This document shows, in pieces, positions 1-64,000 of a stretch of 64,000 bases of DNA. Under the pieces are notes generated by a model. The model had not been told where the DNA came from, ran no database searches, and was given only the letters and a program-made list of their open reading frames with translations. Every line of letters starts with the position of its first letter. Within the stretch, counting starts at the first letter, position 1. The stretch is from an uncultured Candidatus Saccharibacteria bacterium. GTDB taxonomy: Bacteria; Patescibacteriota; Saccharimonadia; Saccharimonadales; SZUA-47. The stretch lies in assembly GCA_964419675.1 (NCBI GenBank), contig CAYQPN010000002.1:67073-131072 (forward strand). The letters are read 5' to 3'. Made by a program: the position numbers and the translations under genes.

Positions 1-1256
1 ATGGCTTTTTCTAAGTCTGCCAAAGTTTGATGAGACGGTGGCATAGCAGGCGGAACGATAGGAAGAGGTTGGCTCAGATTATTTTCTGAATTATCAGATT
101 GCGTTGAATCTCCATCAGCTTTTAGAGGCTCGATGATTTTTTGATGTTGCATCATCGGTCCTTCTATTTGAGCGGTTGGTAGTGTAGGTTTATCTTCATC
201 TGAATCTGGATTATAAGGTGTAGGAAGACTCGATTCATGAGTAAGACTAGTGCCTTCAGAACCTTCTTGGGGTTGGGCTACTTCTTGCGATGCTTCAGGT
301 TCCTGAACTTTGTCTGCCAAGGGCAACTCGTCTGGAACTGTCGATTCTTCACTATTATCGGTGTCTAAATTCCCGTGCTCATCAATATTTATATTCTTTA
401 GCTCATCTAACTCTTCGTCGTCATGCGAGATCTCTAATGAACCATCGTCATTCACCTGTGACGTATTTGCATCTTGAGAAGCAGAATTTAGTACTTGTGG
501 TGCTGGTTCTGGCGCTTCAAGCTCCTCTGCGATGAGTTGTTGGTTTGCCCCTGATGCCATCAACTGTGAACTAATAGATAGCGTAAATGGTTGCGTTTTC
601 TCATTTTTAAACCTATCGGTTTCCGAAACTATTCCTGTTAGTAGCGCAGTTGCGGCCTGACCGTCCAATAAATCATTACCCAAATCATTTACGATGCTAG
701 CTATCATTTCACAAATAGAGCTAGCCACTTGTCCATGCCAATTAATGTTGCCCAGTTCGCTGTTAATATCCTGTTTGGTAACCGTAATTACGCTAGCATC
801 GTGCATGATTCTGCCGTGTGCGGTAATTGCCTTATCTAAATCTTCTTTCTTGGTCACGCCTAGCGCAACAACTGCGTCTACGTTAAAGTCTCCCTGGCTG
901 AAATTAAGATCTTTATCCGTAATCGAAGTTCTGTACGGAGTAATAAATATTCGGACTACATCATCTTCGACTTTGTATCGAAGCTTATCTGCTTTGGACT
1001 TATCAAGCGCAATTATGAAGTCACGCAGTGAGTCTGTTGTCGTCTCAATAGTTTTTTCAGGCTGCAGAAATTCTAATGCTGAAGGAACAACACCGCTAAA
1101 GACTGTCGTCGCGTGCTTGTTTAAATGATTTAAAACGATAGTTAGGCCAATGGCAGCAGAAAGTTCATCCAATGTTGGGCTGCTAGTAACAGTTACCAAT
1201 ACGTTGTTGGCTGAGGCTAATTGTTCTACGACTTGTTGTTTCTGCTGAGTATCCAT
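1..1256 (-). CDS. DHH/NrnA-like fold protein, probably catalytically degenerate, with a long acidic low-complexity C-terminal tail (3' end lies outside the window)
   Basis: Hand check of the minus frame: ATG at 1256-1254 and no stop down to nt 1 (absent from the ORF track because it is unterminated). TALLTGIVSETDRFKN resembles the GIxTDTGxF motif of DHH/NrnA proteins. The usual N-terminal Asp/His motifs are not evident (SSPTLDE instead). Plus-strand ORFs 290-535 and 694-1128 are antisense artefacts. Confidence 0.5.
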   Translation of the reverse strand, partial: MDTQQKQQVVEQLASANNVLVTVTSSPTLDELSAAIGLTIVLNHLNKHATTVFSGVVPSALEFLQPEKTIETTTDSLRDFIIALDKSKADKLRYKVEDDVVRIFITPYRTSITDKDLNFSQGDFNVDAVVALGVTKKEDLDKAITAHGRIMHDASVITVTKQDINSELGNINWHGQVASSICEMIASIVNDLGNDLLDGQAATALLTGIVSETDRFKNEKTQPFTLSISSQLMASGANQQLIAEELEAPEPAPQVLNSASQDANTSQVNDDGSLEISHDDEELDELKNINIDEHGNLDTDNSEESTVPDELPLADKVQEPEASQEVAQPQEGSEGTSLTHESSLPTPYNPDSDEDKPTLPTAQIEGPMMQHQKIIEPLKADGDSTQSDNSENNLSQPLPIVPPAMPPSHQTLADLEKA

Positions 1257-1324
1257 AGGTGTTTTTATTTTTTGATTAGTTACAGGGGCAGAATACCACA
1301 AGCACGATTGTTTGTCCAGGACTA

Positions 1325-1353
1325 TTTACTTTTCTCTGTTAATCCGGTATAGT
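1325..1353 (+). promoter_or_regulatory. Putative sigma70-type promoter of rpsT
   Basis: TTTACT (1325-1330), 17-nt spacer, TATAGT (1348-1353), about 55 nt upstream of the rpsT ATG. Confidence 0.4.
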
Positions 1354-1407
1354 TACACCGATAACAATACAAGATAAAACGTCTTTAAGGAGATTAGCAA
1401 CGATACT

Positions 1408-1761
1408 ATGCCAATTATAAAATCTGCAAAAAAGCGTGTTCGAGTAACCCAAAAGGCTACGGCGAAGAACGCAAAAGTTAAGAAAAGTCTTCGAGCCAGC
1501 CTAAAAGCCTTTCAAACTGCCGTTAGCGGTAAAAAGGATTCATCAAGTTCGCAAAATGCTGTATTCAGCTCAATTGACACCGCTGTAAAAAAAGGCATTA
1601 TGAGCAAGAATAAAGCTGCTCGAAAAAAGAGCCGTCTAAATGCACAGGCCAAGGCAACTGGCGCGACTCGTTCAACTGTTAAAAAAGCAACGCCTAATAA
1701 AACAGTCGCTAAGAAGCCAGCAACTAAAAAAGTCGCTAAAAAGAAAACCGCTAAGAAATAA
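1408..1761 (+). CDS. rpsT: 30S ribosomal protein S20 with Lys/Ala-rich C-terminal extension
   Basis: MPIIKSAKKRVRVTQKATAKNAKVKKSLR is a typical S20 N-terminus. GGAG Shine-Dalgarno upstream. Confidence 0.9.
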   Translation: MPIIKSAKKRVRVTQKATAKNAKVKKSLRASLKAFQTAVSGKKDSSSSQNAVFSSIDTAVKKGIMSKNKAARKKSRLNAQAKATGATRSTVKKATPNKTVAKKPATKKVAKKKTAKK

Positions 1762-2698
1762 CTGTTCTACTTCCCTGATATTTCAGGGCAACTTCAGAAA
1801 AGAAAGTTTCAAGTGCTGATTCTCCGTCAGCACTTGTTTTAATTAGGTAATCAATATCGGCTAAAGAGCTTACGTAAAAACGTAAATCTTGTTTTGTCAT
1901 TCTTCTGGCCAGCTGAAGCGACTTTTTTGCACCGTACGGTGACATTCCAGCGCTAGTCAATGAACTTTCAGTCTTTTGGGGGCTCAATACAGCCAAAGCC
2001 AGTTGCTGAAGTTGCCAGGTAATCATAGCTATTATTTGCTGGTGTTCTATACCTTGGGCTCTTTGATCTTGGTATAGTTCCCACGCCCTTTTAGACTGAC
2101 CATTGAACAACGCATCAAGCATCGTAAAGATTTTGCTTTGAGGAGTTGGCTCAACAAGCGCTGTTATAGCTTGTTCAGATATAACTTTTGTATAGAGAGA
2201 AAGTTTTCTTATCTCACTCTCCAAATGTTGCTGATTGGTCCCCACTAAATCTATTAGCATCCTAACCTCGGCTATAGCTATCTCAGCATTATTTTCATGA
2301 GCGGTATCCTGCACCCACTTTTCTAGTAGATAGGGAGACAGCTCTTCAAAACTTTTAAAATCGGTCTTATTTTTTAGGAAACTATAAACTTTTGACCGCT
2401 TGTCGAGCTTAGCGTCGACAAGTATCAAGTCGGTAGACTCGGCAACTTGGCCTACGATTGTCTCAATACCTTCAATTATTTTACTAGATTGAAAAAAATC
2501 TCTTACAATAACTAATTTCTTTGGCTCTAAGAACGAGATACTTCTTACTGCGTCCAGAAGATAGTCAGTTGAATCTAAATCTGAACCATCATATCTCTCA
2601 ATTGTATTAGCACCATGTGCTTTTTGGTGGATACTTTGGATTCTATTTAGCTCACCTGCAATCGCTAATAAGTTTTTTCCCGTCAACGTGACTATCAT
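1751..2698 (-). CDS. holA: DNA polymerase III delta subunit
   Basis: 315 aa with overall HolA-like layout (N-terminal MIVTLTGKN..., FLEPKKLVIVRD, later helical domains). Its 3' end overlaps rpsT convergently by 11 nt. Confidence 0.75.
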   Translation of the reverse strand: MIVTLTGKNLLAIAGELNRIQSIHQKAHGANTIERYDGSDLDSTDYLLDAVRSISFLEPKKLVIVRDFFQSSKIIEGIETIVGQVAESTDLILVDAKLDKRSKVYSFLKNKTDFKSFEELSPYLLEKWVQDTAHENNAEIAIAEVRMLIDLVGTNQQHLESEIRKLSLYTKVISEQAITALVEPTPQSKIFTMLDALFNGQSKRAWELYQDQRAQGIEHQQIIAMITWQLQQLALAVLSPQKTESSLTSAGMSPYGAKKSLQLARRMTKQDLRFYVSSLADIDYLIKTSADGESALETFFSEVALKYQGSRTVIS

Positions 2699-2803
2699 AG
2701 GCTACAATATACCACTTCTCGCACTGTTAGTCTCATGAAAGGCTACAAAGAACACGTCTAATACGCACTAATATTCGTATCGATAACAGAGATAGGGACT
2801 GAA

Positions 2804-3694
2804 CTACTTTTTTGTTCGTTTTATATTTGGTGGTCTTTGACACTTTGGGCAGAGGTGTGTACCCCTACCAGCTACACGCGTCTTTTCAATAGTAGTTTTA
2901 CAACGTGGACACGCCAGATTTTCCCTGTGAAAAACACGGGCAAAATCCATATAGCTTCCTTTTTTACCTTCGGCATTAACATAATTCCGATTCGTACTTC
3001 CACCTTTATCTAATGCAAGATTTAGAATGTAAACTACTTCCTTGTGTAGTTTTTTTAGTTGAGTTGACGAAAGGTCTTTAACAATTGAAGCAGGATGTAT
3101 ACTAGCTCCCCATAAACTTTCATCAGCATATATATTGCCTACGCCGGCTAATACTGTTTGATCTAAAAGGGCTGCTTTTATTGATGTACCCGGACGCTTT
3201 CTTACCTGTCCTAGGAAAACTCCTGATGTGAATCCCTTTTCTAATGGTTCCGGCCCAAGTTTTTTTATAAAAATATCTTCTTTTACAATTTCAGTTGGAA
3301 TCAATTTTACCCAACCAAATTTACGTTGGTCATTAAAATATAAATGCGATTTATCTGAGAATGCAATCACTACTCTAGAGCTCTTGTCTGGAAGTTTGCT
3401 AATTAACGAATCGTTAGGATGGCCTGCCCCAAAACGTTTACTACCAACAAAAACCAGTTGTCCTGTCATCTTTAAATGAATCATTAAGCTATAGCCTGAT
3501 GACAGCCCTATCAACAATACTTTTCCTCTACGACCAACAGATATAATCTTCTCATTTATTACAAATTTATCTACTGAGTTTTTGTCGTTGGGGAAAGACT
3601 TATGATTATCGTTAGTGACAGATTTTATCTTTTTCCCGACGATTAATTTAATTAACCCACGTCTTACTGTTTCAACCTCTGGCAACTCTGGCAT
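2804..3694 (-). CDS. mutM: Formamidopyrimidine-DNA glycosylase
   Basis: MPELPEVETVRRGL N-terminus and C-terminal zinc finger CPRCKTTIEKTRVAGRGTHLCPKCQ. Confidence 0.93.
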   Translation of the reverse strand: MPELPEVETVRRGLIKLIVGKKIKSVTNDNHKSFPNDKNSVDKFVINEKIISVGRRGKVLLIGLSSGYSLMIHLKMTGQLVFVGSKRFGAGHPNDSLISKLPDKSSRVVIAFSDKSHLYFNDQRKFGWVKLIPTEIVKEDIFIKKLGPEPLEKGFTSGVFLGQVRKRPGTSIKAALLDQTVLAGVGNIYADESLWGASIHPASIVKDLSSTQLKKLHKEVVYILNLALDKGGSTNRNYVNAEGKKGSYMDFARVFHRENLACPRCKTTIEKTRVAGRGTHLCPKCQRPPNIKRTKK

Positions 3695-3711
3695 AGTAAA
3701 TATATTGTATA

Positions 3712-4458
3712 TTATGCTGCCAACCTAAAAGCAACGTCTAAACATATGTCCGGTTCAAGAAGTGGTGTCATATGGTGACCTTCGTATTCATCAACTGTTC
3801 TACCGGTCGGTTTAGGGACTATCCTATCTTTGGTACCATAAATTTCAACTTCTCTTTCAAAAACTTGACCATCTCTAAGTCTATCTATATCCGCTTCAGT
3901 ATCACACTTTAGAGCAGTAATCCCTTCTGCTACAGCCAACAATGGGTTCCTTAATAAATTATTCGCCGACATTCTGAGTAGGGCAGCCTCATTATTGTAA
4001 TTACCTCTTATAGTTCTAGTATTTGCCAAAACTTCGCGAGCCATAGAAAAAGGACTAGGGCTATAACCGTTTCTACCGACTGCAGAAACAGACCCAAAAC
4101 CATAAACCGAGTAGCAAAGTCTCTCCCTGTTGTGTTCTACAAAATTCATAAAATTAACAGCATCCTGGCCGGCTTTAGAATGACCTATTAAGTGCAGTAC
4201 CGCTTTGCCGGTAATAATTACTGCCTGCTTTGCGGCATCGTGTATGTCTTTTGCTCTTTCTCTGTCGGAGTCCCAAAATGGAGCATTTCTGGGATGCCCA
4301 ACTGTCATGACATCAAACCCGTTTTGAGCCAAAGCGGGTGCTACTACCCTGCTCATTGTACCCTCGCCCAACCAGCCTGCCATAAGTAACACGATTCCAT
4401 CATGAGTCATTCTACGGGCTCTTTGTGATGGAAAAAATTCGTGTTTTCTATTTTTCAC
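3712..4458 (-). CDS. Alpha/beta-fold hydrolase (serine esterase-like)
   Basis: Nucleophile elbow LIGHSKAGQ (GxSxG variant) and typical alpha/beta hydrolase length. Confidence 0.65.
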   Translation of the reverse strand: MKNRKHEFFPSQRARRMTHDGIVLLMAGWLGEGTMSRVVAPALAQNGFDVMTVGHPRNAPFWDSDRERAKDIHDAAKQAVIITGKAVLHLIGHSKAGQDAVNFMNFVEHNRERLCYSVYGFGSVSAVGRNGYSPSPFSMAREVLANTRTIRGNYNNEAALLRMSANNLLRNPLLAVAEGITALKCDTEADIDRLRDGQVFEREVEIYGTKDRIVPKPTGRTVDEYEGHHMTPLLEPDICLDVAFRLAA

Positions 4459-4519
4459 TCTACTGCAATATAACCATAAACATTACCAGTAAGCAAACTG
4501 GGGGTGTTAAGATATTCTC

Positions 4520-4762
4520 ATGGATTCATTATCAGAGTTACTAAAGTCAAATCGCCCGGCAGAGCCACCACAGATCAAGGCTCTTAAAGAATACGTCAAA
4601 AAGTTTCATGATGAACCAGCGCAAGCTAGAGTCGGTCAGCTTGGATATTCATTAACTGTTCCAAACTCTTCACTGGCCAGTAACTTACAGATGGAAATGC
4701 CCAAAATAGTTGAATACTGTAATTTGGATAAAAAACTATTTATCCGTATCGGCCACTTCTAG
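4520..4762 (+). CDS. Small conserved hypothetical protein, tentatively DUF721/DciA-like
   Basis: 80 aa. The segment YSLTVPNSSLASNLQMEMPKIVEYCN...LFIRIG is reminiscent of the DUF721 pattern. The call is weak. Confidence 0.3.
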   Translation: MDSLSELLKSNRPAEPPQIKALKEYVKKFHDEPAQARVGQLGYSLTVPNSSLASNLQMEMPKIVEYCNLDKKLFIRIGHF

Positions 4763-5323
4763 CAATTTGTTTATTTCACTTAAGAATTGCCGAAAAGACT
4801 TATAATGAATAGCCTTCATCCCTGCTAGCTCTGCGGCTTCACAATACCTTGCTATATCATCAACAAATAAACATGACTCGGGTTCAACACCCAGTCTTTT
4901 TGCTGCTAGCTCATAAATTCTAACGTCGGGCTTAGCCATGCCAACGGCATAAGACAGAACAAAATCGTTAAACAAATTAATATCGTCTTTTTCGAATAAA
5001 CTTTCCAGCCAATTGTCAGACGCGTTAGACAAAAAACCTAGTTTATAGGAACCTTTCAAATTATCTTTTATATATGAAAGCAAGAGATTATTCCGCGGGT
5101 TAGTGTCCATCTCTGCTCTGGCTTGAGCAATATCAATATTAGCCATGCTCGCAAAATAATATAATTGCTGGTCATAACTAATCCGGCCCAAACTTGCTTG
5201 GTCGTTGATTGCATGTGCCCTTTCGCTCAACTCTTCATTTTTTGAAAAATGTTTATCTATGAATTGTTCAAGAGAACCGGCAACCAGCACACCAAAACAA
5301 TCAAAAATAATAGCCTTAATCAT
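4736..5323 (-). CDS. HAD-superfamily hydrolase
   Basis: Motif I IIFDCFGVLV (DxxG variant) and late motif LFVDD. Confidence 0.8.
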   Translation of the reverse strand: MIKAIIFDCFGVLVAGSLEQFIDKHFSKNEELSERAHAINDQASLGRISYDQQLYYFASMANIDIAQARAEMDTNPRNNLLLSYIKDNLKGSYKLGFLSNASDNWLESLFEKDDINLFNDFVLSYAVGMAKPDVRIYELAAKRLGVEPESCLFVDDIARYCEAAELAGMKAIHYKSFRQFLSEINKLLEVADTDK

Positions 5324-5363
5324 TGTTAACAGTTTACAGTAAACAGTTTAGAGTTAACAGTTA

Positions 5364-5957
5364 TTAAAGACCGGTGCCGCTAACAATTGTGTTGTAGTCA
5401 GCAACTTGGCCCTTAAAAAGAGACTTTATGACTGACATTTTTGCACCAGAAGTTCCCTGTTTTGCACTACAAGATGTGCCCCATCTTCTAAGATCTGAGT
5501 CTAGCTCAATGATGTAGCGTTTGCCTGTTGCACAAACGCCTTCATCGGCAAAATCTTCTTCAGCAGTAGTGTCTTTTATCCTTGATGTCACGCTGTTTTT
5601 ATCTAGCGCACTTAAGAATGCGTTATAAGATTCAAGGGTGTTTGGATAGCTTTTTTCTGAAATAAGAATTTGTCCGTAAGCCTTATATAACTTCATAGTT
5701 ACGGTCTTTTGTGTAACTTCAATTACATATGAACGCTGTTTATCACTAGCCACAATTGGTCCTTCGGTGATAAATCGTGCAGAAGCGGTTGTTTCAATGT
5801 TGTAAGGCTCTTCAGTTGTAGCCTGTGAAGTTGTGCTTTTACTACCGCCCTTAAAGACATTCTTAGCTATTGAGGCAATTCCCCATCCAACCAATACCAA
5901 TGCAAGCAGTGATATAAAGATGACAATTATCCAACGTAATCGTGATGCAAACTCCAT
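5364..5957 (-). CDS. Hypothetical membrane-anchored protein
   Basis: N-terminal TM helix WIIVIFISLLALVLVGWGIASI followed by a soluble domain with two Cys. No recognisable family. Confidence 0.55.
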   Translation of the reverse strand: MEFASRLRWIIVIFISLLALVLVGWGIASIAKNVFKGGSKSTTSQATTEEPYNIETTASARFITEGPIVASDKQRSYVIEVTQKTVTMKLYKAYGQILISEKSYPNTLESYNAFLSALDKNSVTSRIKDTTAEEDFADEGVCATGKRYIIELDSDLRRWGTSCSAKQGTSGAKMSVIKSLFKGQVADYNTIVSGTGL

Positions 5958-5997
5958 GATGCAAGCATTATATCACATTTCAATAATTATTGCAACA

Positions 5998-6402
5998 CTA
6001 TTTCAAGACCTTACTAATGATATGCGCTATCTCTGGATACAGACCATCCAGATTTAGCTGGTCCGGACTAACTATCCACCTATAACTCTTATGCTCTTCC
6101 GTTAATAAGATTTTTTCAGGCAATGTTGCCTCGACAGTATAGTAGTGAAGAACCAGGTATAAGTCACCCTCAAATTTCTTATCCGGTAGAAAATACACTC
6201 CTTTAAGATCTGCAATCTTTTCTACCTTGCTTCCGGGAAGCTCTTCGACAATTTCACGCTTGAGTGTACTTTCGACGTCCTCCGCATCGTTCATTCGTCC
6301 ACCAGGAACATCCCAATGACCGTTTCGATACTGTAACAGTAGAATACCCCTGGGGTCCTTGATAATTCCTTTAACGCCGACGTAGAATTTTTTTATTGCC
6401 AC
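5998..6402 (-). CDS. NUDIX hydrolase
   Basis: Nudix box GGRMNDAEDVESTLKREIVEELPG. Confidence 0.85.
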   Translation of the reverse strand: MAIKKFYVGVKGIIKDPRGILLLQYRNGHWDVPGGRMNDAEDVESTLKREIVEELPGSKVEKIADLKGVYFLPDKKFEGDLYLVLHYYTVEATLPEKILLTEEHKSYRWIVSPDQLNLDGLYPEIAHIISKVLK

Positions 6403-6461
6403 TATAATTCGCCCCAGTTTTTGCCTATACTCAAATCAACTGTTATTTTTTTCATCACTAT

Positions 6462-6995
6462 TTACTTTACTCCGTATAAGAGAATAAACAAAAATATATG
6501 GAACGACCCGAAGAAGAGCATTTGTGTTCGATAAAACCTGTGCTTATTAAATAACGCGTAGACACCAGCTACAAATAGGGCTAAAACAAGGCAAAGATAA
6601 GAAAGATACCAAATAGGCATGAGCTCTAACAAAAATGGCGAGATTAATACTATACAACTAATCAACACTCCCATGGCTACAGCAGCTCTAGTGTGTAATT
6701 TTTCATGTACGAAATTATTAGGAAATATTGCTTGTATTTGCTCAAAGATAAAACCAACAAAGGAGAGATAGAGCAATTGTGAAGAACCTTTTTCAAGGTA
6801 AAAATATTTATAAGCAAAGTATAGAAATGCGAGCCCTCCAACGAAGTGGCCTATCGAATACGTTAAGTGGGTATTTTTGCTTATGGCCATATGGTGACTT
6901 ACCGATGTTTTTCTATCTTGTCTATGTCGGTAGATAAAATAAAGCATAGGACCATTTGTACCGATAAAAGAAATAAAAATCAGCGTAAGAAGCAT
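6462..6995 (-). CDS. Hypothetical polytopic membrane protein
   Basis: 177 aa with about five hydrophobic helices. Last gene of the polA-kinase-membrane gene string. Confidence 0.55.
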   Translation of the reverse strand: MLLTLIFISFIGTNGPMLYFIYRHRQDRKTSVSHHMAISKNTHLTYSIGHFVGGLAFLYFAYKYFYLEKGSSQLLYLSFVGFIFEQIQAIFPNNFVHEKLHTRAAVAMGVLISCIVLISPFLLELMPIWYLSYLCLVLALFVAGVYALFNKHRFYRTQMLFFGSFHIFLFILLYGVK

Positions 6996-6998
6996 GAT

Positions 6999-7871
6999 TT
7001 ATATACAGCCCCAGTTTTTTAGGTAATACTTTGCCTGATCAACTCGCCAAGGCAACTCTTTTTTTATGTATTTGTCCTGGACAATTACCGCTAGTTCATA
7101 TACCTTCGCAAAAATAAATATCTCTAAAGCTTTAGTACTCCCTGCTAGATTGCCTATCTGATCAATAATTAACTCAACAACATCAATCCCAAACCTTACT
7201 AAAGTGCGCATCTCTGAGTGAATACTGGTGTATCTTAGCTCAGCAAAATCTATTAGCCCAACCAGTTCGTTATTATCATTAAATAACATATTGTCCTCGT
7301 GCAGGTCTTTATGTGCTATTTGGTTGCCTACACAGAATCCATACGGTAATACTTCTCTAAATTCAAAGTAAAGTGACATATATTTTTCTGCGAGTTCACT
7401 CGGGTGTTTTTCGCAAAATTCAGCAATTTTTTTAAGCCAACTATCTACATAATAAAAATCGTTTGGGTCATTCTTCAAAATACTATCAATGTTTTTTCTT
7501 AACTTGGGCGAATTAATTTCTTGAATGAAAGTTGCGAGTTTGTCTGCAAGGTTCATTCTTTGTTCTTTTGTGAGTTTAGATGCTACTTGCGGGGTCAGAG
7601 TTACACCCCCTACATACGATATCTGTAAAAATCCTAATTCTTCATTCAACCCAATAACTTCCGGGATCTTCAGACTCACCTTTGAGTTAAATAAGTCATA
7701 CAAATTTTTCTCTTTTCTTAACAGATTAAAATCCGCTTCTTTTTTCGGAAATTTATAAACATAGTCGCACCCCACAATTGCAACATTGTTCATTTGACCT
7801 CTATCTATCCAATTAACCTCAACATCCCTATGTTTTCTGGCAATATACTTTTCTGCCTCCTCTATCCTCAA
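6999..7871 (-). CDS. Aminoglycoside/choline-kinase-like phosphotransferase (APH fold)
   Basis: Catalytic loop HKDLHEDNMLF and GLIDFAE (DFG-like). Its start overlaps the polA stop by 4 nt. Confidence 0.75.
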   Translation of the reverse strand: MRIEEAEKYIARKHRDVEVNWIDRGQMNNVAIVGCDYVYKFPKKEADFNLLRKEKNLYDLFNSKVSLKIPEVIGLNEELGFLQISYVGGVTLTPQVASKLTKEQRMNLADKLATFIQEINSPKLRKNIDSILKNDPNDFYYVDSWLKKIAEFCEKHPSELAEKYMSLYFEFREVLPYGFCVGNQIAHKDLHEDNMLFNDNNELVGLIDFAELRYTSIHSEMRTLVRFGIDVVELIIDQIGNLAGSTKALEIFIFAKVYELAVIVQDKYIKKELPWRVDQAKYYLKNWGCI

Positions 7872-10552
7872 ATCTCGCCCCAGTTTTTGCCCATAGATAC
7901 ATCCACTTTCAGATTAACCCCTAAGTCTGGTTTAATGTTTTCCATCACACTCACCATCATTTTGCTAACCACACCCGCATCTTTTTCCAAACATTCAACC
8001 ATTATGCTGTCGTGAATTTGCATGATTTGGAAAGCACCTTTTGGCAGTTTTGGCTCAATGGCTGTCATAGACATTTTTGTTAAATCAGCGGCACTCCCTT
8101 GAATTGGCATGTTGATGGCTGCACGATATGCGCCTTCTCGGACCATGAAATTACTTGACTGCACATCTGGTGTTGGGCGTCTGCGCCCCATAACTGTCTC
8201 AACGTATCCCTTATTTTTAGCCTCATCACGGAATCTTTCTATCATTGCTTTCAAACTTGGGCGAACTTCAAAATATTTATCTATAAACTGCTTAGCCTCT
8301 GCGTAACTTATGCCTGTTCCCTCACTTAAACCGTGAACGCCTTGACCATACAAAATACCAAAGTTAACTGCCTTGGCGGCATAGCGCATTTCTTTGGTGA
8401 CTTCTTCTGGTTTCACACCTTGAATTAGGGCCGCTGTCTCCGTGTGAATATCACGATTCTCATTAAACGCTTTAATCATGGGCTGATCGCCTGACATTGC
8501 AGCTGCAATGCGCAGTTCAAACTGGCTGTAGTCAGCACTTATTAACACGTTGCCTTTTTCTGCTACGAATCCCTTGCGTATCTCTCGCCCTAACTCTGTC
8601 CTTACCGGTATATTTTGTAAGTTCGGATCAATGCTAGAAAGTCTACCGGTAGCCGCAATTGTTAAGTTCATTGTGCTGTGGATACGATCGTTTTCATCAA
8701 CCATTAAAGGCAGTGGGTCAACATAAGTACTCTTGAGTTTTGTGTATTCCCGGTATTTCTCAATCTCTTCAATAATAGGGTGCAGGCCCTTAAGTTTACC
8801 AAGCACGTTAGATGCAGTACTGTAGTGCCCTGCTTTTCCTTTTTTAGACGAGGCGACTGGTAAACTTAATGTTTCAAACAATATCTCCGATAATTGCGAA
8901 GGGCTTGAGATGTTAAATTCTTTGTCAGCGTAACCGTAAATTGTTTGCTCAACGTCACTAATTTGATCGCCAAGCTGGTCGGATAGCTTCGCAAAAAACT
9001 TGGGGTCAATCTTCATCCCTGCTCGCTCCAATCTGGCCAGAACCGGAATTACCGGCCAGTCAACTTGCTCTGATAATTTGATTAGACTCGTTACTTCGCT
9101 CATTTGTTCACCCTGATTTGTAGCAAGTGCTCTAATTACAGCAACGACTTCTGCTGATCTAGCCAATAGTTCATCATCATCTAGGTTTTCCAAATCAACT
9201 TGTATGCCAAGATCGCTTTCAATCAACTCACTTAATGACTGGTCCCGACGAAGCGCATCAATAATGAAAGCTCCTATCAAGCAGTCGTGGCCAACCCGTG
9301 GGAGTTTATCAACTTCAAGTTCTAAAAGTACCTTGAAACTATTTTTTAAATCATACCCAATAACAGATTGGAGGTTGAGAATTGGGGATTGGAGAAGCTC
9401 TATCGATATGTTCTTGCGAAGGTCTATTGCGTAACAAGTTTTTTCGTCTGCAAGTAACAAAACTGTCGGGTTTTTGCCGTGTTTACCGCTACTTCTGGCG
9501 TGTAGAACAACATCATCGTTACCGGTCAGCTTTATTTCTTTTAATTGTTTATCATTTGTGACTGATACGATATCTGGTTTTTTCAAATCATCAACGTGGT
9601 TTACTGTTCCCGAACTTTCACCCCCTGCTTCGTACTTCGTACTTTGTAGCTCACTAGATGTAACTTTCATAATCTCAGGAAGATTACGAAGTAGCGACCT
9701 AAACTCTAGCCTTTTTAGAATACTTTCGAGTTTATAAACATCGAGCTTTGCAACGTCCATTTCAGCCAAATCTAGCTCAATCGGGGCATCATCATACAAA
9801 CGAGCAACTTCTTTACTCATATAGGCAGACTGACGCCCTGCTTCCAATTTCTGGGCAATAGTGTGCTTAATTAAAGCCAGATTCTCATAGACCCCGTCAA
9901 GCGTTTTATATTCCCTGAGTAAATCTGAAGCTCCTTTTTCTCCAATGCCTGGCACCCCTGGTATATTGTCAGAACCATCCCCTTTTAGAGCCTTTGAATC
10001 CAAGAATTGATCAGTTGTAATCCCGTATTTTTGTTCAAAACTCTCAGGATCAAAACGCTCAATATTTGTTAAGCCTTTTTTCAAAGCATACATGTGAGTT
10101 AAGGGCCCAAGACACTGCAACATATCTAAATCACTACTAATTAGCATTGTTTCGATACCTTCTTCTGACGCCTTTTTAGCTAAACCGCACATTATGTCAT
10201 CAGCTTCATAATCATCAAGTTCATAAAGTGGCCAGTTAAATGCTTCTAAAACCTCATGTAAAATTGGAATTTGCGCATAAAAATCTGGTGGTGCGGGTTT
10301 ACGCCCCGCTTTATAATCTGGATAGATTGCTAACCGTTTACGGATGTTAGTTTTAGGCTTATCCCAAGCTACACATACATAATCTGGCTTTAGCCTTTTG
10401 ATTAGCTCTAAAGCCATCGCACAAAAACCGTATACCCCGCCCGTCGGCGTACCGTCTTTAGTAGATAAATTAGGCATGGCATAATAACCGCGGTAAAACA
10501 CCGACTTACCATCAATAATTGCTAGTTTCTTACGCTCTTTGACCTCTGGCAT
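7868..10552 (-). CDS. polA: DNA polymerase I
   Basis: 894 aa with an N-terminal 5'-nuclease region (GVYGF, DNIPGVPGIGEKGA). Pol A motifs are DYSQFELRI, KAVNFGILYG and QIHDSIMVE. Confidence 0.97.
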   Translation of the reverse strand: MPEVKERKKLAIIDGKSVFYRGYYAMPNLSTKDGTPTGGVYGFCAMALELIKRLKPDYVCVAWDKPKTNIRKRLAIYPDYKAGRKPAPPDFYAQIPILHEVLEAFNWPLYELDDYEADDIMCGLAKKASEEGIETMLISSDLDMLQCLGPLTHMYALKKGLTNIERFDPESFEQKYGITTDQFLDSKALKGDGSDNIPGVPGIGEKGASDLLREYKTLDGVYENLALIKHTIAQKLEAGRQSAYMSKEVARLYDDAPIELDLAEMDVAKLDVYKLESILKRLEFRSLLRNLPEIMKVTSSELQSTKYEAGGESSGTVNHVDDLKKPDIVSVTNDKQLKEIKLTGNDDVVLHARSSGKHGKNPTVLLLADEKTCYAIDLRKNISIELLQSPILNLQSVIGYDLKNSFKVLLELEVDKLPRVGHDCLIGAFIIDALRRDQSLSELIESDLGIQVDLENLDDDELLARSAEVVAVIRALATNQGEQMSEVTSLIKLSEQVDWPVIPVLARLERAGMKIDPKFFAKLSDQLGDQISDVEQTIYGYADKEFNISSPSQLSEILFETLSLPVASSKKGKAGHYSTASNVLGKLKGLHPIIEEIEKYREYTKLKSTYVDPLPLMVDENDRIHSTMNLTIAATGRLSSIDPNLQNIPVRTELGREIRKGFVAEKGNVLISADYSQFELRIAAAMSGDQPMIKAFNENRDIHTETAALIQGVKPEEVTKEMRYAAKAVNFGILYGQGVHGLSEGTGISYAEAKQFIDKYFEVRPSLKAMIERFRDEAKNKGYVETVMGRRRPTPDVQSSNFMVREGAYRAAINMPIQGSAADLTKMSMTAIEPKLPKGAFQIMQIHDSIMVECLEKDAGVVSKMMVSVMENIKPDLGVNLKVDVSMGKNWGEI

Positions 10553-10611
10553 AATATAAGTATAACTCTTCTCCTGGAAATATTGAGCTTAAGCGCTTAC
10601 AATAGGATTCA

Positions 10612-12660
10612 ATGAGTCATGTATTTGAGCTATTCATAAATAAAGACAAAGTTACAAAAGAAGACTTCCAGACCTTCTACACTACGCTGTCCGGATATAT
10701 GGGTGGTTTAAAAAAACTATGCTTTCACATATTACTAATAGATAAGCATGTAAGATATTTTGTGGCCTCTGATAGAGATTTAAGTGCCATCTCAAGCAAT
10801 GTTACATTCTGCGTACTGAAGCCTGCAGAGGAGAGCGTTGTTGAACTACCAAAACATAGTTCAAGAGAAAGGTTTATAAACTTCGTTAACGGCGGAAGTT
10901 TATTAAATTTACAGGAAAAAGTCTCTGTCAAAAGGGGTAAAAACTTGGAGCACTTCGTATGTGATGTTCGTCGGGTTACTTCAGGAACGGCAAAAGTTAC
11001 TATCAAACTGTATTTTAAAAATGCCGGGGGCGAATGGTCGCTATCTAAAAAATTAACCAACAAGTTTCCTGCTCATTTATTTGCCTTCGATTTTAATACA
11101 GCCAACAACTTTATGAAAAGCGAGATTCCAAAGTATTTAAACATTGAAAAAGTACTACACATGATAGTGTCAGAAAATATCAATGCACTTTTAGAAGTTA
11201 ACACTTTCCCTTATTTCCCAAAATCTTACTACCTACCCCTACCAGCATATGAATTCGATAAACACTCGATGATTGTAGGCGCATCAGGAAGCGGAAAATC
11301 TAAATTTATTGAATTATTCATCGACCGTTTAAATCGCCTACCTAGTAAAATTAACTACCGCGTAATCGTCATTGACCCCCATGCCAACTTAGCAAATGAC
11401 CTGCGGGGTATTGAAGGATCAAAAGTAATAGATTTTAACGGTGAAGCCACGGAACTATTTGCAGGAGCAGAGGCCGACATCACAGCGGCTACTGAGTTAA
11501 CGACCACACTTATGAAATCGCTTATGGGTGATAGTTTCAACCCAAGAGTAGAACGAGTTCTACGCTTTAGTTTGTTTGTCTTGTTTACAGCTCAACGCAT
11601 GTCGCTAGGTATGCTAAAGCGCTTCTTAACAGATTTGGAATTGAGACAACAAATACTTGATCATGTTGCGGGGCATGTTCCACAAAACATCAGCCAGTTC
11701 TTTGCAACGGACTTTAACGAGATACGAACTGCATTTTATAATGAGGGGTTATTACCGATCATCGCAATTGTTGACGAGCTTGAACTGCAGCCTGCTCTGC
11801 TGGCTGAAGGCGGAGTATCTCTCCAGCAAACCATCAATAGTAATTTTTTAACCGTATTTTCCCTCAACAAAGTTAGCATGGGTGAGAAAGTGGTAAAAAC
11901 TGTCGCCGGCTTACTTATCCAGCAAATTTTCTTACTTGCACAATCTCGAGCATTTAATGAACGCGTGCTACTGTTCATAGATGAGGTGTCTGTAGTCCAA
12001 AGCCCCGCTCTTGCCTCAATACTATCTGAGGCGCGTAAGTTTAATCTGTTTGTAATCCTTACTCAACAATACTTTTCACAAGTTGATAAATCATTACGTG
12101 ACTCTATTTTTGCAAACGTTTATAACTATTACTGTTTTAGGGTTGCCGAGGAAGATGCAGAGTTGTTAGTTGGTAACTTACCTATGGAGCTTCCGAAAGA
12201 AATGCTTCTGGACGCTAAATCTAAAGGAGTAAAAGAAGAAACTGTCAAAATGAGAATGCTAACAGACCTGCACCCGCGCGAGTGTATAGTGCGGGTATCT
12301 TCTAACGGGCTACTACTGCCCTGTTTTAAAGCGCGTACATTAGACGTTTCACATAACGTCGTGCAGACATTCGTTCGTGATGATTACAAGCTTCAGGAAT
12401 ATACAGGCACACCGGTTACGATAGATAAGTTTGTAGAAAAAGTAGAAAGCGTAATCAACGAAGAACAAGTTTATTCTCCTCAACCCGAACAAAATATTGT
12501 CTCTACGGGAGAGCCACCGCCTGGACCGCCAGGCTCTAATATCCCGCTTGGGATAGTAGAAATAGAGCCGGTAATAGAAAGCAGACCCTCTAGCTTAGAT
12601 GAAATAATGAATCAACAATCAACTAAAGATAACGAAAACGGAAGAAAGGAAATATCATGA
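10612..12660 (+). CDS. FtsK/HerA/VirB4-superfamily P-loop ATPase (DUF87-like) with unknown N-terminal domain and Pro-rich acidic tail
   Basis: Walker A VGASGSGKSKF (DNA about 11278-11304), RVIVIDPH, and Walker B/arginine region VLLFIDEVSV...EARKFNLFVILTQQ. No TM helices seen. Confidence 0.7.
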   Translation: MSHVFELFINKDKVTKEDFQTFYTTLSGYMGGLKKLCFHILLIDKHVRYFVASDRDLSAISSNVTFCVLKPAEESVVELPKHSSRERFINFVNGGSLLNLQEKVSVKRGKNLEHFVCDVRRVTSGTAKVTIKLYFKNAGGEWSLSKKLTNKFPAHLFAFDFNTANNFMKSEIPKYLNIEKVLHMIVSENINALLEVNTFPYFPKSYYLPLPAYEFDKHSMIVGASGSGKSKFIELFIDRLNRLPSKINYRVIVIDPHANLANDLRGIEGSKVIDFNGEATELFAGAEADITAATELTTTLMKSLMGDSFNPRVERVLRFSLFVLFTAQRMSLGMLKRFLTDLELRQQILDHVAGHVPQNISQFFATDFNEIRTAFYNEGLLPIIAIVDELELQPALLAEGGVSLQQTINSNFLTVFSLNKVSMGEKVVKTVAGLLIQQIFLLAQSRAFNERVLLFIDEVSVVQSPALASILSEARKFNLFVILTQQYFSQVDKSLRDSIFANVYNYYCFRVAEEDAELLVGNLPMELPKEMLLDAKSKGVKEETVKMRMLTDLHPRECIVRVSSNGLLLPCFKARTLDVSHNVVQTFVRDDYKLQEYTGTPVTIDKFVEKVESVINEEQVYSPQPEQNIVSTGEPPPGPPGSNIPLGIVEIEPVIESRPSSLDEIMNQQSTKDNENGRKEIS

Positions 12661-13349
12661 ACGACAATCAAGCAAAAGAAATCATAGACAAAATTATCGG
12701 TCAGATATTTGGATTACAAAATCCTTATACACTTGACCAGTTTGCCGCTAAGTTCGCTTTTGATATTCGCCTAACTTCAGAAGTATTTGATAGTACTACC
12801 GGTGAAAGTACTTGGGCTCAAAACACAAAGCACAATAAGTATGTCAAATTTGAGAGATTAATAACTTCAGATACTGACAGCATGGTCAGCAAGAAAGATG
12901 TTAACTCGATGGAAGATATATTGCACTACTGGCAAGAAACAAACTATACAGCAACCGAGCGCCACTTAAATTCAATGAATGTCGCAAAAAGTGATGCAAT
13001 CTATGGTTCTCAGAATATATATAGAAGTATTGACATACACGATTCTAAAAATGTAGTTTTCAGTGAAAGTAGCAATAATCTTGAATTTGCGGCAGCTATT
13101 CAGAGATCTAACAACTGTGTTTATTCTTTGAGAATCGACGACAGTAAAAAAGTTAGTAAGAGTTTTCAGGTTTCTTGGTCTGGAAACATATCTAATAGTT
13201 TCTTCATTAAAGATGCTAGCAATCTAGCAGACTGCATGTTCTGCTCGCAGATAACAGATAAGAGATTTTGCATTGCTAACATGCAATTTGAAGAAGCCGA
13301 ATACCGTAAATGGGAAAAAATCGTCAAAGCCTGGATACTAAGCAATTAA
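12657..13349 (+). CDS. Hypothetical protein with short Ser/Asn-rich repeats, translationally coupled to the ATPase
   Basis: ATGA stop/start overlap at 12657-12660. The C-terminal half shows a roughly 11-residue periodicity (GSQNIYRSIDI / DSKNVVFSESS / SNNCVYSLRID / DSKKVSKSFQV / GNISNSFFIKD / ASNLADCMFCS). No recognisable family. Confidence 0.6.
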   Translation: MNDNQAKEIIDKIIGQIFGLQNPYTLDQFAAKFAFDIRLTSEVFDSTTGESTWAQNTKHNKYVKFERLITSDTDSMVSKKDVNSMEDILHYWQETNYTATERHLNSMNVAKSDAIYGSQNIYRSIDIHDSKNVVFSESSNNLEFAAAIQRSNNCVYSLRIDDSKKVSKSFQVSWSGNISNSFFIKDASNLADCMFCSQITDKRFCIANMQFEEAEYRKWEKIVKAWILSN

Positions 13350-13352
13350 ACA

Positions 13353-13943
13353 CTAGCATTCTCGATGCGGTTTTAACGCATGTATGGCTAAATGACCTGC
13401 TGTATAGCTAGCAAACAGTAGGCCTCCCCACGTTGAAGCTCCATCAACCCCTGCTGATTCTAGGGTAATTGAACTTGCAAGCCCCCACGAAGCAGTCATA
13501 TCAACCTGCGCATGGTTTAGGCTTGCCATAGAAGCATTACTATGCTCGTGGAGTGAGTTAACTTGCTGATATGCATACGTGTTCCCACCTGCAATAGTTG
13601 TTGCACCTAATAAATTTATAAGATTCTTGTTAAAGTTGTCGTGTGGTATATTACCTGCTCTTATTTCAAGTCCGAGTCGATATGCAGTATATCCTGACAG
13701 CAAACTAGCCATTAACATACCTGTTTTTAGAAAACGTTTAAATATTTTCGTATCTTGGTCTACGGAGAATTTTTCAGATAGAAACCTTGAACCATGATTT
13801 CCTGTATCTGCTCCGTCGTGAATTATCTCTGATATATATGCCTCGTTTCCAGTAAGACCAAAAGCAACCAATGAAACAGTCACAAGCCCAAGATTTGCCA
13901 GCGTCGCATTACGAAGACGCTTTATGCGGTTTAATTTTTCCAC
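13353..13943 (-). CDS. Hypothetical membrane protein (His-rich)
   Basis: 196 aa with several hydrophobic segments and HDGADTGNH. No firm family assignment. Confidence 0.5.
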   Translation of the reverse strand: MEKLNRIKRLRNATLANLGLVTVSLVAFGLTGNEAYISEIIHDGADTGNHGSRFLSEKFSVDQDTKIFKRFLKTGMLMASLLSGYTAYRLGLEIRAGNIPHDNFNKNLINLLGATTIAGGNTYAYQQVNSLHEHSNASMASLNHAQVDMTASWGLASSITLESAGVDGASTWGGLLFASYTAGHLAIHALKPHREC

Positions 13944-13976
13944 TAATTTATAATAGTCTACCTTAGCTGGGTTAAC

Positions 13977-15059
13977 CTAAAGCGCTATTTCATTTACAAG
14001 TGCATCAAGAAATACTAATTGCCCACTATTACTTCGACCCAGTTTTTTTAAGGCCTCTGATGCCTGATTTGCTGAACGTTTTACTTCGTTCCTAGAATAT
14101 TCCTCTGCTCGACATTCTTTTATTAATCTTTTTAACTTGTTAAATTCTGATTTCGTAACTTTTTTATTTCCTAGCATTGTTTTTAAAAATCTGGAATCAT
14201 CATTATTAGAAAATTCGATAGCCTTAATAATTAATAGTGTTTTCTTGCCTTCTTTAATATCGTCATACGGACTTTTACCTGTAGATAGTTGATCTCCAAA
14301 TATTCCATCTATATCGTTTTGAATTTGAAACGCTCTGCCGGCGCTTAAAGCGAAATTTTCAAGTTTTTTTAGCTCTTTCTTGTTAGCCCCTGCCAAAATT
14401 CCGCCAAGTTGCAATGGGTTTAAGAACGTATAGTGGGCGGTTTTCAGTAACATCACCCTGTCTATATCTTCTTCAGTTACTTCTTCTACTACTTCATTAA
14501 AAATATCCAGTGATTGACCGTGGGAAGTTTTTATAAAATTATCATTAATATTACTAATTGCATCAATCTTACGCTGGGCTTCTATGGGCAAATTTGCAAT
14601 AACGTTAATTGCACTATGTACTCCAAATAAAAAACTATTAATCGTAAGGCTTATACCAAAATGCTCAGAGTCACCTTTTAGTTTTAGGCTAGCGTGATAT
14701 TTTTCTAGAAGCTTGTGAGCCGATGCTCCTCCGCGCCGAAGGTCTGAACGATCCTGTATGTCGTCTGCCATCAAAATGTAAGCCTGAAGCATTTCAATGA
14801 CTAGCCCGGCTTTTAGAGCTACATCTTCATCTTCCCCGCCAAACATATAATAGCTATTCATGGCCAAAACTCCTCGAAGCCGTCTGCCTCCGCGGGACAG
14901 AATTTCGCAATAAGTTTTTACTGCTTCGGCTGGTATATAACCATACTCTTTTTCAGTATTGGATATTATTCGCTTTGAGTATTTTAGTATTTCTTGATCT
15001 ATTTTGCTTTTATAACTAGCATACTCAATCCTAAATTCAGTGTTTTTCATGTTTGGCAC
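13977..15059 (-). CDS. Polyprenyl (geranylgeranyl-type) diphosphate synthase family protein
   Basis: First Asp-rich motif LMADDIQDRSDLRRG. The second motif region is FQIQNDIDGIFGD...GKSPYDDIKEGKKT, a non-canonical NDxDG in place of DDxxD. Confidence 0.85.
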   Translation of the reverse strand: MPNMKNTEFRIEYASYKSKIDQEILKYSKRIISNTEKEYGYIPAEAVKTYCEILSRGGRRLRGVLAMNSYYMFGGEDEDVALKAGLVIEMLQAYILMADDIQDRSDLRRGGASAHKLLEKYHASLKLKGDSEHFGISLTINSFLFGVHSAINVIANLPIEAQRKIDAISNINDNFIKTSHGQSLDIFNEVVEEVTEEDIDRVMLLKTAHYTFLNPLQLGGILAGANKKELKKLENFALSAGRAFQIQNDIDGIFGDQLSTGKSPYDDIKEGKKTLLIIKAIEFSNNDDSRFLKTMLGNKKVTKSEFNKLKRLIKECRAEEYSRNEVKRSANQASEALKKLGRSNSGQLVFLDALVNEIAL

Positions 15060-15660
15060 TTAAAAATTCTTTGAGCTTATTTATTGCCGTTTTTTGGAAT
15101 TGCTCAATACTATTTTGGTCATTAATAATTACTAAATCAGCCATTTCCTTCATAGCGGTCAAATTCTGTACATTCTTGTCTGCTGGATCTACATCAATTT
15201 CAGAACGTTCTGTTTCAATGAATTCTTGGAATGTTTTACCTTTTTCATTTGCGTCTCTCCCTCTAGCTAGAGAGCGTTTGTAGCGCACCATAGGATCAGC
15301 GTCTACAAAAACTACAATTCCCCCAAGTTCTTTAACTTTTTCGGCTTCTCCGATTGCTCGAATGGCGCTAGCAACGTAGCCTCCAGGAAATTTTTCTTTT
15401 TCTGCTAGCCAATCATCGTGTACTGCCTGGACTAGAAACCCGGGACCTCGCTCGGCGCGCATATTATTTATATACGGATCATTTCGTAAAAGTAGCGCTT
15501 GAGGGGTATCGCCAAATTCACGTTTTTTCATTAATCGAATCATGTCACTGGTAGACATATGTAAAAAACCATATTTAGCAGAAAGTACATCGCCAAGACT
15601 GTCTTTCCCGGCGTTTAGAGTACCCGCTAACCCAATATAAATTGGCTTATCAATTAACAT
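15037..15660 (-). CDS. P-loop nucleotide/nucleoside kinase-like protein
   Basis: N-terminal P-loop IGLAGTLNAGKDS. Size and layout resemble small NMP or dephospho-CoA kinase-like proteins. The substrate is unknown. Confidence 0.55.
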   Translation of the reverse strand: MLIDKPIYIGLAGTLNAGKDSLGDVLSAKYGFLHMSTSDMIRLMKKREFGDTPQALLLRNDPYINNMRAERGPGFLVQAVHDDWLAEKEKFPGGYVASAIRAIGEAEKVKELGGIVVFVDADPMVRYKRSLARGRDANEKGKTFQEFIETERSEIDVDPADKNVQNLTAMKEMADLVIINDQNSIEQFQKTAINKLKEFLSAKHEKH

Positions 15661-15664
15661 ACTC

Positions 15665-16798
15665 TTATTTTAAGTAGTCCATAAGTTTTTTGCTATCTTT
15701 GTGCTTTTTTAGTTTGGCAAGAGCTTTGGCTTCAATCTGGCGGATACGCTCACGAGTGACTGAAAATTCTTGCCCAACTTCTTCAAGTGTGTGGTTCTTG
15801 CCATCTTCTAGCCCAAACCTAAGCCGTAGAATTTTCTGCTCACGTTCACTTAGAGACGAAAGTAGGTCTTTTACGTGTTCTTTCAAAAGCTGACCTGTTG
15901 CCGACTCTTCAGGGGTTGCGGTGTCTTCGTCCTCGATAAAATCGCCTAAAACCGAGTCTTCTTCATCATCACGAACACTAGCATCTAGTGAACTAATATC
16001 TTGTTTGATTTTCATAATGTGCTCAACTTTTTCCACGTCTAGCTCCATGGCTTCTGCAATTTCTTCGTTTGTCGGCTCTCGGTTCAAATCCTGTGTTAAT
16101 CGACGTTGTGTTCTGAGTAGTTTATTGATTGTTTCAACCATGTGCACCGGAATACGAATTGTGCGAGCTTGGTCGGCGATAGCACGCGTGATGGCCTGTC
16201 TAATCCACCACGTAGCGTAAGTCGAAAACTTAAATCCTTTATCCGGGTCGAATTTTTCTACAGCCCTGAGTAAACCTGTATTCCCTTCCTGAATTAAATC
16301 AAGGAGGTCAAGCCCACGCCCTACATAACGTTTTGCGATCGAAACAACTAAACGCATATTTGCTTCAGCCATTTTGTCTTTAGCCCGTTTTTCCCCGGCT
16401 ACAACTCTGTGAGCTAGTGCTAGTTCTTCCTCAGATGTCAAAAGAGGTATCTTACCAATTTCGCGCAAGTAAAGACGAACTGAATCGTCAGCAACGTCAT
16501 CAAGATAACGCGTATCTTGTATAATTATTTCTTCATCATCTTCTTCTTCATCGGCCCAAGCATCTTTAGTACTGTTTCCAACAGGTACACCTGGGGCAGT
16601 AATTGCAATGTTTGCATCTGCAAGTTCTTCGTATAGCGCATCCAAAGCATCTATATTTTCAGGAGTTTCGGGCAATTCTTTAAGAATATATTTTTGGTCT
16701 ATCTTGCCATCCTTTTTTGCTTGGTCAAATAGTTCTTTAACTATATCTTCAACACTTTTATCGTCTTTATCTTCTTTAGGTGCTGGCTTTTTTGGCAT
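15665..16798 (-). CDS. rpoD: RNA polymerase primary sigma factor
   Basis: Regions 2-4 are recognisable: [62 protein letters not shown]. Confidence 0.95.
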
Positions 16799-16840
16799 AA
16801 TGTTTCTAGCTATTGCCCTTCCGTAAAATTATTTTAATTA

Positions 16841-18562
16841 CTACTTGATTATATTTTTAAGTTGTTCTAATTCTGTAACTTGTCGAAGCAATACGTTTTC
16901 TTCTTTCTCGTCTGCTGATTCAAGTTTATTTAAAATCTGTGTTTTCTTACTCTTTACATAAAAGTCGATCAGTCTTCCAAGGAGTTGCTTTGTTTGATAA
17001 GCCAGTTCGTCCCATTCAGTATGCTGATACGTCTCTTCAAATAGAAGTAACAACATTTTACCATATTCATCTGTTTTTGCCACATTTTGAAAGCTATTCG
17101 TACGCTTAATAAAAGTACTTGCGTCCTCGTTAAAAAAATCTGCGGGTAGTTTTTCGTAATAGTTTCTGAGGTTCGGAACCGACATAAGTATTGCTAAATA
17201 ATGTTGCTGTCTAACTCTTTGTTCAACTACTTCCCTGTCTTCTGATTCTTTAGTTTGTTGAACATGTTTTAGTCTTTTTACCTGAGCAAGCGGTTTTTGA
17301 TTAAACTTTTTACTCAACGATTCTAGGGAAGTGTTAGTCTTTTCGGCTACAATATTTAAATAGTGTTCTTGTTCTACGTTATCCTTAAGCTGTCTAATAA
17401 TATCCAAAACTCTCGACGTAAATACGCGTTTTCCTTGAGCCGTTGAAAGATCACTTGTATTTGCGATTTTTTCGATTAGCCAATCAACCATATACACTGG
17501 TGAGCTGACCGTTTTGCCCCACAGAGTAATATCTTTTTTGATTAATTCATCTGGATCTTTACCTTCAGGAATTGAAATCATACTCAGCTCAAGCCCAAGC
17601 GTTTGTGCCAAAGGAATAGTCCTCTCTGCTGCCTCTTGGCCCGCACGGTCATCATCAAAAGCAACACGCACGTCTCCTGTAAATCTTTGTAGAGTTTTCA
17701 AATGAAAAGTTGTAAGTGCTGTTCCGGCAGATGCTACAACTTGTTTAACCCCCGCTTGGTGACTTGCCACAACGTCAAGATTACCTTCAACCACCACAAC
17801 ATAGCCAGATTTCCTGACGTATTCTTTAGCCATATGCATACCAAATAGCTGTCTTCCCTTGTCATATAAGACCGTGGACGGCGTGTTTATATACTTTGGT
17901 GCTTGAGGGTCATCTTTCAATATTCGTGCCGTAAAACCAACGGCCCTTCCCTGTGCGTCACAGAGCGGAATCATAATACGTGAGCGGAACATGTCAATCA
18001 CCTCATTGTTACGCTTTACAACTAAACCAGCCACTAATAGTTCCTGTTCGCTAAATCCTTTGCCAGTAAGATAGTTGAGTAAATTTTTAACACCGGATGG
18101 TGAGTAGCCAAACTTAAAATCAAGTAATGTTTGTTTCTCATAACCCCTGGTTTGTCGTAAATATTTAAGAGGCTCATTATGTTTCATCAGCTGAACTTGA
18201 TAATATCCCACCGCAGCATTAACGGCTTGGTATAACCTCTCTTTTTGCTGTATGGAAGTCTGAGAACTGACTTCCTTTCTAAATTGGCTAAGATCAACAC
18301 CGGCTTTTCTGGCTAGTTGCTCTAACGCTCCTTTAAAATCTACCCCTTCAACTTGTTCGATGAAACTGATAATATCTCCACCCTTACCGCTGCTGAAATC
18401 ATGCCAGATTTGTTTTTCAGGGCTTACAATGAAACTGGGAGATTTTTCGTTTGTAAATGGGCTAAGACCTTTAAAATTTCTTCCTGCACGTTTGAGCTGA
18501 ACATACTCAGATATAACATCTTCGATGTTTAGCCTGCTTTTAACTTCCGTTACCGCATCCAT
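16841..18562 (-). CDS. dnaG: DNA primase
   Basis: GLSPFTNEKSPSFIVSPEKQIWHDFSSGKGGD zinc-binding region and TOPRIM VVVEGNLDV. The start is placed at MDAVTEV (ATG 18562) rather than the track start 18577. Confidence 0.92.
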   Translation of the reverse strand: MDAVTEVKSRLNIEDVISEYVQLKRAGRNFKGLSPFTNEKSPSFIVSPEKQIWHDFSSGKGGDIISFIEQVEGVDFKGALEQLARKAGVDLSQFRKEVSSQTSIQQKERLYQAVNAAVGYYQVQLMKHNEPLKYLRQTRGYEKQTLLDFKFGYSPSGVKNLLNYLTGKGFSEQELLVAGLVVKRNNEVIDMFRSRIMIPLCDAQGRAVGFTARILKDDPQAPKYINTPSTVLYDKGRQLFGMHMAKEYVRKSGYVVVVEGNLDVVASHQAGVKQVVASAGTALTTFHLKTLQRFTGDVRVAFDDDRAGQEAAERTIPLAQTLGLELSMISIPEGKDPDELIKKDITLWGKTVSSPVYMVDWLIEKIANTSDLSTAQGKRVFTSRVLDIIRQLKDNVEQEHYLNIVAEKTNTSLESLSKKFNQKPLAQVKRLKHVQQTKESEDREVVEQRVRQQHYLAILMSVPNLRNYYEKLPADFFNEDASTFIKRTNSFQNVAKTDEYGKMLLLLFEETYQHTEWDELAYQTKQLLGRLIDFYVKSKKTQILNKLESADEKEENVLLRQVTELEQLKNIIK

Positions 18563-18646
18563 GACAATAAGTATCAAGTATTAGGTAGTAAGTATCAAGC
18601 GTAAGCAACTTGTCACTTCTAACTTCTTTCTTCTATTGCTACAATA

Positions 18647-19240
18647 GTGCTTATGCAACCTGACCAAAACCAGTACAATTTTATTCTAGACCCGTCGCAG
18701 CCCAATAAAAAACCTTCTGCCCTGCAAAATCCAAAACAGCGGAAGATTATGGCAGTAATTTTTGTAGCAGTAGTAGTTTTGTTAGTTACCGTTATTGCAG
18801 CAGTTATTCTTTCATCCGGAAAACAAAGCAACAAAAGTAGTGTTGATGTAGCCGCATACCAGACAGAGTTATTGAGATTAACGGATTTAGGGCTAAAAAG
18901 TGGTAAATCTACCGACGTATTAGGTAAGATTGCAACGCTCCAAGCATTTATAAGTTCTGACCTTTCAGCAACAACATCTCGCCTGGCAAAAAACGGGACT
19001 AAGCTTAGCCCTCTTCAGTTAGGAAGCAAGAGTAGTACCGAAGCTGACAAACAGCTCGAATCAGCTTCAGCTCGGGGTGCTTTTGACGAAGTAATCCTGG
19101 ACGTTATAGAGTCTACTAGTGCATCCTACAAACAGAGTTTGCAAACTGCTCTTAATGAATCAAGTAGCCCTAAGTTTAAAGAAGTTCTTGAAACAGCCGC
19201 AAAGAACATTCTTTCCTACGAAAATATTAGCCTAGACTAA
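18647..19240 (+). CDS. Hypothetical membrane-anchored protein
   Basis: Single TM IMAVIFVAVVVLLVTVIAAVIL followed by a helical soluble region. No family recognised. Confidence 0.5.
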   Translation: MLMQPDQNQYNFILDPSQPNKKPSALQNPKQRKIMAVIFVAVVVLLVTVIAAVILSSGKQSNKSSVDVAAYQTELLRLTDLGLKSGKSTDVLGKIATLQAFISSDLSATTSRLAKNGTKLSPLQLGSKSSTEADKQLESASARGAFDEVILDVIESTSASYKQSLQTALNESSSPKFKEVLETAAKNILSYENISLD

Positions 19241-19605
19241 AGTTCTGGCTTTACCTGAGATAGACCTGTTACTAAGTTGTAGCTATGCAATATAAGTGAT
19301 TCAATTTCTTGTTCATCGAGCTGACCGGTTACTAGTACTGTGTTCCAGTGCTTTTTATTTAAATGATACCCAGGCATGACAGACTCAAACTTATTTCTTA
19401 ATAGTTCAGCAAATGGGGGGTCGCATTTCAAACTTATACTAACCGGGGACTTTTTTTCTGGTATTAGTGCAAACATCTTATCTTCACCTTCAACCGGCAC
19501 TTTATATACAGCTACTTCCTTACCAAACGGGTAATCGAGTTTTGCATTAGGCAAACTTAATAAGTATTCTTCAAGCTTCTTATGCGTCATCTTTATTATT
19601 TTCAA
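19237..19605 (-). CDS. MmcQ/YjbR-family protein
   Basis: LEEYLLSLPNAKLDYPFGKEVAVYKV...KFAL..., the typical YjbR pattern, at 122 aa. Confidence 0.65.
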   Translation of the reverse strand: MKIIKMTHKKLEEYLLSLPNAKLDYPFGKEVAVYKVPVEGEDKMFALIPEKKSPVSISLKCDPPFAELLRNKFESVMPGYHLNKKHWNTVLVTGQLDEQEIESLILHSYNLVTGLSQVKPEL

Positions 19606-20143
19606 ACCAATCTAAATAATGTTGAATTTCAGCTATGCTTGCTTGAATATCTTCGTAAGCACGGTGGACTTCAGGTTTTTCAAAGTTTACCCCGAACTTG
19701 GTTTGCATAACTAGTTTCCAAGAGGTGACGTCTAGCATTCTATAGTGCAATTTTAGCTCCAGCTCAGGCATCCATTGTTTAATAAAAAGCCTATCATTGT
19801 AAATTGAGTTTCCGGCAAGGACTGCAGGCTCAGTGCCAAAATGATGCTCAACAAAAGCAACTAATTCTTTTTCAACAGCTTCTGGTGGTTTAGCGCTTGA
19901 TAACCCCTTAATAAAATCGTCTCTATTTTCAGGAAAGTCTTTCCACCAACTATTTTCTTGCATTCGTCTTAAAACTGTTTCTTTGGGGTGTGCAATTCTA
20001 GCTTCATACGAATCCAGAGTTTCTAAGTTTACATCAGTAACTTCTGCCGCAACTTCCAAGATAACGTCTTGCTCTGGTGAAAGGCCTGTCATCTCCAAAT
20101 CAATCCACAGTAATTTTGTTGGAATAAAATCTTTTTTGCTCAT
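19580..20143 (-). CDS. orn: Oligoribonuclease
   Basis: LLWIDLEMTGLSPEQDVILEVAA (DEDD exo I), later HRAYEDI, at 187 aa. Confidence 0.88.
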   Translation of the reverse strand: MSKKDFIPTKLLWIDLEMTGLSPEQDVILEVAAEVTDVNLETLDSYEARIAHPKETVLRRMQENSWWKDFPENRDDFIKGLSSAKPPEAVEKELVAFVEHHFGTEPAVLAGNSIYNDRLFIKQWMPELELKLHYRMLDVTSWKLVMQTKFGVNFEKPEVHRAYEDIQASIAEIQHYLDWFENNKDDA

Positions 20144-20182
20144 TGCCTACAGTTTACAATCCCTAGGCCACAATTGCTATTT

Positions 20183-20584
20183 CTAGACCGCTTTTTCTTT
20201 AAAATCTAGTGATAGCGAATTTATACAATAACGCATTCCTGTGGGTTGATCTTGCGCATCGTTAAATACGTGCCCAAGATGAGAATCGCAGTTTGAACAC
20301 TTTACTTCTACCCTACTCATACCAACGGAATCATCTTCTAGGAGTTTGACGGCTTTGGTGTTTTTAACATCGTAGAAGCTAGGCCAACCGGAACCACTAT
20401 CAAATTTGGTGGCTGAGTCAAATAATACGTGACCGCAGTTAGCGCACATGTAGTCCCCTGTTTTATCGTTATGCAGTAATTCTCCAGAAAAAGGTGGTTC
20501 TGTCCCACAATCAAACAGCACTCTTTTTTGTTCGTCCGAAAGTTTTGGATTAATGGGTGTATCTTTCATAGTTTTATTATACAA
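20183..20584 (-). CDS. msrB: Peptide-methionine (R)-S-oxide reductase
   Basis: GTEPPFSGE, two CxxC pairs (CANCGH, CSNCDSHLGHVF) and RYCINS. Confidence 0.92.
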   Translation of the reverse strand: MYNKTMKDTPINPKLSDEQKRVLFDCGTEPPFSGELLHNDKTGDYMCANCGHVLFDSATKFDSGSGWPSFYDVKNTKAVKLLEDDSVGMSRVEVKCSNCDSHLGHVFNDAQDQPTGMRYCINSLSLDFKEKAV

Positions 20585-20622
20585 AAACTGCCGATTAGGA
20601 CGGTTTTTTGTTCGTAGCTTGA

Positions 20623-20943
20623 CTACTTTTTCTTATCAAGCTTGGTAAGACCAGCTTTTTCGACTACAAAATATACTACAGTTGCTGTTGCAAGCAATGT
20701 GATTACAGACTGCAGAATTATACCCCAACCAAAAACTTGATTTGAATCTCCAACCGATACCGTAGATTTTATTCCTGATAGATCTGTTCCCTGCAGAACA
20801 ACTCCTACCAAAGGATTAATAAATTGATTAACAATTGCGCTTACTGTACTGCTTGCCTGAATACCTATTGCAAGTCCTATTGCTAAACCTACTACTCCCT
20901 GTTCACGAACAAAAGTCATGAATCCCTTTATATACTTAGTCAT
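20623..20943 (-). CDS. mscL: Large-conductance mechanosensitive channel
   Basis: FVREQGVVGLAIGLAIG N-terminal helix motif, a second TM, and a short basic tail. Confidence 0.85.
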   Translation of the reverse strand: MTKYIKGFMTFVREQGVVGLAIGLAIGIQASSTVSAIVNQFINPLVGVVLQGTDLSGIKSTVSVGDSNQVFGWGIILQSVITLLATATVVYFVVEKAGLTKLDKKK

Positions 20944-21010
20944 TAAAAATTCCTTTTTTTAATAGCAACATACTACAACGAGTAATATATTAATGCAATT
21001 TTAGTTTGCT

Positions 21011-22231
21011 CTACTTTGGTGATTCAGAAAGTCTTCTGACAGCTATAGCAAATGCCGCCTCACGTACCGATGTATGTTCCGTTGAAGCAAAATTGGCTAC
21101 CTCTCTTGTAGCATCCTGCATATATTTTAATAGCTTGCTATTTACAGAGTCAATATCCCAATTCTTACCGTCCAAGTTTTGAACCCATTCTAAATAACTT
21201 ACCACGACTCCACCTGCATTGGCTAGAATGTCCGGAATTACCACAACATTTTTCTCTTCCAGTTTCTCAATCGCTTCTACCTCTACTGGCCCGTTCGCGA
21301 GTTCTAAAATTATGCCCGGCTTAACTTCTTTAAAATTATTTATGTTTACCGCCCCGCCTAACGCTGCCAAGACCAGTACATCAGAATCAGTGCTTAATAT
21401 CGCCTCACTATCTTTATGCACAACCCCTTCCTCTTTAAAGTCGGCAAAGCGTCCGCCTGTCTTTTTGTATTCAACAAGTTTAGCTACATTCAAACCAGTT
21501 CTTTTGACTAGAGTCCCGCTAGAATCGCTAACTGCAACTAGTGACCACTCCTTGTGATTTTTGCTGGCAACATCTGCAAAAAAAGCACCAACATTACCAA
21601 AGCCTTGTACGGCGTATGTTAGATTTCTTGAGAGAGGCGCATCCCCAACTAGCTCAAGATACGTATCAAGTACTATTACTCCACCACGCCCTGTTGCAGC
21701 ATCTCTGCCTTGGCTACCGCCATTAGCAATACTCTTACCAGTAAAGCTAGCTTTTGTTTCATCCCCGGTTAATTTTGAATACTCATCTACCATCCAGTCA
21801 ATAATTTTGGGGTTCGTATTTACATCAGGTGCAGGCACATCTTTATCGGGACCAATAAATTCAACTAGTTTCCTAACGTATCCCCGCGACAGCTCTTCAA
21901 GCTCTTCTGCTGAAAGCTCTTTTGGGTTTAATACTATCCCCCCCTTTCCTCCACCTAAGGGCAAATTCAGAAGTGATGTTTTTAAGCTCATGAGAGTAGC
22001 AAGAGCCCGAACTTCATCAAAATCTACCTCTGGATGAAACCTAATACCGCCTTTATAAGGCCCCCGAGCATTATTGTGTTGCATTCTGAAGCCCTTAAAA
22101 CTTTTACCGTTTTTTAAAGTAATTTCAAATTCATGAGCAGCGTTAACGTATAAAATTTTCTCGAGTTGTTCTTGGCTTAAACCAAGTTTTTTAGAGGCAA
22201 CACTTATTGCCGCATGAGCTGTTTTTAGCAT
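21011..22231 (-). CDS. gdh: Glu/Leu/Phe/Val-family (glutamate) dehydrogenase
   Basis: GPYKGGIRFHP, LPLGGGKGG and the dinucleotide fold VQGFGNVG. Confidence 0.92.
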   Translation of the reverse strand: MLKTAHAAISVASKKLGLSQEQLEKILYVNAAHEFEITLKNGKSFKGFRMQHNNARGPYKGGIRFHPEVDFDEVRALATLMSLKTSLLNLPLGGGKGGIVLNPKELSAEELEELSRGYVRKLVEFIGPDKDVPAPDVNTNPKIIDWMVDEYSKLTGDETKASFTGKSIANGGSQGRDAATGRGGVIVLDTYLELVGDAPLSRNLTYAVQGFGNVGAFFADVASKNHKEWSLVAVSDSSGTLVKRTGLNVAKLVEYKKTGGRFADFKEEGVVHKDSEAILSTDSDVLVLAALGGAVNINNFKEVKPGIILELANGPVEVEAIEKLEEKNVVVIPDILANAGGVVVSYLEWVQNLDGKNWDIDSVNSKLLKYMQDATREVANFASTEHTSVREAAFAIAVRRLSESPK

Positions 22232-22267
22232 CTTGACTACACTTTCTTAAGTTAGAATATTCTAATA

Positions 22268-23770
22268 TTACAGTGCTGTCTTAGCATTTAAGAAATCCTC
22301 AGCGCGATAGCTTATTATTCGCTTGCGGTTTTCGTCCATTTTATTAAACTGTGTAACAGCCGTAGACATGTAGGTGTTCTTTCCAAACCGCTCTTTATTT
22401 TTCTCAATAAATCGCCAATACAGACCGTCCCAAACATCACACCAATCGCCTTTTTCATAATGGCTAAGATTTAGAATGTAATTACTGCTACTAATGAATG
22501 GCTTGGTTGTCATACTCCCGCCGTCAGCAAACTGACTCATTGCGTAAACATTTGGCACTGTAACCCAATCGTAGGCATCAATGTACATTTCCGTGAACCA
22601 TCTATAGACATCGTCGGGGTGGAAGTCGCACAAAAACATAATATTTCCAACCACCATCAGCCGCTCGACATGATGGGCATAAGACCTCGTTAGTGTTTTC
22701 TTGATTACATCATCTACAGGAGGTATCCCAGTGGTGCCGTTATACCAATCTGCTGTGAGTTTTCTATTATGCCCAAATGTATTGCTGGTTCTTAGTACTA
22801 CATTTTGTTTAATATATATGCCACGCACATATTCTCTCCAGCCCAATACCTGGCGTATGAAACTCTCTAGGCTTACTAACGGGACTTCTTTGTTCTCGTG
22901 GTGCTTCAAGGCTCTCTCTACCACTTCCTGGGGGTTTAGTAGACCTGCGTTAAGCAAGGGAGACAAACCGCTGTGATAAATCCAAGGGGCTTGACCATCT
23001 ATTGCGTCTTCATATGGTCCAAAATCATCAAGTCTGCCCTCTAAAAATTCATCTAGCCAATCAGAAGCCTCTTTATGATTGGTTGGCCAAGGAAAATCTT
23101 CTAAACTTCCGGGGTTTTCGGAAAAGTTGTGTTCAACGTACTTGATAGCTTCTTCTACAAACTTATTAGACCCAAACACCTGAAAACTCGGCAATACTTG
23201 GTCTTTTGGCAAACGTTTCCTGGGCTCTTCGTCAAAGCTTAGTTTTCCGCCAACAGGCTTATAGTTTTCTGGGTTAATTAAAATATTAAAACGTTCACGT
23301 TGCCACTGATAAAAGTTCGTAAATTGAGACTTTTGCTTATTCGAGAAGAAATCCTCAACCTCTGCGCGAGTTAGGAAAAAGTTCGGAGAATCTAATTGTT
23401 CAACTGTCGGTGGAGTTGCCAACGATTCTATTGAGCTAACCAGCCTTCTGTTCAAAACTTCGTCAGTCAAATCAAAGTACGTAACTTGGTCGAAATGACT
23501 TAATTTATTCACTATGTCACCTGATTCTAGAAGTTGATGAAACTCAACGTACTCTACCTGATACCCTGCTGGCCACAGAACTTCTTCGACATATCTTTGC
23601 ATGCAACTTCGCATAAAAACCAGTTTCTGTTTGTGAATAAACAAAGGATACTGCTTATCTCTGCCAAATAACAAAGGTTCTTCAACAATAATTACTTGAT
23701 CTACCTCTTTTGGTAGATGCTCCGGTGTAAATAACTGATTCGGGTATAGTAACAGTACGCTTTTACTCAT
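22268..23770 (-). CDS. Cryptochrome/photolyase-related protein of the COG3046 (FeS-BCP / (6-4) photolyase-like) type
   Basis: YAHHVERLMVVGN, DAYDWVTVPNVYAMSQFADGG, LYWRFI. The start is placed at MSKSVLLLYPNQLF (ATG 23770). Confidence 0.82.
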   Translation of the reverse strand: MSKSVLLLYPNQLFTPEHLPKEVDQVIIVEEPLLFGRDKQYPLFIHKQKLVFMRSCMQRYVEEVLWPAGYQVEYVEFHQLLESGDIVNKLSHFDQVTYFDLTDEVLNRRLVSSIESLATPPTVEQLDSPNFFLTRAEVEDFFSNKQKSQFTNFYQWQRERFNILINPENYKPVGGKLSFDEEPRKRLPKDQVLPSFQVFGSNKFVEEAIKYVEHNFSENPGSLEDFPWPTNHKEASDWLDEFLEGRLDDFGPYEDAIDGQAPWIYHSGLSPLLNAGLLNPQEVVERALKHHENKEVPLVSLESFIRQVLGWREYVRGIYIKQNVVLRTSNTFGHNRKLTADWYNGTTGIPPVDDVIKKTLTRSYAHHVERLMVVGNIMFLCDFHPDDVYRWFTEMYIDAYDWVTVPNVYAMSQFADGGSMTTKPFISSSNYILNLSHYEKGDWCDVWDGLYWRFIEKNKERFGKNTYMSTAVTQFNKMDENRKRIISYRAEDFLNAKTAL

Positions 23771-23811
23771 TGCTACTATTGTGCCAGGGGATACAGATAA
23801 GCACAAGTGCT

Positions 23812-25509
23812 TTACATAGATTCTGGAGCTTTAATACCTAATATATTCAGACCGTTTTTTAGAATTTCTGCATATTGGGACACCAGGGTAAGCCTTAACT
23901 CTTCTCTATCACCACCTATCACTTTGTTTGTTTCATAAAAACGGTTAAAAGCTTGAGCGAGTTCAAATATATAACTACATACGTGGTGGGGTGCTAATTC
24001 ATCCACAGCCCTATTGACAACCTCTGTATATTCAGTAAGTTTACGTACTAAACTCCTCTCCCCCGGCTCAAGTATCAAGCTCGTTTCGAAATTCGTCCGC
24101 TGGCCGACGGATTGAATTTCTGATTTGCGGAGAATACTATTCGCTCTGGCGTGTGCGTACTGCAAATAAGGCCCCGAGTTTCCAACAAGACTAACAGATT
24201 CTGCCGGGTCATAAATGACATCTCCGCCAACACGATTTTTTAAGAAGGCGTATTTAATTGCCCCAAGAACCACGTTTTCATCTTCTTTACCTGTGGCTAG
24301 TTTATTGGCTTCACGTGCAGCATTAATTACCTCTTGAGCAAGCAGTACATTCCCTTTCCTGCTACTCATCTTTTGGCCACCGGCTAGTTTAACAATCCCG
24401 TGAGTAATATGCTCTGAACGTTCGAATATCTCAGGCGAAAAAGTCTTTATAACTTCTTGAACGACTTTCATATACTCTACTATGTCGTTCGCAGTAATCA
24501 TGATACTTTTATCAAAATGGTAATCTTGCCATTTTGTAATTGCTAGCCCTAAGTCTTTAGTTTCATAAGTTGGTAGCCCATTTGAATTCAAAAATACCCG
24601 AGTGTGTAGTCCAACTCTCTCTCCTTTAAATACCACCGCGCCGTCGGATTCCTCTAAAACACCCTTTTTTAAGGCCTCCTTGGCGGCTCTAATCCCGATT
24701 TGTGTAGTTGCACTTTCTGGGTAATACTTATCAAACTTTTTAACACCGAGATTCTCATATAGTATTTCAAATCCATCGTAACTCCATTGCCGACAAGTCC
24801 AATATGCTTTAGAAAGCTGAGATTCTTTCTCATTGCTAGTATGCAATTCGTATATCTTTTTATTCAGTTCAATAATTTCAAACTTAGCGGCTTCATCGTT
24901 CTCATAAGCAGTATTTCCTTCGACATACCTAGCACTTACCCATTCAGGGCGCGCTGTCTCAGCTATTGAACTTAAAAACAGTTCAACATCTTGGGCGCCA
25001 ATTGTTTGCATGATTGCCCACATTGCTCTCGCTACATGTAAGCCTACATCGCCTCCAAAATTTACTCGCTTTAGGTCTGCGCCCGCAATCTCAAACAAGT
25101 TACCAATTACATCACCCACAAGAGTTGTATACAGGTGGCCTGCATGCAGAACCTTGAATGGGTTTGGGTCTGAGTATTCACAAACAACCACCTTATCTTG
25201 CCAACTTTTTTCTGATTCAGCTCCTAACCCGTTTAATAAAACTTTATCTGCAACACGAATATTAATAAACCCTGGCCCATCTACCGTCACCTCAATAAAG
25301 TCTTCATTTTCTCGCAGTTTTTTAGCTATATTATCGGCAATTTCTTTAGGATTCTGCTTTAGTTCGCCAGCCAATTGCATCGCAACATTAGTAGTAAAAT
25401 CCCCAAATTTTTCCTCTGGACGTTCCAATATAACTACTGTTTCACGTCCATAGATTTTTTGAACCACTGCCAAAATAGAGTCTGTTATTTTCTTCTTCAT
25501 ATCTGGCAT
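23812..25509 (-). CDS. argS: Arginyl-tRNA synthetase
   Basis: Class I motifs PNPFKVLHAGH and the KMSSRKG loop, plus a C-terminal anticodon-binding DALR-like region. The start is placed at MPDMKKK (ATG 25509). The track ORF extends upstream through unlikely sequence. Confidence 0.92.
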   Translation of the reverse strand: MPDMKKKITDSILAVVQKIYGRETVVILERPEEKFGDFTTNVAMQLAGELKQNPKEIADNIAKKLRENEDFIEVTVDGPGFINIRVADKVLLNGLGAESEKSWQDKVVVCEYSDPNPFKVLHAGHLYTTLVGDVIGNLFEIAGADLKRVNFGGDVGLHVARAMWAIMQTIGAQDVELFLSSIAETARPEWVSARYVEGNTAYENDEAAKFEIIELNKKIYELHTSNEKESQLSKAYWTCRQWSYDGFEILYENLGVKKFDKYYPESATTQIGIRAAKEALKKGVLEESDGAVVFKGERVGLHTRVFLNSNGLPTYETKDLGLAITKWQDYHFDKSIMITANDIVEYMKVVQEVIKTFSPEIFERSEHITHGIVKLAGGQKMSSRKGNVLLAQEVINAAREANKLATGKEDENVVLGAIKYAFLKNRVGGDVIYDPAESVSLVGNSGPYLQYAHARANSILRKSEIQSVGQRTNFETSLILEPGERSLVRKLTEYTEVVNRAVDELAPHHVCSYIFELAQAFNRFYETNKVIGGDREELRLTLVSQYAEILKNGLNILGIKAPESM

Positions 25510-25561
25510 GAGTATATCACCGAAGTCCCCTTTTGTGACCAAAAACTGTATACTAATACGT

Positions 25562-26200
25562 ATGAATGACCCTACTGTGGAGATTGTAACTTTCGTCAGA
25601 AAAATGATGGCTAAAGAAGCCCGACTCATAAATAGACTCTTTAGAGGGAAGTTAAAGCCCGGGCACATAACACTATTGTCGTTTTTAGGTCATATTCCCG
25701 CTGCTTGGGCATTGTATACTTGCCGTCCGATCTTGGCAGCAGTGTTAATAGCTGTGTTTGGAATTTTAGATGCCTTTGACGGAGCCCTGGCACGTGAACA
25801 AAAATCGGCTTCAAAAATCGGCATGCTACTAGACTCAGTCAGCGACCGGTTAAAGGAGATTCTGGTGTATAGCGCACTTGCGGTATTCGTCTCCAATCAT
25901 GTTCCAGAAATTGGGGTTTGGGTTGTGCCGGCTGTACTAGGAACATCTGTTTTAGTAAGTTACGTCAGAGCTAAAGGTGAAACTGCAATAGTCGAGATTG
26001 TGGCTGAAAATTACAGACTAAATAAGGTGTTTTTGTCAGGAATATCTAGATATGAAATACGCACCTTTCTATTAATTATCGGCCTAATCTCCGGCTCATT
26101 AGCGCCAATTTTATATCTGATTCTTGCGCTTAATTTAATAACAGCAATTATGAGATTTTTTGAGGTAGTTACTGTACTTAAAACAGAATCAGTTAAATGA
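25562..26200 (+). CDS. CDP-alcohol phosphatidyltransferase family protein
   Basis: Signature DAFDGALAREQKSASKIGMLLDSVSDR (DGx2ARx8Gx3Dx3D) with multiple TM helices. The start is uncertain (25508, 25562 or later). Confidence 0.85.
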   Translation: MNDPTVEIVTFVRKMMAKEARLINRLFRGKLKPGHITLLSFLGHIPAAWALYTCRPILAAVLIAVFGILDAFDGALAREQKSASKIGMLLDSVSDRLKEILVYSALAVFVSNHVPEIGVWVVPAVLGTSVLVSYVRAKGETAIVEIVAENYRLNKVFLSGISRYEIRTFLLIIGLISGSLAPILYLILALNLITAIMRFFEVVTVLKTESVK

Positions 26201-26853
26201 TAAAAATTGATTTACATACCCACTCTATAGCCTCCAAAGATGGAGGAATAACGCCCGAACAGTACGCTGATATTTTAAAGAACGAAAAACTAGACATAAT
26301 AGCCATAACAGATCATGACAGGATTGATTTTGCCCAAGGCCTACAAAAAGCTCTTGGTTCTGACAAGATAATTGTTGGCGAAGAAATATCTACTGCCGTG
26401 GGAGATGTCATTGGATTATATCTAACGGACATTATTGAACCTGGTCTTAGTATTAAAGACACTATAGACAGGGTCCACGCTCAAGGTGGAATTGTCTATA
26501 TACCACATCCTTTTGAATCGATACGCAAAGGAATAAGCCGAGAACAACTTGATTCTGTATCTGAGAACGTAGACATTGTCGAGGGTTTTAACGGAAGAGC
26601 CTTTTTCCAACATAAAAGCCCTGAAGCAACTGCGTGGGCCAGACTCAACGGAAAAGTAGTTTCGGCCAGCAGTGATGCACATGGTAAATCTGGGATAGGA
26701 CGAACCTACTCCGCTCTCCAAAATACTCCGACAAGAGCTACCCTAGTTCATGAGTTAGCAATTTCTAAGATGGTAGTATCAAGGCCAACACTAACAAGTG
26801 TATTGACACCTAAAATTTATCTTTTAAAGAACCGCTTGAGGGGTCAGAAGTAA
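26197..26853 (+). CDS. PHP-domain metal-dependent phosphoesterase
   Basis: IDLHTHSIASKDG, AITDHD, IPHPF, SDAHG. ATGA overlap with the upstream gene. Confidence 0.85.
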   Translation: MIKIDLHTHSIASKDGGITPEQYADILKNEKLDIIAITDHDRIDFAQGLQKALGSDKIIVGEEISTAVGDVIGLYLTDIIEPGLSIKDTIDRVHAQGGIVYIPHPFESIRKGISREQLDSVSENVDIVEGFNGRAFFQHKSPEATAWARLNGKVVSASSDAHGKSGIGRTYSALQNTPTRATLVHELAISKMVVSRPTLTSVLTPKIYLLKNRLRGQK

Positions 26854-26857
26854 TTAT

Positions 26858-27412
26858 ATGGGTGGTGTAGCGTTTGCACTTTGGTTTTTCCTGCCGGCAG
26901 GACTGGCAAATGCCGCCCCAGTTTTGGCAAATAAATTTAAGGCCTTTAGTTACTTTGACTTCCCTTTGGACGGAAAAAAGTCATTCAGAGGGAAACGAAT
27001 CTTTGGGGATCATAAAACTCTACGTGGCTTAATTGCTGGAGTTCTAACTGCAATAATAATTGTGTGTTTTCAAATGCTTCTCTACAATAATTTTGAATTT
27101 TTCCGCACTATTTCACGCTCGATAGACTACTCCCAGTTTGAAGTTCTTCTGCTAGGTTTCGCGCTAGGTTTTGGGGCTCTTGCTGGAGACGCGATTGAAA
27201 GCTTCTTCAAAAGACAATTTAGTGTTGCTTCCGGGAAGAACTGGTTCCCATTTGATCAAATCGACTTCATCGTTGGTGGTTTACTGCTAAGCATACCCTA
27301 CGTTCTCCTAGATTTATCACAATACATAATCATAGCAATAGTCTGGTTTATACTCCATCCGTTAGGAGCGACTATTGCTTGGATGTTAAGGCTTAGAGAT
27401 TTTCCTTTTTAG
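26858..27412 (+). CDS. CarS-like (CDP-archaeol synthase family, DUF46) integral membrane cytidylyltransferase
   Basis: FFLPAGLANAAPVL...FPLDGKKSFRGKRIFGDHKTLRG...GALAGDAIESFFKRQ...FDQIDF follows the conserved CarS pattern as I recall it from archaeal CarS. Confidence 0.72.
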   Translation: MGGVAFALWFFLPAGLANAAPVLANKFKAFSYFDFPLDGKKSFRGKRIFGDHKTLRGLIAGVLTAIIIVCFQMLLYNNFEFFRTISRSIDYSQFEVLLLGFALGFGALAGDAIESFFKRQFSVASGKNWFPFDQIDFIVGGLLLSIPYVLLDLSQYIIIAIVWFILHPLGATIAWMLRLRDFPF

Positions 27413-28079
27413 ACTGCTTAAAGACATACTCATTTGCTTGTTCTATTTTGTCTAATCTACCACGGTAGTTTGTAAGAGCCAGGTCTAACTCACCCTGATT
27501 TGATGCAGTTAGGTTGTAAACAACCGTTGGCTTGAGGACATCAAGCCCACAAAAAGCCAGTGTATTATGTATTAACGGATATAGGTGTTGTTCAACGGTG
27601 GCTTTATGAATGCCTTTTGACGAGTAGTAGCTAGCTGGATCTCCAACTGAGACTACTAATAGTGCTTTCTTGCCTCTCAGTAAACCTTTTTCAAATTTAT
27701 TTTCTGCACCCCAAGCAAAACCAAGTGCAAATATTCGCTCAAACCAGCCTTTCAATATAGCCGGTGGGCCACCCCACCAGAGGGGAAAATGAAATATCAT
27801 CAAATCTGCTTCTTTTACTTTTTCCATCTCTGCTGTAATGTCAGGGCTAAATCCAGAACCGGTGTTCACCGCCCTTTGTTGCTCGAACATATAGTTTGCG
27901 TGAACTCCTGAATTGGTAGTGAAGTCCCAAACATTAGCAACTGGGTTAAACTGTTGAGCATATAAATCGCTCACAGCTACTTTATGATCAGCTCTTTCCA
28001 ATACACTCAAAGCTGTGTTGTTCATGGCAGCAACAAATGACTTCGGATCATCGTGAGCCGAAACAAGCAAAATGTTCAT
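27393..28079 (-). CDS. Flavodoxin-like fold NAD(P)H:quinone oxidoreductase family protein
   Basis: MNILLVSAHDDPKSF..., FHFPLWWGGPPAILKGWFERIF, the typical NQO/Flavodoxin_2 pattern. Confidence 0.8.
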   Translation of the reverse strand: MNILLVSAHDDPKSFVAAMNNTALSVLERADHKVAVSDLYAQQFNPVANVWDFTTNSGVHANYMFEQQRAVNTGSGFSPDITAEMEKVKEADLMIFHFPLWWGGPPAILKGWFERIFALGFAWGAENKFEKGLLRGKKALLVVSVGDPASYYSSKGIHKATVEQHLYPLIHNTLAFCGLDVLKPTVVYNLTASNQGELDLALTNYRGRLDKIEQANEYVFKQSKKENL

Positions 28080-28112
28080 GCTTATTAGTATACGATGTTT
28101 TTTGCGGAAGTG

Positions 28113-28553
28113 TTAAGCGCCAATTGGCGAAAGTGATTTTTCATTTACTTTAAGTCGCAGACTATCAATCTTCCAGCGACCTGCAACTTTTTTAAAGTTG
28201 TATTCATAAACACCGTTCATTTTCAAAACGTAACGCTCGCCTTTGTTCATTGAATAGTAGCGTGCTTCAACTTCACTCTCTGCGCTAACTTCTTTCTTTC
28301 CCGTCCGTTCAATGTTCATCGCACCAAGAGTATGTCTAGCGCTATAATAGAAATCTCTAATTAGCCTGCGCCATCCATAAGTAATATTTGTTGCAGGTCT
28401 GTTACCTGGTTTTTCCTTATTAAATACTTCCTCGTCAATATATGGCGATTCAGTAAAGAGTTGTTCAAGTTTTTGCCATTGTCCTTGATCTCGATATTCC
28501 ATAACTTGTTCAATCAATTCGCGGATATGAGCGTTAACTGCAGCTGAATACAT
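28113..28553 (-). CDS. SnoaL/NTF2-like fold protein
   Basis: 146 aa. The N-terminal helix IRELIEQVMEYRDQGQWQKLEQLF and the C-terminal GRWKIDSLRL are typical of NTF2-like proteins. Confidence 0.5.
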   Translation of the reverse strand: MYSAAVNAHIRELIEQVMEYRDQGQWQKLEQLFTESPYIDEEVFNKEKPGNRPATNITYGWRRLIRDFYYSARHTLGAMNIERTGKKEVSAESEVEARYYSMNKGERYVLKMNGVYEYNFKKVAGRWKIDSLRLKVNEKSLSPIGA

Positions 28554-28621
28554 ATTCCCTCCTTATAGATTTAAGGTTATTTCAAACCGTAGCCAAATAA
28601 TGATACATGACTCCCGAAAAA

Positions 28622-28648
28622 TTAGCAATAGCGATGCTTGAGTGCTAA
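28622..28648. promoter_or_regulatory. CIRCE-like inverted repeat (possible second HrcA operator)
   Basis: TTAGCAATA-N9-GAGTGCTAA versus consensus TTAGCACTC-N9-GAGTGCTAA (right half perfect, left half two mismatches). It lies between the divergent SnoaL-like gene and rlmH. Confidence 0.4.
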
Positions 28649-28682
28649 TTATTAGAATTCTTTATCTGTTATTATTAATTAC

Positions 28683-29138
28683 ATGACTATTAATATTTTA
28701 ACTATCGGCAGTAAATCAGGACCTGAAATTTCTTCACTTATTAATAAGTACGAGAAGCGACTACCCCGAACTATTAATATCAATTGGAAATTTATTGGCC
28801 ATGGTACTGGTGATAACCAGCTCAGTAAACAGCAGGAATCTGAGAAACTGCTTAAATATATTTCAGCAAAAGATTACGTAATACTACTTGAAGAATCAGG
28901 ACACCAGTATGACAATCAGGCCCTTTCCGTGGAGCTTTTTGAGAAGCTGGCAGGAAAGAATGTAGTAATAATTATCGGTGGTGCTTATGGAGTAACAGAC
29001 AAGATATTAGGCCGTGCAGACACAATTTGGTCACTGGGTTCTTTGGTTTTCCCACACGAATTAGTAAGACTGATGTTGATTGAACAAATTTATAGGTCGC
29101 ACACCATTAATATTGGTCATCCCTATCATCATGGCTAG
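28683..29138 (+). CDS. rlmH: 23S rRNA (pseudouridine1915-N3)-methyltransferase
   Basis: SPOUT RlmH pattern: VIIIGGAYGV, SLGSLVFPHELVRLMLIEQIYRS, PYHH. Confidence 0.88.
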   Translation: MTINILTIGSKSGPEISSLINKYEKRLPRTININWKFIGHGTGDNQLSKQQESEKLLKYISAKDYVILLEESGHQYDNQALSVELFEKLAGKNVVIIIGGAYGVTDKILGRADTIWSLGSLVFPHELVRLMLIEQIYRSHTINIGHPYHHG

Positions 29139-29773
29139 GCGGCAAGATTCTTAATCGTGTCTAATAATTCTGTGGGTGAATGCACCAGCACATCAGGTTT
29201 TGCTGGTTGTAAACCCTCCACCCCTCCTAGCCCCCAACTGACACCAATCACTTGAATTCCTGCCTTATGGCTTGCCGTAACATCTCTTGGTTCGTCACCG
29301 ACATATATTACCTGCTCCCTGCTAAGCTCATGGCGTTTTAGTATACGTTTTAAAGCTTTATCCTTTCCGAATAAAGTCTTTTCAGAAACAACAAAATCAA
29401 AATCGGGGAAATTATGTTTTCTAAAAAATTCTTTAACAAGTGGAGCTTGATTTGAAGTTAAGACACCGATAGAAAATCCACTATGCCTCAAGCCTTCTAG
29501 CATTGAAACGATGCCTTCGTAAGGAAGGACCTCGTCCATATGTTGTCGCATCTCTCTACCGATTGTTAGCACAATTCTAGGGAACATCGAGTATCTTATA
29601 TTCTTAGCTTTCATGGCCTTTTTATAACCAAGCTTTCTGAGAGACGGAAATTCTTGTTTTGTTAACGGTAAATAGCCGAATTGTTCAGCATGTTTGTTAT
29701 ACAGCCTGAATACGAGGTCTATACTATTGGCTAATGTCCCATCAAAATCAAAAATTACTGTTGCTCTACTCAT
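29135..29773 (-). CDS. HAD-superfamily phosphatase (phosphoglycolate phosphatase-like)
   Basis: VIFDFDGTLANS, GVLTSN, YVGDEPRDV. Confidence 0.85.
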   Translation of the reverse strand: MSRATVIFDFDGTLANSIDLVFRLYNKHAEQFGYLPLTKQEFPSLRKLGYKKAMKAKNIRYSMFPRIVLTIGREMRQHMDEVLPYEGIVSMLEGLRHSGFSIGVLTSNQAPLVKEFFRKHNFPDFDFVVSEKTLFGKDKALKRILKRHELSREQVIYVGDEPRDVTASHKAGIQVIGVSWGLGGVEGLQPAKPDVLVHSPTELLDTIKNLAA

Positions 29774-29780
29774 AACATAA

Positions 29781-30380
29781 TCATTGTACTATCTCTGAGA
29801 TTTTTTGAACCTCTTTATGTTTAAAACAGTCTGTCGCATGATCGTTTACTATCCCCGTTGCTTGCAAATGCGCATAGATTATAGTTGAGCCGACAAAACT
29901 CATCCCGCGTTTTTTTAAATCACTGCTTATAGAGTCCGACAAGTGCGTTGTTGCCGGAATTTCTTTAGCTGATTTATCCAAGTTAACTACTTGTTTGTTG
30001 CCTACAAACCCCCACATATAGCTTGTGAAGCTACCAAATTCCTTCTGGATGCTTAAGAAAACTCTCGAATTATTTATGGCAGCTCTTATTTTCAGCTTAT
30101 TTCGAATAATACCCACGTCCTTAACTAAACGATCAAAATCTTTTTCAGTAAACTTTGAAACTTTTTCTACGTCAAAGTTTGCAAAGGCCCTACGATACCC
30201 GTCACGGCGTTTAAGAATAGTAATCCAGCTCAATCCAGCTTGCGCACTTTCTAGTGTTAAAAATTCAAACTGTTTTTTGTCATCATAAACAGGTACTCCC
30301 CACTCCTCGTCATGATATTTTACATAAATTGGGTCTGTGCCGACCCAGCCACAACGTTGTTTTGTATTTTCTTTTTTCAT
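29781..30380 (-). CDS. tag: DNA-3-methyladenine glycosylase I
   Basis: RCGWVGTDPIYVKYHDEEWGVP, FLTLESAQAGLSW, DHATDCF. Confidence 0.92.
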   Translation of the reverse strand: MKKENTKQRCGWVGTDPIYVKYHDEEWGVPVYDDKKQFEFLTLESAQAGLSWITILKRRDGYRRAFANFDVEKVSKFTEKDFDRLVKDVGIIRNKLKIRAAINNSRVFLSIQKEFGSFTSYMWGFVGNKQVVNLDKSAKEIPATTHLSDSISSDLKKRGMSFVGSTIIYAHLQATGIVNDHATDCFKHKEVQKISEIVQ

Positions 30381-30400
30381 ATTTGTTTCGAGATTCGTGC

Positions 30401-30817
30401 TTAGTTTGCTAGCCCAGGATTTTTTGCAGCTTCTTGGATTACTTTTTTCAACGTATCCAGATTCAAATCTTTTAGTTTCTTAAACCGAATACAACTTCTA
30501 CCGACACTGACTTTTCCCAGTTCTTCTTTATACTTCTCAGCTACATATTGACCATCCGCTACTGCGCAGACATATACACTTACGTAATTTTTTTGACTAG
30601 CTACAGATATTACGGGCCAGTCCAACTTCTCTTTTTTATTATTCGTATACTCAAAAGCTCCATATCCTGGCATATTGTAAGAAAAATGAGGCTGTAGACT
30701 CGGTGCTGTAGTACGAATTATTTTGTCGACTGCTTCCAATATTTTTCTTCTGTCAGGAGTCAACATACCCAAATATTCTTCTGTTGAATTGGCGCTTACC
30801 GGTTTAAACATGTTCAT
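30401..30817 (-). CDS. DUF1801/YdhG-like protein
   Basis: 138 aa. The pattern ...ILEAVDKIIRTTAP...YNMPGY...GRSCIRFKKLKDLNLDTLKKVI is typical of the family. Confidence 0.55.
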   Translation of the reverse strand: MNMFKPVSANSTEEYLGMLTPDRRKILEAVDKIIRTTAPSLQPHFSYNMPGYGAFEYTNNKKEKLDWPVISVASQKNYVSVYVCAVADGQYVAEKYKEELGKVSVGRSCIRFKKLKDLNLDTLKKVIQEAAKNPGLAN

Positions 30818-30821
30818 GTTT

Positions 30822-31751
30822 TTAGGCCTCTGTTTTTGGAGTACGTGTGTGAGTAGTCTTGCTCACTTCATTAGCAGTAATCATGGCATTACGAAGCTGT
30901 TCGGCTATATCGTTCATGCCAGCAGGGCTATGCGGAATCATGATTGTGTTGCTGTTTGAACTAATTCCCACCTCTTTTAGAGTGTCGAAATACTGAGTCA
31001 TTAGGACTAGGTTCATAACGTCTTGTGCATTAGTGCCGTGAACATCGGTTTGAAAGTCAGCTACACTATCCTTTAATCCATTTATAATTGCTGTACGCTG
31101 ATCTGCAATACCTTTACCTTGCAAAGCTTTGCTTTCAGCTTCGCCCTCGGCAGCCTTAACTACTCTGATTTTATCAGCTTCGGCCTGCTCTACCGCAGCT
31201 ACTCGCAACCGCTGAGCAGCATTTATCTGGTTCATGCTGGCTTTAACGTTTGCGTCTGGGTCAATATCGGTTACGAGTGTTTTTGTTATTCCATAACCAA
31301 AGTCATCCATTATTTGTTCCAGTTCAATTTTTACCGCCTGAGCAATATTATCTTTAGTTTCAAATACATCATCTAAATTAATGCTTGGCACCCTGGCCCG
31401 TACTACGTCATACACATAACTTGTAATCTGAGCTTCGGCATTCTGCAGTTTATAAAAAGCATCTATGACTTTTTCAGGTATTACGAAATATTGAACACTT
31501 ACAATGACAAATACAAATACGTTATCTTTAGTCTTGGTCTCAACCCGCACGTCTAATTGGCGTACTCTGAGAGATAAGCGCCCAGCAACTCTGTCAATCA
31601 ACGGGATCTTAAAATTCAAACCCGCGCCCGCGATACGCTTGAATTTCCCAAACCTCTCCACTATTGCTGCTGTTTGCTGCTTGACAGTAAATAGGCCTGT
31701 GAATATAAATACGACTATTACTATTGAGAAAAACACTACTGAATCCATCAT
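30822..31751 (-). CDS. SPFH/band-7 (stomatin/prohibitin-like) membrane protein
   Basis: N-terminal TM, then VKQQTAAIVERFGKFKRIAGAGLNFKIPLIDRV and an Ala/Glu-rich coiled region. Confidence 0.88.
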   Translation of the reverse strand: MMDSVVFFSIVIVVFIFTGLFTVKQQTAAIVERFGKFKRIAGAGLNFKIPLIDRVAGRLSLRVRQLDVRVETKTKDNVFVFVIVSVQYFVIPEKVIDAFYKLQNAEAQITSYVYDVVRARVPSINLDDVFETKDNIAQAVKIELEQIMDDFGYGITKTLVTDIDPDANVKASMNQINAAQRLRVAAVEQAEADKIRVVKAAEGEAESKALQGKGIADQRTAIINGLKDSVADFQTDVHGTNAQDVMNLVLMTQYFDTLKEVGISSNSNTIMIPHSPAGMNDIAEQLRNAMITANEVSKTTHTRTPKTEA

Positions 31752-31856
31752 TCCTCCTCTTTATAAATATTAGTATAACTATAAATAATTAGGCTACAAA
31801 ATCCTTCACTACTTAGCCAAAATAATAAACCGGCCAAGGTGGTCGATTCTTTAGTT

Positions 31857-32021
31857 TGGAGGAGAGGGAGAGATGAGTAGCCTAAATAATCTATGCGCCG
31901 AATGCAATTCGGGCACTAGACTATTTAGCGAGCTCTTTTTTGCTAAAGCAAAAAGTCAGGTTCGAATTCTTCCAGCTACAACAACACAGAAAGCCACGTC
32001 TATGGACACGACTTGTTGTAT
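31857..32021 (-). other. tRNA 3'-end echo module downstream of tRNA-Ser(UGA)
   Basis: The 18 nt at 31857-31874 (tggaggagagggagagat) repeat the tRNA 3' end 32022-32039 (tggcggagagggagagat) with one mismatch at the discriminator; the offset is 165. In between lie an 8-bp closing hairpin (TACAACAA...TTGTTGTA), a TTCGAA T-loop-like box (31961-31966) and two further hairpins. Confidence 0.6.
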
Positions 32022-32111
32022 TGGCGGAGAGGGAGAGATTCGAACTCTCGAGACCCTTGCGGGCCTGACGGTTTTCAAGACCGTTTCCTTAAACCACTCG
32101 GACACCTCTCC
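32022..32111 (-). tRNA. tRNA-Ser (anticodon UGA), CCA encoded
   Basis: Hand fold: acceptor GGAGAGG/CCTCTCC, D stem TCC/GGA, anticodon stem ACGGT/ACCGT with loop CTTGAAA, long variable arm, T arm GAGAG-TTCGAAT-CTCTC, G-CCA. Confidence 0.93.
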
Positions 32112-32156
32112 TAGCTCGAGCAATTATAACAGAGATAAAATCAGGTTGCTAGATTC

Positions 32157-32246
32157 TGGCGGAGAGAGTGGGATTTGAACCCACGATACTCTTACGAGTA
32201 AACCGCCTTTCCAAGGCGGCGCCATAGGCCACTAGGCGACCTCTCC
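32157..32246 (-). tRNA. tRNA-Ser (anticodon GGA), CCA encoded
   Basis: Hand fold: acceptor GGAGAGG/TCTCTCC, anticodon stem CCGCC/GGCGG with loop TTGGAAA, long variable arm, T arm GTGGG-TTCAAAT-CCCAC, G-CCA. Confidence 0.93.
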
Positions 32247-32254
32247 ATAATTCC

Positions 32255-32303
32255 AAATTAAAGAACCCGGATTTAATTATACTCAAATTAAAAGTCCGGG
32301 TTC
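32255..32303 (-). terminator. Long hairpin with T-rich tail downstream of the 32317-32760 gene
   Basis: GAACCCGGA (32263-32271) pairs with TCCGGGTTC (32295-32303). The loop carries an internal TTTAATT/AATTAAA pairing. A T-rich run follows on the minus strand. Confidence 0.5.
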
Positions 32304-32316
32304 TCGTTAAATACTA

Positions 32317-32760
32317 CTAGCTATTAGAGCCAGAGGCTTTGCTATTCTTCATTTTCATTGCTGCGTGAACTGTCATTGCGACTGCGCCGGCAGCTGTTAG
32401 CCAAAAGCCTATGCCAGTTTTGACATATGAGCCTAGACCGCTATCAGGGTAATTTGAGAATACTATTAATAGTGCAACCACTCCGGCAATTAAACCGACT
32501 GTTGTCATCATTTTCTTCTCTTGGTTCATAACATTTAGTGCTGCCCCGGCTGCTGCAACCGCACAAAGAAGCAATAATATTCCTGTGCTGTTTAGCCCTG
32601 GGCTAACTGATCTTGAAATTCCAAAGATTGAAACAGAGTACCAAGGTAGGAACAAGCCAACAACTGTTGCTGCTGCCCCGCCAACTCCTAGTGCTAACAT
32701 TCTGTCTTTCTTAAGTTGATCTACTACTTTTGATGCGTCGAATTTCTCTGATTCTGCCAT
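32317..32760 (-). CDS. Hypothetical polytopic membrane protein
   Basis: 147 aa with four Gly/Ala-rich hydrophobic helices. Confidence 0.55.
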   Translation of the reverse strand: MAESEKFDASKVVDQLKKDRMLALGVGGAAATVVGLFLPWYSVSIFGISRSVSPGLNSTGILLLLCAVAAAGAALNVMNQEKKMMTTVGLIAGVVALLIVFSNYPDSGLGSYVKTGIGFWLTAAGAVAMTVHAAMKMKNSKASGSNS

Positions 32761-32962
32761 AACACTCCTCTATTTAAAGTTATACTGATATCTTACTCCT
32801 ACTGGTTTCTAAATAAAAATATAAAGTAAACAAAATGAACAATTTTTGTATTTAAACTTGATGTTAAGCATTTTACAGATGTAGTATATATAAAGATCAA
32901 TAACTAAATATCCTGTATTTAATACGAAACAGGTATATAAAAGGCAATTTAGCGAGAAATTA

Positions 32963-33853
32963 ATGCCAATAATTGAAATAACCGAACTCTCAAAATTGTA
33001 CGGCTTTGGCGATGCTACCACTGTAGCGTTGGACGAAGTCAGTCTAACTATTGAAAAAGGAGAATTTATTGCTGTTATGGGCCCGAGCGGCTCTGGCAAG
33101 ACAACTTTAATGAACGTCATCGGTCTATTAGACAAACCGACTCATGGAGTTTACAAATTGAACACTAAAGATGTGTCTAGGCTTAGCAAAAATCGCCAAG
33201 CAAAGGCTCGTCGAGATAACATTGGCTTTATATTTCAATCTTTTAACTTGCTGCCGAAATTAACTGTGATTGAGAACGTTGCGCTACCCCTAGCATATAA
33301 AGGCATGCGTCAGGTAAGAAGACTGAGGGCAGCCGAGAGTACATTGAGCCAGGTAGGATTAAGTGATAGAGAATACTACTTACCGTCTCAGTTATCTGGC
33401 GGACAATTGCAACGTGCCGCAATTGCAAGAGCTCTCGTAAACGGACCCAGCATTATCATTGCTGACGAACCTACTGGAAATCTAGACAGTGTTTCTGCAA
33501 GAGTAGTAATGGAGCTACTAAGCGACATCCACAAGCTTGGGAACACTGTTTTAATGGTAACTCACAACCCTTCCCTCACCCGTTATGCCGACCGAATAAT
33601 CTATATGCTAGACGGCAGTATTGTCTACGATGAAGCCAGTGTAGTTGGTGAAATACCATCAAGAGTACAGCGAGCAATAAGTGCGCTTAGGAAATCGGAT
33701 GACGACGAAAAACTCGCAAATGTTAGTGCCTTGATGGAGACCATGCCAGATAACCAGGTGGTTGCAACTCGGGAGAGAGCCAAACAAGGTAGACGAAAAG
33801 GCCTGAGAAAAAAGAAGAACAAATCTACTACCTCATCGAGGAGAAATAAATGA
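32963..33853 (+). CDS. ABC transporter ATP-binding protein (MacB/LolD/FtsE-like) with basic C-terminal tail
   Basis: Walker A GPSGSGKTT, signature LSGGQLQR, Walker B IIIADEPTGNLD. Confidence 0.92.
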   Translation: MPIIEITELSKLYGFGDATTVALDEVSLTIEKGEFIAVMGPSGSGKTTLMNVIGLLDKPTHGVYKLNTKDVSRLSKNRQAKARRDNIGFIFQSFNLLPKLTVIENVALPLAYKGMRQVRRLRAAESTLSQVGLSDREYYLPSQLSGGQLQRAAIARALVNGPSIIIADEPTGNLDSVSARVVMELLSDIHKLGNTVLMVTHNPSLTRYADRIIYMLDGSIVYDEASVVGEIPSRVQRAISALRKSDDDEKLANVSALMETMPDNQVVATRERAKQGRRKGLRKKKNKSTTSSRRNK

Positions 33854-35064
33854 TTCCAGAATACGTAAAAATGGCGTTGTCATCAATCCGGAGTGCCCGT
33901 TTTAGGAGCGCCCTGACAATGTTTGGGATAATAGTTGGTGTAAGTTCAGTCGTAACCATTGTTTCACTGGGAGAAGGCATAAAACACCAGATAACAAATC
34001 AGGTGGGTGAAATTGGAGATTCTCTAATCGTTGTAAGACCAGGAAAGCAAACTAAGGCTAGAGCTGTCAGCTTAGATGCCCTGCGTAATTTTTCAGGAGG
34101 GGGTGGAAGTTTAAGCGAGAAAGACTGGAGAGATGCAGAAAAAGTTACAGGAGTATCGTCTGTTGTGCCGGTTGGGGTTATCAGCGGAGTCGCTGGATAC
34201 GGAGACAGAGAATACAGCGGAAGCATAATTGCTAGTACTTCCCGTTTACCGATTTTGTTAAACCAGCAAATTGAGTTTGGATCATTTTTTAGCGCTCAAG
34301 ACAACGATAGCAAAGTAGCAGTCATCGGTCGTGACGTAGCTGAACAATTATTTCAAGAGAATGTTCCAATTGGAAAAAGACTACGAATCAGAGGTGTTGA
34401 TTTTGTGGTCCAGGGCATATTTGAACAGCAAAACTCAGGTACTTTTGCAACAATTAATGTGAACGATTCAATTTTTATTCCATATGACGCAGCCAGGTCA
34501 ATCAACACAAACATCCAGCTATTGCAGCTTTTTGTAGAAGCCGACAAACCAGAAGATATTGGAACTGTAGCCTCTACAGTACGCTCTACCTTGAAAGCCA
34601 ATCACGCTGGTCAAGAAGATTTTTCAGTACTCGAAAAAGAAGAGGCCCTTGAAGCTACAAATGAGGTATTTTATCAATTAACGGTGTTTATCGCAGGAGT
34701 AGCTTTTATCTCGTTTATTGTAGGTGGCATCGGCATTATGAACATTATGTTTGCAACCGTCAGCGAAAGAACAAGGGAGATTGGTGTGCGTAAATCAATA
34801 GGTGCCACCAACAACCAGATACTTGGACAGTTCTTAATGGAAGCGGTTGTACTGAGCCTGGTTGGCGGTATTTTAGGAATCGTAGTTTCGCTACTTGCAA
34901 ACGTTGTTATACGGGTTACGACAGATCTTCAGCCTGTAATCACCTTACCTGTCGTCGTGGTGGTTTTCGGGCTATCGACTGTAACGGGAGTTATTTCAGG
35001 TCTCTTGCCCGCAGCTAAGGCATCCCGTAAAGATCCTATCACTGCGTTGCGCGATGGAGGCTAG
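33850..35064 (+). CDS. ABC transporter permease (MacB/FtsX-type)
   Basis: N-terminal TM, a large periplasmic-type domain, and a C-terminal FtsX region with ERTREIGVRKSIGAT. ATGA overlap with the ATPase gene. Confidence 0.9.
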   Translation: MIPEYVKMALSSIRSARFRSALTMFGIIVGVSSVVTIVSLGEGIKHQITNQVGEIGDSLIVVRPGKQTKARAVSLDALRNFSGGGGSLSEKDWRDAEKVTGVSSVVPVGVISGVAGYGDREYSGSIIASTSRLPILLNQQIEFGSFFSAQDNDSKVAVIGRDVAEQLFQENVPIGKRLRIRGVDFVVQGIFEQQNSGTFATINVNDSIFIPYDAARSINTNIQLLQLFVEADKPEDIGTVASTVRSTLKANHAGQEDFSVLEKEEALEATNEVFYQLTVFIAGVAFISFIVGGIGIMNIMFATVSERTREIGVRKSIGATNNQILGQFLMEAVVLSLVGGILGIVVSLLANVVIRVTTDLQPVITLPVVVVVFGLSTVTGVISGLLPAAKASRKDPITALRDGG

Positions 35065-35067
35065 AGG

Positions 35068-35664
35068 GTGAGATTACGTCGTTTAAATAATCTACTATCA
35101 CTATTGATTATTGCACTAGGTTTATATATTTCATTTTCACCGTTTTTGCCTGAAATTGCATATCGCTTGAGAGATAAATCAGCTGATGCATCAGCTCCTT
35201 ACTCGGGTGAACTGGCAAAAGAAGAAGGGTCTAGTTCTACTGCCCCTACACCATCCGACAACCGTATAGTCATACCTTCTATCCAACTTAATGAGCCAAT
35301 CTTTGAGGGAGGTGGAATCGGGGTTATTCGAGACGGCGGAACTTGGCGCAGGCCAGGCACCTCTGAACCAACTAAAATCGGAAACACCGTTATCATCGGA
35401 CACAGATTTTACGGGAATAACATTTCAACGTTCTATCATTTTGATAAAGTATTGGTTGGTCAAAAATTGGCTATTTATTGGGAAGGAAAAGAATTATTGT
35501 ATGAAGTGGCAGAAACTAAAGTTGTAGAGACCACCGCTGTCGAAATTGAGGCCCCAACGTCTGACAGAAGGTTGACCCTTTATACTTGCACCCCAATTTG
35601 GACAGCAAAACAGCGACTGGTGGTGGTTGCAAAGCCTGTGAACGCACTTGATAATAATAAATAA
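35068..35664 (+). CDS. Sortase family transpeptidase
   Basis: N-terminal TM, catalytic His IIGHRF, TLxTC motif LTLYTCTP, and downstream Arg (QRLVVV). GTG start 4 nt after the permease stop. Confidence 0.88.
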   Translation: MRLRRLNNLLSLLIIALGLYISFSPFLPEIAYRLRDKSADASAPYSGELAKEEGSSSTAPTPSDNRIVIPSIQLNEPIFEGGGIGVIRDGGTWRRPGTSEPTKIGNTVIIGHRFYGNNISTFYHFDKVLVGQKLAIYWEGKELLYEVAETKVVETTAVEIEAPTSDRRLTLYTCTPIWTAKQRLVVVAKPVNALDNNK

Positions 35665-35686
35665 GCGATAAACAAGGTATAAAATT

Positions 35687-35863
35687 ATGATGAAGAAAAA
35701 AGCGGAACCCGAAAAAACAGAAGGCGTAAATAAAATTAAGTCTAGATTTCAACTTACGGAAAAACAACGAACAATTATATTAATATCTTTATTGATTTTT
35801 GCAATCGGCTTTATTTATTGGACAAAAAATAGCTACAACCAAAACTTCATCGACAGTTTCTAG
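35687..35863 (+). CDS. Possible small single-pass membrane protein (58 aa)
   Basis: Hand-translated: MMKKKAEPEKTEGVNKIKSRFQLTEKQRTIILISLLIFAIGFIYWTKNSYNQNFIDSF. It is below the ORF-track size cut-off and has only a weak SD. Confidence 0.35.
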   Translation: MMKKKAEPEKTEGVNKIKSRFQLTEKQRTIILISLLIFAIGFIYWTKNSYNQNFIDSF

Positions 35864-35880
35864 AGTAGTCCTGTTAATAG

Positions 35881-36912
35881 TTATTCGTCCAAAGCCTTCT
35901 TAAACTTCTCGATTAAGTCTACTGGTGTTGGGTCTAGACCATTTAATAGCGCTGTGTAAATACTTACAAAATCTCCAAAGGCCACACAGTAAAGAAGTTG
36001 TTCAAGCACTGTTTCACCCTTAGCCTCCACAATATTTGGTGACGGTCTCTTTCCGCTTAGTAGGCGTTCTGTCACCTCAAACCTTTTTTGTACTCGGGAA
36101 TGTTCAAACCCAGATCTAAGCTCTATAACTGAATAAGGTTTTTCTACGGGGTGAGATGTCCAACCTAAAAATTCATTATGTGAAAATTCAGGAATTTCAT
36201 TACACCATGCAACGTTTTTAGCGTTTTCATTAAAGCTAATCTTCCATTTATACGCAGCCGGATACATCTTTGGTCCAGCATAAATTACCGGTGAAGTTCC
36301 TGCAACCTCTAGAGCAAGCTGTTTAGCTGGATTTTTAGCTGTCGGGACATCAGGCAACCAGTTTGCTATTTCTGTTTTCAGAAATTCTGCCGTTTCTTTA
36401 AGTATCTCCTCTGCTCTCTCTTCATAAACAAACCCTGCTCTCTCTAAAATGGTCACTATCGCCTTAACCCCGTTAAGTACCCCGAATCTTGGCTGTGATG
36501 CTACTGGCAAAAGCGCATAAGGATAACCATATTTTTTTGTAAGTTCAATTAGTCTTCCGCCACTTGCTGCTACAACAATGTGCGACCCAGCCTTTCGCCC
36601 CGCTTCAAGTGCAGATATAGACTCTTCCGTATTCCCTGAATAACTTGAAACAACTAACAGAGTTTTATCGGTGATATAAGCTGGCGCATCATACTTGCGC
36701 CAAATTTCAAAAGGCAACTTATACCCTGGCCAAGTTAATGACAATAGGGCCCATAGTGCTGAACCACCCATTCCAGCAAATACAATATTTTCAACTTCAA
36801 AATTTAGCTCGGGCAAGTCGTACACTGTCTCTAATTGTTGCCACTGCTTCGCCGCAATACCTAAGGCATCCTCGGCATCTTTTGAATGAATATATTTAAG
36901 ATCATCAAGCAT
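35881..36912 (-). CDS. Bifunctional phosphoglucose/phosphomannose isomerase (SIS domains)
   Basis: FAGMGGSA, VVSSYSGNTEE, and a C-terminal PGI/PMI-type region, as in archaeal and CPR bifunctional enzymes. Confidence 0.82.
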   Translation of the reverse strand: MLDDLKYIHSKDAEDALGIAAKQWQQLETVYDLPELNFEVENIVFAGMGGSALWALLSLTWPGYKLPFEIWRKYDAPAYITDKTLLVVSSYSGNTEESISALEAGRKAGSHIVVAASGGRLIELTKKYGYPYALLPVASQPRFGVLNGVKAIVTILERAGFVYEERAEEILKETAEFLKTEIANWLPDVPTAKNPAKQLALEVAGTSPVIYAGPKMYPAAYKWKISFNENAKNVAWCNEIPEFSHNEFLGWTSHPVEKPYSVIELRSGFEHSRVQKRFEVTERLLSGKRPSPNIVEAKGETVLEQLLYCVAFGDFVSIYTALLNGLDPTPVDLIEKFKKALDE

Positions 36913-37075
36913 TATTATTAGTATATAGTATTTGAAAATTAGAATTTAAGAATGCAAAAAATTCACAAAATTATTTTAGACTACATAATTGTTATGCTTT
37001 TTGGTAGAATTAGAATAATTTCGAATATGCGATTTCAAGCTTCGTAGTATAAACGAAGTAAATAATGGGGGTGAG

Positions 37076-37741
37076 ATGTTCGGTACAGATGATAACACAC
37101 AGCAATCAGTAAATGATCCAGCAATGCTAGACAACGTCACTCAATTGGCAAAAGAACCAGCAAGCATGTTCCAAGCAACTCCTGTAAGCTCTGACGCCTC
37201 GGCCGTTACCGCTCCACAAGCACCAGCTAGCGTTGCAAAGCCTTGGACAGGATATGACCAGACAGATGATTCAGCAAATGAAGATATTGCCGAGGATGAT
37301 TCAAGCGAAGAGTCTGATCAGTTGCTTGACGATACCGACAACTCTGAAGATGCTGATGCTCCCACACCCATTTCGGACATTACCCCACCACCAACTGCAC
37401 AATCAGACGACGATCAAACTCCTGATGATAATTCGCATACCGTCGCCTTGGGCCAGCAAGTCTCCACAATAAACTCAGTTATTGATATTGATAAATTGGC
37501 AAGCGTAAAACAGCAAGCCCTAAATCATTTAGAGCCACTAGTTGGCAAGCTAAACCAAACTCCTGAAGAGGAATTTAGGACCACTATGATGATGATTCAG
37601 GCTAACGACAACCACACATTAATTGAAAAAGCACTACACGCAGCCAAAAATATTAAAGACGACAACGAGCGTGCTCAGGCCATGCTAGACATTGTCAATG
37701 AGGCTAACTATTTCACACATCAAGCTTCTGAAGAAGAGTAG
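37076..37741 (+). CDS. Hypothetical highly acidic protein
   Basis: 221 aa with an Asp/Glu/Ser/Pro-rich disordered N-terminal two thirds and a helical C-terminus. Good SD (GGGGGTGAG). Confidence 0.55.
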   Translation: MFGTDDNTQQSVNDPAMLDNVTQLAKEPASMFQATPVSSDASAVTAPQAPASVAKPWTGYDQTDDSANEDIAEDDSSEESDQLLDDTDNSEDADAPTPISDITPPPTAQSDDDQTPDDNSHTVALGQQVSTINSVIDIDKLASVKQQALNHLEPLVGKLNQTPEEEFRTTMMMIQANDNHTLIEKALHAAKNIKDDNERAQAMLDIVNEANYFTHQASEEE

Positions 37742-37745
37742 TCTT

Positions 37746-38225
37746 CTATAGATTATTTAGTTCGCGTCTACGAGCTATGGCGTAGCCAACTGCAACAGAG
37801 ACTATAGGAAAGGTTAACAATATTGAACCAGACCCAGTATTTGGGATGGCAGTGCTTGATTTGGCGACTACTGCTGGTGTATTAACGGCTGTAGTAGAGT
37901 TTGGAACACTAGTTGTAGCTGCGCTGTTGCTAACGACTCCTCCAGGCTCAACAGCAGGAGTAGCCGTATCTGTTTTACTAGTGTCTGTAACTAGTGAATT
38001 TTCTTTATCATTACCATTAACAACTGCTGTTTTTGTATCTTCCTTAGTAAGCTGACGATAAGTCCAACGACCACCAATAAACAACCCTGCTATTACTCCG
38101 ACTGTAATTATTAAGCTAAATAAAGCCATAACCCAAGCCCTGCCACTTCGATTATTGCGCTGATTCTCGTAATATTCTTCAAGCTCAGCAATAGTTGCTT
38201 TCTTGTCTCTATTAAATAGTGCCAT
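37746..38225 (-). CDS. Putative sortase substrate (surface protein with LPXTG-like sorting signal)
   Basis: C-terminus ...TAIPNTGSGSILLTFPIVSVAVGYAIARRRELNNL reads as an LPXTG-like IPNTG motif, a hydrophobic helix and a basic tail. There is an N-terminal signal-anchor helix and a Thr/Ser/Ala-rich stalk. The start is set at MALFNRD (ATG 38225), preceded by AGGAG. Confidence 0.62.
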   Translation of the reverse strand: MALFNRDKKATIAELEEYYENQRNNRSGRAWVMALFSLIITVGVIAGLFIGGRWTYRQLTKEDTKTAVVNGNDKENSLVTDTSKTDTATPAVEPGGVVSNSAATTSVPNSTTAVNTPAVVAKSSTAIPNTGSGSILLTFPIVSVAVGYAIARRRELNNL

Positions 38226-38337
38226 ATAAACTCCTGTTTCCACCCGTTTCTAAGCCTATTGTACTACATATTTTATTATAATGCAAGTACTTATTTGCGC
38301 TTTATATAATATGGTGAGATAATTTACCTAAGAACTA

Positions 38338-38784
38338 ATGGAAACACATAAAAGAACAGAGGCTATCTTAAGACACTCTTATCGGTTCCCATTGTACATT
38401 ATTAACTACTCTCGTTGGATAATGCACAGAATCGGATCAATTGAAAGCCAGAGATTATCCAGAAATGAACATTGTGGGGGTTCATCCTACAGGTACAGAG
38501 ATATTGTCAGAAACGTAGGCCACTTGATGTTAGATGCCGGCAGAGAAGCGCCTTCAGTCTCTATTGAGCTGTGGAGAGAGGGGTTTATGCCATTTGCAAA
38601 GGGCCTTTGGGAAAATAAAAGCAGAATACTTACAAGAAAGTTTGGAGAGGACCAGCCACTCGTAGAAAATCCTAATATTGTGCCACCTATGCCCTTACCG
38701 ACGGATATTATTTCATTAGGAAGCTTAATTGTCGAAACTACAATTACAGAGTTCCCTGCCGAGGCCACAATCCACAGTAATTAA
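38338..38784 (+). CDS. Hypothetical protein
   Basis: 148-aa ORF with no recognisable motif; coding status uncertain. Confidence 0.3.
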   Translation: METHKRTEAILRHSYRFPLYIINYSRWIMHRIGSIESQRLSRNEHCGGSSYRYRDIVRNVGHLMLDAGREAPSVSIELWREGFMPFAKGLWENKSRILTRKFGEDQPLVENPNIVPPMPLPTDIISLGSLIVETTITEFPAEATIHSN

Positions 38785-38841
38785 AATAATATATTGTCAA
38801 AAATCACTGTTCTATATTTACAAAAACCTGGTCCACGAGAT

Positions 38842-40488
38842 TTACATTCCTAGACCCATACCACCCATACCAGGTGAATCGGTAGCCCCAGAATTTTTCT
38901 CAGGAACATCGACTACCAGCGCCCCCATCGTCATAGAAGTTCCTGCAATTGAAACTGCATTTTGAACCGCTTGTTTAGTAACTAATACGGGATCAATGAC
39001 GCCGGCAGATTTCATGTCTACTAATTTTACAGGGTTATTAACGTTCACGCCCTGCCCGGCTTTGGCTTTTTTAACCTGTGGCAACCATTCATCAGGATTT
39101 TGACCAGAATTTTCCATCAAAATTCTAAATGGCTGTTCTAAAGCTTTTGCCAGCAATTGCGCACCGACATTTTCTGTCTCGTTTTTCAATGCTTTTATCT
39201 GCGATGACAAGTCAACCAAAGTCACGCCACCGCCAGGTACAATACCTTCATCCATAGCTGCTTTAACAGCAGCAACAGCATCGTCTACTCTAAACTTCTT
39301 TTCTTCAATCTCTGTTTCTGATGCTCCGCCCACTTTAATAACCGCTACCTTGCCACCTAGTGATGCTCGGCGCTTTTCCAAGGCTTCTTTATCATATTCG
39401 CTACTTACAGATTTAATCTGCAAATTTATCTCAGCAATTCTTGCTTTTACAGCTGAATCCTTGCCGGCCCCTTCAATAATTGTAGTGTTATCTTTGTCTA
39501 CAATTACCTTGCGTGCAGAACCAATCATGTCCATAGTTGCGTTTTCAAAGGTAATGCCCTGTTCTTCAGCTATAACAGTCGCGCCGGTTAAAACAGCAAT
39601 ATCACTCAAAACATCTTTTCTGCGTTCACCAAAGCTTGGAGCCTTAACTGCTACAGTGTTAAACACCCCTTTTAGCTTGTTTAAAACCAACATTGTCATA
39701 GCTTCACCCTCGACGTCTTCAGCAATCAATACCAGTTCCTTTTTACCAGCAGCAACAAGTTGTTCTAAAAGTGATGATATTTCTTGAATATTACTGATTT
39801 TCTTATCTGTTACAACAATTGCCGGCTTGTTCAAAACTGCTTCCATCCGGCCGGTGTCAGAAACCATGTAAGGGCTCACAAAACCACGGTCAAATGTAAA
39901 GCCTTCCACTACTTCGCTCTCTAGTGTCAGTCCTTGCCCTTCTTCAACAGTTACTACACCGTCTTTGCCAACCTTATCCATGACATCTGCTATCAAGTCT
40001 CCGATGGCTTTATCACCAGCAGAAATTGTAGCTACTTCGGCAACGCGCTCTTTTTTGCCGACAATAGGTTCACTCATAGCTTCTAATTGGTTTATAACGT
40101 CCGCAGAAGCTTTCTCTAGCCCTTTTCGAAGTTGCATTGGGTCATGTCCGGCTGCGATCAGCTTATTAGCCTCGTTCAATATGTGATACGTCAAAACCGT
40201 CACTGTCGTCGTACCGTCACCGGCTACGTCGTTCATCTTACTGGCAGCCTGTTTGATAAGCTCTGCGCCAACTTTATACCCCAATGTTTCATCGTCAACA
40301 TCTGCAATATCAACTCCTTTAGCCACCGTAACACCGTCATGCGTAACAGTTGGATGACCGTAGCTCTTGCCAATAACTACATTACGGCCTTTCGGGCCTA
40401 AAGTTGTTTTAACTGCATCATATAAAATCTTCGCGCCACCAAGAACCCTTCTTCTTGCATCCTCATCATAAAATACTTTTTTACTCAT
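38842..40488 (-). CDS. groL: Chaperonin GroEL
   Basis: Full-length GroEL: AVKTTLGPKGRNVV, GDGTTTVTVL, and the C-terminal GGMGGMG-like tail. Confidence 0.98.
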   Translation of the reverse strand: MSKKVFYDEDARRRVLGGAKILYDAVKTTLGPKGRNVVIGKSYGHPTVTHDGVTVAKGVDIADVDDETLGYKVGAELIKQAASKMNDVAGDGTTTVTVLTYHILNEANKLIAAGHDPMQLRKGLEKASADVINQLEAMSEPIVGKKERVAEVATISAGDKAIGDLIADVMDKVGKDGVVTVEEGQGLTLESEVVEGFTFDRGFVSPYMVSDTGRMEAVLNKPAIVVTDKKISNIQEISSLLEQLVAAGKKELVLIAEDVEGEAMTMLVLNKLKGVFNTVAVKAPSFGERRKDVLSDIAVLTGATVIAEEQGITFENATMDMIGSARKVIVDKDNTTIIEGAGKDSAVKARIAEINLQIKSVSSEYDKEALEKRRASLGGKVAVIKVGGASETEIEEKKFRVDDAVAAVKAAMDEGIVPGGGVTLVDLSSQIKALKNETENVGAQLLAKALEQPFRILMENSGQNPDEWLPQVKKAKAGQGVNVNNPVKLVDMKSAGVIDPVLVTKQAVQNAVSIAGTSMTMGALVVDVPEKNSGATDSPGMGGMGLGM

Positions 40489-40513
40489 CGTTAGTTTCCT
40501 TTTTTATTATTTA

Positions 40514-40783
40514 TCAATTTACCTTTGCGTAAATATTCTCATTTTTTACAAGCATATATTCAACACCCTCTACCTTGATGTCGGTGTTGCTATAACCACC
40601 AAACACTACTTGGTCGCCAACTTTTACATCAACAACAGCTGGCCCAACCGCTAAAACACTAGCAATCTTTGGTTTTTCAGCCCCACTATCTGGTAAATAT
40701 AGTCCACTAGCAGTTTTTGTTTGAGCCTTTTCCTGCTGAACAACAACATAGTCAGCTAAAGGCGTAATAGGAACTTTAGACAT
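40514..40783 (-). CDS. groS: Co-chaperonin GroES
   Basis: MSKVPITPLADYVVVQQ...GLYLPDS...VGDQVVF, 89 aa. The start is set at ATG 40783, preceded by GAGGAG. The track ORF is extended upstream. Confidence 0.95.
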   Translation of the reverse strand: MSKVPITPLADYVVVQQEKAQTKTASGLYLPDSGAEKPKIASVLAVGPAVVDVKVGDQVVFGGYSNTDIKVEGVEYMLVKNENIYAKVN

Positions 40784-40859
40784 GTAGTTACTCCTCTTTA
40801 AAATATAAATCAAAAAATTATTGTGAGACAGGTACCCTCGCAAAAAACTGTACCCATTT

Positions 40860-40886
40860 CTAGCACTCATCATACAAGAGCGCTAA
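40860..40886 (-). promoter_or_regulatory. CIRCE (HrcA operator) upstream of groES-groEL
   Basis: CTAGCACTC-N9-GAGCGCTAA versus consensus TTAGCACTC-N9-GAGTGCTAA (one mismatch per half-site), about 77 nt upstream of the groES ATG. Confidence 0.75.
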
Positions 40887-40898
40887 TACTCTAGTCAA
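40869..40898 (-). promoter_or_regulatory. Putative groESL promoter overlapping CIRCE
   Basis: On the minus strand: TTGACT (40898-40893), 18-nt spacer, TATGAT (40874-40869). Confidence 0.5.
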
Positions 40899-40914
40899 GG
40901 TGCTCTAATTATAT

Positions 40915-41598
40915 TTATCTTAAGGATGTATGACTTTGCGCGCTTTGTTCCTGAAACCGTAAGACATTTGCAGCGGCTACTTTGAACCGTGCTTTGCTAT
41001 GGTCTATTTTGCCATTTTTGCTAGGTGCTAGGGCTTCTCGAATTACAGACGGTAAAGAGACTTTTGGTATGTATCCGTACTCGCTCACGACAAGCGCACT
41101 TGTACCTACACATATATTGCCTAAATTATAGGCGTTTCCAAGGACCTCGGATGCTGGTGAAAATTGTTCTACAGTACATTCACCATCACTCAGAGTATCG
41201 TCTAGGTATAGACTACCTCCAGCTACATCGGGAAAAACATACCCTGGGAACAGTGATATTCTAGGTTTTTTTGGACCTGCTACTCTATCTTCTAGAGTTT
41301 TTCTTACCCTATTCTTTAGTTCAGCATGTGGGTTAAAGTGCGCTTCTGGTGGCCTAACTAGGTAGTCTAGATCCACAGATCCTTTAACAAACCCCGATTC
41401 CTCGGGTTGAGGGCGTCGTAAATTCGGAAAACCCAAACCAACTACAATAGGTGCAACTCTAGCCCCATAGAACTCATCAGAGAGTATCCCTGCTTCTACA
41501 AGAGGTGCTGTTAGCCAATCCGCAGGCTTAATAGATGGTACAACATCGTTATTCCAATGCGATATTTCTGAGGTTCCAGACAATAAATTAACAGACAT
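40915..41598 (-). CDS. Hypothetical protein
   Basis: 227 aa with no signal peptide or recognisable motif. Putative promoter upstream: TTGTAA-17-TACAAT with TGC. Confidence 0.55.
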   Translation of the reverse strand: MSVNLLSGTSEISHWNNDVVPSIKPADWLTAPLVEAGILSDEFYGARVAPIVVGLGFPNLRRPQPEESGFVKGSVDLDYLVRPPEAHFNPHAELKNRVRKTLEDRVAGPKKPRISLFPGYVFPDVAGGSLYLDDTLSDGECTVEQFSPASEVLGNAYNLGNICVGTSALVVSEYGYIPKVSLPSVIREALAPSKNGKIDHSKARFKVAAANVLRFQEQSAQSHTSLR

Positions 41599-41677
41599 AC
41601 TATTATTGTAGCATAATTATACATATATTACAATAGTCTTTTGATAAGTTTACTTGAGGTAGTAGAATATATGGAGC

Positions 41678-42538
41678 ATGGCAGAAATAAATACTAAGAT
41701 TCTAGTGACTGGTGCGGAATATTTTGATGATGGATTTGCAATTAATGCCTATATGGACAATAAAATCCCGGTAAATATACAAAAAGCTATCACTGAACAT
41801 GCCGAAATAAAAAATTGTTTTGAAAAAGCCGGTATAGAAGTTATAAAAGTTGACGCTCCAATAGATTGCCAAGATGGCGTTTATACCGCAAATTGGGGGT
41901 TAGTTAAAGGTAATAAGATTGTCTTGTCGAACTTACCCAATAAACGCAAGGCTGAAGAAGCATACGCTGAAAGAGTATTACATGACTTGGGTTATGAAAC
42001 TGTTAAATTACCTGAGGGAATACATTTTAGCGGCCAAGGTGATGCCTTGCCATGCGGAAAATACTTGTTCGTTGGCTCACATTATCGCACCAGCCCTGAG
42101 GCGCACCCACTACTCGCACGCGAACTAGGACTAAATGTCATTGGGTTGCAAACCATCCCTCAACTTGATGGTAATCAACACCCCGTGATTAATCCCATTA
42201 CAGGGTGGCCTGATAGTTTTTTCTATGACATTGATCTAGCACTTGCAGTGATAGACGAAAACACAATTGCCTGGTGCCCAGAAGCTTTCCTACCTGAGTC
42301 ACAAGAACAAATCATAGCGATAAATGACCTCGAAAAAATAGAAGTTAGCCTAGAAGAAGCGATGAACGGCTTTGCTTGTAATCTCGTATCAACCGGTGAG
42401 ACTGTGATAATGAGCAACCACGCACCAAATCTTAAAAAAGCCCTAGAAGACCGAGGCTTAACTGTTTACGCTCCTGAAGTAACTGAACTGCTAAAAGGCG
42501 GGGGCTTCATCCGCTGTGTAAGCCTTACCCTTGCTTAG
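41678..42538 (+). CDS. Amidinotransferase/DDAH-family (guanidino-group-modifying) enzyme
   Basis: The C-terminal GGGFIRCVSLTL matches the catalytic-Cys motif of this superfamily. Size (286 aa) fits DDAH/amidinotransferase better than arginine deiminase. Confidence 0.72.
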   Translation: MAEINTKILVTGAEYFDDGFAINAYMDNKIPVNIQKAITEHAEIKNCFEKAGIEVIKVDAPIDCQDGVYTANWGLVKGNKIVLSNLPNKRKAEEAYAERVLHDLGYETVKLPEGIHFSGQGDALPCGKYLFVGSHYRTSPEAHPLLARELGLNVIGLQTIPQLDGNQHPVINPITGWPDSFFYDIDLALAVIDENTIAWCPEAFLPESQEQIIAINDLEKIEVSLEEAMNGFACNLVSTGETVIMSNHAPNLKKALEDRGLTVYAPEVTELLKGGGFIRCVSLTLA

Positions 42539-42565
42539 TATTAGCTTCTGTGGTATAATAAAAAG

Positions 42566-42811
42566 ATGACCGAGCAGTTTTCTCCCGGTAATTATCTTAA
42601 AGGCTTGAGCCTGCTATTACAAAGCACCGCCAGGAATCCAGACGGGCCTCATGCTAGTAGGTATATAGACCCAGCAACTGGTGAGGTGCTATCGAATAGC
42701 CCTGATGTAATAGTATTGGAGTTTGGTGTTCCTGGCGCACCTATATCTGACTTAATTCATCAGCAAGAAGCTACAGTACTACCTTTCAAGAGACCAGAAG
42801 CTACTTCTTAA
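42566..42811 (+). CDS. Hypothetical small protein
   Basis: 81-aa ORF with no motif. It overlaps the murE 3' end convergently by 11 nt. Confidence 0.35.
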   Translation: MTEQFSPGNYLKGLSLLLQSTARNPDGPHASRYIDPATGEVLSNSPDVIVLEFGVPGAPISDLIHQQEATVLPFKRPEATS

Positions 42812-44156
42812 ATCTTATTGCAGCTTTCACTACTTTTACCTCGTCGTAAGATCGCTTTAAAACTCTTCTTTCATCGCCGTCGTCTTGAGGTAAATGACGC
42901 AGTTCTTCAGCTTGCGGACCGTTATACAAAATCGATTTTTCATGCCCCTTACCAAGCAACATCACCAAATCGCCAATTTTGGCCATACTTATTGCGGTTT
43001 TCACTGCTTCTTCCCTATCGTGAATTTTAAATAAATCTTTGCCCATAACTTTCCCAGATTTTTCGGCGCCTTCAGCAATTTGCCCCAATATTAGTTCGCC
43101 GTCAATATCTCTGTCGTCTTCTTCTGTCGCAATCACTACGTCGCACCACTTCCCTGCTATTTCGCCTTGTCGCGCACGTTTCGCTTCGTCACGCCTGCCG
43201 GCAGAACCAAAAACACAAATCAACCTTTTATCGCTCAGAGGTCTGACCTCTGCAAGGATCTTTTCAAAACTTTCAGGCGTATGGGCGTAATCTACAATTA
43301 CTGCAAAATCTTGGCCTACGTCAACCTTTGTCATTCGGCCTTCTACTTCATGTAGGCTATCAATCCCTTTTTCAATCTCCTGCTTACGCAATCCAATCGC
43401 GATACCAGCCGAAACAGCCGCCAGCGAATTGTAAACATTAAAACTCCCCGGCAAATGACAATCTATCCGATATTCGTCACCCAATGTTTTTGCAACATAA
43501 CGTGAACCAGCAGGAGTCAGCTTAATCTTCTCCGCCCTAACGTCAGCCTGTTTTGTGCCGTAGAACATAGGGTTTGCGACATCGCTGGCAAACAACTCCG
43601 CGGACGGGTCTTCAGCATTAATTATCCCTATTCTTTGCCCGCCCTTATTCTTGTTAGCTAGCTTAAACAAACGTCTCTTAGCGTCTCTGTAGTTATCAAA
43701 AGTACCATGATAGTCGAGGTGTTCATGCCCTACATTTGTCATAACCACAAAATCAAAAGGTACTCCCCAAACCCGGTATTGGGCGAGCGCATGCGACGTT
43801 ACTTCTAAAACCAGCCATTCTACGCCTTCGTTTTTCATCTTGGTTAGCGAGCTGGTGAGTTTTTTTGCACCAAAAGTAGTCAGCCTAGACGGATTGTCTT
43901 GAGGCCCTTGACCGTCCCCGTAATCAACACTGATTGTTGTCATCATGGCCACTTTCTTTCCAGAATTCCTCAACATTTGAGTAATTAACGTGCTTGTAGT
44001 TGTTTTCCCATCTGTGCCTGTTACGCCAATAACCTTCATAGACCGCGCCGGAAAGCCAGCCCTTGTCTGATAAATAACAGATTCAATAAGGTGACCCAAA
44101 GGTTCAATCTTCTTAAACAACTGAGCGGGCACAAGGCGCTTTATCATCTTCTTCAT
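42801..44156 (-). CDS. murE: UDP-N-acetylmuramoyl-tripeptide synthetase (MurE-type Mur ligase)
   Basis: GVTGTDGKTTTSTL P-loop and the Mur ligase middle and C-terminal domains (DYAHTPES). Amino-acid specificity (Lys versus mDAP) is not resolved. Confidence 0.9.
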   Translation of the reverse strand: MKKMIKRLVPAQLFKKIEPLGHLIESVIYQTRAGFPARSMKVIGVTGTDGKTTTSTLITQMLRNSGKKVAMMTTISVDYGDGQGPQDNPSRLTTFGAKKLTSSLTKMKNEGVEWLVLEVTSHALAQYRVWGVPFDFVVMTNVGHEHLDYHGTFDNYRDAKRRLFKLANKNKGGQRIGIINAEDPSAELFASDVANPMFYGTKQADVRAEKIKLTPAGSRYVAKTLGDEYRIDCHLPGSFNVYNSLAAVSAGIAIGLRKQEIEKGIDSLHEVEGRMTKVDVGQDFAVIVDYAHTPESFEKILAEVRPLSDKRLICVFGSAGRRDEAKRARQGEIAGKWCDVVIATEEDDRDIDGELILGQIAEGAEKSGKVMGKDLFKIHDREEAVKTAISMAKIGDLVMLLGKGHEKSILYNGPQAEELRHLPQDDGDERRVLKRSYDEVKVVKAAIRFKK

Positions 44157-44171
44157 TATGTTTATTGTACT

Positions 44172-44205
44172 AAAAAAACCGCGCTAGCATTAACGCGGTT
44201 TTTTA
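44172..44205 (-). terminator. Intrinsic terminator after the repeat-protein gene
   Basis: ACCGCG (44178-44183) pairs with CGCGGT (44195-44200), flanked by A7 and T6 runs (bidirectional shape). Confidence 0.7.
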
Positions 44206-44224
44206 GCGCATAGAAGTATTTTGC

Positions 44225-45352
44225 TTATACTACTGCTGGTTCTCTATCTGTACGTCGCTTTTTTGCACGTAGTGCATCAGCTGCACGGGCATGAGCTTGT
44301 ACTCTATCAGCTCCTGATAGTACTTTCTTGACTGTTGCTTCTCGCTTAGGAGCAGCTTTAACTTCTACAGTACTAACTCTACCCTGCTCTGTAGCTTGTA
44401 ACTGAGCTAAGCGAGCCATTTGTGCTTCTATCATTTGCTGTGCGTGAGCTTTTTCAGCTTCTATTCTTTGCACTTCCGCAGTTTTTTGCGCAGCAATTCT
44501 GCTATCTAACTTGCCAAGCCTTTTTTCGGCTTTTGTAGCTCGTCTTTCACTAAGTCGTTTTGCAACCTTTTCTCTTACAGTTGCTCTAGTTTCAAGTGTT
44601 GCATCTACAACCCGGTTCTTACCGTTTACGGTTTTTTCAGCGGTAAATCTACCAGCTGATTTAACTCCTTCAGCGGTTGCTACTGCACCTCGAACTGTTA
44701 CGTCCTTAGTACGTCTTGCACCGTTCTTAGTTTTTTCAGCGGTAAATCTACCAGCTGATTTAACTCCTTCAGCGGTTGCTACTGCACCTCGAACTGTTAC
44801 GTCCTTAGTACGTCTTGCACCGTTCTTAGTTTTTTCAGCGGTAAATCTACCAGCTGATTTAACTTTGTCAGATGCGAATTCCGCACCTGCAACAGTAGTG
44901 TCTTTTACTTTGTTACCAATTTCAACTCTTTTATCCCCTACAGATTCGGCGCTTGAGAAGTTAACATTATTAACAAATTCTCCGCTATCATCTACTTCAT
45001 ATTTATATGTTAGCTTTGTTGTATCTACTGTTGCTCCAAAACGGTCAAGTTGCTTTGCAATCTTTCTGTCTTTACGTAACTGTAGAGCATCTTTTGCTAA
45101 GCTAGGTGCCTCTTTGAGGTTAACTGCTCCGGCAATAGTGGCATCTGCAAGATGTAGTGCTCCTCGTCCTATTGCTTTAACCGCGCTTCTTAGTCTCTTA
45201 GTTTTTTCTACTGACTGCATTGTGTCTGCAGTATCAAGTAACCCAAGCATTGGGTCTGTTGCTTCAGCAACAATCGGCGGCACTCCTAAGGTGCCTTCAA
45301 CTGGTGGTGCTGGCGCTTCTACTACTGGTGCTGGTGCTTCTGCTCCTGGCAT
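44225..45352 (-). CDS. Hypothetical repeat-containing coiled-coil protein (Pro/Ala-rich N-terminus, 33-aa tandem repeats, Ala/Gln/Lys-rich helical C-terminus)
   Basis: 375 aa with SD AAGGAAG, a consensus promoter upstream and a terminator downstream. The repeat unit VKSAGRFTAEKTKNGARRTKDVTVRGAVATAEG occurs twice exactly, plus partial copies. Confidence 0.75.
   Translation of the reverse strand: MPGAEAPAPVVEAPAPPVEGTLGVPPIVAEATDPMLGLLDTADTMQSVEKTKRLRSAVKAIGRGALHLADATIAGAVNLKEAPSLAKDALQLRKDRKIAKQLDRFGATVDTTKLTYKYEVDDSGEFVNNVNFSSAESVGDKRVEIGNKVKDTTVAGAEFASDKVKSAGRFTAEKTKNGARRTKDVTVRGAVATAEGVKSAGRFTAEKTKNGARRTKDVTVRGAVATAEGVKSAGRFTAEKTVNGKNRVVDATLETRATVREKVAKRLSERRATKAEKRLGKLDSRIAAQKTAEVQRIEAEKAHAQQMIEAQMARLAQLQATEQGRVSTVEVKAAPKREATVKKVLSGADRVQAHARAADALRAKKRRTDREPAVV
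44631..44864. repeat. Perfect 99-bp tandem repeat (about 2.4 copies) inside the coding sequence
   Basis: Units 44641-44739 and 44740-44838 are identical by hand comparison. A third copy matches for 26 nt (44839-44864). Ten further nt of identity precede the first unit. Confidence 0.95.
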
Positions 45353-45428
45353 AATTATTTCTTCTTCCTTCTTTTATTGATTAGTTTGTTTTTTTGTTTT
45401 AGTTTTAGTTTTAGATATTTACCAAGTT

Positions 45429-45457
45429 ATTATAGCAAATGCTTGACGTTATGTCAA
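45429..45457 (-). promoter_or_regulatory. Consensus sigma70 promoter of the repeat-protein gene
   Basis: On the minus strand: TTGACA (45457-45452), 17 nt, TGCTATAAT (extended -10; TATAAT at 45434-45429). Confidence 0.65.
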
Positions 45458-45459
45458 TA

Positions 45460-45594
45460 CTATTTATTTAAACTTAAGCTTATTTCTGTTTTTTCTAAAA
45501 CAAAAACAGTTGGAGTTTCCTCGAAGAGTAATCTAAAAGAAATGACTTCTGGTGCAGTGTCTTCGTATTGAACGTTGATCTTTTTGTGAAACAT
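45460..45594 (-). CDS. Possible small protein (44 aa)
   Basis: MFHKKINVQYEDTAPEVISFRLLFEETPTVFVLEKTEISLSLNK is the part of track ORF 45460-45648 that lies downstream of the predicted start site of the 45620-45648 promoter. No clear SD. Confidence 0.3.
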   Translation of the reverse strand: MFHKKINVQYEDTAPEVISFRLLFEETPTVFVLEKTEISLSLNK

Positions 45595-45619
45595 TTTTAT
45601 CTTTTGATTTAACTGCTTC

Positions 45620-45648
45620 ATTATAGCAAAAATGTTACTATTTGTCAA
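45620..45648 (-). promoter_or_regulatory. Second consensus sigma70 promoter (tandem with 45429-45457)
   Basis: On the minus strand: TTGACA (45648-45643), 17 nt, TGCTATAAT (TATAAT at 45625-45620). Confidence 0.6.
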
Positions 45649-45678
45649 TCCGCATTGTTTACTGCTACTCTGTTAATA

Positions 45679-46758
45679 ATGATTATTCTAGGGATTGAAA
45701 CAAGTTGTGACGAGACGGCTGCCGCGGTTGTTAAAGATGGCAGTACGTTATTGTCAAATGTAGTCTTCAGTTCTATGGACTTACATAAAATTTACGGTGG
45801 TGTTGTGCCTGAAATTGCCGCTCGCTCTCATATTGAGTCTATAGTTTCCGTCATAGAACAGGCTGTTGAGCCTGTTGGTTGGCAAAACATCGACGCTATT
45901 GCGGTGACTCATGGCGCGGGCCTGGGTGGCAGTTTATTAGTTGGGGTTATGACTGCCAAAACACTTGCAATTATTATGCACAAACCGCTATACGCTATTA
46001 ACCACGTTGAAGGACACGTCTACGCAAATTTCATCACTGAAATTGGCGTAAATACGAAATCCGAAGCACTAAATAACAAACTCGAACTTCCCAAACACGC
46101 ACCAGAATTCCCAATGTTAGCTCTAATAGTCTCTGGTGGACATTCGCAACTTGTCTTATTTCGAAATCATTTTGACTATACATTGCTGGGTCAAACCCGC
46201 GACGACGCCATTGGTGAAGCTTTTGATAAAGTAGCAAAAATTACCGGTCTTCCCTACCCCGGCGGACCAAGTATTGCAAAAGCTGCTGAAAGTGGAGACC
46301 CAACAAAATACAAATTACCAAAATCTAAACTAGACCAAAAATACGAATTTAGTTTCAGTGGAATAAAAACAGCCGTTTTAAGGCTTGCCCAAGAACTAGT
46401 TGGTAAAGATTACACCTTCCCCTCCCATAAACTGCCAGAGGCGCTCTCAGAGACTCAAAAGAATGATATTTCTGCCAGCTTCCAACGCGTAGCTATCGAA
46501 ACAGTCGTAGATAAGGCTGTTTTAGCCTATGAAGAGTTTCAGCCAAAGTCAGTGGTAATAGCTGGTGGGGTCGCCGCCAATCAAGAACTACGCCGTCAAT
46601 TATCAGATAGAATCCCAATTGAAGTTCAATATCCTGACATTAAACTCTGTACAGACAACGCCGCCATGATAGCATCTCTCGGTTGTTTCAAAATGAAACA
46701 CAATCAACCCGTAGCCGACCCATATACTCTCCAAATCGAACCAAACTTAAGCATGTAG
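45679..46758 (+). CDS. tsaD: tRNA N6-adenosine threonylcarbamoyltransferase
   Basis: MIILGIETSCDETAAAVV, NHVEGHV, ALIVSGGHSQL, GLPYPGGP, VIAGGVAAN. The start is set at ATG 45679. Confidence 0.93.
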   Translation: MIILGIETSCDETAAAVVKDGSTLLSNVVFSSMDLHKIYGGVVPEIAARSHIESIVSVIEQAVEPVGWQNIDAIAVTHGAGLGGSLLVGVMTAKTLAIIMHKPLYAINHVEGHVYANFITEIGVNTKSEALNNKLELPKHAPEFPMLALIVSGGHSQLVLFRNHFDYTLLGQTRDDAIGEAFDKVAKITGLPYPGGPSIAKAAESGDPTKYKLPKSKLDQKYEFSFSGIKTAVLRLAQELVGKDYTFPSHKLPEALSETQKNDISASFQRVAIETVVDKAVLAYEEFQPKSVVIAGGVAANQELRRQLSDRIPIEVQYPDIKLCTDNAAMIASLGCFKMKHNQPVADPYTLQIEPNLSM

Positions 46759-46773
46759 AAATGTAGCGAAATA

Positions 46774-47484
46774 CTAGGCGGCTAGTAGCTGGCCTGATGT
46801 TGTATACACTGGCGTATTAGGGAAATAAGTTCGTATAGCAGTGACTCTGTCAATCTGTTGTGACATTGCTTCTGGAATTACCATACCGGCTATTGCACCT
46901 CGTGGCACTCCGCCCAATATTGCTGCCGTATCCTCGGAACTTCTACTGGTAGGCGGACGAACAAAATCTTGCATTTCCGGATCACGATAGCCATCGCGCT
47001 GCATTAATCCATCCATTCCTTCAGCCTGCGGATCAACAATAAAAGTAACTCCGCGCAATAGAAGTCTTTCTCCTTTTTGAGTCTTAATATTACCTTTCAC
47101 CAGAGGTTCTTTCGCCGAAATCATATAGTCTTCTAACGTAGTATCTGCAGGAACCCTAAAGAAGTCTGCACATCCGTGCGTCTCAGAATCTTCACTTATA
47201 CCTATCAGCTCCCCAGACAAGATGCCTTTTTCTGCAACCCCAGCTAAAGCCTCTTCGCTAAACCCATACATCCCCATGCCGTGCAGTAGTGTTCCTTCGG
47301 GTAATGTGGGGTCACCCGAGGCAAGAGACTCACGAAGTGGACTGTACAAATCTCGCTCATTCAATTCATGCCAGGTTGATAATTGACTATCTAGCATTTG
47401 CATACCCTGCTCGCCCAGCCTAGACTCCATTTGCTGGTAAGGCCTTGTTATTGTGTCTACTGGTGATTGAGCTATTTCACTCAT
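46774..47484 (-). CDS. Hypothetical protein (third gene of an unknown operon)
   Basis: 236 aa with no signal peptide and no recognisable motif. Confidence 0.6.
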   Translation of the reverse strand: MSEIAQSPVDTITRPYQQMESRLGEQGMQMLDSQLSTWHELNERDLYSPLRESLASGDPTLPEGTLLHGMGMYGFSEEALAGVAEKGILSGELIGISEDSETHGCADFFRVPADTTLEDYMISAKEPLVKGNIKTQKGERLLLRGVTFIVDPQAEGMDGLMQRDGYRDPEMQDFVRPPTSRSSEDTAAILGGVPRGAIAGMVIPEAMSQQIDRVTAIRTYFPNTPVYTTSGQLLAA

Positions 47485-47517
47485 ACATTTTTATCCGATC
47501 TAATATTCATAGCTGTT

Positions 47518-48312
47518 CTACGCAAAACGTTTCATTACTTTTGCCGCAAATTGATCTGGGATGTCTTCAGTTGGTAGTGAACGATACCTCTTATCCTGTA
47601 AGGATACTAGTTCTTCCGCGCTCTTAACTCTGTAATTGTTTTCTAATGCTGTTCTGGCTCTATCAAACCACAATTTTCCTTCTGGTGTAGCCAACATTAT
47701 AACTAGGGTTACAGGATTGTATTTTGGAACTGGCAAAGTTGCCATTTCTGCCTCTCTACGTTTTTCCCAGACAGAAATATCTGGGGCATTGTTCATATAG
47801 TCTACAATGTGTCCTAATTCGTGCAGAAATATAAATCCAGCAAGAACCTTCGCATCTACGTTTTCACTATCAAACCCCATCTTCTCCATACTTGCTTTAA
47901 CTGACTCTCTCCGTTTTTTTAACAGGTTTTCGTAATGTTCCAAGCCATCATCAGTGTTAACTATAATTTCGTATTGCCCCGATTCAGTCTTCCCTGAGTG
48001 CATTGCGTGACCACCTGTTTCTTTTAAGACCGGATCGTCTGCTGAGCCTAGAGCGTGCACAATTATTCCTGAAAGCCTAGGTTCTATTCGTGTTGCCTCG
48101 GCGTATAAAATTGAAAACATTACGCCGAGCTCACCTTTTGATTGCAATAATTCTATATTCGCTTGGTAATTAGTTTGCCCTTCTTGCTCCTCTTTTCTGT
48201 CCGAATATAACTGTCCCAAACTGTCACCTTCAACTTGAGTAGTGGGCAAGACAGGTGCGTTGTTTAAGTAGACGACGTCCTCTGGCTGTGGTGGTACGGT
48301 TATGTCTGGCAT
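47518..48312 (-). CDS. Putative zinc metallopeptidase (HExxH)
   Basis: AGFIFLHELGHIVDY contains HELGH, with acidic residues (WEKRREAE) about 20 aa downstream. The motif is reminiscent of ImmA/IrrE-type (M78-like) or other zincins, but the family is not established. Confidence 0.6.
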   Translation of the reverse strand: MPDITVPPQPEDVVYLNNAPVLPTTQVEGDSLGQLYSDRKEEQEGQTNYQANIELLQSKGELGVMFSILYAEATRIEPRLSGIIVHALGSADDPVLKETGGHAMHSGKTESGQYEIIVNTDDGLEHYENLLKKRRESVKASMEKMGFDSENVDAKVLAGFIFLHELGHIVDYMNNAPDISVWEKRREAEMATLPVPKYNPVTLVIMLATPEGKLWFDRARTALENNYRVKSAEELVSLQDKRYRSLPTEDIPDQFAAKVMKRFA

Positions 48313-48315
48313 ACT

Positions 48316-49083
48316 TTATTGTCCTACATCAATTTGGGTTGGAAGCGCTGGTTCTTGCATGAAGTCAGGGTTCATAAAATAATTACCACTATCATCTATC
48401 AAACCGGCTATGTACTTTTGATTTACAACTTCTGCCTTGATGCCCATCGATGGTATATCACCGTACAAAAGTAGGTCTTCGGGCATTCCACCAGTAACCC
48501 TAAAAACATCGAGCCCCTGAGCAACACCTAAACCATCGCCCCACTGTTGCTTAAGACCCTCTGTTATTGGAAAAACCCCGAGCATTCTAAAGCCACCGCG
48601 CTTTACCTTCTGATCATCTCTCCCATAAAAACCATTTACTACGTGTTCTCTTATGAACCTTTCATCTGTAGTTCCCAAATATCCAGAATTAAATGTTAAG
48701 AACTGCTGAAGAATTCCGTCGTTGCCAGGGAGCTCTAAGCCTCCCCATTTTCTTAAGTATTCTTTACATTGTTCGACAGATTGAATACCCCTCTGATTAG
48801 TCCCTAGTACGTAATCACGGTATCCGGAGTGAGCCAACACTTCTTCCTGGGCTTTAGGTAGTTTACCTTTTGACAACTCTTCTATGCCTGCTGGGTTAGG
48901 TGCCCATTCGGTACTGCTCCGCTCTCTTTCCCTTTCATCCATTGGGACAACAGCAACAGCACCTCTAAGTACCGCGGGAATCATTTTCCTTGGAGGCTTG
49001 AGCGCATCCTGAGCAGTACTTTCAGCCCCTGTGGTTGTACCAGGCGAATGTATCTGTAGCCTTGGGCGTTTTGTATTTGTCAT
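48316..49083 (-). CDS. Hypothetical protein (first gene of an unknown operon)
   Basis: 255 aa with a disordered basic/Thr-rich N-terminus and no recognisable motif. It ends 3 nt upstream of the start of the next gene in the operon (47518-48312). Confidence 0.6.
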   Translation of the reverse strand: MTNTKRPRLQIHSPGTTTGAESTAQDALKPPRKMIPAVLRGAVAVVPMDERERERSSTEWAPNPAGIEELSKGKLPKAQEEVLAHSGYRDYVLGTNQRGIQSVEQCKEYLRKWGGLELPGNDGILQQFLTFNSGYLGTTDERFIREHVVNGFYGRDDQKVKRGGFRMLGVFPITEGLKQQWGDGLGVAQGLDVFRVTGGMPEDLLLYGDIPSMGIKAEVVNQKYIAGLIDDSGNYFMNPDFMQEPALPTQIDVGQ

Positions 49084-49109
49084 TTTTTTGTTTTTACCTT
49101 AACCTGTTT

Positions 49110-49138
49110 ACTATAGCAAATTTTTACTGTTTTGTCAA
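49110..49138 (-). promoter_or_regulatory. Near-consensus sigma70 promoter of the three-gene unknown operon
   Basis: On the minus strand: TTGACA (49138-49133), 17 nt, TGCTATAGT (TATAGT at 49115-49110). The sequence is clearly related to the 45620-45648 promoter (shared TATAGCAAA...TTACT...TTTGTCAATCC). Confidence 0.65.
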
Positions 49139-49498
49139 TCCCGCTCTACCCCACGTCCAAAGTACTGCGTTATACGAAATATAGACTTGTCTTGCTTATG
49201 CTTCTTTCCCCTGTTAAAATGAACTTGAAAACAAACAGCGTGAAAGTACTAGCCTGTCTGACTAGCGGGATCGAACTTACAAGAACAAAAAGCGAACACT
49301 AAATTGGTTTAGTTTTTGCGAATTCTTTGGGCACATAGCATTAGGGGATAGGGCGTATCTACCGTTGATGTTAGTTGCGCAAATTTCACGTGAAAATCTT
49401 ATGCTTATATCTGTTATTGCTTATACTTTGCCGGTAGGTATACCTCAGCGAATCGTTTTTTACTGGTTAGCAACAGAGATGATATACTAATACCAAGT

Positions 49499-52051
49499 AT
49501 GAAGTTGAGTAAAAGCTACAGTCCTTCTGACTACGAATCTGATATATATGACCTCTGGGAAAAAAGTGGTGCTTTTGCCCCTACGGGGAAGGGTGAACCG
49601 TTTTCTATGGTTATGCCCCCACCAAATGCTAATGCACCCCTTCACATTGGCCATTCTCTTAACTATTCAATAATGGACATAATTGCTCGTTATCAGAGGT
49701 CAAAAGGGAAGAGCGTATTATTTTTGCCCGGTGCCGATCATGCAGGTTTTGAGACTCAAGTTGTATACGAGAAAAAACTTACCCTTGAGGGGAAGAGCCG
49801 TTTTGATTTCAGCAGGGAAGAGCTATACAAACAAATCTATGATTATGTTGAAGAAAATAAGACTACTTTCGCCAACCAACTGAGAGCATTTGGCACTAGC
49901 TGTGATTGGGAATTTTATACCTATACCCTCGATGATAAAGTTATAAAAACCGCTTACTCTACCTTTAAAAAGATGTGGGACGATGGTCTTATTTACAGGG
50001 GTGAGCGCCTTGTAAATTATTGCACCCAACACCAAACTGGTTTTGCGGATATTGAGGTAGTTTATGAAGAGCGCACTACCCCGTTGTATTACTTAAAATA
50101 TGGCCCATTCACCCTTGCTACAACCCGCCCTGAAACTAAGTTTGGAGATACTGCTGTAGCAGTCCACCCAGATGACAAACGCTACAAACAATATATTGAT
50201 ACGATTATTACCGCCGAAGGTCTAAATGGCCCATTCAAAATTAAAGTTATTGCTGATGAGTACGTAGACCCTAAATTTGGTACTGGAGCAGTCAAAATTA
50301 CTCCTGCTCACGACTTTAACGACTGGGACGTAGCCCAGCGCCATAAATTACCAGTAGTAAAAGTTATAGATCTTGACGGAACAATGAACGAAAAGGCCGG
50401 CAAATACGCTGGTTTACCGGTAGCTGAAGCGCGTGAACAAATAGTAAAAGCTCTGGACGAAAAAGACCTACTAGAAAAAGTTGATAATGACTACCGTAAC
50501 AGAGTAGGTGTTTGTTATAAATGCGGAACAGTGATTGAGCCAATGTTGCTTGACCAGTGGTTTGTGGACATGAAAAAGCTGGCAGGCCCAGCAATAAAAG
50601 CGCTGGAAGATAAGAAGATTAAATTCTACCCATCACCAAAAAGAAAACAGACAATAAGCTACCTTGAAAATGTAAGAGATTGGAACATTAGCCGGCAGAT
50701 TGCCTGGGGAATCCCGATACCAGCCTTTCAAAACACTGAAGATAAAGATGATTGGATATTTGACGACCGAGTCGACCAAGAAACAATAGAGGTCAAAGGC
50801 AAGACTTATAAACGAGATCCGGACGTATTTGACACCTGGTTTTCTAGCGGACAATGGCCTTTTGTAACTCTTGATTTTCCGGACGGAAACGCCTTTAAAG
50901 ATTACTACCCAAACAGTCTGATGGAAACAGGGATAGATATCTTGTACCAATGGGTGGCGCGTATGCTTTGTCTGGGACTTTATATCACCGGAAAAGTGCC
51001 TTTTAGTGAAGTATACCTACATGGAATGGTTAGGTCTGAAGATGGCCGAAAAATGAGTAAAAGTCTTGGTAACGTGATTAATCCGCATAGTGTAATACAA
51101 GAATTCGGAGCCGATGCTCTTCGAATAGGAATTATAAGCGGTCGTAGCGCAGGCGACAGTTCTGCCTATGCCCCCGCCAAGGTAGTTGCAGGAAGAAATT
51201 TCTGTAACAAGCTATGGAACGTGGCACGATTTGTCGAAGGGGTCTTAGATAAAAAAAAGGACTTCCGCATTACGCCAGTTACGCCAGCCGATCATTGGGT
51301 GTTGAGTAAATTACAACATACCATAACAAATGTTTCTTCTCTTATGGACGAATACCGCATGAGCGAAGCTTACGAGATAATCTATCACTTTATCTGGAAT
51401 GACTTTGCAGACTGGTATATAGAAGGCAGTAAGAGGGAACTAAACCCGGGAGTTTTACGATATGTGCTGGAATCATCACTAAAGCTCGCTCACCCATTTG
51501 CCCCATTTGTTACAGAGACAATTTGGCAGACTCTAGATTGGACCGGAGATAAATTATTGGCTAACGAATTAATACCTAAGCCCCATGAATCTGACTCAAA
51601 GCGCGTGGCAGAATTTGACGAGATTATTAAGATTGTCACTGAAGTGAGGGCTCTTGTTTCTGTTCTACAAATCCGCACAACATCGTTATACTTCACTGAC
51701 GTTCCATTTTTAAGTGAACATTCAGAATTAATTACCAAGCTTGCCAGAATAGTTGGGGTTCACGAAGTGGAAGCAGGTAAAGGGCTACACTTAACTACTA
51801 CTAATTTTAACTGCTGGCTGGACGTGGATAGAGAAACGACGGAAGATTACGTACAAAAACTCAAAAAACAGCTTGAAGAGGCTGAAAATAAGGTAAAGGG
51901 CTATGAAAAACGTCTTGGCAACAAAGATTATATTAAAAAAGCACCTAAAGAACTGGTAGACGAAACTAAAAATGCTTTAGATGAGACAAAAATACTGCTC
52001 GAAAACACCAATAAAGAGATTTTAAGATTCAGCGAACCCGCTGAAGATTAA
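49499..52051 (+). CDS. valS: Valyl-tRNA synthetase
   Basis: PPPNANAPLHIGH (HIGH), KMSKSLGN (KMSKS), editing domain, C-terminal coiled coil. Confidence 0.97.
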   Translation: MKLSKSYSPSDYESDIYDLWEKSGAFAPTGKGEPFSMVMPPPNANAPLHIGHSLNYSIMDIIARYQRSKGKSVLFLPGADHAGFETQVVYEKKLTLEGKSRFDFSREELYKQIYDYVEENKTTFANQLRAFGTSCDWEFYTYTLDDKVIKTAYSTFKKMWDDGLIYRGERLVNYCTQHQTGFADIEVVYEERTTPLYYLKYGPFTLATTRPETKFGDTAVAVHPDDKRYKQYIDTIITAEGLNGPFKIKVIADEYVDPKFGTGAVKITPAHDFNDWDVAQRHKLPVVKVIDLDGTMNEKAGKYAGLPVAEAREQIVKALDEKDLLEKVDNDYRNRVGVCYKCGTVIEPMLLDQWFVDMKKLAGPAIKALEDKKIKFYPSPKRKQTISYLENVRDWNISRQIAWGIPIPAFQNTEDKDDWIFDDRVDQETIEVKGKTYKRDPDVFDTWFSSGQWPFVTLDFPDGNAFKDYYPNSLMETGIDILYQWVARMLCLGLYITGKVPFSEVYLHGMVRSEDGRKMSKSLGNVINPHSVIQEFGADALRIGIISGRSAGDSSAYAPAKVVAGRNFCNKLWNVARFVEGVLDKKKDFRITPVTPADHWVLSKLQHTITNVSSLMDEYRMSEAYEIIYHFIWNDFADWYIEGSKRELNPGVLRYVLESSLKLAHPFAPFVTETIWQTLDWTGDKLLANELIPKPHESDSKRVAEFDEIIKIVTEVRALVSVLQIRTTSLYFTDVPFLSEHSELITKLARIVGVHEVEAGKGLHLTTTNFNCWLDVDRETTEDYVQKLKKQLEEAENKVKGYEKRLGNKDYIKKAPKELVDETKNALDETKILLENTNKEILRFSEPAED

Positions 52052-52059
52052 TTTAACAC

Positions 52060-52929
52060 CTAAAACTCTAAGGCTTTTCGAATCTTCTCAACAGATTGCT
52101 GTGGCCGATAATCGTCAAACCACATTACCCGCCAACCAAGACGTTCAGCAGCCATAAGGTTTGTCCGACCATCATCTACAAATAGAATTTCGTTAGGTGC
52201 GACACCAGCAGCCTTGTTTGCTACATCATAAATAGTCTGTTCCGGTTTAATTGAACCAACCACAGAGGAGTCAATGACGGCGCTATACTCAACGTTTGGC
52301 AAAACGCCCTTGTCAATCATCATGTTTATAAACCCAGGCATGATGTTACTTAGTAGGCCGACTTTATAATGCTGTGCCGCCCAGACTACAAGTGACTGCA
52401 TTTCTTCAATCGGCTCTATAGCCTGAAGATAATATTTAGTCCAATCTAACTGTTTTAAGCCTAGCTTTTCGGCAAATTCACTATTAAACTCGTCTATAGC
52501 CATTTCGCCCCGGCAAACAGCATCGTTATAGTGCCAAAAAGTTGTTTCTACCAAATCACTTGGCACGCCAGTATCAATCGAAATTTGCGTAAACGCCGTG
52601 TGAAAAAACTGGACTAAACAGCCGTTAATATCAAGATAAAGAAAAGAAATACCGCTTTTTGATGTTTTTTTACTTTGACCAATAGTCTGCGTATCAGCAT
52701 CGACGATCGCGCCCAATAAATCGTCCATGCTAATACGCAAGATACTCGCAACTTTTTGAATTGTAAAAACTGAAGGGGATTTTATAGCTCCACGCTCAAT
52801 TTTTGCCAGGGTAGAGTAAGACAAACCAGCCTGATGACATAGTTCTTGTTGCGTTAAGCCCGCCGTTTGTCGCGCTTGTTGCAAAGCCTTGCCTAAAGCA
52901 AGTTCTGAATTAGCCCCACTCTCATCCAT
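52060..52929 (-). CDS. XRE-family HTH regulator fused to a HAD-like domain
   Basis: N-terminal HTH LTQQELCHQAGLSYSTLAKIERG. The C-terminal region has HAD-like motifs FLYLDINGCLV (DxN instead of DxD), GLLSN and LFVDDGRTN. Confidence 0.78.
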   Translation of the reverse strand: MDESGANSELALGKALQQARQTAGLTQQELCHQAGLSYSTLAKIERGAIKSPSVFTIQKVASILRISMDDLLGAIVDADTQTIGQSKKTSKSGISFLYLDINGCLVQFFHTAFTQISIDTGVPSDLVETTFWHYNDAVCRGEMAIDEFNSEFAEKLGLKQLDWTKYYLQAIEPIEEMQSLVVWAAQHYKVGLLSNIMPGFINMMIDKGVLPNVEYSAVIDSSVVGSIKPEQTIYDVANKAAGVAPNEILFVDDGRTNLMAAERLGWRVMWFDDYRPQQSVEKIRKALEF

Positions 52930-53099
52930 TCCGTTTTAGTCCCTCCAGACTTGAGAACTACACTTTTCCTACACCCGTTCTAAACTATCTCGCTAAAGTT
53001 TGACGGGAACCATAACCATATCGTACCAGTTATTGGCCTTTAACTACAATTAATTAGTACTAAAAGGCTACAATCAATTTACTATTCTTTACTTAATTG

Positions 53100-53137
53100 C
53101 TACACACATTATACGCTATAGCGTATAATGTGTGTAG
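53100..53137. promoter_or_regulatory. Perfect 38-bp palindrome (candidate operator/promoter or hairpin)
   Basis: CTACACACATTATACGCTA|TAGCGTATAATGTGTGTAG equals its reverse complement exactly. Each arm contains TATAAT with TACACA 17 nt upstream. It lies 171 nt upstream of the XRE-HAD start and 35 nt downstream of the small membrane gene. Confidence 0.85.
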
Positions 53138-53171
53138 GTATAACAGGTTAATGAATCCGCTTAATTACAAA

Positions 53172-53342
53172 TTAGCCGATTAACCAGAGCAAGCTCAGCG
53201 TTATCATCCCTGCTATCAAGCCGGCTATTAGGCCGGCTCCAGCACTTTTACCAAAATTACCACCTGTTCGGTGGTAAAATTGCTTTCCCGCCCATGTTCC
53301 GACCCCGATTCCTACAATTAACATAATCCAGACATTACCCAT
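53172..53342 (-). CDS. Small GlsB/YeaQ/YmgE-like (transglycosylase-associated) membrane protein, 56 aa
   Basis: Hand-translated: MGNVWIMLIVGIGVGTWAGKQFYHRTGGNFGKSAGAGLIAGLIAGMITLSLLWLIG. It starts 1 nt after the HIT gene stop and is below the ORF-track size cut-off. Confidence 0.55.
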   Translation of the reverse strand: MGNVWIMLIVGIGVGTWAGKQFYHRTGGNFGKSAGAGLIAGLIAGMITLSLLWLIG

Positions 53343-53343
53343 G

Positions 53344-53742
53344 TTATAAATTCCCTTTTATTTTTTCAGCTTCTTTTGCAAGTTCTTTGTGGTTTGGCTC
53401 GCCATCGTTTGGCGGGGAATGAAATTCAGCTCCCGAATCAACAGGAAAAACCTTCACATGCACATGAGGGACTTCTAGCCCTTCTATCTGAACAGCCATC
53501 TTTCGCTTACCTGGGTAGGCTCTGCGTTGCGCCTTGCCTATTTTCTGGACTGTTTTCATAAGTGCAATATATTCGTCTTCTGGTAAATCCTCATAATTTT
53601 CAACCTCTGTTTTTGGTACCACCAAAACCATTCCGGGCTGCACAGGATGAATATCCATGAAAGCAAAGGTTTTTTCATCTTCATAAACTTTGTGGCAGGG
53701 AATTTCCCCATTAATAATTCTGGTGAATATGCTCGGCTCCAT
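53344..53742 (-). CDS. HIT-family (histidine triad) nucleotide hydrolase
   Basis: IFTRIINGEIPCHKVYEDEKTFAFMDIHP and the triad HVHVKVFP. Confidence 0.9.
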   Translation of the reverse strand: MEPSIFTRIINGEIPCHKVYEDEKTFAFMDIHPVQPGMVLVVPKTEVENYEDLPEDEYIALMKTVQKIGKAQRRAYPGKRKMAVQIEGLEVPHVHVKVFPVDSGAEFHSPPNDGEPNHKELAKEAEKIKGNL

Positions 53743-53766
53743 AAACTTAATTGTATCAGCTACCTT

Positions 53767-54252
53767 CTAGGAATGAGTGCCCAATACTTCAACAATTTTT
53801 TGCTTGTGCTTATTAATAGCGTACATAAGCTGAGAGTGCAGTGGAGAAGGTAAGCTGTCTAGAGTAAACCAGCCTATCTCATCAATTACCCCTGGTTCAC
53901 CAATCTTGGCTTTGCTTCTATCAATTTGCATAATGTGGTCTATCGAAACCCAATGAGTTGGGGTGCCGTCATCTAACTTTCTGTGAACGTCTCGAAAACC
54001 AAGGGCTATAATGTTGTTCCCAGTCGTACAGAGTTCTTCTTCTAGTTCACGCAATAAGTTATCTTCTATTTTTTGGCCGTGTTTCAGCCCGCCACCCAAG
54101 ATATCCCATCTACCGTTTTCATCTCTGGCTTTGGGCCCGCGTTTCATCATTAAGAAGTTCCCTTTGCCATCATGGCAAAATGCAGCCGTGGTTACCCCAA
54201 CAAAACTTATGCCTTTGTGTGCTCTAAGTGTTTCTGAATCTAGCCTTTTCAT
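53767..54252 (-). CDS. NUDIX hydrolase
   Basis: Nudix box GGGLKHGQKIEDNLLRELEEELC. Confidence 0.85.
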   Translation of the reverse strand: MKRLDSETLRAHKGISFVGVTTAAFCHDGKGNFLMMKRGPKARDENGRWDILGGGLKHGQKIEDNLLRELEEELCTTGNNIIALGFRDVHRKLDDGTPTHWVSIDHIMQIDRSKAKIGEPGVIDEIGWFTLDSLPSPLHSQLMYAINKHKQKIVEVLGTHS

Positions 54253-54276
54253 TTATTTAATCATAGCAAAATTTAT

Positions 54277-54440
54277 TGGCGGAAGAGGTGGGGTTCGTCT
54301 TAACTTGCTCGCTCGAGAGCGTAAACGCATCTCGCTCAGCCAAGCATGGAAAACTCGAACATTCACAGAATGTTCTCGCCCTCTCGGGTTCGAACCTAGA
54401 TACTCGCCATCCTTCGTAGCCCTAGACAGGCGACGAAGGA
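54277..54440 (-). other. tRNA 3'-end echo module downstream of tRNA-Ser(CGA)
   Basis: The 21 nt at 54277-54297 (tggcggaagaggtggggttcg) are identical to the tRNA 3' end 54441-54461; the offset is 164. In tRNA orientation the order is as follows. First an 8-bp hairpin TCCTTCGT...ACGAAGGA directly after CCA. Then the box CTAGGTTCGAACCC (the tRNA has GTGGGTTCGAACCC). Then about 90 nt with hairpins (GAACATTC-TGT-GAATGTTC and others). Then the exact copy. Confidence 0.65.
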
Positions 54441-54531
54441 TGGCGGAAGAGGTGGGGTTCGAACCCACGTTAGGCTTTACCCTAAACACGATTTCGAATC
54501 GTGCGCCTTCAACCAGCTCAGCCACTCTTCC
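54441..54531 (-). tRNA. tRNA-Ser (anticodon CGA), CCA encoded
   Basis: Hand fold: acceptor GGAAGAG/CTCTTCC, D stem GCT/GGC, anticodon stem CACGA/TCGTG with loop TTCGAAA, variable arm TTAGG...CCTAA, T arm GTGGG-TTCGAAC-CCCAC, G-CCA. Confidence 0.93.
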
Positions 54532-54663
54532 ATATGCTAGTAATTATAGCCTAAAAATGATAAACTTACCTCTGTTGCAGTTTTGGGTTTCAATGTTGTT
54601 CTACCCAAAAAGTAATTCCGATTGCTTTTTGAGAAGGAAGAACTTTGTTAGAAGTTGAAGATT

Positions 54664-54692
54664 TTGCAGTCATTTGCAAAACGAAATATGAA
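54664..54692 (+). promoter_or_regulatory. Putative promoter of tRNA-Arg
   Basis: TTGCAG (54664-54669), 17 nt, TATGAA (54687-54692), 16 nt before the tRNA 5' end. Confidence 0.4.
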
Positions 54693-54707
54693 CAAAGGTT
54701 CTGACGC

Positions 54708-54784
54708 GCACCCGTAGCTCAGCTGGATAGAGCGTCTGTTTGCGGTACAGGAGGTCGTACGTTCGAATCGTATCGGGTGTACCA
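54708..54784 (+). tRNA. tRNA-Arg (anticodon GCG), CCA encoded
   Basis: Hand fold: acceptor GCACCCG/CGGGTGT (G1-U72), D arm GCTC-AGCTGGATA-GAGC, anticodon stem TCTGT/ACAGG with loop TTGCGGT, T arm GTACG-TTCGAAT-CGTAT, A-CCA. Confidence 0.9.
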
Positions 54785-54970
54785 CGAAAGTAGCCAGGTT
54801 TTATGCCTGGCTTTTTTCGTGATGCCACCGATTTGATACGTACGACCGAAAAGAGGTCGGAGGTGAGAAATGCCAATGGCATTTTGCAAGGAAACCTTCT
54901 CTTGAAAACTTGTTTTCTAAGAAGAAGTTTCAGGTCTGCAGAATGTGGGCGAGTCGTATCGGGTGTACCA
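54785..54970 (+). other. tRNA 3'-end echo module downstream of tRNA-Arg(GCG)
   Basis: The 17 nt at 54954-54970 (tcgtatcgggtgtacca) are identical to the tRNA 3' end 54768-54784; the offset is 186. The order runs: intrinsic terminator (54792-54817), then the box GTACGACCGAAA (54840-54851; the tRNA has GTACGTTCGAAT). About 100 nt with three hairpins follow, then the exact copy, then an A-rich stretch and a terminator-like hairpin. Confidence 0.65.
54792..54817 (+). terminator. Intrinsic terminator immediately 3' of tRNA-Arg
   Basis: AGCCAGG (54792-54798), 7-nt loop, CCTGGCT (54806-54812), then T6. Confidence 0.8.
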
Positions 54971-55020
54971 ATAAAAATGTCGAACTTTAGCTTCGGGCTT
55001 TTTTATTGGCTATATTATAC

Positions 55021-56319
55021 TTAGCCCTGAATTTTTGGAGGTTTTATGTCTGAAAACGTTTTTACTGGTTTCTTAACGGGTTTTGCTTCTGGCTTTTCTT
55101 CTTCTTTTGTATCTATACTCTGAACTGTTTCTTTGGCTTTCTCTACGCTTACGTCGGGCTTATTGTCTTCAGGTGCAGATTCTGCCGGAACAGCTTTATC
55201 ATTTTTCTTCTTAAGTTTATGCAATATTACTAATGTAGCAGAAAGCAGTAGTGCAACAACCGTATACCCAATGACCGGCTTAAACATTTGCTCAGCAACT
55301 TTAGGGCCAACATAATTTACGAAGTTAACAGCAATTTCCGGCCCAATTAATTTACTAGAGTCTGTCTCGCCAACTGATACAAATTTATCTACTGTAACAG
55401 AGGAACTACCGACGTTAATTAATATTGCTACGACACTTACCAGCATAGCGCCAATAATAAATACCTTTATTACGTGACCTATGCCTTTGCGTATGTTCTT
55501 GCCCAAGAACGCCACAAAAAAAGCCAGAGCAACTGCCAAAATCATTAACCAAGTAAATATCTGCCTAGCTTGCCCAAAATAATAAGGTACGTCGCTATTT
55601 TGCTCATCAAAACGCAAATCAGTCGGACTTTTTGTATCAGAATTAAATACTGTTTTATCCGTCACGACTGTATCTGGGAAAAACTCGTCTGAGTTTAGCT
55701 GTTTACGTAAATCAGCCTCTGATTGGTCAATAACAGCGGTTGGTGGTTTGCAGGCAATAGAAAATATATCAGTTTCTTGTTGAAGTTGAGCAGGGGAACA
55801 GTCCGCAAGTGTTGAAACCTTGTTGCGTGCATAAGAAACAATAGCATCTACAAAAGTAGCTTTTGTGACCGATAAATCTACGCTAAACTCAACTTTTTTA
55901 TCTTGACCATTAAGCCAATTATAAAATCCATCTATAACGCTCTCTGCCACTTTCTGAAGCGTCTGAGGAGTTAGTGATGCAGTAATCGCTGTTTTGACTG
56001 CCTCTGGGTCAATATTATTACCATCCTGATTTTGTTGATTACTGCCGTTGTTTTGATTGTTACTTAGATCTTTATTGGGATCGTTGTTTTGCTGATTGTT
56101 CGATGATGAATCCTTGTTTAACTGTTTGTTGATATCAAAGTTCTTAATGGCACTGTCTATCGCCACCTTGTATGTTTGGCTACCGCTTAGGTACGATTTA
56201 ACTACTTCTTTATCGGCAACCGAATGATTTAATGTCCAGAAAATCGAGCCTAAAAACAAAACTACTATTAATAAAAATGAAAGAAACCATAAACCGAATC
56301 TCCGTATAAATGTAATCAT
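55021..56319 (-). CDS. Hypothetical membrane protein with Asn/Gln-rich low-complexity ectodomain segment
   Basis: 432 aa with an N-terminal TM, an NNQQNNDPNKDLSNNQNNGSNQQNQDGNN tract, three C-terminal TM helices and a Lys/Glu/Pro-rich tail. Confidence 0.6.
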   Translation of the reverse strand: MITFIRRFGLWFLSFLLIVVLFLGSIFWTLNHSVADKEVVKSYLSGSQTYKVAIDSAIKNFDINKQLNKDSSSNNQQNNDPNKDLSNNQNNGSNQQNQDGNNIDPEAVKTAITASLTPQTLQKVAESVIDGFYNWLNGQDKKVEFSVDLSVTKATFVDAIVSYARNKVSTLADCSPAQLQQETDIFSIACKPPTAVIDQSEADLRKQLNSDEFFPDTVVTDKTVFNSDTKSPTDLRFDEQNSDVPYYFGQARQIFTWLMILAVALAFFVAFLGKNIRKGIGHVIKVFIIGAMLVSVVAILINVGSSSVTVDKFVSVGETDSSKLIGPEIAVNFVNYVGPKVAEQMFKPVIGYTVVALLLSATLVILHKLKKKNDKAVPAESAPEDNKPDVSVEKAKETVQSIDTKEEEKPEAKPVKKPVKTFSDIKPPKIQG

Positions 56320-56321
56320 AG

Positions 56322-56891
56322 TTAAAACCTAAACCTCCTTGATAACCTATCTATTGCATCTAGCTCACGTTGTTCGTGTGGCAAGAAATTAGCAAGCGTG
56401 TCCACAATTTTATCCTCTTCATCAGGCGGGAAGTACATGACTATTGGTGGCGTAAACCGTTTGAGTCTTACAAGCACGACGCTATCAATAGCACCATCTT
56501 CAACAACTGAAAAGGACCTAAACCCAGCGTAGGGGTAAAACTGTTGGTCAACCATAACACCGTCTGAATTGATGAGGTATCTTTTTGTAGCCGGTTGACG
56601 GCCTGCATATACAGAAATGGCTACGCAAGCCAAAAGCACCACAGCGCTGGCTAGATAATCCCGAGTAATGAAAAAAACAATAAGTACCAACAACCCAGCC
56701 CCTGCAAACAAAGCAAAATACCAATTAGATGACTTTTGGTGTTCTATAAATTCAGATGCAGACCATTCAACAGCCTGAAACTCAGGTAGTGGCACCCCTT
56801 GGGACTGTTGAAAAGTTTTTTCCGTTAAATCTTCCTGGTTTTCAGGTTGTTGATTTAACTCGCCCTCATCTTGCATACGCTTATTGTACAC
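56322..56891 (-). CDS. Hypothetical membrane protein (two TM helices plus a small C-terminal domain)
   Basis: 189 aa. The stretch WYFALFAGAGLLVLIVFFITRDYLASAVVLLACVAISVYAG forms a helical hairpin. It lies directly upstream of the 55021-56319 gene, separated by 2 nt. Confidence 0.6.
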   Translation of the reverse strand: MYNKRMQDEGELNQQPENQEDLTEKTFQQSQGVPLPEFQAVEWSASEFIEHQKSSNWYFALFAGAGLLVLIVFFITRDYLASAVVLLACVAISVYAGRQPATKRYLINSDGVMVDQQFYPYAGFRSFSVVEDGAIDSVVLVRLKRFTPPIVMYFPPDEEDKIVDTLANFLPHEQRELDAIDRLSRRFRF

Positions 56892-56930
56892 AGTAGTTTA
56901 TTTGCTGACTAGTACAAATATGGTTGCTCG

Positions 56931-56957
56931 AAAACAAAAAAGTCCCTAAACGGGACT
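56931..56957 (-). terminator. Intrinsic terminator after the Ser(GCU) echo module
   Basis: On the minus strand: AGTCCC-GTTTA-GGGACT followed by TTTTTTGTTTT. Confidence 0.7.
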
Positions 56958-56965
56958 ATTTTGTT

Positions 56966-57141
56966 TGGCGGAGAGAGAGGGATTCGCCTGACCAGCAAAA
57001 CAAATATTAGTTTTGCTAAGGTCACCCCAAATCCAGTTGGTTTGGGGCTAAAGGTTCGGGGAGTGCCACTGGCACTCCCGTTCGAATCCTCCTCTTCAAT
57101 AAATAATAAAGCCCAGACAAATATGTCTGAGCTGTATTATT
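56966..57141 (-). other. tRNA 3'-end echo module downstream of tRNA-Ser(GCU)
   Basis: The 21 nt at 56966-56986 (tggcggagagagagggattcg) are identical to the tRNA 3' end 57142-57162; the offset is 176. In tRNA orientation the order is as follows. First the terminator (57101-57132). Then the box GAGGATTCGAAC (the tRNA has GAGGGTTCGAAT). Then three strong hairpins: GGGAGTGCCA/TGGCACTCCC, CCCCAAA/TTTGGGG, and TGACC..AGCAAAAC/GTTTTGCT..GGTCA. Then the exact copy and a second terminator. Confidence 0.65.
57101..57132 (-). terminator. Intrinsic terminator immediately 3' of tRNA-Ser(GCU)
   Basis: On the minus strand: GCTCAGACA-TATT-TGTCTGGGC (one G-U pair) followed by TTTATTATTT. Confidence 0.75.
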
Positions 57142-57234
57142 TGGCGGAGAGAGAGGGATTCGAACCCTCGCGGGAGATTTCTCCCCCCTAATGATTTAGC
57201 AAACCATCCCCTTGAGCCACTTGGGTACCTCTCC
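57142..57234 (-). tRNA. tRNA-Ser (anticodon GCU), CCA encoded
   Basis: Hand fold: acceptor GGAGAGG/TCTCTCC, D stem CCC/GGG, anticodon stem ATGGT/ATCAT with loop TTGCTAA, 21-nt variable arm, T arm GAGGG-TTCGAAT-CCCTC, G-CCA. Confidence 0.92.
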
Positions 57235-57402
57235 TCGTCACAAGGTACGGCTGATCTCTCAAAATTAATTCTATGAGAATTTATTTATTAAAAATCGCCT
57301 TCTTGTTCCTCTCAATTCTACATAAGAATGTAGAATTGGGCTAAACACAGAAACCTTTTGCGACTTATATCGTATCGTATCTGTTATAAAAAGAGAAGTG
57401 CT

Positions 57403-58077
57403 TTATATGTTCTGAGCAAAAACTGCGGCGTACACTCGCTTTGCTCCGGCAGATTTCAAAATCTTACTAGCTGCCGACAGAGAAGCGCCAGTTGTCATAA
57501 CATCGTCGATTAGTAAAATCGTTTTACCTGCAACAAACTCTTTGTTACTTACCATAAACTCGCTTTTCATATGTTCTATTCTATCTGCCCGACTTGAGCC
57601 CACCTGACGCCTATTAGTCTTCCTGCTGAGAAGCCTCATAGCCTCCCAATCTCTTAATTTACCCAGCTCATTAACCAGTAACTGTGCATGGTCAAAGCCA
57701 CGCTCTCTGATTCTTGACGGTGCGGTAGGCACACAGCACAGCACAATATCATCTGACAAAGGAGGAATTACGTCGTTCATAATTGACACAATGGCGCTAG
57801 CAGCTTGGCGCTGATACTCAAACTTGTAGCTTTTTATAAGTCTTTCGTTGGCACCTTCGTAAATTCCACAAACATACACTGCATAAGGTGTTAGCCATGA
57901 TCTACAGCTGTCACAAGTTCTAAAATTATCCGTCAAAGTAGTACACCCGGCACATCTAGGAACTAGAGGTTCATGAAAATTGAACTGACACGTTTTACAC
58001 AACACCTCTCCCTCAAGCCCACAACCAATACAAACATGGGGTGCCACCAGACCAGCTAATTTATCAAAAACTAACAT
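57403..58077 (-). CDS. comFC: ComF-family phosphoribosyltransferase-domain protein
   Basis: N-terminal Cys clusters (CIGCGLEGEVLCKTC, CAGC...CDSC) and the PRT motif ILLIDDVMTTGASL. Confidence 0.85.
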   Translation of the reverse strand: MLVFDKLAGLVAPHVCIGCGLEGEVLCKTCQFNFHEPLVPRCAGCTTLTDNFRTCDSCRSWLTPYAVYVCGIYEGANERLIKSYKFEYQRQAASAIVSIMNDVIPPLSDDIVLCCVPTAPSRIRERGFDHAQLLVNELGKLRDWEAMRLLSRKTNRRQVGSSRADRIEHMKSEFMVSNKEFVAGKTILLIDDVMTTGASLSAASKILKSAGAKRVYAAVFAQNI

Positions 58078-58318
58078 TAATTATTAGTTTACTCCCTAGT
58101 TTTGTGCTTTGTCCTAAGTTTATGATTGATTATTTGTTTCGTCCGCCAGCCGGCGTATTGTGCACGGTGTTGTGTTTATTGTGTTGTAAATATAGCACCC
58201 CAGGCTTGCCTATAAGGTTATTACTCCGCTATACTGTCATTAACATAAAAACGCTCGAGGCGAGTAGCCCAAAACAAGGCTAGACGTTTTTACTACTGAT
58301 TAACGGAGGGTACATAAG

Positions 58319-58798
58319 ATGGCGCGGAAATCTCGCGACGAAGATTTACTGATGGAAGACGAGCTAACTGCTGCCTTTCTAGGTGAAGACGAAATGACAA
58401 ATAGCATGACGGCAGAAGAACCAATGGATGACGAGCCGATTACGAGTGATGAGTGGGAAGAAGACGAAGCTGTTCCAGGACAATTGGCCGTGGACGTCTT
58501 TGAGACAAAGGAAAAATTAGTTGTTAAAGCTCGAACTGCCGGAGTAAACAAGAATGACCTAGACGTTAGCATTGCTGACAATACTCTAAGTATTCGGGGC
58601 ACTCTTTCAGCTGGTTCTGAGGAAGGTGTTGAGAATTATTTTGTTCAGGAATGTTACTGGGGCGAATTCAGCCGAAGTATTGCACTACCCGTGCCAGTTA
58701 AAGAAGACGAGATTGAGGCTGTACTTAAAGATGGAGTGTTGACGATTAGCTTTAATAAGCTAAAGCAGGACACAGTGAAGAAGATTCAAATTCTTTAA
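58319..58798 (+). CDS. Hsp20/alpha-crystallin small heat-shock protein with acidic N-terminal extension
   Basis: GQLAVDVFETKEKLVVKARTAGVNKNDLDVSIADNTLSIRG...GEFSRSIALP...KDGVLTISF. SD GGAGGG. Confidence 0.92.
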   Translation: MARKSRDEDLLMEDELTAAFLGEDEMTNSMTAEEPMDDEPITSDEWEEDEAVPGQLAVDVFETKEKLVVKARTAGVNKNDLDVSIADNTLSIRGTLSAGSEEGVENYFVQECYWGEFSRSIALPVPVKEDEIEAVLKDGVLTISFNKLKQDTVKKIQIL

Positions 58799-58823
58799 TT
58801 TTAGTAAAACAAAGACGTTTTAA

Positions 58824-58851
58824 AGAGCGGCGAACAGTCCGCTCTTTTTTT
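58824..58851 (+). terminator. Intrinsic terminator of hsp20
   Basis: AGAGCGG (58824-58830), 8-nt loop, CCGCTCT (58839-58845), then T7. Confidence 0.8.
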
Positions 58852-58876
58852 ATTTTCTGTCATCAATACCACTATT

Positions 58877-58906
58877 AAAAGAGCGCCCTGATTAGGGCGC
58901 CTTTTT
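58877..58906. terminator. Bidirectional-looking hairpin terminator between hsp20 and the pilin-like operon
   Basis: AAAAGA-GCGCCC-TGATTA-GGGCGC-CTTTTT. Confidence 0.6.
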
Positions 58907-58926
58907 ATTCACATTAATAAAATGTA

Positions 58927-59325
58927 CTAAGCAGTTGCTTTATCAAGTACATATCGCACAATAACTTGTGCTAACGCAACGATTATTAAACCAACTACTG
59001 CGTAGAGTATCGTATTCTTTGCACCGGTTACGTTACCAGAATCGCCACCCGATGTAATATACTTCAAACCACCAATAATTATCATTATTACGGATATAAT
59101 ACCCACTGCAAGTGAAAATATGTTAATTACGTTTGTAATTAGCGAATTAACTTTAGTGTCGGCATCACCAGTTTCATCACAAGATGAATCTGTCGTGCTT
59201 AAACAGGTTCCTTTTTGCAATCCTTCGGTGATTGAAGCCGCTGATACCATTGAAGGTACTGCCATTGGCAACAATAGTCCTAATGAAGCTGCTAGGCTGA
59301 ACATAATTCTCTTTACTCGTGTCAT
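58927..59325 (-). CDS. VirB2/TrbC-like two-helix pilin-type protein (paralog 6, most promoter-distal)
   Basis: Signal peptide ...MAVPSMVSAAS, Cys pair (GTCLSTTDSSCDE), helix 1, loop GGLKYITSGGDSGNVTGAKNTILYAVVG, helix 2. Confidence 0.7.
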   Translation of the reverse strand: MTRVKRIMFSLAASLGLLLPMAVPSMVSAASITEGLQKGTCLSTTDSSCDETGDADTKVNSLITNVINIFSLAVGIISVIMIIIGGLKYITSGGDSGNVTGAKNTILYAVVGLIIVALAQVIVRYVLDKATA

Positions 59326-59400
59326 AGTTTGTTTACTTCCTTTTTTACTTATTTCTCTTAGATTAATTTATAGCACAATCACTATACTCTCACAACTTTT

Positions 59401-59874
59401 TTAGCAAGGACCGCCACCTGCATTGCGACAATCATTCTCGAATTGGGTAGCGTCTTGTCGTTGTGACTGGTTTAGCCCGTCATCTGCCTTATTTAGCACG
59501 AATCTGACCATTATTTGCGATAAAGCTACGATCATTAAACCTACCAGCGCGTACAGTACAGTATTTTTAGCAGAAGAAACATTTGAAGCATCACCTTGAG
59601 ACGTAATGAATTTTACACCCCCTACTATGATCACTATAACCGTGATGACACCAGCAACTATAGATAGCAGGCCCAGGGCGGTCGTCAAAATTCCATTTAA
59701 GCTACCGCTTGAGTCTCCACTATTACAGTTAGTGTTGCTATCGGTAACAGCCACACCCTCACAGGCAGCATTTTTGGCAGCATCAAATTGAGCAAAAGCG
59801 CCAGACCCTAATAGCGTTGTTGAAAGTCCCAGCGTTGATAGTGATATAGCGAGTGTTAATAATACTTTTTTCAT
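59401..59874 (-). CDS. VirB2/TrbC-like two-helix pilin-type protein (paralog 5)
   Basis: Signal peptide ...GSGAFAQ, Cys pair (AACEG...NCNSGD), loop GGVKFITSQGDASNVSSAKNTVLYALVG, and an extra C-terminal tail with a second Cys pair (NDCRNAGGGPC). Confidence 0.7.
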   Translation of the reverse strand: MKKVLLTLAISLSTLGLSTTLLGSGAFAQFDAAKNAACEGVAVTDSNTNCNSGDSSGSLNGILTTALGLLSIVAGVITVIVIIVGGVKFITSQGDASNVSSAKNTVLYALVGLMIVALSQIMVRFVLNKADDGLNQSQRQDATQFENDCRNAGGGPC

Positions 59875-59894
59875 CCAAATACCTCTTTTTCTGT

Positions 59895-60308
59895 TTAAAA
59901 TCGTCCTAATACAAACCTTACCGTAAGTTGTGAGGCTACGGCTATAATTATACCAACTGACGCATAAATTATTTGCATCCTGGATGTTGATATCTTATGG
60001 GAATCACCCCTGGAAAGTGTCATTCTTATCCCGGCAATCATAAATACAGCCACTGCGATAATACCCACCACAAATGACAATGCATTGAGAGCCTTGGTCA
60101 AGATCCCATCTTTCCCGTAGATCGGGTTGGTGGTTTTTGCGGTTTCAATATCTCTACAAATCGCCGGCACTTCGCCGTTGCCGAAGTCCCCGCTACAAAC
60201 ATCGTTAGATATGTCTACCTGAGCTCCGGCAGGCAAGACGGACAATGCAGGTACGAATAAGCTTAGAGCCAGACTCGCTGTTAAGACAAACCTTTTTAAT
60301 ATTTTCAT
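59895..60308 (-). CDS. VirB2/TrbC-like two-helix pilin-type protein (paralog 4)
   Basis: Signal peptide ...LPAGAQV, Cys pair (DVCSGDFGNGEVPAICRD), loop AGIRMTLSRGDSHKISTSRMQIIYASVG. Confidence 0.7.
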   Translation of the reverse strand: MKILKRFVLTASLALSLFVPALSVLPAGAQVDISNDVCSGDFGNGEVPAICRDIETAKTTNPIYGKDGILTKALNALSFVVGIIAVAVFMIAGIRMTLSRGDSHKISTSRMQIIYASVGIIIAVASQLTVRFVLGRF

Positions 60309-60628
60309 TTCAATACGTCCTTAAGAAGGAATATTACTATCAAATTTGCACTTAATGACACAACCAAGCCCACAAAAGCATAAATAATACCTTTTCTGGC
60401 ACTTGCAGCTTTTTCTGGGTCACCGCCAGACAAAATAAAATTCAAAGCCTGAACCATGATAATGATTGCTGTAACCGCAGAAATTGTAGCAAAAACAATT
60501 GTCAGCACAGTCTGCAAAGCACTCCCATCTGCATTAACCTGCGGGAGATTAGTAAGACACCCAGAATTCCCCGTTGATCCTTCGGGACAGTTTTTCACTT
60601 GAGCGAATAATTTTAGTATTGTTTCCAT
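60305..60628 (-). CDS. VirB2/TrbC-like two-helix pilin-type protein (paralog 3, shortest, no obvious signal peptide)
   Basis: Cys pair (KNCPEGSTGNSGC) and loop ALNFILSGGDPEKAASARKGIIYAFVG. 4-nt overlap with the downstream paralog. Confidence 0.65.
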   Translation of the reverse strand: METILKLFAQVKNCPEGSTGNSGCLTNLPQVNADGSALQTVLTIVFATISAVTAIIIMVQALNFILSGGDPEKAASARKGIIYAFVGLVVSLSANLIVIFLLKDVLK

Positions 60629-60633
60629 AATGA

Positions 60634-61077
60634 TTAATTAAAGCTGTTAGCGATAAATGACACCGCGGCCGATGCGATAACGGTTATTGTTAGACCAACC
60701 AATGCATTTATTGCTGTAGATTGTGCCTGCTTAGTTTTGTCTGGCGCTCCTTGACTAATAACATAACTAACACCACCGTATATTATAAAGCAAATTGCCA
60801 CTAAGGCGGCCACTCTTAGTAATATTTCAATAACTGCGGCAATAATTAACCACGTGTCATTTATGCCCTTAATATCCAAGTTACATACCGTTGCATTTGT
60901 TAATGGATCTGTGTCTATGTTGCTATCAAGATATTTATACCAGGTGGGGAACCCCAGAAAGGATGACTGAGCACACCTTGCAGCGTACGCTCTTGCTGAG
61001 CCAAAAAATATCCCGACCAGTAAAAAACTGTACATAAATACTATGAATATCTGGGTCAATCTTCTAATACGAATCAT
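60634..61077 (-). CDS. VirB2/TrbC-like two-helix pilin-type protein (paralog 2)
   Basis: N-terminal hydrophobic signal/anchor ...GSARAYAARC, second Cys (TVCNLD), loop YGGVSYVISQGAPDKTKQAQSTAINALVG. Confidence 0.68.
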   Translation of the reverse strand: MIRIRRLTQIFIVFMYSFLLVGIFFGSARAYAARCAQSSFLGFPTWYKYLDSNIDTDPLTNATVCNLDIKGINDTWLIIAAVIEILLRVAALVAICFIIYGGVSYVISQGAPDKTKQAQSTAINALVGLTITVIASAAVSFIANSFN

Positions 61078-61682
61078 ATGAACATCCCTCCAGGAACCAG
61101 AAAATTAGCAATTGCAAAAATAAATAAGTATAAAAACAGCGCAATAACACTATTAGTCACTCTCTTAATGGACGCCTCTGTGGATTGTGGGTTACCTCTT
61201 GAAGCTGAGTACTGTATCCCAGCCAAAATTATAGACCCAATAACTACTATCCCTACCCCAGCACTTAAAAACCTGAATAATGCAAAAGCCATATCAATGA
61301 TTGGGTTGACATCGTTAGACCCCGGGTAACTCTCTCCTCTACAGCCGATGTTAATACTCACTTTTACTACGTGTTCTCCCTTCCCGCACTGCCTACCATC
61401 TGCTCCTGTACTTGTATTCGTAGTACCTCCAGGGTTTATCGCCGTACATTCGCTTGGGTTTGAGCTACAAAAACTACTTGACTGAGATGCTGAATTATTC
61501 GTAGTGCTGTTAGTTGCTGAGCAGGGGGTACCATCATCGGGCTTTGTCGTCCCGTCCGGGCATGTTTGCAACGGTTCTGCCCATACTATGTTTGAACCGT
61601 AAATACTCCCAAGTGCCGTGAAGCTTAATAGCCCTACCACTATTAGAGTTAATAATTTGTTCTTAGCTTGTTTAATTTTCAT
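61074..61682 (-). CDS. VirB2/TrbC-like two-helix pilin-type protein (paralog 1, largest variable ectodomain)
   Basis: Signal peptide ...NIVWAEP, six Cys in a Thr/Ser/Asn-rich ectodomain, loop AGIQYSASRGNPQSTEASIKRVTNSVIA. First gene of the minus-strand array. Confidence 0.65.
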   Translation of the reverse strand: MKIKQAKNKLLTLIVVGLLSFTALGSIYGSNIVWAEPLQTCPDGTTKPDDGTPCSATNSTTNNSASQSSSFCSSNPSECTAINPGGTTNTSTGADGRQCGKGEHVVKVSINIGCRGESYPGSNDVNPIIDMAFALFRFLSAGVGIVVIGSIILAGIQYSASRGNPQSTEASIKRVTNSVIALFLYLFIFAIANFLVPGGMFI

Positions 61683-61830
61683 AATATTCTAATCATATAC
61701 TACTATGCTACCAACGCTACTTCAATTAAAAGCTCCCCATATACTAGGTGGGTTGATTGTTAATTACAAATTTCTTAGCTTTAAATTTATGTTCAAAGCA
61801 TAAAAGAAATGATATAGTTTTCTTATATCA

Positions 61831-64000
61831 ATGGCTTCGAAGAAAAAACTTTTTAGTAAGAAATTTTTTTTGTTTACCTCAGTTATCTTTCTGGGTGTAA
61901 GTTTTGTTTTACCTATTATTAGTAATCAGAGGTCATATGCCGTGCCCGGAGATGGCCTGGCTGAAACATATGGGATTCCTGTAGTTGACGGTAAAGTTAA
62001 TTTTACTTCAAGTGATGTAAAAACTGCAGTATGGATTGACGCAAATCAGATTCAAGTAACTTTCAATAATGACACAGTATCAAATTTCTTTCCTGCTAAC
62101 GATGCAGATAACGGCGTAGGCGAGCTACAAGACCAGCGTCTTGGAAGTAGAAATGGGAGCGGAATTGTCACCTACATAAGTAAAGACATTGGTTGTTATG
62201 CACACATTAACTTTGATTTAAACGAACATAAAGGAAAAGTCGATTTTATTATGACCACCTTAACAAAGGGTGAGATTGACATAGACTTTAGGCCAGACAT
62301 TGAATCAGAGTGTAAAAATGAAAATGAACCTGAAATTACTTTCACGAACCCCGAGAATAGCATTGCTTACTTCAAATGGGATGATTCCGGAAAAATTGTC
62401 ACTGTCGATGCCAAAACTCAAGGGGGTGGTTTTTCAAGAGTTGACGCTACTTCAAACTACTTTTTCAAAGATTCCGAAGGATCAAGCACAACTTGTAGAG
62501 ATAAATTGCTCCTGGACCCCGCAACTAATACCGTTACTTTTTGGGAACTTGACAAAGATTTCAGTAAGGATCCCCCTACTGAAGCTAAGGCAGGTGATGG
62601 ATGTAAATATAAGTCTGAGGGTTTTCCACCAAGCAATGTTGCAATTCCAATTGCTGGGCTAGAAAATAGCACCAAACCACCAGGAACTGGAGATTCTGGT
62701 GTAGACATTGGTCTTAGCGGTTCAGAAGACAACCCAACCTGTGAATGGGGTGGGGGTAATTTGAGCTGGTTATTTTGCCCAATTATAAATGGGGCTCTTG
62801 ATACGACTGATTGGATATTCAATAAATTTATCGGGCCTTATCTATTTATCAGCCCCTTAACTACCGATAGCGGGGACAACGCTTACACTATTTGGAAATC
62901 CTTCCGTACTATCGGGAATATCCTCCTTATTTTTGGTTTATTATTCATAGTGTTTGGTCAAGCTATTGGTGGAGGATTAGTTGACGCATACACTGCTAAA
63001 AAAGCAATGCCCCGAATATTGGCAGCTGCGATCCTGATTAACCTATCCTTTTTTATCGTGGCTTTTTTGGTCGATGTTTTTAACATCTTAGGAACTGGAA
63101 TTGGGCAATTAATCACGGCCCCCCTAGACGGTACTGGAAGCTTCAATTTTAGTATTGGCCAGTCTGTTGGTTCTTCCGCTACGTTTCTTGGGGGTGGGTT
63201 ACTTGGTGTTGTTTTGGGTGGTACCTTTATAGCTGCCCTTTTTGCGCAGGGCATTGGCACCGTAATTTTGATGTTTATGATGTTTATTGGTCTGCCAATG
63301 TTAGTACTTACCATAACAATATTCGGTACTTTAGTAATTCGACGCGGACTGATAATATTTCTGGCCGTCATATCTCCTGTAGCATTGGCAATGTACATCC
63401 TCCCTAACACCGAGAAGTTTGCCAAAAAATGGTTTGATCTTCTCATTAAAGCACTAGTCGTTTACCCAATAATTGTAGCCATATTTGCAATCGCCGACGT
63501 TCTTTCAGTAATGATTATTGGTGGAGACGTTGATAATGCACTGTTTGGGGATATTACTTCACAGCTTGTAGGTTTGGTTGTAATATTTATGCCATTATTC
63601 CTAATACCTTTTTCTTTTAAGCTTGCTGGTGGCGCTATCGCTTCTGTATCTGGTGCAATCAATGGATTCGGTAAAAAACGGGCCGAGAAATACATGGGTA
63701 ACGAGCTTGATCAAACTAGCAGAATTTATCAGGCCAAGCACAACTTTAAAGCAACTAGGCAACAAGGGCAGAACGCACTTGGCGCAAAACTTCTTGGTGC
63801 TTCATCTGCAGGGGGCGCAGGCTCTACCACTCGAACGGCTATTATGAGTTTAAGCCCACAAATGATAGTCAATAGAGCGCGTAACAGAAGGAGGGCTAGT
63901 AGAGGACTCCCCCCCGTTACTGGTCCTACTTCCCCACCTATTGCAGTAGCACCGGCCCCTAGAAGGCTTACTATTGTAAGACCTACACCAACACCTACAG
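61831..64000 (+). CDS. Large polytopic membrane protein, VirB6/TrbL-like by architecture (3' end outside the window)
   Basis: I checked every codon by hand: ATG at 61831, frame open to nt 64000 (723 codons; absent from the ORF track because it is unterminated). It has a signal/anchor FFLFTSVIFLGVSFVLPIISNQRSYA and a Cys-containing ectodomain of about 300 aa. At least six hydrophobic helices follow (about 62900-63640), then a basic/Pro-rich tail. The gene is divergent from the pilin-like array. Confidence 0.6.
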   Translation, partial: MASKKKLFSKKFFLFTSVIFLGVSFVLPIISNQRSYAVPGDGLAETYGIPVVDGKVNFTSSDVKTAVWIDANQIQVTFNNDTVSNFFPANDADNGVGELQDQRLGSRNGSGIVTYISKDIGCYAHINFDLNEHKGKVDFIMTTLTKGEIDIDFRPDIESECKNENEPEITFTNPENSIAYFKWDDSGKIVTVDAKTQGGGFSRVDATSNYFFKDSEGSSTTCRDKLLLDPATNTVTFWELDKDFSKDPPTEAKAGDGCKYKSEGFPPSNVAIPIAGLENSTKPPGTGDSGVDIGLSGSEDNPTCEWGGGNLSWLFCPIINGALDTTDWIFNKFIGPYLFISPLTTDSGDNAYTIWKSFRTIGNILLIFGLLFIVFGQAIGGGLVDAYTAKKAMPRILAAAILINLSFFIVAFLVDVFNILGTGIGQLITAPLDGTGSFNFSIGQSVGSSATFLGGGLLGVVLGGTFIAALFAQGIGTVILMFMMFIGLPMLVLTITIFGTLVIRRGLIIFLAVISPVALAMYILPNTEKFAKKWFDLLIKALVVYPIIVAIFAIADVLSVMIIGGDVDNALFGDITSQLVGLVVIFMPLFLIPFSFKLAGGAIASVSGAINGFGKKRAEKYMGNELDQTSRIYQAKHNFKATRQQGQNALGAKLLGASSAGGAGSTTRTAIMSLSPQMIVNRARNRRRASRGLPPVTGPTSPPIAVAPAPRRLTIVRPTPTPT

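Follow-up and report, generated by a model that had tools for sequence, protein, structure and literature searches.

A soluble FtsK/HerA/T4CP-superfamily ATPase encoded in a conserved pair with a predicted beta-helix repeat protein in Saccharibacteria and Micrarchaeota

Results and discussion

Two overlapping genes beside polA

The window analyzed here, a stretch of 64,000 nucleotides from an uncultured Candidatus Saccharibacteria bacterium, contains two overlapping genes that are transcribed divergently from polA (Table 1). The first encodes an ATPase and the second a smaller protein, here referred to as the partner. The coordinates of both reading frames, the ATGA overlap and the divergence from polA agree with an earlier note on this DNA, and the translational coupling proposed there holds: the junction of the ATPase stop and the partner start reads ...ATATCATGAACGAC, with the purine-rich GGAAAGGAAA just before it. 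The spacer between polA and the ATPase gene contains a promoter-like site at 10575..10603 on the forward strand (9 of 12 matches); the number of promoter-like sites in this spacer is not greater than the shuffle expectation, and the site marks a position only, with no functional evidence. Other neighbors in the window include a CDF-like gene and a polyprenyl synthase gene, and a T4SS pilin cluster is located ~46 kb from the pair. The pair is a chromosomal, vertically inherited two-gene operon.

Table 1. Features of the ATPase/partner locus (positions in the window)
Feature	Coordinates	Strand	Description
polA	7868..10552	-	divergent from ATPase gene
Divergent polA/ATPase spacer	10553..10611	.	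59 bp; should hold both promoters
ATPase gene	10612..12660	+	682 aa plus stop; soluble FtsK/HerA/T4CP superfamily member
ATPase N-terminal domain	10612..11256	+	aa 1-215; alpha/beta fold modeled with confidence by AF2, no detectable relatives outside the clade
ATPase motor domain	11257..12354	+	aa 216-581; RecA-like P-loop core
Walker A GASGSGKSKF	11278..11307	+	aa 223-232
All-helical insertion	11473..11841	+	aa 288-410; separates the two Walker motifs (AF2 secondary structure)
Walker B and Arg/Lys/Gln block	11968..12069	+	LLFIDEV, aa 453-459; EARKFNLFVILTQQ, aa 473-486
Disordered Pro-rich acidic C-terminal tail	12355..12657	+	aa 582-682; pLDDT < 50
Short motif at tail end	12589..12627	+	aa 660-672, SSLDEIMNQQSTK; consensus NLSELLAxQSSSR, then basic residues
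Partner gene	12657..13349	+	230 aa plus stop; start overlaps ATPase stop (ATGA)
Partner N-terminal helix/hairpin domain	12657..12950	+	aa 1-98; strongly conserved
Partner repeat region	12951..13289	+	~nine 12-residue repeats, aa 99-211; predicted narrow beta-helix
Most conserved partner block	13233..13304	+	CMFCSQITDKRFCIANMQFEEAEY, aa 193-216
Partner C-terminal stretch	13290..13346	+	aa 212-230; amphipathic helix by eye from sequence pattern

The ATPase and its relatives

The assignment of the ATPase to the FtsK/HerA superfamily is borne out by both sequence profiles and structure comparisons. Three Pfam families score above their cut-offs, namely TrwB_AAD_bind (PF10412, 36.5 bits, cut-off 20.5), DUF87 (32.5 bits) and Pox_A32 (26.8 bits, cut-off 22.8), and a Foldseek search with the ATPase model returned 91 PDB matches at E<=1e-3, with HerA (5e-12) and TrwB (2e-10) at the top and FtsK and DndH also matching the fold. 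The protein combines the Walker A and Walker B motifs, the acidic pair, the Arg/Gln block and the RecA-like fold of the FtsK/HerA/VirB4/VirD4 (additional-strand, conserved-E) superfamily. All motifs quoted in the earlier note are present in the sequence, and comparison of 46 homologues (more than 1000 were found) shows invariant residues in Walker A (G223, G226, S227, G228, K229, S230 and K231) as well as in Walker B and the subsequent block (D457, E458, V459, E473, A474, R475, K476, Q485 and Q486). The ATPase was also correctly described as soluble: neither it nor the partner contains a transmembrane segment, and the maximum 19-residue Kyte-Doolittle mean in the ATPase, 1.53, is found within the motor domain (aa 452).

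The N-terminal domain was called unrecognizable and it stays so, with no Pfam, NCBIfam or PDB sequence match over its 215 residues. It is modeled by AF2 with pLDDT mostly ~70-92, begins with a beta-alpha-beta-beta-alpha-beta succession, and its start motif is common to the Micrarchaeal and other CPR orthologues. The helical insertion matches in position the all-alpha domain of coupling proteins. The Pro-rich acidic tail (net charge -10, pI 4.3), likewise reported before, is modeled as disordered; its length and sequence differ among homologues, and the C-terminus of the ATPase is basic in most of them. L662 and S670 in the tail-end motif are invariant despite the unalignable linker, and AF2 models a short helix at aa 662-668. 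A conserved terminal motif after an unalignable linker would make this a tail of the docking type. The C-terminal tail of TraD binds TraM, and the long C-terminal extension of the ATPase with its terminal motif recalls this arrangement.

Within the FtsK/HerA/T4CP superfamily the ATPase, a soluble ring-type motor, represents a clade of its own, and its closest characterized relatives are the coupling proteins of Gram-positive conjugative plasmids. The best plasmid matches are DUF87 coupling proteins encoded beside a replication-relaxation gene and Tcp genes. The motor is homologous to such T4CPs (DUF87/TcpA/VirD4-like, e.g. WP_128472464 from a Bacillus licheniformis plasmid) over ~380 residues, with 24% identity by tblastn, and hhalign against the Bacillus plasmid coupling protein gives a probability of 97.6% over 380 columns, helical insert included. 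The likeness extends to the TrwB fold match, to PF10412 above its cut-off, and to a small gene immediately downstream of the plasmid coupling genes. However, the ATPase has no N-terminal transmembrane anchor and carries a different, soluble alpha/beta domain instead; the pair has archaeal orthologues and lies on the chromosome, vertically inherited, with no relaxase, T4SS or plasmid context; and hhalign finds no relationship between the partner and the plasmid replication-relaxation protein (probability 0.08%).

HerA is the best fold match, but with low TM-scores (0.33 and 0.46) and an rmsd of 16 A, and the HerA sequence matches are limited to aa 215-269. An adjacent enzymatic effector of the kind that accompanies HerA (NurA, SIR2, DUF4297 or other) was not found, as the partner has no Pfam, NCBIfam or PADLOC match. 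The scores also fall short for an FtsK/SpoIIIE translocase (PF01580 at 15.1 bits against a cut-off of 24, P-loop only, with no FtsK_gamma or 4TM match), for VirB4 (TIGR00929 at 14.3 bits against 643) and for the NCBIfam TraD and VirD4 models (18-25 bits against cut-offs of 250-521). A separate canonical FtsK is encoded in a related Saccharibacterium (SEML1_0096). The earlier note named clear orthology to a housekeeping translocase of all bacteria as an outcome that would refute its reading; the ATPase is no such universal translocase. For an A32-like viral packaging ATPase, the Pox_A32 match spans aa 443-535 only and there is no viral context; in BFVD, A32-like ATPases match at 1e-4 to 1e-2 compared to 1e-12 to 5e-18 for phage proteins of 800-900 aa and a 754-aa 'conjugal transfer protein'. 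Phage and viral contig collections contain no relatives. In PADLOC the motor core scores best against mad8 (47.6 bits), and several HerA models follow at lower scores; no gene of the eight-gene mad operon besides this match is present, and the MADS defence system was rejected.

The partner protein

The partner has no match in Pfam, NCBIfam, PADLOC, PHROGs or PDB, and even at E<=1 Pfam gives no match to it or to any of 25 archaeal relatives. It belongs to an undescribed repeat family, for which more than 200 homologues were found and which comprises 1624 representative clusters in an exhaustive search; the protein has the N-terminal domain, the ~nine 12-residue repeats, the C-terminal block and the adjacency to the clade-specific ATPase that characterize the family. 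Homology does not suggest an enzyme.

In the repeats, every third position is taken by a residue that is small, aliphatic or Cys. The earlier note had read their period as ~11 residues, which the profile autocorrelation over aa 100-212 corrects to 12 with a sub-period of 6 (+0.41 at lag 12, +0.01 at lag 6 and -1.01 at lag 11). Shuffling the columns 500 times gave a best-lag value of -0.43 +/- 0.09 on average and of -0.14 at most, so that the value at lag 12 is ~9 sd above. The beta-solenoid-like architecture suggested for this protein is supported by the significant periodicity, by a near-continuous beta region in the AF2 model (a moderate model, with pLDDT 75 and pTM 0.50), and by a fold search in which the best PDB match has E=1.2 and the weak matches are all beta-helix proteins. 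Known beta-solenoid families (hexapeptide LbH, pentapeptide, bactofilin, MinC_C and pectin-lyase-like) were considered and gave no profile match or significant fold match. AF2 confidence is low over aa 212-230, where DSSP assigns no helix.

The Cys cluster pointed out earlier is present at aa 193-205 (CMFCSQITDKRFC), but only C196 and C205 are nearly invariant in Saccharibacteria, where F195, N208, Q210, E215 and Y216 are invariant. The skeleton cmFcf....kr..I.N.....e.Y is common to the partner and its Micrarchaeal paralogues. Partner proteins have a pI of 5.1 in Saccharibacteria and of 5.9-8.6 in Micrarchaeota.

Conservation of the pair

In 82 of 85 bacterial loci, nearly all of them from Saccharibacteria, the partner gene has the ATPase gene immediately before it in the same orientation; the remaining three are on contigs with < 530 bp of upstream sequence. 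Wherever the upstream DNA is on the contig, the two genes are inseparable in Saccharibacteria, and the downstream reading frame, on whose conservation the earlier note had staked its reading, accompanies the ATPase in every testable locus. The pair is present in at least 393 species-level genomes, with roughly 45-80% identity among homologues of both proteins, and eight Saccharibacteria loci contain 2-4 tandem partner copies. Saccharibacteria and Micrarchaeota have very small genomes, and the maintenance of an intact pair across hundreds of such species indicates that it likely matters to the cell. The pair seems to be absent from S. epibionticum, the sole relative open to genetic manipulation.

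Clustering of the genes around 84 loci revealed no third universally linked gene, and no T4SS or relaxase family recurs among them. T4SS, phage and plasmid genes are not linked to the pair. The flanks consist of housekeeping genes that differ among lineages (polA, uvrB, gatCAB, rpoBC): uvrB is near the pair in 24 of the 84 loci, polA occurs here and in locus L003, and ligase genes in loci L005 and L087. The suggestion that the ATPase could be the missing energizing ATPase of the distant pilin/VirB6-like locus is not upheld by these data, given the ~46 kb distance, the absence of a linked T4SS gene in the 84 loci, the lack of a membrane anchor, and the absence of any linked channel gene from the orthologous Micrarchaeal modules.

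An exhaustive profile search detected the same ATPase and partner module in other CPR bacteria and in the DPANN Micrarchaeota. The Micrarchaeal ATPases are considered orthologous because the Saccharibacteria ATPase profile scores 191-211 bits on them, compared to <= 21 bits on any PDB sequence. There, a single ATPase gene is adjacent to 3-9 paralogous partner genes, which show a strict alternation of two subtypes, A and B, or are fused as A-B; the A,B alternation holds throughout the 30 archaeal domains examined, and every fused protein is A-B. Identity is 35-38% within types and 24% between types. Solitary partner paralogues are dispersed on the same contigs, and the archaeal paralogues contain Cys ladders with 3- and 6-residue spacing. 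Genes for HicA or AbiEi/AbiEii adjoin some of the Micrarchaeal arrays, and in 19 of 82 archaeal loci the partner genes have a regulator (HTH_10, double wHTH) as neighbor. Neither the bacterial nor the archaeal modules have a linked membrane channel, membrane-spanning protein or signal peptide. The extension of the module outside Saccharibacteria and the partner gene arrays were absent from the earlier note.

Possible functions of the module

These results lead us to propose tentatively, with a probability of about 35%, that the module is a system of motor and client, where dimers of the partner are what the ATPase handles. The partners would be clients of the motor, not its stoichiometric subunits or enzymatic effectors, and their working unit would be a dimer: an A-B heterodimer for archaea, and for Saccharibacteria probably a homodimer. 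Such a unit is suggested by the archaeal A,B alternation and the A-B fusions. The ATPase hexamer could recognize the dimers via its N-terminal domain, the helical insertion or the tail motif, and ATP hydrolysis would then move, deliver or assemble them, in parallel to T4SS coupling proteins with their effectors or to EssC/EccC of the T7SS with tandem Esx heterodimers. In the T7SS, one FtsK-family EssC/EccC motor serves many small paralogous Esx (WXG100) substrates, which are encoded by tandem-pair genes and form heterodimers, with some loci far from the motor. The A,B alternation, the A-B fusions and the scattered solitary paralogues of the module give a similar picture, although by analogy only: there is no homology beyond the P-loop (EccC models score 12-18 bits against cut-offs > 340), EssC/EccC is membrane-bound and has membrane partners that the module lacks, and Esx proteins are helical hairpins while the partner is a predicted beta-helix.

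The destination of the dimers in Saccharibacteria could be an unlinked T4SS, or the process could be one of cytoplasmic assembly alone. Export finds no support in the gene context, since the modules have neither a channel nor a membrane-spanning protein or signal peptide linked to them. The missing membrane anchor of the ATPase and the moderate confidence of the partner model also count against the motor-and-client reading. It is doubtful, if conceivable, that the module is a secretion-type protein-handling system common to CPR and DPANN, with a soluble motor delivering beta-helix dimers to the cell surface or to a host cell. If that were the case, the module would belong to the machinery by which ultra-small episymbionts live, and would exemplify the transfer of such machinery across domains.

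The two-gene ATPase and effector layout led the earlier note to consider anti-phage defence. In such an immune module, a HerA-type ATPase would sense or process invading DNA and activate the partner as an effector, as in SIR2-HerA and DUF4297-HerA, and the archaeal arrays would reflect an arms race. The HerA-effector anti-phage complexes (SIR2-HerA/Nezha, DUF4297-HerA) and HerA-NurA are likewise soluble members of the superfamily, they are the best Foldseek matches (5e-12 to 1e-9), and they share the two-gene operon and presumably the docking of the partner on the ring. The mad8 and HerA models in PADLOC, the duplicated and diversified partner copies, and the dedicated regulators at archaeal loci are also consistent with this scenario, and the HicA and AbiEi/AbiEii genes beside Micrarchaeal arrays fit a defence island and count against the motor-and-client reading. 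On the other hand, the sequence similarity to HerA and the PADLOC matches are limited to the P-loop core, no HAS-barrel is detectable by sequence, and the partner is not SIR2 or DUF4297 and has no nuclease, TIR or other effector signature. One ATPase can accompany up to 9 partner genes. The Saccharibacteria pair is single-copy and vertically inherited in a core-genome context of lineage-varying housekeeping genes, its breadth and its sequence identity contrast with patchy, fast-moving defence genes, and phage, viral and plasmid collections give only distant coupling proteins. We consider an immune role unlikely, though one to be taken seriously.

FtsK/HerA/T4CP-superfamily motors usually move DNA, hence the true substrate could be DNA and the partner an accessory. 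The ATPase would then be a DNA-transaction motor (in repair, recombination, DNA uptake or segregation), and the partner dimer a clamp, adaptor or regulator, like NurA with HerA. The fold matches to the DNA-handling FtsK, HerA, TrwB and DndH, the basic C-terminus of most ATPase homologues, and the frequent adjacency of genes for DNA enzymes (polA, uvrB, ligases) all point in this direction. The DNA-gene neighborhood is not conserved, however, and is expected by chance in genomes < 1 Mb; a canonical FtsK already exists in the related Saccharibacterium. The partner matches no nuclease or DNA-binding family, and it is neither as strongly acidic as a DNA mimic nor as consistently basic as a DNA binder. 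Up to 9 partner paralogues per ATPase are hard to explain as repair accessories. The scenario of a DNA-transaction motor is rather improbable.

Repeat beta-helices such as bactofilins commonly polymerize, and the partner dimers might form a cytoplasmic filament or scaffold that the ATPase assembles or dismantles. The absence of membrane components and signal peptides agrees with a cytoplasmic structure, and the A/B alternation suggests defined hetero-oligomers. Such a structural role nevertheless seems very unlikely, as the partner matches no bactofilin, MinC or other polymer-forming family, many divergent paralogues would be unusual for a cytoskeletal element, and we know of no precedent for an FtsK/HerA-type motor as a polymer remodeler. 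Finally, the pair could be what is left of an integrated conjugative element in decay, its coupling protein and an accessory gene no longer serving any function. This would account for the nearest characterized relatives being coupling proteins of plasmids, whose genes likewise have a small gene behind them, but it appears close to refuted by the invariant catalytic residues, the evident purifying selection on both proteins in hundreds of species, the lack of a relaxase, integrase or T4SS gene nearby, and the unrelatedness of the partner to the replication-relaxation protein.

The module appears to be undescribed, and we found no paper describing the partner family. A survey of Patescibacteria counted 'T4CP homologues encoded far from virB4' (PMC12102498), and the ATPase has presumably so far only been counted among them. 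The occurrence of the module in both the bacterial and the archaeal radiations of ultra-small symbionts points to either cross-domain gene transfer or a shared lifestyle requirement. The layout of one motor with many paired clients bears on the dealings of these organisms with their hosts or with parasites of their own, and can be tested experimentally.

The Tenebrio molitor antifreeze protein is a beta-helix with 12 residues per coil and the repeat TCTxSxxCxxAx. The partner resembles it in the period of 12, in the small or Cys residues at repeat positions 1, 4, 7 and 10 and, among the archaeal paralogues, in the Cys ladders. Sequence and fold searches gave no match, and the partner is cytoplasmic with no signal peptide, in Saccharibacteria mostly has Ser, Ala or aliphatic residues in place of Cys, and is extended by a further domain at its N-terminus and by the conserved block near its C-terminus.

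Conservation and linkage of the ATPase and its partner

The genes of the ATPase and of its partner, a repeat protein, lie where the earlier note had placed them, with the stop codon of the former overlapping the start codon of the latter (ATGA) just after a purine-rich stretch, and polA is divergent from the pair, as the same note had described; the spacer between them measures 59 bp. The Walker A and Walker B motifs and the Cys motif that the note cited were all found in the two proteins. Nothing unusual was seen in the base composition near the pair within the window, and the count of promoter- and terminator-like sites in the region does not exceed that in shuffled sequence. The coordinates are collected in the table.

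Coordinates of genes and other features in the window and in homologous loci (L-numbers)
Feature	Sequence	Position	Strand	Remarks
polA	window	7868..10552	minus	
ATPase gene	window	10612..12660	plus	682 aa
Partner gene	window	12657..13349	plus	230 aa
196-aa ORF	window	13353..13943	minus	Cation_efflux, 28.2 bits
432-aa ORF	window	55021..56319	minus	
ComF-like phosphoribosyltransferase	window	57403..58077		
Small-ORF cluster	window	58927..61682	minus	
T4SS_pilin ORF	window	59401..59874	minus	Pfam, 34 bits, above cut-off
T4SS_pilin-like ORF	window	61074..61682	minus	Pfam, 24 bits, just under 26.6-bit cut-off
HicA gene	L086	5123..5359		
Micrarchaeal alternating/fused A-B array	L086	5380..15503		
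Micrarchaeal alternating/fused A-B array	L087	10001..19356		
Micrarchaeal alternating/fused A-B array	L088	10001..14622		
Dojkabacteria partner homologue	L091	8001..8741		
In-frame TAG in ATPase orthologue	L092	7348..7350		
AbiEi/AbiEii pair	L093	8584..9932		
DsbA-like thioredoxin gene	L136	17712..18593		

Full-length homologues of both proteins are numerous, and all those with a named taxon belong to Saccharibacteria or Patescibacteria. When one genome per GTDB species was scanned with the partner profile, at least 393 encoding stretches came up, a lower bound, as are all counts from pattern-seeded scans, because the seed patterns were strict. The linkage of the ATPase with this new family of repeat proteins is obligate: the ATPase gene is located immediately upstream of the partner gene and on the same strand in 82 of 85 loci, and the other three have less than 530 bp of upstream sequence. 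Clustering of the neighbours gave no third gene that is universally linked. The pair is followed by gatCAB in about 31 loci, preceded by uvrB in 24 and adjoined by polA in 6, and its individual contexts are housekeeping ones that differ from locus to locus. Tandem duplication of the partner downstream of the ATPase, with two to four diverged copies, was found in eight Saccharibacteria loci (L027, L046, L047, L061, L068, L073, L076 and L082), and every copy retains the motif at the N-terminus and the CIANMQ..EY block at the C-terminus.

Five loci with a Saccharibacteria-type pair (L011, L053, L061, L063 and L080) nevertheless belong to MAGs recorded as Limnocylindrales, Bacilli or Nomurabacteria, and these labels are probably wrong. 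The mouse-gut 'Bacilli' MAGs L053, L063 and L080 have a far more diverged ATPase (37–38% identity) and a well-conserved partner (49–53%).

Two further bacterial genomes, a Patescibacteria MAG and a 1.2-Mb contig with the pair beside rpsG-rpsL-rpoC-rpoB, carry the adjacent genes at 33–38% identity for the ATPase and 31–38% for the partner. In a Patescibacteria MAG (BPJD01000001.1) the ATPase orthologue contains a single in-frame TAG beyond which the frame continues, and which could represent read-through, a split gene or an error of sequencing. In a Dojkabacteria contig a partner homologue, diverged (28% identity) and on its own, follows a DHH phosphoesterase gene; as there is no ATPase gene within 8 kb of it, members of the partner family can exist unlinked. 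IMG/VR contigs and GenBank phages contain no relatives of the partner.

Published work on Patescibacteria lists 5713 VirD4-type T4CP homologues in 2918 genomes, only 148 of them near virB4, and considers them possibly exapted (Quinonero-Coronel et al., PMC12102498); our ATPase clade was probably counted among them. The T4SS of S. epibionticum is essential, its locus has no recognisable coupling protein, and the annotation table names a VirB4 (SEML1_0008), a canonical FtsK (SEML1_0096) and a larger VirD4-like protein, SEML1_0293 (Wang et al., PMC10633639). The latter, with at least 920 aa, a P-loop from about residue 360 and no 230-aa neighbour, is a different protein from the ATPase described here. 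According to the annotation tables the pair is absent from the S. epibionticum regions syntenic with the window (dnaG-rpoD-AAA-polA and gatC-uvrB), and no orthologue was found in the Tn-seq tables by gene length, neighbour names or ECOD codes. Judging from these tables, strain ML1 probably lacks the module, and its fitness data therefore do not apply. No description of the module or of the partner family was found in the literature.

Structure of the two proteins

The ATPase is an intact motor of the type represented by coupling proteins and HerA. Its three Pfam matches above threshold are weak (TrwB_AAD_bind, 36.5 bits; DUF87/HerA-central, 32.5; Pox_A32, 26.8), and the NCBIfam models of TraD, VirD4, VirB4, EccC, CedD and anti-phage HerA gave 12–25 bits against cut-offs in the hundreds. 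The top PADLOC match is mad8, on the motor core (47.6 bits), and the HerA models of the same collection match the P-loop only; the publication on MADS yielded nothing about mad8. An AF2 model of moderate confidence (pLDDT 75, 46 homologues) predicts a confident alpha/beta N-domain (residues 1–215), for which the PDB holds no sequence relative, a RecA-like core into which an all-helical segment (residues 288–410) is inserted, and a disordered tail from residue 582. No hydrophobic segment of the ATPase is compatible with a membrane anchor. Foldseek matches in the PDB were of comparable strength for HerA (5e-12), anti-phage SIR2-HerA complexes and TrwB (2e-10). Among viral models the best matches were Bacillus phage proteins of 800–900 aa and a 754-aa 'conjugal transfer protein', with A32-type packaging ATPases far weaker, and tblastn found no phage relatives. 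On plasmids, the matches are Bacillus DUF87 coupling proteins with 24% identity, each adjoining a replication-relaxation gene and Tcp-type transfer genes; hhalign with one of them gave 97.6% probability over 380 columns, including the helical insert.

The ATPase tail, acidic (net charge −10) and rich in Pro, differs freely in length and sequence from homologue to homologue. At its end stands a conserved motif, which in most lineages reads NLSELLAxQSSSR with basic residues after it; the version here is SSLDEIMNQQSTK, and L662 and S670 are invariant. Conserved as it is at the tip of a free linker, the motif resembles a docking peptide; the TraD tail, which binds TraM, would be a comparable case.

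The partner has no match in Pfam, NCBIfam, PADLOC or PHROGs, nor among PDB sequences. Its AF2 model (pLDDT 75, pTM 0.50, 51 homologues), also of moderate confidence, places N-terminal helices and hairpins before a nearly unbroken beta region at about residues 98 to 196. Foldseek gave no significant match, and the hits at E>1 were mostly beta-helix proteins (polygalacturonases, a pentapeptide-repeat protein and LpxD). Profile autocorrelation over residues 100–212 peaks at lags 12 (+0.41) and 6 (+0.01), compared to a mean of −0.43 ± 0.09 for the best lag of shuffled profiles. The 11-residue period proposed in the earlier note gives no signal (−1.01) and has to be replaced by one of 12 residues, with Ser, Cys, Ala or aliphatic residues at positions 1, 4, 7 and 10 and turn-type residues at 11–12. 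The beta-helix of the Tenebrio antifreeze protein has a 12-residue coil with an every-third-residue pattern, which that of the partner would resemble. The Cys positions coincide with these core positions; a conserved metal site was rejected, as only two Cys are kept in Saccharibacteria and positions swap with Ser and Ala. A diverged replication-relaxation (relaxase-like) protein, of the kind encoded after plasmid coupling proteins, is dismissed by an hhalign probability of 0.08%, and a DNA mimic by a charge that is not strongly acidic, and neutral to basic in the archaeal paralogues.

Partner arrays in Micrarchaeota

An exhaustive search with a profile of the partner alignment returned 1624 representative proteins at E≤1e-3. 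A large set among them, of about 525 aa, has two copies of the domain; these proteins match nothing in Pfam or the PDB, and every relative of theirs with a taxon name is from Micrarchaeota or listed as unclassified 'uncultured archaeon'. In four Micrarchaeal contigs, three to nine paralogues (length about 255 or 525 aa), largely translationally coupled, adjoin a DUF87/TrwB-type ATPase of 575–714 aa, so that one motor corresponds to many partners. These ATPases score 191–211 bits with the Saccharibacterial profile and have its start motif at the N-terminus; inspection of three of the sequences showed a Pro/Glu-rich tail with a basic end in two. Two subtypes, A and B, are distinguished among the archaeal domains (35–38% identity within and 24% between types); they alternate strictly along the arrays, and all fused proteins are A-B; the unit of the partners is an A-B pair. 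In L086, L087 and L088 an HTH_10 regulator is situated at or within the array and the orthologous ATPase gene is convergent at the far end.

Among 82 archaeal loci, arrays of at least three paralogues are usually accompanied by the ATPase, and single paralogues, some on the contig of an array, occur with no ATPase within 10 kb. The recurring neighbours are HTH_10 and double winged-helix regulators and housekeeping genes. A linked membrane channel was sought by clustering the same loci and rejected, the only other products being a few AbiE pairs and, in four loci, a DsbA-like protein. This membrane-anchored thioredoxin, found near solitary Cys-rich paralogues in L136 and three other Micrarchaeal loci, may bear on disulfide formation by the archaeal Cys ladders. 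AbiEi/AbiEii pairs adjoin partner genes in L093 and two further metagenome loci, and HicA is directly beside the array of L086. These toxin-antitoxin genes are a hint that the neighbourhood in archaea is variable or of a defence type.

Possible function of the module

The intact motor, the obligate linkage, the ratio of partners to motor, the A-B unit and the tail motif together favour a motor-client system, in which the ATPase would handle the partners as its clients; we give this reading a probability of roughly 35%. The partners would be clients and not fixed subunits, because a single motor accompanies up to nine partner genes (twelve domains) and because extra paralogues are scattered and no enzymatic signature is present. 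They may act as dimers, as suggested by the A,B alternation and the A-B fusions. The arrangement would be analogous to the relations between T4CPs and effectors and between EssC and Esx proteins in the T7SS. The module has no linked channel, no anchor in the ATPase and no signal peptide in the partner.

An immune role, to which the HerA-like fold, the diversification of paralogues and the few toxin-antitoxin neighbours in archaea all lend themselves, appears unlikely in view of the vertical, core-like behaviour of the module in Saccharibacteria. Still more doubtful is a role in DNA processing, with which neither the paralogue arrays nor the charge of the partner agree, although it would suit the superfamily and some of the neighbours. 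The ATPase is not a replacement of FtsK (Pfam FtsK_SpoIIIE is under its cut-off, the gamma and 4TM domains are missing, and a relative has a canonical FtsK), nor a VirB4 (score 14 bits, cut-off 643), nor a viral packaging ATPase or domesticated virus (no relatives in viral contig and phage collections, far weaker A32-type fold matches).

Other genes in the window

A T4SS pilin cluster at about 58.9–61.7 kb, roughly 46 kb away from the pair, consists of small ORFs, two of which match Pfam T4SS_pilin, and probably represents the pilin end of the T4SS locus of Saccharibacteria, the rest of which would be beyond the window end. The 432-aa ORF has no significant family match and a sub-threshold one to a fucosyltransferase catalytic domain only. 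The 196-aa ORF next to the partner gene, missing at this position in L003 and found also in the near-identical contig L001, has a weak Cation_efflux match, barely over the cut-off and confined to the membrane domain, and may be a truncated CDF transporter.

Follow-up and report, generated by a model that had tools for sequence, protein, structure and literature searches.

The window analysed here, 64,000 nucleotides (nt) of a Candidatus Saccharibacteria chromosome, raises the question of why an almost exact copy of a tRNA 3' end should stand behind the tRNA gene itself. An earlier note on this DNA had described an 18-nt copy of the end of tRNA-Ser(UGA) with a single mismatch at the discriminator, 165 nt from the original, and had listed several hairpins and a TTCGAA box at 31961-31966; all of these were confirmed in the sequence (Table 1). 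The copy, hereafter the echo, closes a module that is best described as one member of a family found behind tRNA-Ser and tRNA-Arg(GCG) genes in Saccharibacteria. The tRNA 3' end is indeed duplicated, the copied block matches the local tRNA, and the cores enclosed by the modules are common to different tRNAs and species. We lean slightly toward the reading that such a module is a dispensable, RtT-like partial duplicate of a tRNA 3' end, with its T loop occupied by a short structured insert. The Ser(UGA) copy itself is rather degenerate, and the family as a whole is of greater interest.

The repeat behind tRNA-Ser(UGA) and its siblings

The 18-nt block comprises A59 and U60 of the T loop, the 3' strand of the T stem, the 3' strand of the acceptor stem, the discriminator (G73) and CCA. 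The sole difference between the echo and the tRNA-Ser(UGA) 3' end, at the discriminator, is G to U in the tRNA sense. The module begins 1 nt past the CCA of the tRNA on the same (minus) strand, and 147 nt separate the two repeats (165 nt from start to start). A pattern search for the 18-mer with at most one mismatch returned just these two sites in the 64-kb window, and only 0.02 matches were expected by chance even at up to three mismatches (dinucleotide-preserving shuffles). This figure and the recurrence of the design in other Saccharibacteria bear out the earlier view that the echo belongs to a recurring module and did not arise by chance.

Table 1. Features of the Ser(UGA) module, its sibling modules and the neighbouring tRNA genes, in window coordinates
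Feature	Position	Strand	Basis and detail
tRNA-Ser(UGA), CCA encoded, intact gene preceding the module	32022..32111	-	ARAGORN; Rfam tRNA model, 57.2 bits
Source copy of the 18-nt block	32022..32039	-	Window letters tggcggagagggagagat; pattern search
Echo, 18-nt copy of the tRNA 3' end, 1 mismatch	31857..31874	-	Window letters tggaggagagggagagat
Hairpin 1, right behind the CCA	31977..32020	-	Outer stem TACAACAA/TTGTTGTA; sequence, fold
T-loop-like box	31959..31973	-	GGAAGAATTCGAACC (TTCGAA at 31961-31966); sequence
8-bp hairpin	31935..31955	-	CTTTTTGC/GCAAAAAG, i.e. CUUUUUGC-UUUA-GCAAAAAG; sequence, fold
Long hairpin of the type C core	31882..31928	-	Base CUAAAUAGUCU/AGAUUAUUUAG, tip variable; sequence, fold
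Weak hairpin, then U-rich run, directly after the echo; second terminator-like element, closing the module	31831..31845		Fold, terminator scoring
Ser(UGA) module			Identity block 18 nt, 1 mismatch
Ser(CGA) sibling module	54277..54440	-	21-nt echo 54277-54297, 0 mismatches; type A model weak, 18.4 bits
Arg(GCG) sibling module, core type A	54785..54970	+	21-nt echo 54950-54970, 1 mismatch; type A model 115 bits
Ser(GCU) sibling module, type-A-like core	56964..57141	-	23-nt identity block 56964-56986, 0 mismatches; fold z = -11.4
tRNA-Ser(GGA), sole window tRNA without a module	32157..32246	-	ARAGORN, echo scan

The inner stem of hairpin 1 (31991-32014) and its U-rich tail score as terminator-like, and a terminator-like hairpin occupies the equivalent place in every sibling module. 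Terminators after the echoes are clearer in the Arg and Ser(GCU) modules. Within the T-loop-like box, ATTCGAAC is the reverse complement of the tRNA T-loop sequence GUUCGAAU (G53-U60). It was present in 11 of 17 module units whose sequences were read by eye (12 if one unit with a single mismatch is counted), and the units that bear it have A in place of tRNA G53 and C in place of tRNA U60. The 8-bp hairpin has a similar counterpart in the module at the orthologous site of locus L001, and the base of the long hairpin includes one G.U pair on the tRNA-sense strand. A 202-nt region folded better than all of 200 shuffles (z = -3.2). The echo of the Ser(UGA) module is unpaired in the minimum-energy fold; a duplex of box and echo reached at best -4.4 kcal/mol, no better than shuffled echoes, a test that does not discriminate because the echo is polypyrimidine. 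A closing helix between a 5' strand and the echo was seen in the minimum-energy folds of the sibling modules.

The module contains no ORF of at least 20 aa, and no conserved ORF was found in the modules, so that a small tpr-like ORF was rejected as their content. No promoter-like site was found within the modules of the window. A functional tRNA or tRNA pseudogene was likewise rejected, as neither ARAGORN nor the Rfam tRNA model (RF00005) found a cloverleaf at 31857-32021; modules elsewhere also gave no match to the tRNA model. No Rfam family was assigned to any module of the window or of seven other loci in either search mode. The Rfam searches returned only sub-threshold noise, for example sX4, the matches of which cover the tRNA-Ser genes themselves.

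The window contains five tRNA genes, all CCA-encoding, and four of these have their own 3' end copied 165-186 nt downstream on the same strand. The four modules are built alike: behind the tRNA-CCA come a terminator-like hairpin and a T-loop-like box, then two or three hairpins, and lastly the echo with a second terminator-like hairpin after it. Their echoes copy tRNA positions 56 or 59 to 76, and their cores differ from one another. The three sibling modules reported earlier thus exist, with identity blocks of 21-23 nt, and tRNA-Ser(GGA) does lack a module in the window, as had been stated; only 45 nt lie between its end and the start of tRNA-Ser(UGA). The ORFs near the Ser(UGA) module encode a Band_7/SPFH protein, a DUF1801 protein, a 3-methyladenine glycosylase, an MFS fragment and ABC transporter proteins. 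The Band_7 protein has close homologues that are named Candidatus Saccharibacteria. Ten further ORFs of the window are housekeeping genes, and the 20 ORFs scanned also include NUDIX, sigma-70, Mur ligase and TsaD; no integrase, transposase or reverse transcriptase was found among the 20.

Distribution among Saccharibacteria

The sample comprised 25 Saccharibacteria loci around the Band_7 gene and 70 metagenome loci with a similar tRNA-Ser(UGA). The same module design was found behind tRNA-Ser and tRNA-Arg genes of other Saccharibacteria species. In a census of 116 CCA-encoding Ser and Arg(GCG) tRNAs, from which neighbouring tRNA genes were left out, there were 14 intact and 3 degenerate echoes. 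The census had listed 15, one of which, assigned to the Ser(UGA) gene of L005, is the echo of the adjacent Ser(GCU) module. Occupancy of tRNA-Ser and tRNA-Arg(GCG) genes is therefore about 12-15%, with modules missing at about 85% of orthologous tRNAs. The window genome, in which modules follow four of the five tRNAs, is unusually rich in them. No echo was seen behind about 41 tRNAs lacking an encoded CCA, nor behind 21 other CCA-encoding tRNAs, a sample too small to fix the range of tRNAs used. Neighbouring tRNA genes aside, no distant echo was found within 6 kb of the sampled tRNAs in Saccharibacteria and related loci. A metagenome scan with the 432-aa protein encoded between the Arg and Ser(GCU) modules returned no relatives.

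Among tRNA-Ser(UGA) genes with an encoded CCA, 49 of 55 had no intact echo; two of the 49 (L001 and L006) carry decayed or truncated modules. At L002 the order from tRNA to Band_7 is kept with only about 85 nt between the two. The module is dispensable, because most relatives are without it and L002 retains the gene order. The earlier note had proposed that absence from close relatives, with no consequence for the order of neighbouring genes, would count against the locus. That absence was found, and by this test too the module is dispensable. The same note had used tRNA-Ser(GGA) as a module-free internal control, a role it loses now that modules have been found behind tRNA-Ser(GGA) at L003 and L092.

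Echoes track the local tRNA even though tRNA 3' ends vary among species, and most are identical to it over 17-23 nt. Three tRNA-Arg(GCG) genes with the 3' ends ...CGTATCGGGTGTACCA, ...CGCGCCGGGTGTACCA and ...CCTGCCGGGTTCACCA each have a matching echo. The core types do not follow tRNA identity: at tRNA-Ser(UGA) we found core type C in the window, B at L003, A at L004 and L006, and D at L135 and L140. Modules also occur in tandem or nested arrays. Two modules with two perfect echoes follow the Arg tRNA of L008, and three units follow tRNA-Ser(UGA) at L006.

One assembly only is on record for the exact window genome, and the 18-nt match might in principle be a chance repeat or an assembly artefact. 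The low chance expectation and the presence of four modules in one window speak against this, as does the recurrence of the design in many independent assemblies. The L006 array, which belongs to another species, is identical across six independent assemblies; such arrays are therefore not assembly artefacts. We regard the probability of chance or artefact as practically negligible, and the possibility of an artefact raised in the earlier note can be set aside.

Core types and their junctions

Type A is the best-sampled core; in every case it occupies a T loop, and the tRNA copy concerned is either partial or redundant. Type A was found at Arg(GCG) (window, L005 and L008), Ser(UGA) (L004 and L006), Ser(CGA) (L097) and Ser(GGA) (L092); the Ser(GCU) and Ser(CGA) modules of the window are more distant relatives. 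Its position is fixed, after U54 and before C56, in five different tRNA contexts. On the 5' side a copy of the variable loop and of the T-stem 5' strand runs through U54, where the core starts with GAG; on the 3' side the sequence resumes with C56-G-A-A-U and continues through the T-stem 3' strand, the acceptor 3' strand and NCCA. With these fixed junctions, type A is thus a roughly 95-nt insert that interrupts a partial tRNA copy in its T loop.

The consensus fold of type A has 39 pairs, with 91.5% of cells paired and 19 pairs changed on both sides. None of 500 shuffles reached this value, and slid controls were only 31-51% paired. One G.U pair is invariant and stands on the tRNA-sense strand. 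The Arg core of the window is 80% identical to a Ser(UGA) core, compared with 58-70% to other Arg cores. A covariance model of type A (R1) scored 115 bits on the Arg module and about 18 bits on the Ser(CGA) and Ser(GCU) modules. It also located type A in the T loop of full-length, broken tRNA-Ser(GGA) genes, in which positions 1-54 are intact and the 3' end has decayed. At L006 and L002 these broken copies are closely followed by another tRNA-Ser(GGA) paralogue, which is intact.

Could the module be simply a decayed tandem duplicate of a tRNA gene or of its 3' end, with accidental hairpins and no insert? Unequal crossing-over was the classical explanation of the E. coli repeats, box and echo are both tRNA-like, and the broken tRNA-Ser(GGA) genes adjoin intact ones. 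The cores, however, are conserved across species and tRNAs (58-80% identity) with compensatory changes, they are unlike tRNA bodies in that ARAGORN and the Rfam tRNA model found none in the modules, and their junctions fall at fixed T-loop positions. Because of the covariation and the sharing of cores between tRNAs, decay of a plain duplicate is already largely refuted for type A, and we judge it very unlikely as an account of the module.

The Ser(UGA) module of the window is assigned by its sequence to core type C, which is distinct from type A; the sole match of R1 near this module is the T arm of the tRNA itself (32022-32055, 14.3 bits). Type C is defined on two copies only. The window contains no second copy, and the only relative found lies behind tRNA-Ser(GGA) at L003; of the loci fetched, this species has the Band_7 protein closest to that of the window (90% identity). 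The two copies agree fully in the hairpin base CUAAAUAGUCU/AGAUUAUUUAG, the tip is different yet paired, and the 3-bp closing stem changes from GAG/CUC in the window to AGG/CCU at L003. The L003 echo is an exact 18-nt copy of the tRNA-Ser(GGA) 3' end, beginning at A59. The shorter identity block had been proposed as a possible sign of age or of weaker constraint. Because the L003 copy has a block of the same length and the same start in the T loop, with no mismatch, the length of 18 nt is, on this comparison, a property of type C and not a sign of decay.

Nor is the discriminator mismatch conserved. In other Ser(UGA) echoes the single change is another one, C72U at L003 and CCA to CUA at L008. 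At the orthologous site of L001 the 5' part of the module is common to that of the window (a remnant of the box and a UUUUUGC...GCAAAAAA hairpin), the 3' part is different, and half of the echo has been lost, with 12 of 18 bases remaining. Because the changes at L003 and L008 differ and L001 shows loss, it looks as though the echo decays without constraint once formed.

These data bear on whether the module encodes a functional tRNA-mimic small RNA, with selection holding the echo equal to the 3' end of the cognate tRNA. Such an RNA would need that end to be processed, to bind a tRNA-specific protein or to sense tRNA status. The identity of most echoes to the local tRNA, despite species-variable 3' ends, is what such selection would produce; the covariation of the cores is of the RNA type, and their G.U pairs lie on the tRNA-sense strand; four modules persist in 64 kb of a streamlined genome; and E. 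coli RttR is annotated as a processed RNA ending at the CCA of an echo. Against this reading, modules are missing from about 85% of orthologous tRNAs, some of them in close relatives that keep the gene order, and core types at one tRNA are interchangeable. Echo mutations are scattered (discriminator, position 72, CCA) or the echo is truncated, a terminator stands upstream with no internal promoter, and the echo of the Ser(UGA) module is unpaired. A functional RNA maintained in this way is, in our estimate, quite unlikely.

Comparison with other tRNA-associated elements

The closest parallel is found in E. coli, where 178-bp repeats reportedly stand behind the tyrT operon, each closing with the final 19 nt of tRNA-Tyr, and where these tyrT-distal repeats are said to yield RtT RNA. 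To our knowledge the origin and function of the repeats, known since about 1980, have never been explained. The Rfam RtT model was built from enterobacterial sequences only. The mode of action of rttR is still called unknown in recent literature (bioRxiv 10.1101/2024.07.17.603846). In E. coli K-12 we found four tyrT units that end in AATCCTTCCCCCACCACCA, the last 19 nt of tRNA-Tyr, and the annotated 3' end of rttR is exactly the CCA of an echo. In the RF00391 consensus, the 5' GGGGAAGG pairs with the echo CCUUCCCC.

RtT and the Saccharibacteria modules both lie directly behind a tRNA on the same strand, both have units of about 170-180 nt that may be in tandem, and both end in a copy of the tRNA 3' terminus including CCA (19 nt in RtT, 18 nt in the Ser(UGA) module). 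Type A shows further likeness: a T-stem-5'-like strand that pairs with the echo and a GGUUCGA T-loop-like box. After the T-stem-like strand RtT reads AUGAGAA and type A U-GAGAAA, and the hairpin is GUUGCC-NNN-GGCAAC in RtT and AAUGCC-NNN-GGCAUU in type A. Type C, and with it the Ser(UGA) module, has the general plan alone in common with RtT. Unlike RtT, the Saccharibacteria modules occur in a different phylum and at Ser and Arg tRNAs, not Tyr, have at least four unrelated-looking core types, have a terminator hairpin between tRNA and module, and lack the tpr-like ORF of the E. coli repeats.

The RF00391 model scored 133-137 bits on the E. coli units, as a positive control. It gave no match on 31700-32300 (E up to 10), on 54200-57300 (E up to 5) or on seven other loci (E up to 10), its gathering threshold being 45 bits; conversely, R1 gave only 7-8 bits on the RtT units. 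The modules share the RtT design, but neither covariance model recognises the other family, and any homology with RtT is therefore only putative. Transcription of the modules, unlike that of E. coli RtT, is doubtful because a terminator-like hairpin follows each tRNA and no promoter-like site lies inside.

Direct repeats made by tRNA integrases also resemble the modules, as do miniature or cis-mobilisable derivatives of the elements concerned. The repeats run from the T loop or T stem to CCA, keep an intact tRNA, are followed by a terminator and may form arrays. A module might accordingly be the footprint, or a miniature non-autonomous derivative, of an integrative element. A tRNA-targeting integrase would have crossed over in the T loop, and the element would have supplied a new tRNA 3' end and a terminator, leaving the displaced native 3' end as the echo (attL/attR). 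The duplicated block does span the T loop to CCA, reportedly the classic identity block of the T-loop class of tRNA integration sites. Both copies of the block precede a terminator-like hairpin, as if one were supplied by an element, and the tandem arrays resemble successive integrations. Among the tRNA-Arg trailers of 14 species, terminators evolve too fast for a native terminator to be told from a second one.

Several observations count against an integrative element. Just 100-190 nt lie between the repeats, with neither integrase nor cargo; the 20 window ORFs scanned include no integrase, and no echo at kilobase distance lies behind the scanned tRNAs, neighbouring tRNA genes aside. Arg and Ser tRNAs, which have different identity blocks except in the T loop, can carry the same core. 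In type A, moreover, the core splits tRNA-like sequence, parting the T-stem-5' left flank from the right flank, and an attP is not built in this way. A search of 50,697 phage records (blastn, distant mode) gave no match to the Arg or Ser(UGA) module. Three pattern scans of IMG/VR for types C and A gave 0, 5 and 1 hits, all in coding DNA with no tRNA near; the cores thus had no counterpart in phage records or IMG/VR contigs. An integrative element is therefore an unlikely source of the modules.

Short inserts in tRNA genes are known from other systems. The non-canonical tRNA introns of Thermoproteales, which are reportedly proposed to have transposed among tRNA genes, resemble type A as short structured inserts at a fixed T-loop position that are common to different tRNA genes. 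They differ in that the host here is a bacterium, no bulge-helix-bulge is evident at the junctions, and the interrupted copies are partial or broken and not functional; we know of no splicing endonuclease in bacteria. A study of tRNA introns in Patescibacteria described group I introns at position 35/36 and did not mention modules of the present kind (PMC13011429). Those introns are likewise RNA inserts associated with tRNAs of the same phylum, whereas the modules have no Rfam group I match, have cores of about 95 nt and lie at the T-loop position. A group I intron was rejected on the lack of an Rfam intron match and on the T-loop-like position in a partial copy.

The tRNA-like domain of tmRNA shares with the module the 3' T-stem strand, the acceptor strand and NCCA. 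Toward its 5' side the module has a GGAUUCGA-like box reminiscent of the 5' region of tmRNA. Unlike tmRNA, the module has no intact T arm or tag frame and its acceptor pairing is weak or absent; ARAGORN found no tmRNA, and this identity was rejected. A MITE-type transposon was rejected as well, since type C has no second copy in the window, the cores of the window differ, and the duplication is 18-23 nt and tRNA-derived. On inspection, the junctions did not support a bulge-helix-bulge intron, group I or II intron boundaries, an integron attC core or an opposite-strand primer-binding site of retroviral type. The same held for a TnpB/IscB-type guide RNA, which also had no partner gene among the 20 window ORFs.

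The reading that we favour, a partial, non-functional duplicate with an occupied T loop, suggests a course of events. Cores would spread by inserting into T-loop sequences, and would persist only where they hit a spare copy, either a partial duplicate or a redundant paralogue, since disruption of an essential single-copy tRNA would kill the cell. The echo would then decay neutrally. Any read-through transcript might be trimmed at the CCA of the echo by tRNA 3'-end enzymes, by analogy with E. coli RttR, and the trimmed RNA would most likely be of little or no benefit to the cell. It is possible, and we put it forward tentatively, that cores A to D are small protein-less elements that home to the tRNA T loop and survive only in spare copies, with RtT as a distant member. 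Unoccupied partial tRNA duplicates, which the idea of spare copies predicts, were not seen in the sample. Nor did we see a pair of near-identical copies within one genome, which would be the sign of recent transposition.

The RtT-type design is now seen in a CPR bacterium, with several cores, several tRNAs, covariation and gain and loss, and the Saccharibacteria modules make the old RtT puzzle tractable by comparative genomics. They also suggest a concrete idea, namely a structured insert that has settled in the T loop of tRNA copies the cell can spare. Were the cores indeed homing elements, RtT-like elements would be a widespread tRNA-gene parasite or tRNA-tagged RNA, from E. coli to CPR. Four modules in 64 kb are also a notable number for a genome of about 1 Mb to tolerate. 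In practice, duplicated tRNA ends can be a trap for island finders that rely on tRNA fragments to mark att sites, and modules can conceal broken tRNA paralogues. Assemblies from short reads may also be interrupted by modules: for the L006 species, several Logan contigs begin at one and the same base inside a type A hairpin.

Two sequence types of tRNA-Ser(GGA)

Two of the fetched loci, L006 and L002, carry a broken copy of tRNA-Ser(GGA) with the type A core in its T loop. In both, the 5' part of the broken gene is full-length (positions 1-54) and the 3' end is decayed, and an intact, clearly different tRNA-Ser(GGA) lies immediately downstream. The gene occurs as two sequence types, whose broken and intact roles are reversed between the L006 and L002 species; one type is found in the window and the other in L003. 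This distribution suggests replacement of the tRNA-Ser(GGA) gene.

Features of the window and the compared loci
Feature	Locus	Coordinates	Strand	Remark
Broken tRNA-Ser(GGA)	L006	899-1016		type A core in T loop
Broken tRNA-Ser(GGA)	L002	1727-1845		type A core in T loop
Type-A-like core	L087	within about 5650-5850		37 bits
Direct repeat around type-A-like core with Arg-like echo	L011	1-250
ORF, 188 aa	L003	within 2154-3151
ORF, 144 aa	L003	within 2154-3151	-
ORF, 147 aa	window	32317-32760	-	adjoins tRNA-Ser(GGA)
Palindrome	L106	about 1174 down to 1050	-	3' of tRNA-Ser(UGA)
sX4 match, sub-threshold	window	31963-32120	-	also L004, L005, L097, L140
tRNA-Arg(GCG)	window	54708-54784	+

Other settings of the core and its hairpin

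Type-A-like cores were also seen in other arrangements. The core in L087 stands upstream of an intact tRNA-Ser(GGA) and is preceded by a duplicated upstream region and tRNA-Ser(GGA) positions 1-22. This arrangement, a 5' echo, mirrors that of the 3' modules. In L011, the core and its echo are flanked on both sides by a direct repeat of about 50 nt, comprising the terminator tail, the spacer and the ATTCGAAC box, in a register that resembles the 178-bp tandem repeats of E. coli.

Four independent Logan contigs from the species of L006 (L160, L163, L165 and L166) all begin 302 nt upstream of Band_7, at an identical base that falls within the type A core's near-palindromic P2 hairpin. Modules may break short-read assemblies.

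Surroundings of the tRNA genes

Two ORFs separate tRNA-Ser(GGA) and its module from tRNA-Ser(UGA) in L003, whereas only 45 nt lie there in the window. By eye only, the product of the shorter ORF looks like a PD-(D/E)XK endonuclease. The 147-aa ORF of the window may be a gene fragment; its MFS_1 profile match covers the C-terminal half only and falls under the curated cut-off. L106 has no module 3' of tRNA-Ser(UGA) and carries there a very long, near-perfect palindrome of about 115 nt.

Matches to Rfam sX4 (RF02223) recurred at 19-32 bits, against a threshold of 70 bits, and spanned the tRNA-Ser gene and its trailer. They fall on the tRNA-Ser genes themselves and are uninformative about the modules.

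The acceptor stem of the window's tRNA-Arg(GCG) is topped by a G1.U72 wobble, in place of which the L005 orthologue has G2.U71.

Follow-up and report, generated by a model that had tools for sequence, protein, structure and literature searches.

Here we describe a family of small, hairpin-rich, non-coding modules that follow tRNA genes in Saccharibacteria and carry a copy of the 3' end of the tRNA they follow. With a probability of about one half, we read them as miniature, non-coding, non-autonomous and structure-dependent integrative cassettes whose target is the T-loop and 3' end of tRNA genes. The same kind of insert stands behind at least 20 kinds of tRNA in related bacteria, and these modules are therefore most likely a previously undescribed family of miniature mobile DNA elements for which tRNA genes serve as landing sites. 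Mobile DNA is believed to be scarce in Saccharibacteria and other ultra-small bacteria. The family is compact, abundant and structured, stands behind many of their tRNA genes, and in some cases flanks blocks of ordinary genes.

The window, that is, the whole stretch of DNA analysed, comprises 64,000 nt of an uncultured Candidatus Saccharibacteria bacterium (assembly GCA_964419675.1, contig CAYQPN010000002.1). ARAGORN calls five tRNA genes in it, the identical set, with none extra, that had been listed in an initial annotation made from the sequence alone. Four of the five, all intact and recognised by both ARAGORN and Rfam, are trailed by a small, hairpin-rich, non-coding module with a 3'-end copy: tRNA-Ser(CGA), with a gene-encoded CCA (54441..54531, minus strand; Rfam tRNA, 54.1 bits), tRNA-Arg(GCG) (54708..54784, plus strand), tRNA-Ser(GCU) (57142..57234, minus strand) and tRNA-Ser(UGA) (32022..32111, minus strand). 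The fifth, tRNA-Ser(GGA) (32157..32246, minus strand; ARAGORN), is followed 45 nt downstream by tRNA-Ser(UGA); repeat comparison finds no 3' copy behind it, in agreement with the initial annotation, and it serves as a module-free control.

The copies themselves, or echoes, stand as first reported, with CCA and at offsets of 164-186 nt. Behind tRNA-Ser(CGA), positions 54277..54297 (minus strand) are a direct repeat, identical in 21/21 nt, of 54441-54461 (tRNA positions 56-76; period 164). Behind tRNA-Arg, 54954..54970 (plus strand) repeat 54768-54784 in 17/17 nt (tRNA positions 60-76; period 186), or in 23/26 when the comparison is extended into the T-loop. The direct repeat behind tRNA-Ser(GCU), 56966..56986 (minus strand), matches 57142-57162 in 21/21 nt (positions 56-76; period 176), and that behind tRNA-Ser(UGA), 31857..31874 (minus strand), matches 32022-32039 in 17/18 nt (positions 59-76; period 165), its sole mismatch being a G to T change at the discriminator. 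Identity thus begins in the T-loop, at positions 56-60, and runs through to the CCA end, in agreement with the earlier description. By our own arithmetic, chance would produce 17 nt or more of exact identity inside 200 nt with a probability of about 1e-8 per tRNA. A tandem tRNA gene or pseudogene was rejected as an identity for the trailers: ARAGORN and Rfam call nothing in them, only about positions 47 to 76 are copied, without a recognisable acceptor 5' strand, D arm or anticodon arm, and the period exceeds the tRNA length plus spacer.

Between tRNA and echo the four modules are built from similar parts. Directly after the CCA of tRNA-Arg lies an intrinsic-terminator-like hairpin, T1 (54785..54819, plus strand), in which the terminator scan finds a stem-loop at 54792-54812 followed by a T run. 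It is succeeded by an antisense copy of the 3' third of the local tRNA (54820..54847, plus strand; module positions 45-63 against the reverse complement of tRNA positions 45-62), the right half of which, CGTACGACC, is the exact reverse complement of tRNA positions 45-53. The interior (54848..54953, plus strand), assigned to type IV by an HMM match, contains several hairpins, including GAAATGCCAATGGCATTT and CTTCTCTTGAAAAC/GTTTTCTAAGAAGAAG, folds with z = -2.7, and is 82% identical over 85 nt to the module at locus L055 and 75-76% identical to those at L038, L003 and L002. After the echo comes a second hairpin with a T run, T2 (54971..55009, plus strand), a weaker part that was read by eye and not called by the terminator scan. 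This hairpin is convergent with a neighbouring gene of 432 aa.

In the tRNA-Ser(GCU) module the terminator scan calls terminator-like hairpins on both sides, T1 at 57102..57141 (stem 57110-57133) and, after the echo, T2 at 56941..56957 (all parts on the minus strand). The antisense copy of tRNA positions 53-68, AGAGGAGGATTCGAAC, occupies 57080..57095 (16 nt, 88% complementary to the tRNA), and the type I interior at 56987..57079 folds into three hairpins (z = -6.2) and is 76% identical over 116 nt to the L037 module, which lies behind a tRNA-Ser(UGA). The T1 stem of tRNA-Ser(CGA) takes in the tRNA-terminal CGCCA (54405..54445, minus strand; inverted repeat of 17 nt, 94% complementary). An antisense copy of the tRNA 3' third, TGGCG...GGTTCGAACCC, was recognised from the sequence as a reverse-complement match at 54386..54409 (minus strand); its first letters are the reverse complement of CGCCA, and module positions 45-55 are the reverse complement of tRNA positions 51-61. 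The interior hairpins of this module (54298..54385, minus strand) belong loosely to type IV (z = -2.3; type IV HMM E = 1.6e-22). The tRNA-Ser(UGA) module, also on the minus strand, has a weakly terminator-like T1 hairpin by the terminator scan (31991..32014), an antisense T-arm box GGAAGAATTCGAAC found as a reverse-complement match to the tRNA (31960..31973), and a type II hairpin termed P3, CTAAATAGTCTAGTGCCCGAAT...ATTCGGCGCATAGATTATTTAG (31882..31928; fold, member of the P3 alignment), flanked by a degenerate T-stem 5' copy on one side and the echo on the other. The first hairpin, which the initial annotation took for a terminator at tRNA-Arg and tRNA-Ser(GCU), is thus terminator-like there by scan and, weakly, at tRNA-Ser(UGA) as well. 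The modules out-fold their dinucleotide shuffles, with z between -2.3 and -6.2.

Across loci, and in the orientation of the tRNA, the layout is a tRNA, a terminator hairpin, an antisense T-arm box, a sense copy of tRNA positions 47-57, P3, and a copy of positions 59-76. The box is a reverse-complement copy of the T-arm of the local tRNA: it scores 16.6 on average against its own tRNA and 13.0 against others (p = 2e-4). The sense copy of 47-57 ends where the conserved P3 hairpin enters, at T-loop position 58/59, and the downstream repeat reproduces positions 59-76 (in type I, 56-76), either exactly or in decaying form. The duplicated stretch measures 17-21 nt, most commonly 18 nt (positions 59-76), and is always the tRNA 3' end. 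In the predicted fold the antisense box would pair with both sense halves to form a three-way junction, and minimum-free-energy folds consistently yield such a stem-closed junction with a free NCCA tail. The initial annotation had the outline of this anatomy and overlooked the antisense T-arm copy, the three-way junction and the homology of the interiors. What it described as a degenerate copy of the T-stem 5' strand after the first hairpin is better read as a copy of the local T-arm in reverse complement, with CGATTTGATACGTACGACC at tRNA-Arg corresponding to positions 45-62 of the tRNA read in this way. The interiors, which it found not obviously homologous, are homologous across genomes and tRNAs and fall into at least four types common to distant genomes and different tRNAs.

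The modules are not restricted to the four loci, an outcome on which the functional readings of the initial annotation would have failed; the family is widespread. A homologous module occurs at 25 of 142 tRNAs, in 19 of 81 Saccharibacteria loci, and the between-genome comparison proposed earlier reveals presence/absence polymorphism, the same tRNA carrying a module in some genomes and none in others. A scan of metagenomes with the type II P3 motif returned 120 loci with about 64 distinct modules, which sit 81-125 nt behind tRNAs of roughly 20 isoacceptors (Arg, Asn, Pro, Met, Ser, Ile, Glu, Gln, Tyr, Lys, Trp, Val, Ala, Phe and Asp tRNAs); many combine a 47-57 copy identical to the local tRNA with an exact 3' copy of 14-18 nt. 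One interior type can stand behind differing tRNAs in genomes whose ValRS are just 55-70% identical, and near-identical inserts occur at two loci of a single genome (L028, L002). Arrays at L003, L044, L059, L002, L054 and L010 pair an exact proximal copy with a decayed distal one, and some others (L153, L189) look like simple tandem duplication. A homologue search with the 432-aa neighbour returned only itself and the closest ValRS is 74% identical, so that no sister strain was at hand for a fine comparison of empty and filled sites. A MITE, in the sense of a DDE-transposon derivative with fixed terminal repeats, was rejected as an identity, since the left arm follows the local tRNA and not the element family, and the duplication is 17-21 nt of tRNA 3' end rather than a short target duplication of fixed length.

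Of the three readings offered by the initial annotation, that of scars or miniature elements is best supported, by the T-loop-to-CCA block, the polymorphism, the decayed arrays, the near-identical inserts at two loci of one genome and the interiors common to unrelated tRNAs. Integration at a T-loop att site classically leaves an identity block that reaches from the T-loop to the 3' end. The modules have this block, and it would suit deletion scars of larger prophages, ICEs or IMEs, reduced to attL, attR and att-proximal DNA in the manner of cis-mobilizable elements (CIMEs). CIMEs and their accretion have been described (PMC5704250), and two loci lend themselves to such an origin: at L030 a 1.6-kb islet lies between a tRNA-Arg and a truncated tRNA-Arg copy, the one tRNA 3'-end copy that we found more than 400 nt away, and at L151 a 6.5-kb block of ordinary genes lies between module repeats of 74 nt that are 97% identical. 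We nevertheless consider deletion scars improbable. Module sizes are uniform and small, 118-190 nt; conservation and covariation of the interiors span distant genomes and different tRNAs; and an antisense copy of the local tRNA would not be expected. Furthermore, none of about 200 loci has a full integrase-bearing element at the module junctions, and the interiors find no counterpart in phage or viral collections, INPHARED phages giving no blastn match, IMG/VR no match to the type I, II and III patterns, and neither an autonomous relative.

Conservation of the interiors extends to their structure. In the trimmed alignment P3 is 92% paired with an invariant core, and, counted on this alignment with a structure specified by us, 127 cells show a change in both pairing partners as against 33.5 in shuffles, a value of 127 being reached in 0/500 shuffles. 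The extrahelical features of P3 are a conserved unpaired T and a bulged C, besides a G.T pair. No consensus emerged from RNAalifold when types II and III were aligned with MAFFT, the alignment being gappy. A K-turn in the type III internal loop was rejected on inspection for a misfit of register. We also discarded a retroviral-like scheme in which the 18 nt would reflect stopping at m1A58, with a primer-binding site in the antisense box: in fresh copies, for example L009, the antisense copy stops short of the CCA complement, and a reverse transcriptase was also not in sight.

Such conservation speaks for a functional RNA, one produced by read-through of T1 and tRNA-like processing or acting in cis on the tRNA precursor, and we regard this as possible, though doubtful. 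In an RNA of this kind the 3' part, with its terminal NCCA, would imitate the neighbouring tRNA's acceptor/T minihelix, a proposal that we hold to be equally tentative; the anti-T-arm could pair with its own copy or with the T-arm of the real tRNA and act as a switch or decoy, and candidate partners are tRNA-processing, tRNA-modifying or tRNA-targeting proteins. Besides the covariation of P3 and of the type III apical and outer stems, the G.U pair of P3 is invariant on the tRNA-sense strand in 64/64 sequences, the three-way junction folds with its NCCA tail free, modules always lie in the orientation of the tRNA, and the antisense box tracks the local tRNA. At L091 and L145 a perfect 3' copy exists despite the lack of a tRNA gene, which hints at constraint on the copy itself and, for L091 in particular, favours a function. 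On the other hand, a terminator-like hairpin stands between tRNA and module and no promoter-like site was found within the modules, their 3' copies are decayed in about half, and their presence varies among related genomes, with tandem arrays. Sense and antisense strands show no consistent bias in folding energy or G.U counts, the sense strand being stabler in 11/25 modules (p = 0.28), so that strand-specific RNA selection is not demonstrable, and the conserved C.A mismatch of type III becomes a G.U pair when the other strand is read. Nor is there an Rfam family: no trailer matches a structured RNA of Rfam 15 at or near gathering score, matches with E <= 1 are confined to weak overlaps with the tRNAs themselves, and a permissive scan covering 27.5 kb left the trailers blank, the five tRNAs alone passing. 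The non-coding RNA ending in NCCA that the initial annotation envisaged thus gains strongly covarying hairpins and loses ground through the upstream terminator, the want of a promoter, the decayed copies and the absence of strand bias; we count the terminator ahead of the module, the lack of a promoter-like site and the unbiased folding in favour of the cassette reading.

The antisense copy also bears on a local origin in two steps without a dedicated integrase, which we judge distinctly unlikely. Template switching or fold-back at the terminator hairpin would first produce a palindrome of the form A - T1 - A' - A, duplicating the tRNA 3' third, and a P3 element, REP/REPIN-like or IS200/IS605-PATE-like and mobilised by an HUH enzyme, would then enter the TTCGR of the T-loop in the spare copy. 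In the Ser(CGA) and Arg modules and at L175 the antisense copy directly after T1 opens with the reverse complement of CCA, which is what fold-back copying would yield. The P3 block, with or without a P4 hairpin, is near-identical at the two L028 loci between different flanks; 5' parts and P3 types are combined as a mosaic, L037 and L059 having T1 and box in common and different P3; and the invariant core and extrahelical bases of P3 may be likened to hairpins recognised by Y1 transposases. Against this, a non-systematic look noticed no Y1/HUH or RAYT gene, a single rare rearrangement would have to recur at about 20 tRNAs, and T1 and box units are common to different tRNAs or genomes (within L044, and between L037 and L059), which argues against a purely local birth.

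Under the cassette reading that we prefer, a unit would enter through site-specific recombination, with the T-loop/3' end of the tRNA gene as the place of exchange. It would give the tRNA a new 3' end and a terminator and shift the old 3' end downstream, where the latter would persist as the echo; tRNA att sites classically work in this way, a new 3' end entering and the old one being displaced. The larger blocks at L151 and L030, bounded by repeats of this kind, the covarying P3 and the fit of the antisense box to its local tRNA are counted in favour of this reading as well. The element's recombination site probably acts in a folded state, single-stranded or as a cruciform, in which the antisense box would pair with the two sense halves and rebuild a duplex with the T-arm sequence of the tRNA, and the invariant P3 may, through its G.T pair together with the unpaired T and the bulged C, be the protein-recognised feature that defines the strand. 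An inverted copy of the local target is not accounted for by any integration mechanism known to us, and no circular or empty-site form was observed inside any one population. Nor can a unit with one tRNA's 3' end pass directly to a different tRNA: for that, an extra step would be needed, either mobility of P3 only or recombination between modules.

The recombining enzyme would be supplied in trans. As the initial annotation had observed for integrases, no recombinase was detected in the window by motif scan and eye, with Pfam applied to part of the ORFs. About 2 Mb of fetched loci contained no recombinase motif in a crude scan that rules out canonical box II motifs only, and no recurrent recombinase family emerged among 117 ORFs neighbouring modules. 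A bolder and rather doubtful extension of the cassette reading is that tRNA genes of Saccharibacteria are integron-like platforms, with cassettes placed at 58/59, a folded single-strand att and P3 directing a candidate trans recombinase; it is similarly uncertain that most cassettes are empty and some gene-carrying, as at L151.

If the modules are mobile, they land on the universal tRNA T-arm in a new way that may involve folded DNA, point to a putative recombinase, and provide portable repeats able to drive rearrangement of reduced genomes; if they are RNAs, they form a new family of tRNA 3'-end mimics. Were the platform reading true, it would add a new class of structure-dependent site-specific recombination and a route for gene shuffling in ultra-small genomes. 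For annotation the consequence is the same under either reading: echoes can be mistaken for prophage att sites or tRNA fragments.

Several known systems invite comparison. Plant mitochondrial t-elements and the tRNA-like domains of tmRNA and YrlA, relevant only if the module is an RNA, share an acceptor/T-like stack with a free NCCA. The modules differ from such minihelices in lacking an Rfam match, in a long hairpin in place of the T-loop, in a degenerate 5' strand and in the terminator upstream. REP/REPIN sequences and PATEs of the IS200/IS605 type are likewise short, extragenic, hairpin-forming and often terminator-associated, and their invariant hairpin core and covarying stem have a counterpart in P3; they are non-autonomous and mobilised in trans as single strands, a likeness that would hold if the modules move in the same way. 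In contrast to the modules, they have no link to tRNA 3' ends, no 18-nt target duplication and no antisense copy of the target, and no RAYT or TnpA gene has been identified for the modules. The folded single-stranded attP of CTX-type phages, which exploit Xer, offers another possible likeness, in that paired inverted half-sites rebuild a duplex resembling the chromosomal target; there, the target is dif rather than a tRNA and the elements are whole phages.

Integrative elements at tRNA genes, and CIMEs among them, come closer. Direct repeats formed by the 3' part of the tRNA from the T-loop, an intact tRNA, tandem accretion and the coexistence of empty and filled sites are common to both. The absence of an integrase in cis defines CIMEs (PMC5704250), and the modules are likewise without one. 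Unlike CIMEs, they are 10 to 100 times smaller, uniform in size and free of gene remnants, and have a conserved covarying interior and a copy of the target in inverted orientation; a single interior type occurs with about 20 different tRNAs, and an autonomous, integrase-encoding parent with the same att was not encountered in non-exhaustive searches of phage and viral collections, about 2 Mb of loci and the 117 neighbouring ORFs.

The last comparison is with attC sites, gene cassettes and CALIN arrays of integrons. The modules have no intI, attI or Pc, and no tyrosine recombinase lies near any of them; their platform is a tRNA gene, most units are ORF-less, and the topology is a three-way junction as opposed to the single hairpin of attC. 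Both may have a structured site in common, an imperfect hairpin with conserved sequence at its foot, extrahelical bases and a variable apex. The AAC...GTT polarity also appears to be shared, module YGAAC/GTTCGR standing against R'' RYYYAAC/R' GTTRRRY of attC, and the YGAAC/GTTCGR pairing, as read from the sequences, matches the R-box consensus only partially. Finally, in both systems units are arrayed beside a fixed platform, and gene-carrying units are occasionally bounded by the sites, as at L151.

Five tRNA genes were called in the window with ARAGORN, and copies of their 3' ends were located by suffix search and a repeat finder. Four are followed by such an echo, namely tRNA-Ser(UGA) at 32022-32111 (17/18 nt, period 165), tRNA-Ser(CGA) at 54441-54531 (21/21, period 164), tRNA-Arg(GCG) at 54708-54784 (17/17, period 186), and tRNA-Ser(GCU) at 57142-57234 (21/21, period 176). 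The fifth, tRNA-Ser(GGA) at 32157-32246, has none, which reproduces the pattern reported in the initial annotation, as does the extent of the identity, from within the T-loop (tRNA positions 56-60) through to CCA. By our arithmetic, the probability of such a copy occurring by chance within 200 nt is ~1e-8 per tRNA. Terminator-like hairpins lie immediately 3' of the CCA of Arg and Ser(GCU), where they had been noted before, and also of Ser(UGA), and a second one follows the Ser(GCU) echo. The post-terminator parts of these hairpin-rich modules are more stable than shuffles (z-scores -2.3 to -6.2). No promoter-like site was found within any window module in a promoter/terminator scan, and the window trailers matched no Rfam family.

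The window modules belong to a family rather than representing four isolated oddities. The window is part of a 194-kb contig of a Saccharimonadales genome, with the nearest valyl-tRNA synthetase (ValRS) being 74% identical. With ValRS as an anchor, 80 Saccharibacteria loci carrying the same Ser/Arg tRNA cluster were fetched (L-numbers below denote fetched related loci), and their 144 tRNAs yielded ~22 more exact 3'-end copies of 17-21 nt, 118-190 nt downstream, most commonly of 18 nt (tRNA positions 59-76). By sequence, module interiors can be grouped into at least four types, common to different tRNAs and distant genomes: the window Arg module shares 82% identity over 85 nt with one in L055 that has a tRNA-Ser 3' end, and the window Ser(GCU) module shares 76% identity over 116 nt with one behind Ser(UGA) in L037. 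Four profile HMMs placed a module at 25/142 tRNAs in 19/81 loci, and the same tRNA carries a module in some of the fetched genomes and lacks it in others. Many modules have decayed 3' copies. In the tandem arrays of L003, L044, L059, L002, L054, and L010 an exact copy next to the tRNA is followed by a decayed distal one; in that of L036 both are exact.

The type II motif, used in a single metagenome scan, matched at least 120 loci, and among the matches listed ~64 are distinct real modules after removal of chance matches in coding DNA of unrelated organisms. Adjacent tRNAs among the matches listed include Arg (GCG, CCU, UCG), Asn, Pro, Met, Ser, Ile, Glu, Gln, Tyr, Lys, Trp, Val, Ala, Phe, and Asp, and therefore a restriction of modules to the four window loci, which the initial annotation had considered, does not hold. 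Where a tRNA is adjacent, the metagenomic module lies 81-125 nt behind it, roughly half of these modules having an exact 14-18-nt 3' copy. Searches of IMG/VR with three patterns and of INPHARED with blastn found no match.

Directly behind the terminator hairpin, nearly all modules carry an antisense box, the reverse complement of roughly positions 47-65 of the local tRNA, sometimes reaching CCA. In the window Arg module, CGATTTGATACGTACGACC corresponds to tRNA positions 45-62 in reverse complement, and in L175 the box reproduces positions 62-76 perfectly in the same sense. The box scores higher against its own tRNA than against other tRNAs (mean 16.6 vs 13.0, Wilcoxon p = 2e-4). One could propose for such modules that a local fold-back duplication occurred first and that a REP/PATE-like hairpin element then inserted, which we consider rather doubtful. 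In types II and III the box is followed further downstream by a sense copy of tRNA positions 47-57, in many cases matching the local tRNA exactly over 11 nt (e.g., TCGTAGGTTCG, TCGGAGGTTCG), then by a long hairpin (P3) inserted past T-loop position 58 and by exact positions 59-76. With both sense halves paired to the antisense box, minimum free energy folds show a three-way junction of helices P1, P2, and P3 that leaves an NCCA tail free. Type IV, including the window Arg module, has a large structured part in the apical loop of P2, and in type I the entire interior lies between antisense box and 3' copy.

Separately, the window tRNA-Arg(GCG) has a G1.U72 acceptor pair and a GTACG/CGTAT T-stem, vs GTAGG or GCAGG stems in related genomes; its antisense box bears the same unusual T-stem sequence. 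In many loci GGAAG(A/G) very often directly follows the ...GCCA end (L036:18421-18440, L037 Ser(CGA), L044:18526 and 18818, L059, L002:17225); being complementary to the acceptor 3' strand, it allows a GCCA-loop hairpin to form at the tRNA or echo end.

The module hairpins are under constraint. Apical motifs of types II and III are homologous, and type III covaries in apical and outer stems (e.g., GGTG/CACC, GGAG/CTCC, GAAG/CTTC). When 64 distinct type II copies from the matches listed were aligned and pairs counted on a structure named by the analyst, 92% of cells were paired, falling to 23-45% when partner columns were slid, and 127 cells were altered on both sides of a pair vs 33.5 in shuffles, none of 500 reaching 127. 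The outer stem shows covariation (CG, AU, UA, GC). No variation occurs in the inner part, AGTCT/AGATT, which contains a G.T pair, an unpaired T, and a bulged C; the search pattern imposed part of this invariance but did not include the 5' strand AGTCT. Such structures might suggest a functional RNA mimicking the tRNA 3' end, but the sense strand folds no better than the antisense strand (more stable in 11/25 modules, p = 0.28); there is thus no sign of strand-specific RNA selection, and we regard this reading as unlikely.

Several loci show features indicative of mobility and recombination. L028 and L002 each have near-identical inserts at two loci of the same genome (a P3+P4 block with different flanks in L028, a type IV insert in L002), and units of terminator hairpin plus box are combined with P3 types in mosaic fashion in L037 and L059 and within L044. 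In L151:2730-9315, 6.5 kb of ordinary-looking genes (NUDIX, CofE-like (F420-ligase-like) ligase, Ham1, phosphoribosyltransferase, methyltransferase, and FAD (DAO) oxidoreductase) lie between two 74-nt direct repeats, 97% identical, that correspond to a tRNA-Asn module (T-stem 5' copy plus P3), with a partial third copy inside at 4661-4687. A 1.6-kb islet at L030:14795-16620, bounded by an intact tRNA-Arg(GCG) and by a second copy of it truncated at the 5' end (16440-16506), encodes a PP2C-like protein (by eye) and two small ORFs resembling an antitoxin/PIN toxin pair. Neither the L151 block nor the L030 islet contains an integrase. In L091 and L145 a module carries a perfect tRNA-Asn 3' copy, with only a decayed fragment upstream and no tRNA-Asn gene.

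In the module at L009:6330-6520, 62-nt direct repeats (tRNA positions 59-76 plus the complete 43-nt terminator) flank a 126-nt interior; this looks like a very recent event. The closely related contigs L081, L153, and L189 (tRNA-Arg GCG) have one or two copies of the same module before an identical downstream flank, a copy-number polymorphism that unequal crossing-over or tandem duplication could explain. A fragment TTGGTTCTAAC..(A/T)GCT(G/A)(T/C)ACCA, found beside modules or islets in different genomes (L030:16577-16617; L045:about 13140-13172; L126:about 60-95), resembles a remnant of a tRNA's 3' third.

No tyrosine recombinase was detected by a crude motif scan of the window, in agreement with the initial annotation, or of ~2 Mb of loci, and the window ORFs look housekeeping (by eye, with Pfam on six ORFs). 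The 117 ORFs lying no more than 3.5 kb from 56 metagenomic modules include no recurring recombinase, transposase, or reverse-transcriptase family; the commonest families are alpha/beta hydrolases, NUDIX, and phosphoribosyltransferases, with window neighbours (53767-54252 and 57403-58077) and L151 also among the module-adjacent sites considered, and their recurrence may reflect conserved synteny or cargo. Elsewhere in the window, a tandem run of five small minus-strand ORFs (58927-61682) appears by eye to encode paralogous membrane proteins, whose shared C-terminal motif (..GG.K/R.I.S.GD....K....YA.VG..) is reminiscent of TrbC/VirB2-type pilins.

Integration at tRNA genes with accretion fits the T-loop-to-3'-end identity block, the polymorphism between genomes, the decay of old copies, the arrays with decayed distal copies, the terminator before the module, and the absence of a folding strand bias. 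Plain scars do not account for modules so small and so uniform in size, for an interior that is conserved and covaries, for an antisense copy of the local target, or for one interior type behind ~20 different tRNAs, and on the same points an origin as deletion scars of larger elements appears improbable. We therefore favor, at roughly even odds (about 0.5), a cassette family, miniature and non-autonomous, with an att site that would act in folded form; a choice of strand and an enzyme would likewise be presumed steps of cassette insertion. Literature searches turned up no account of modules of this kind. ICEs, IMEs, and CIMEs are known to integrate site-specifically at tRNA genes and then to accrete (PMC5704250).
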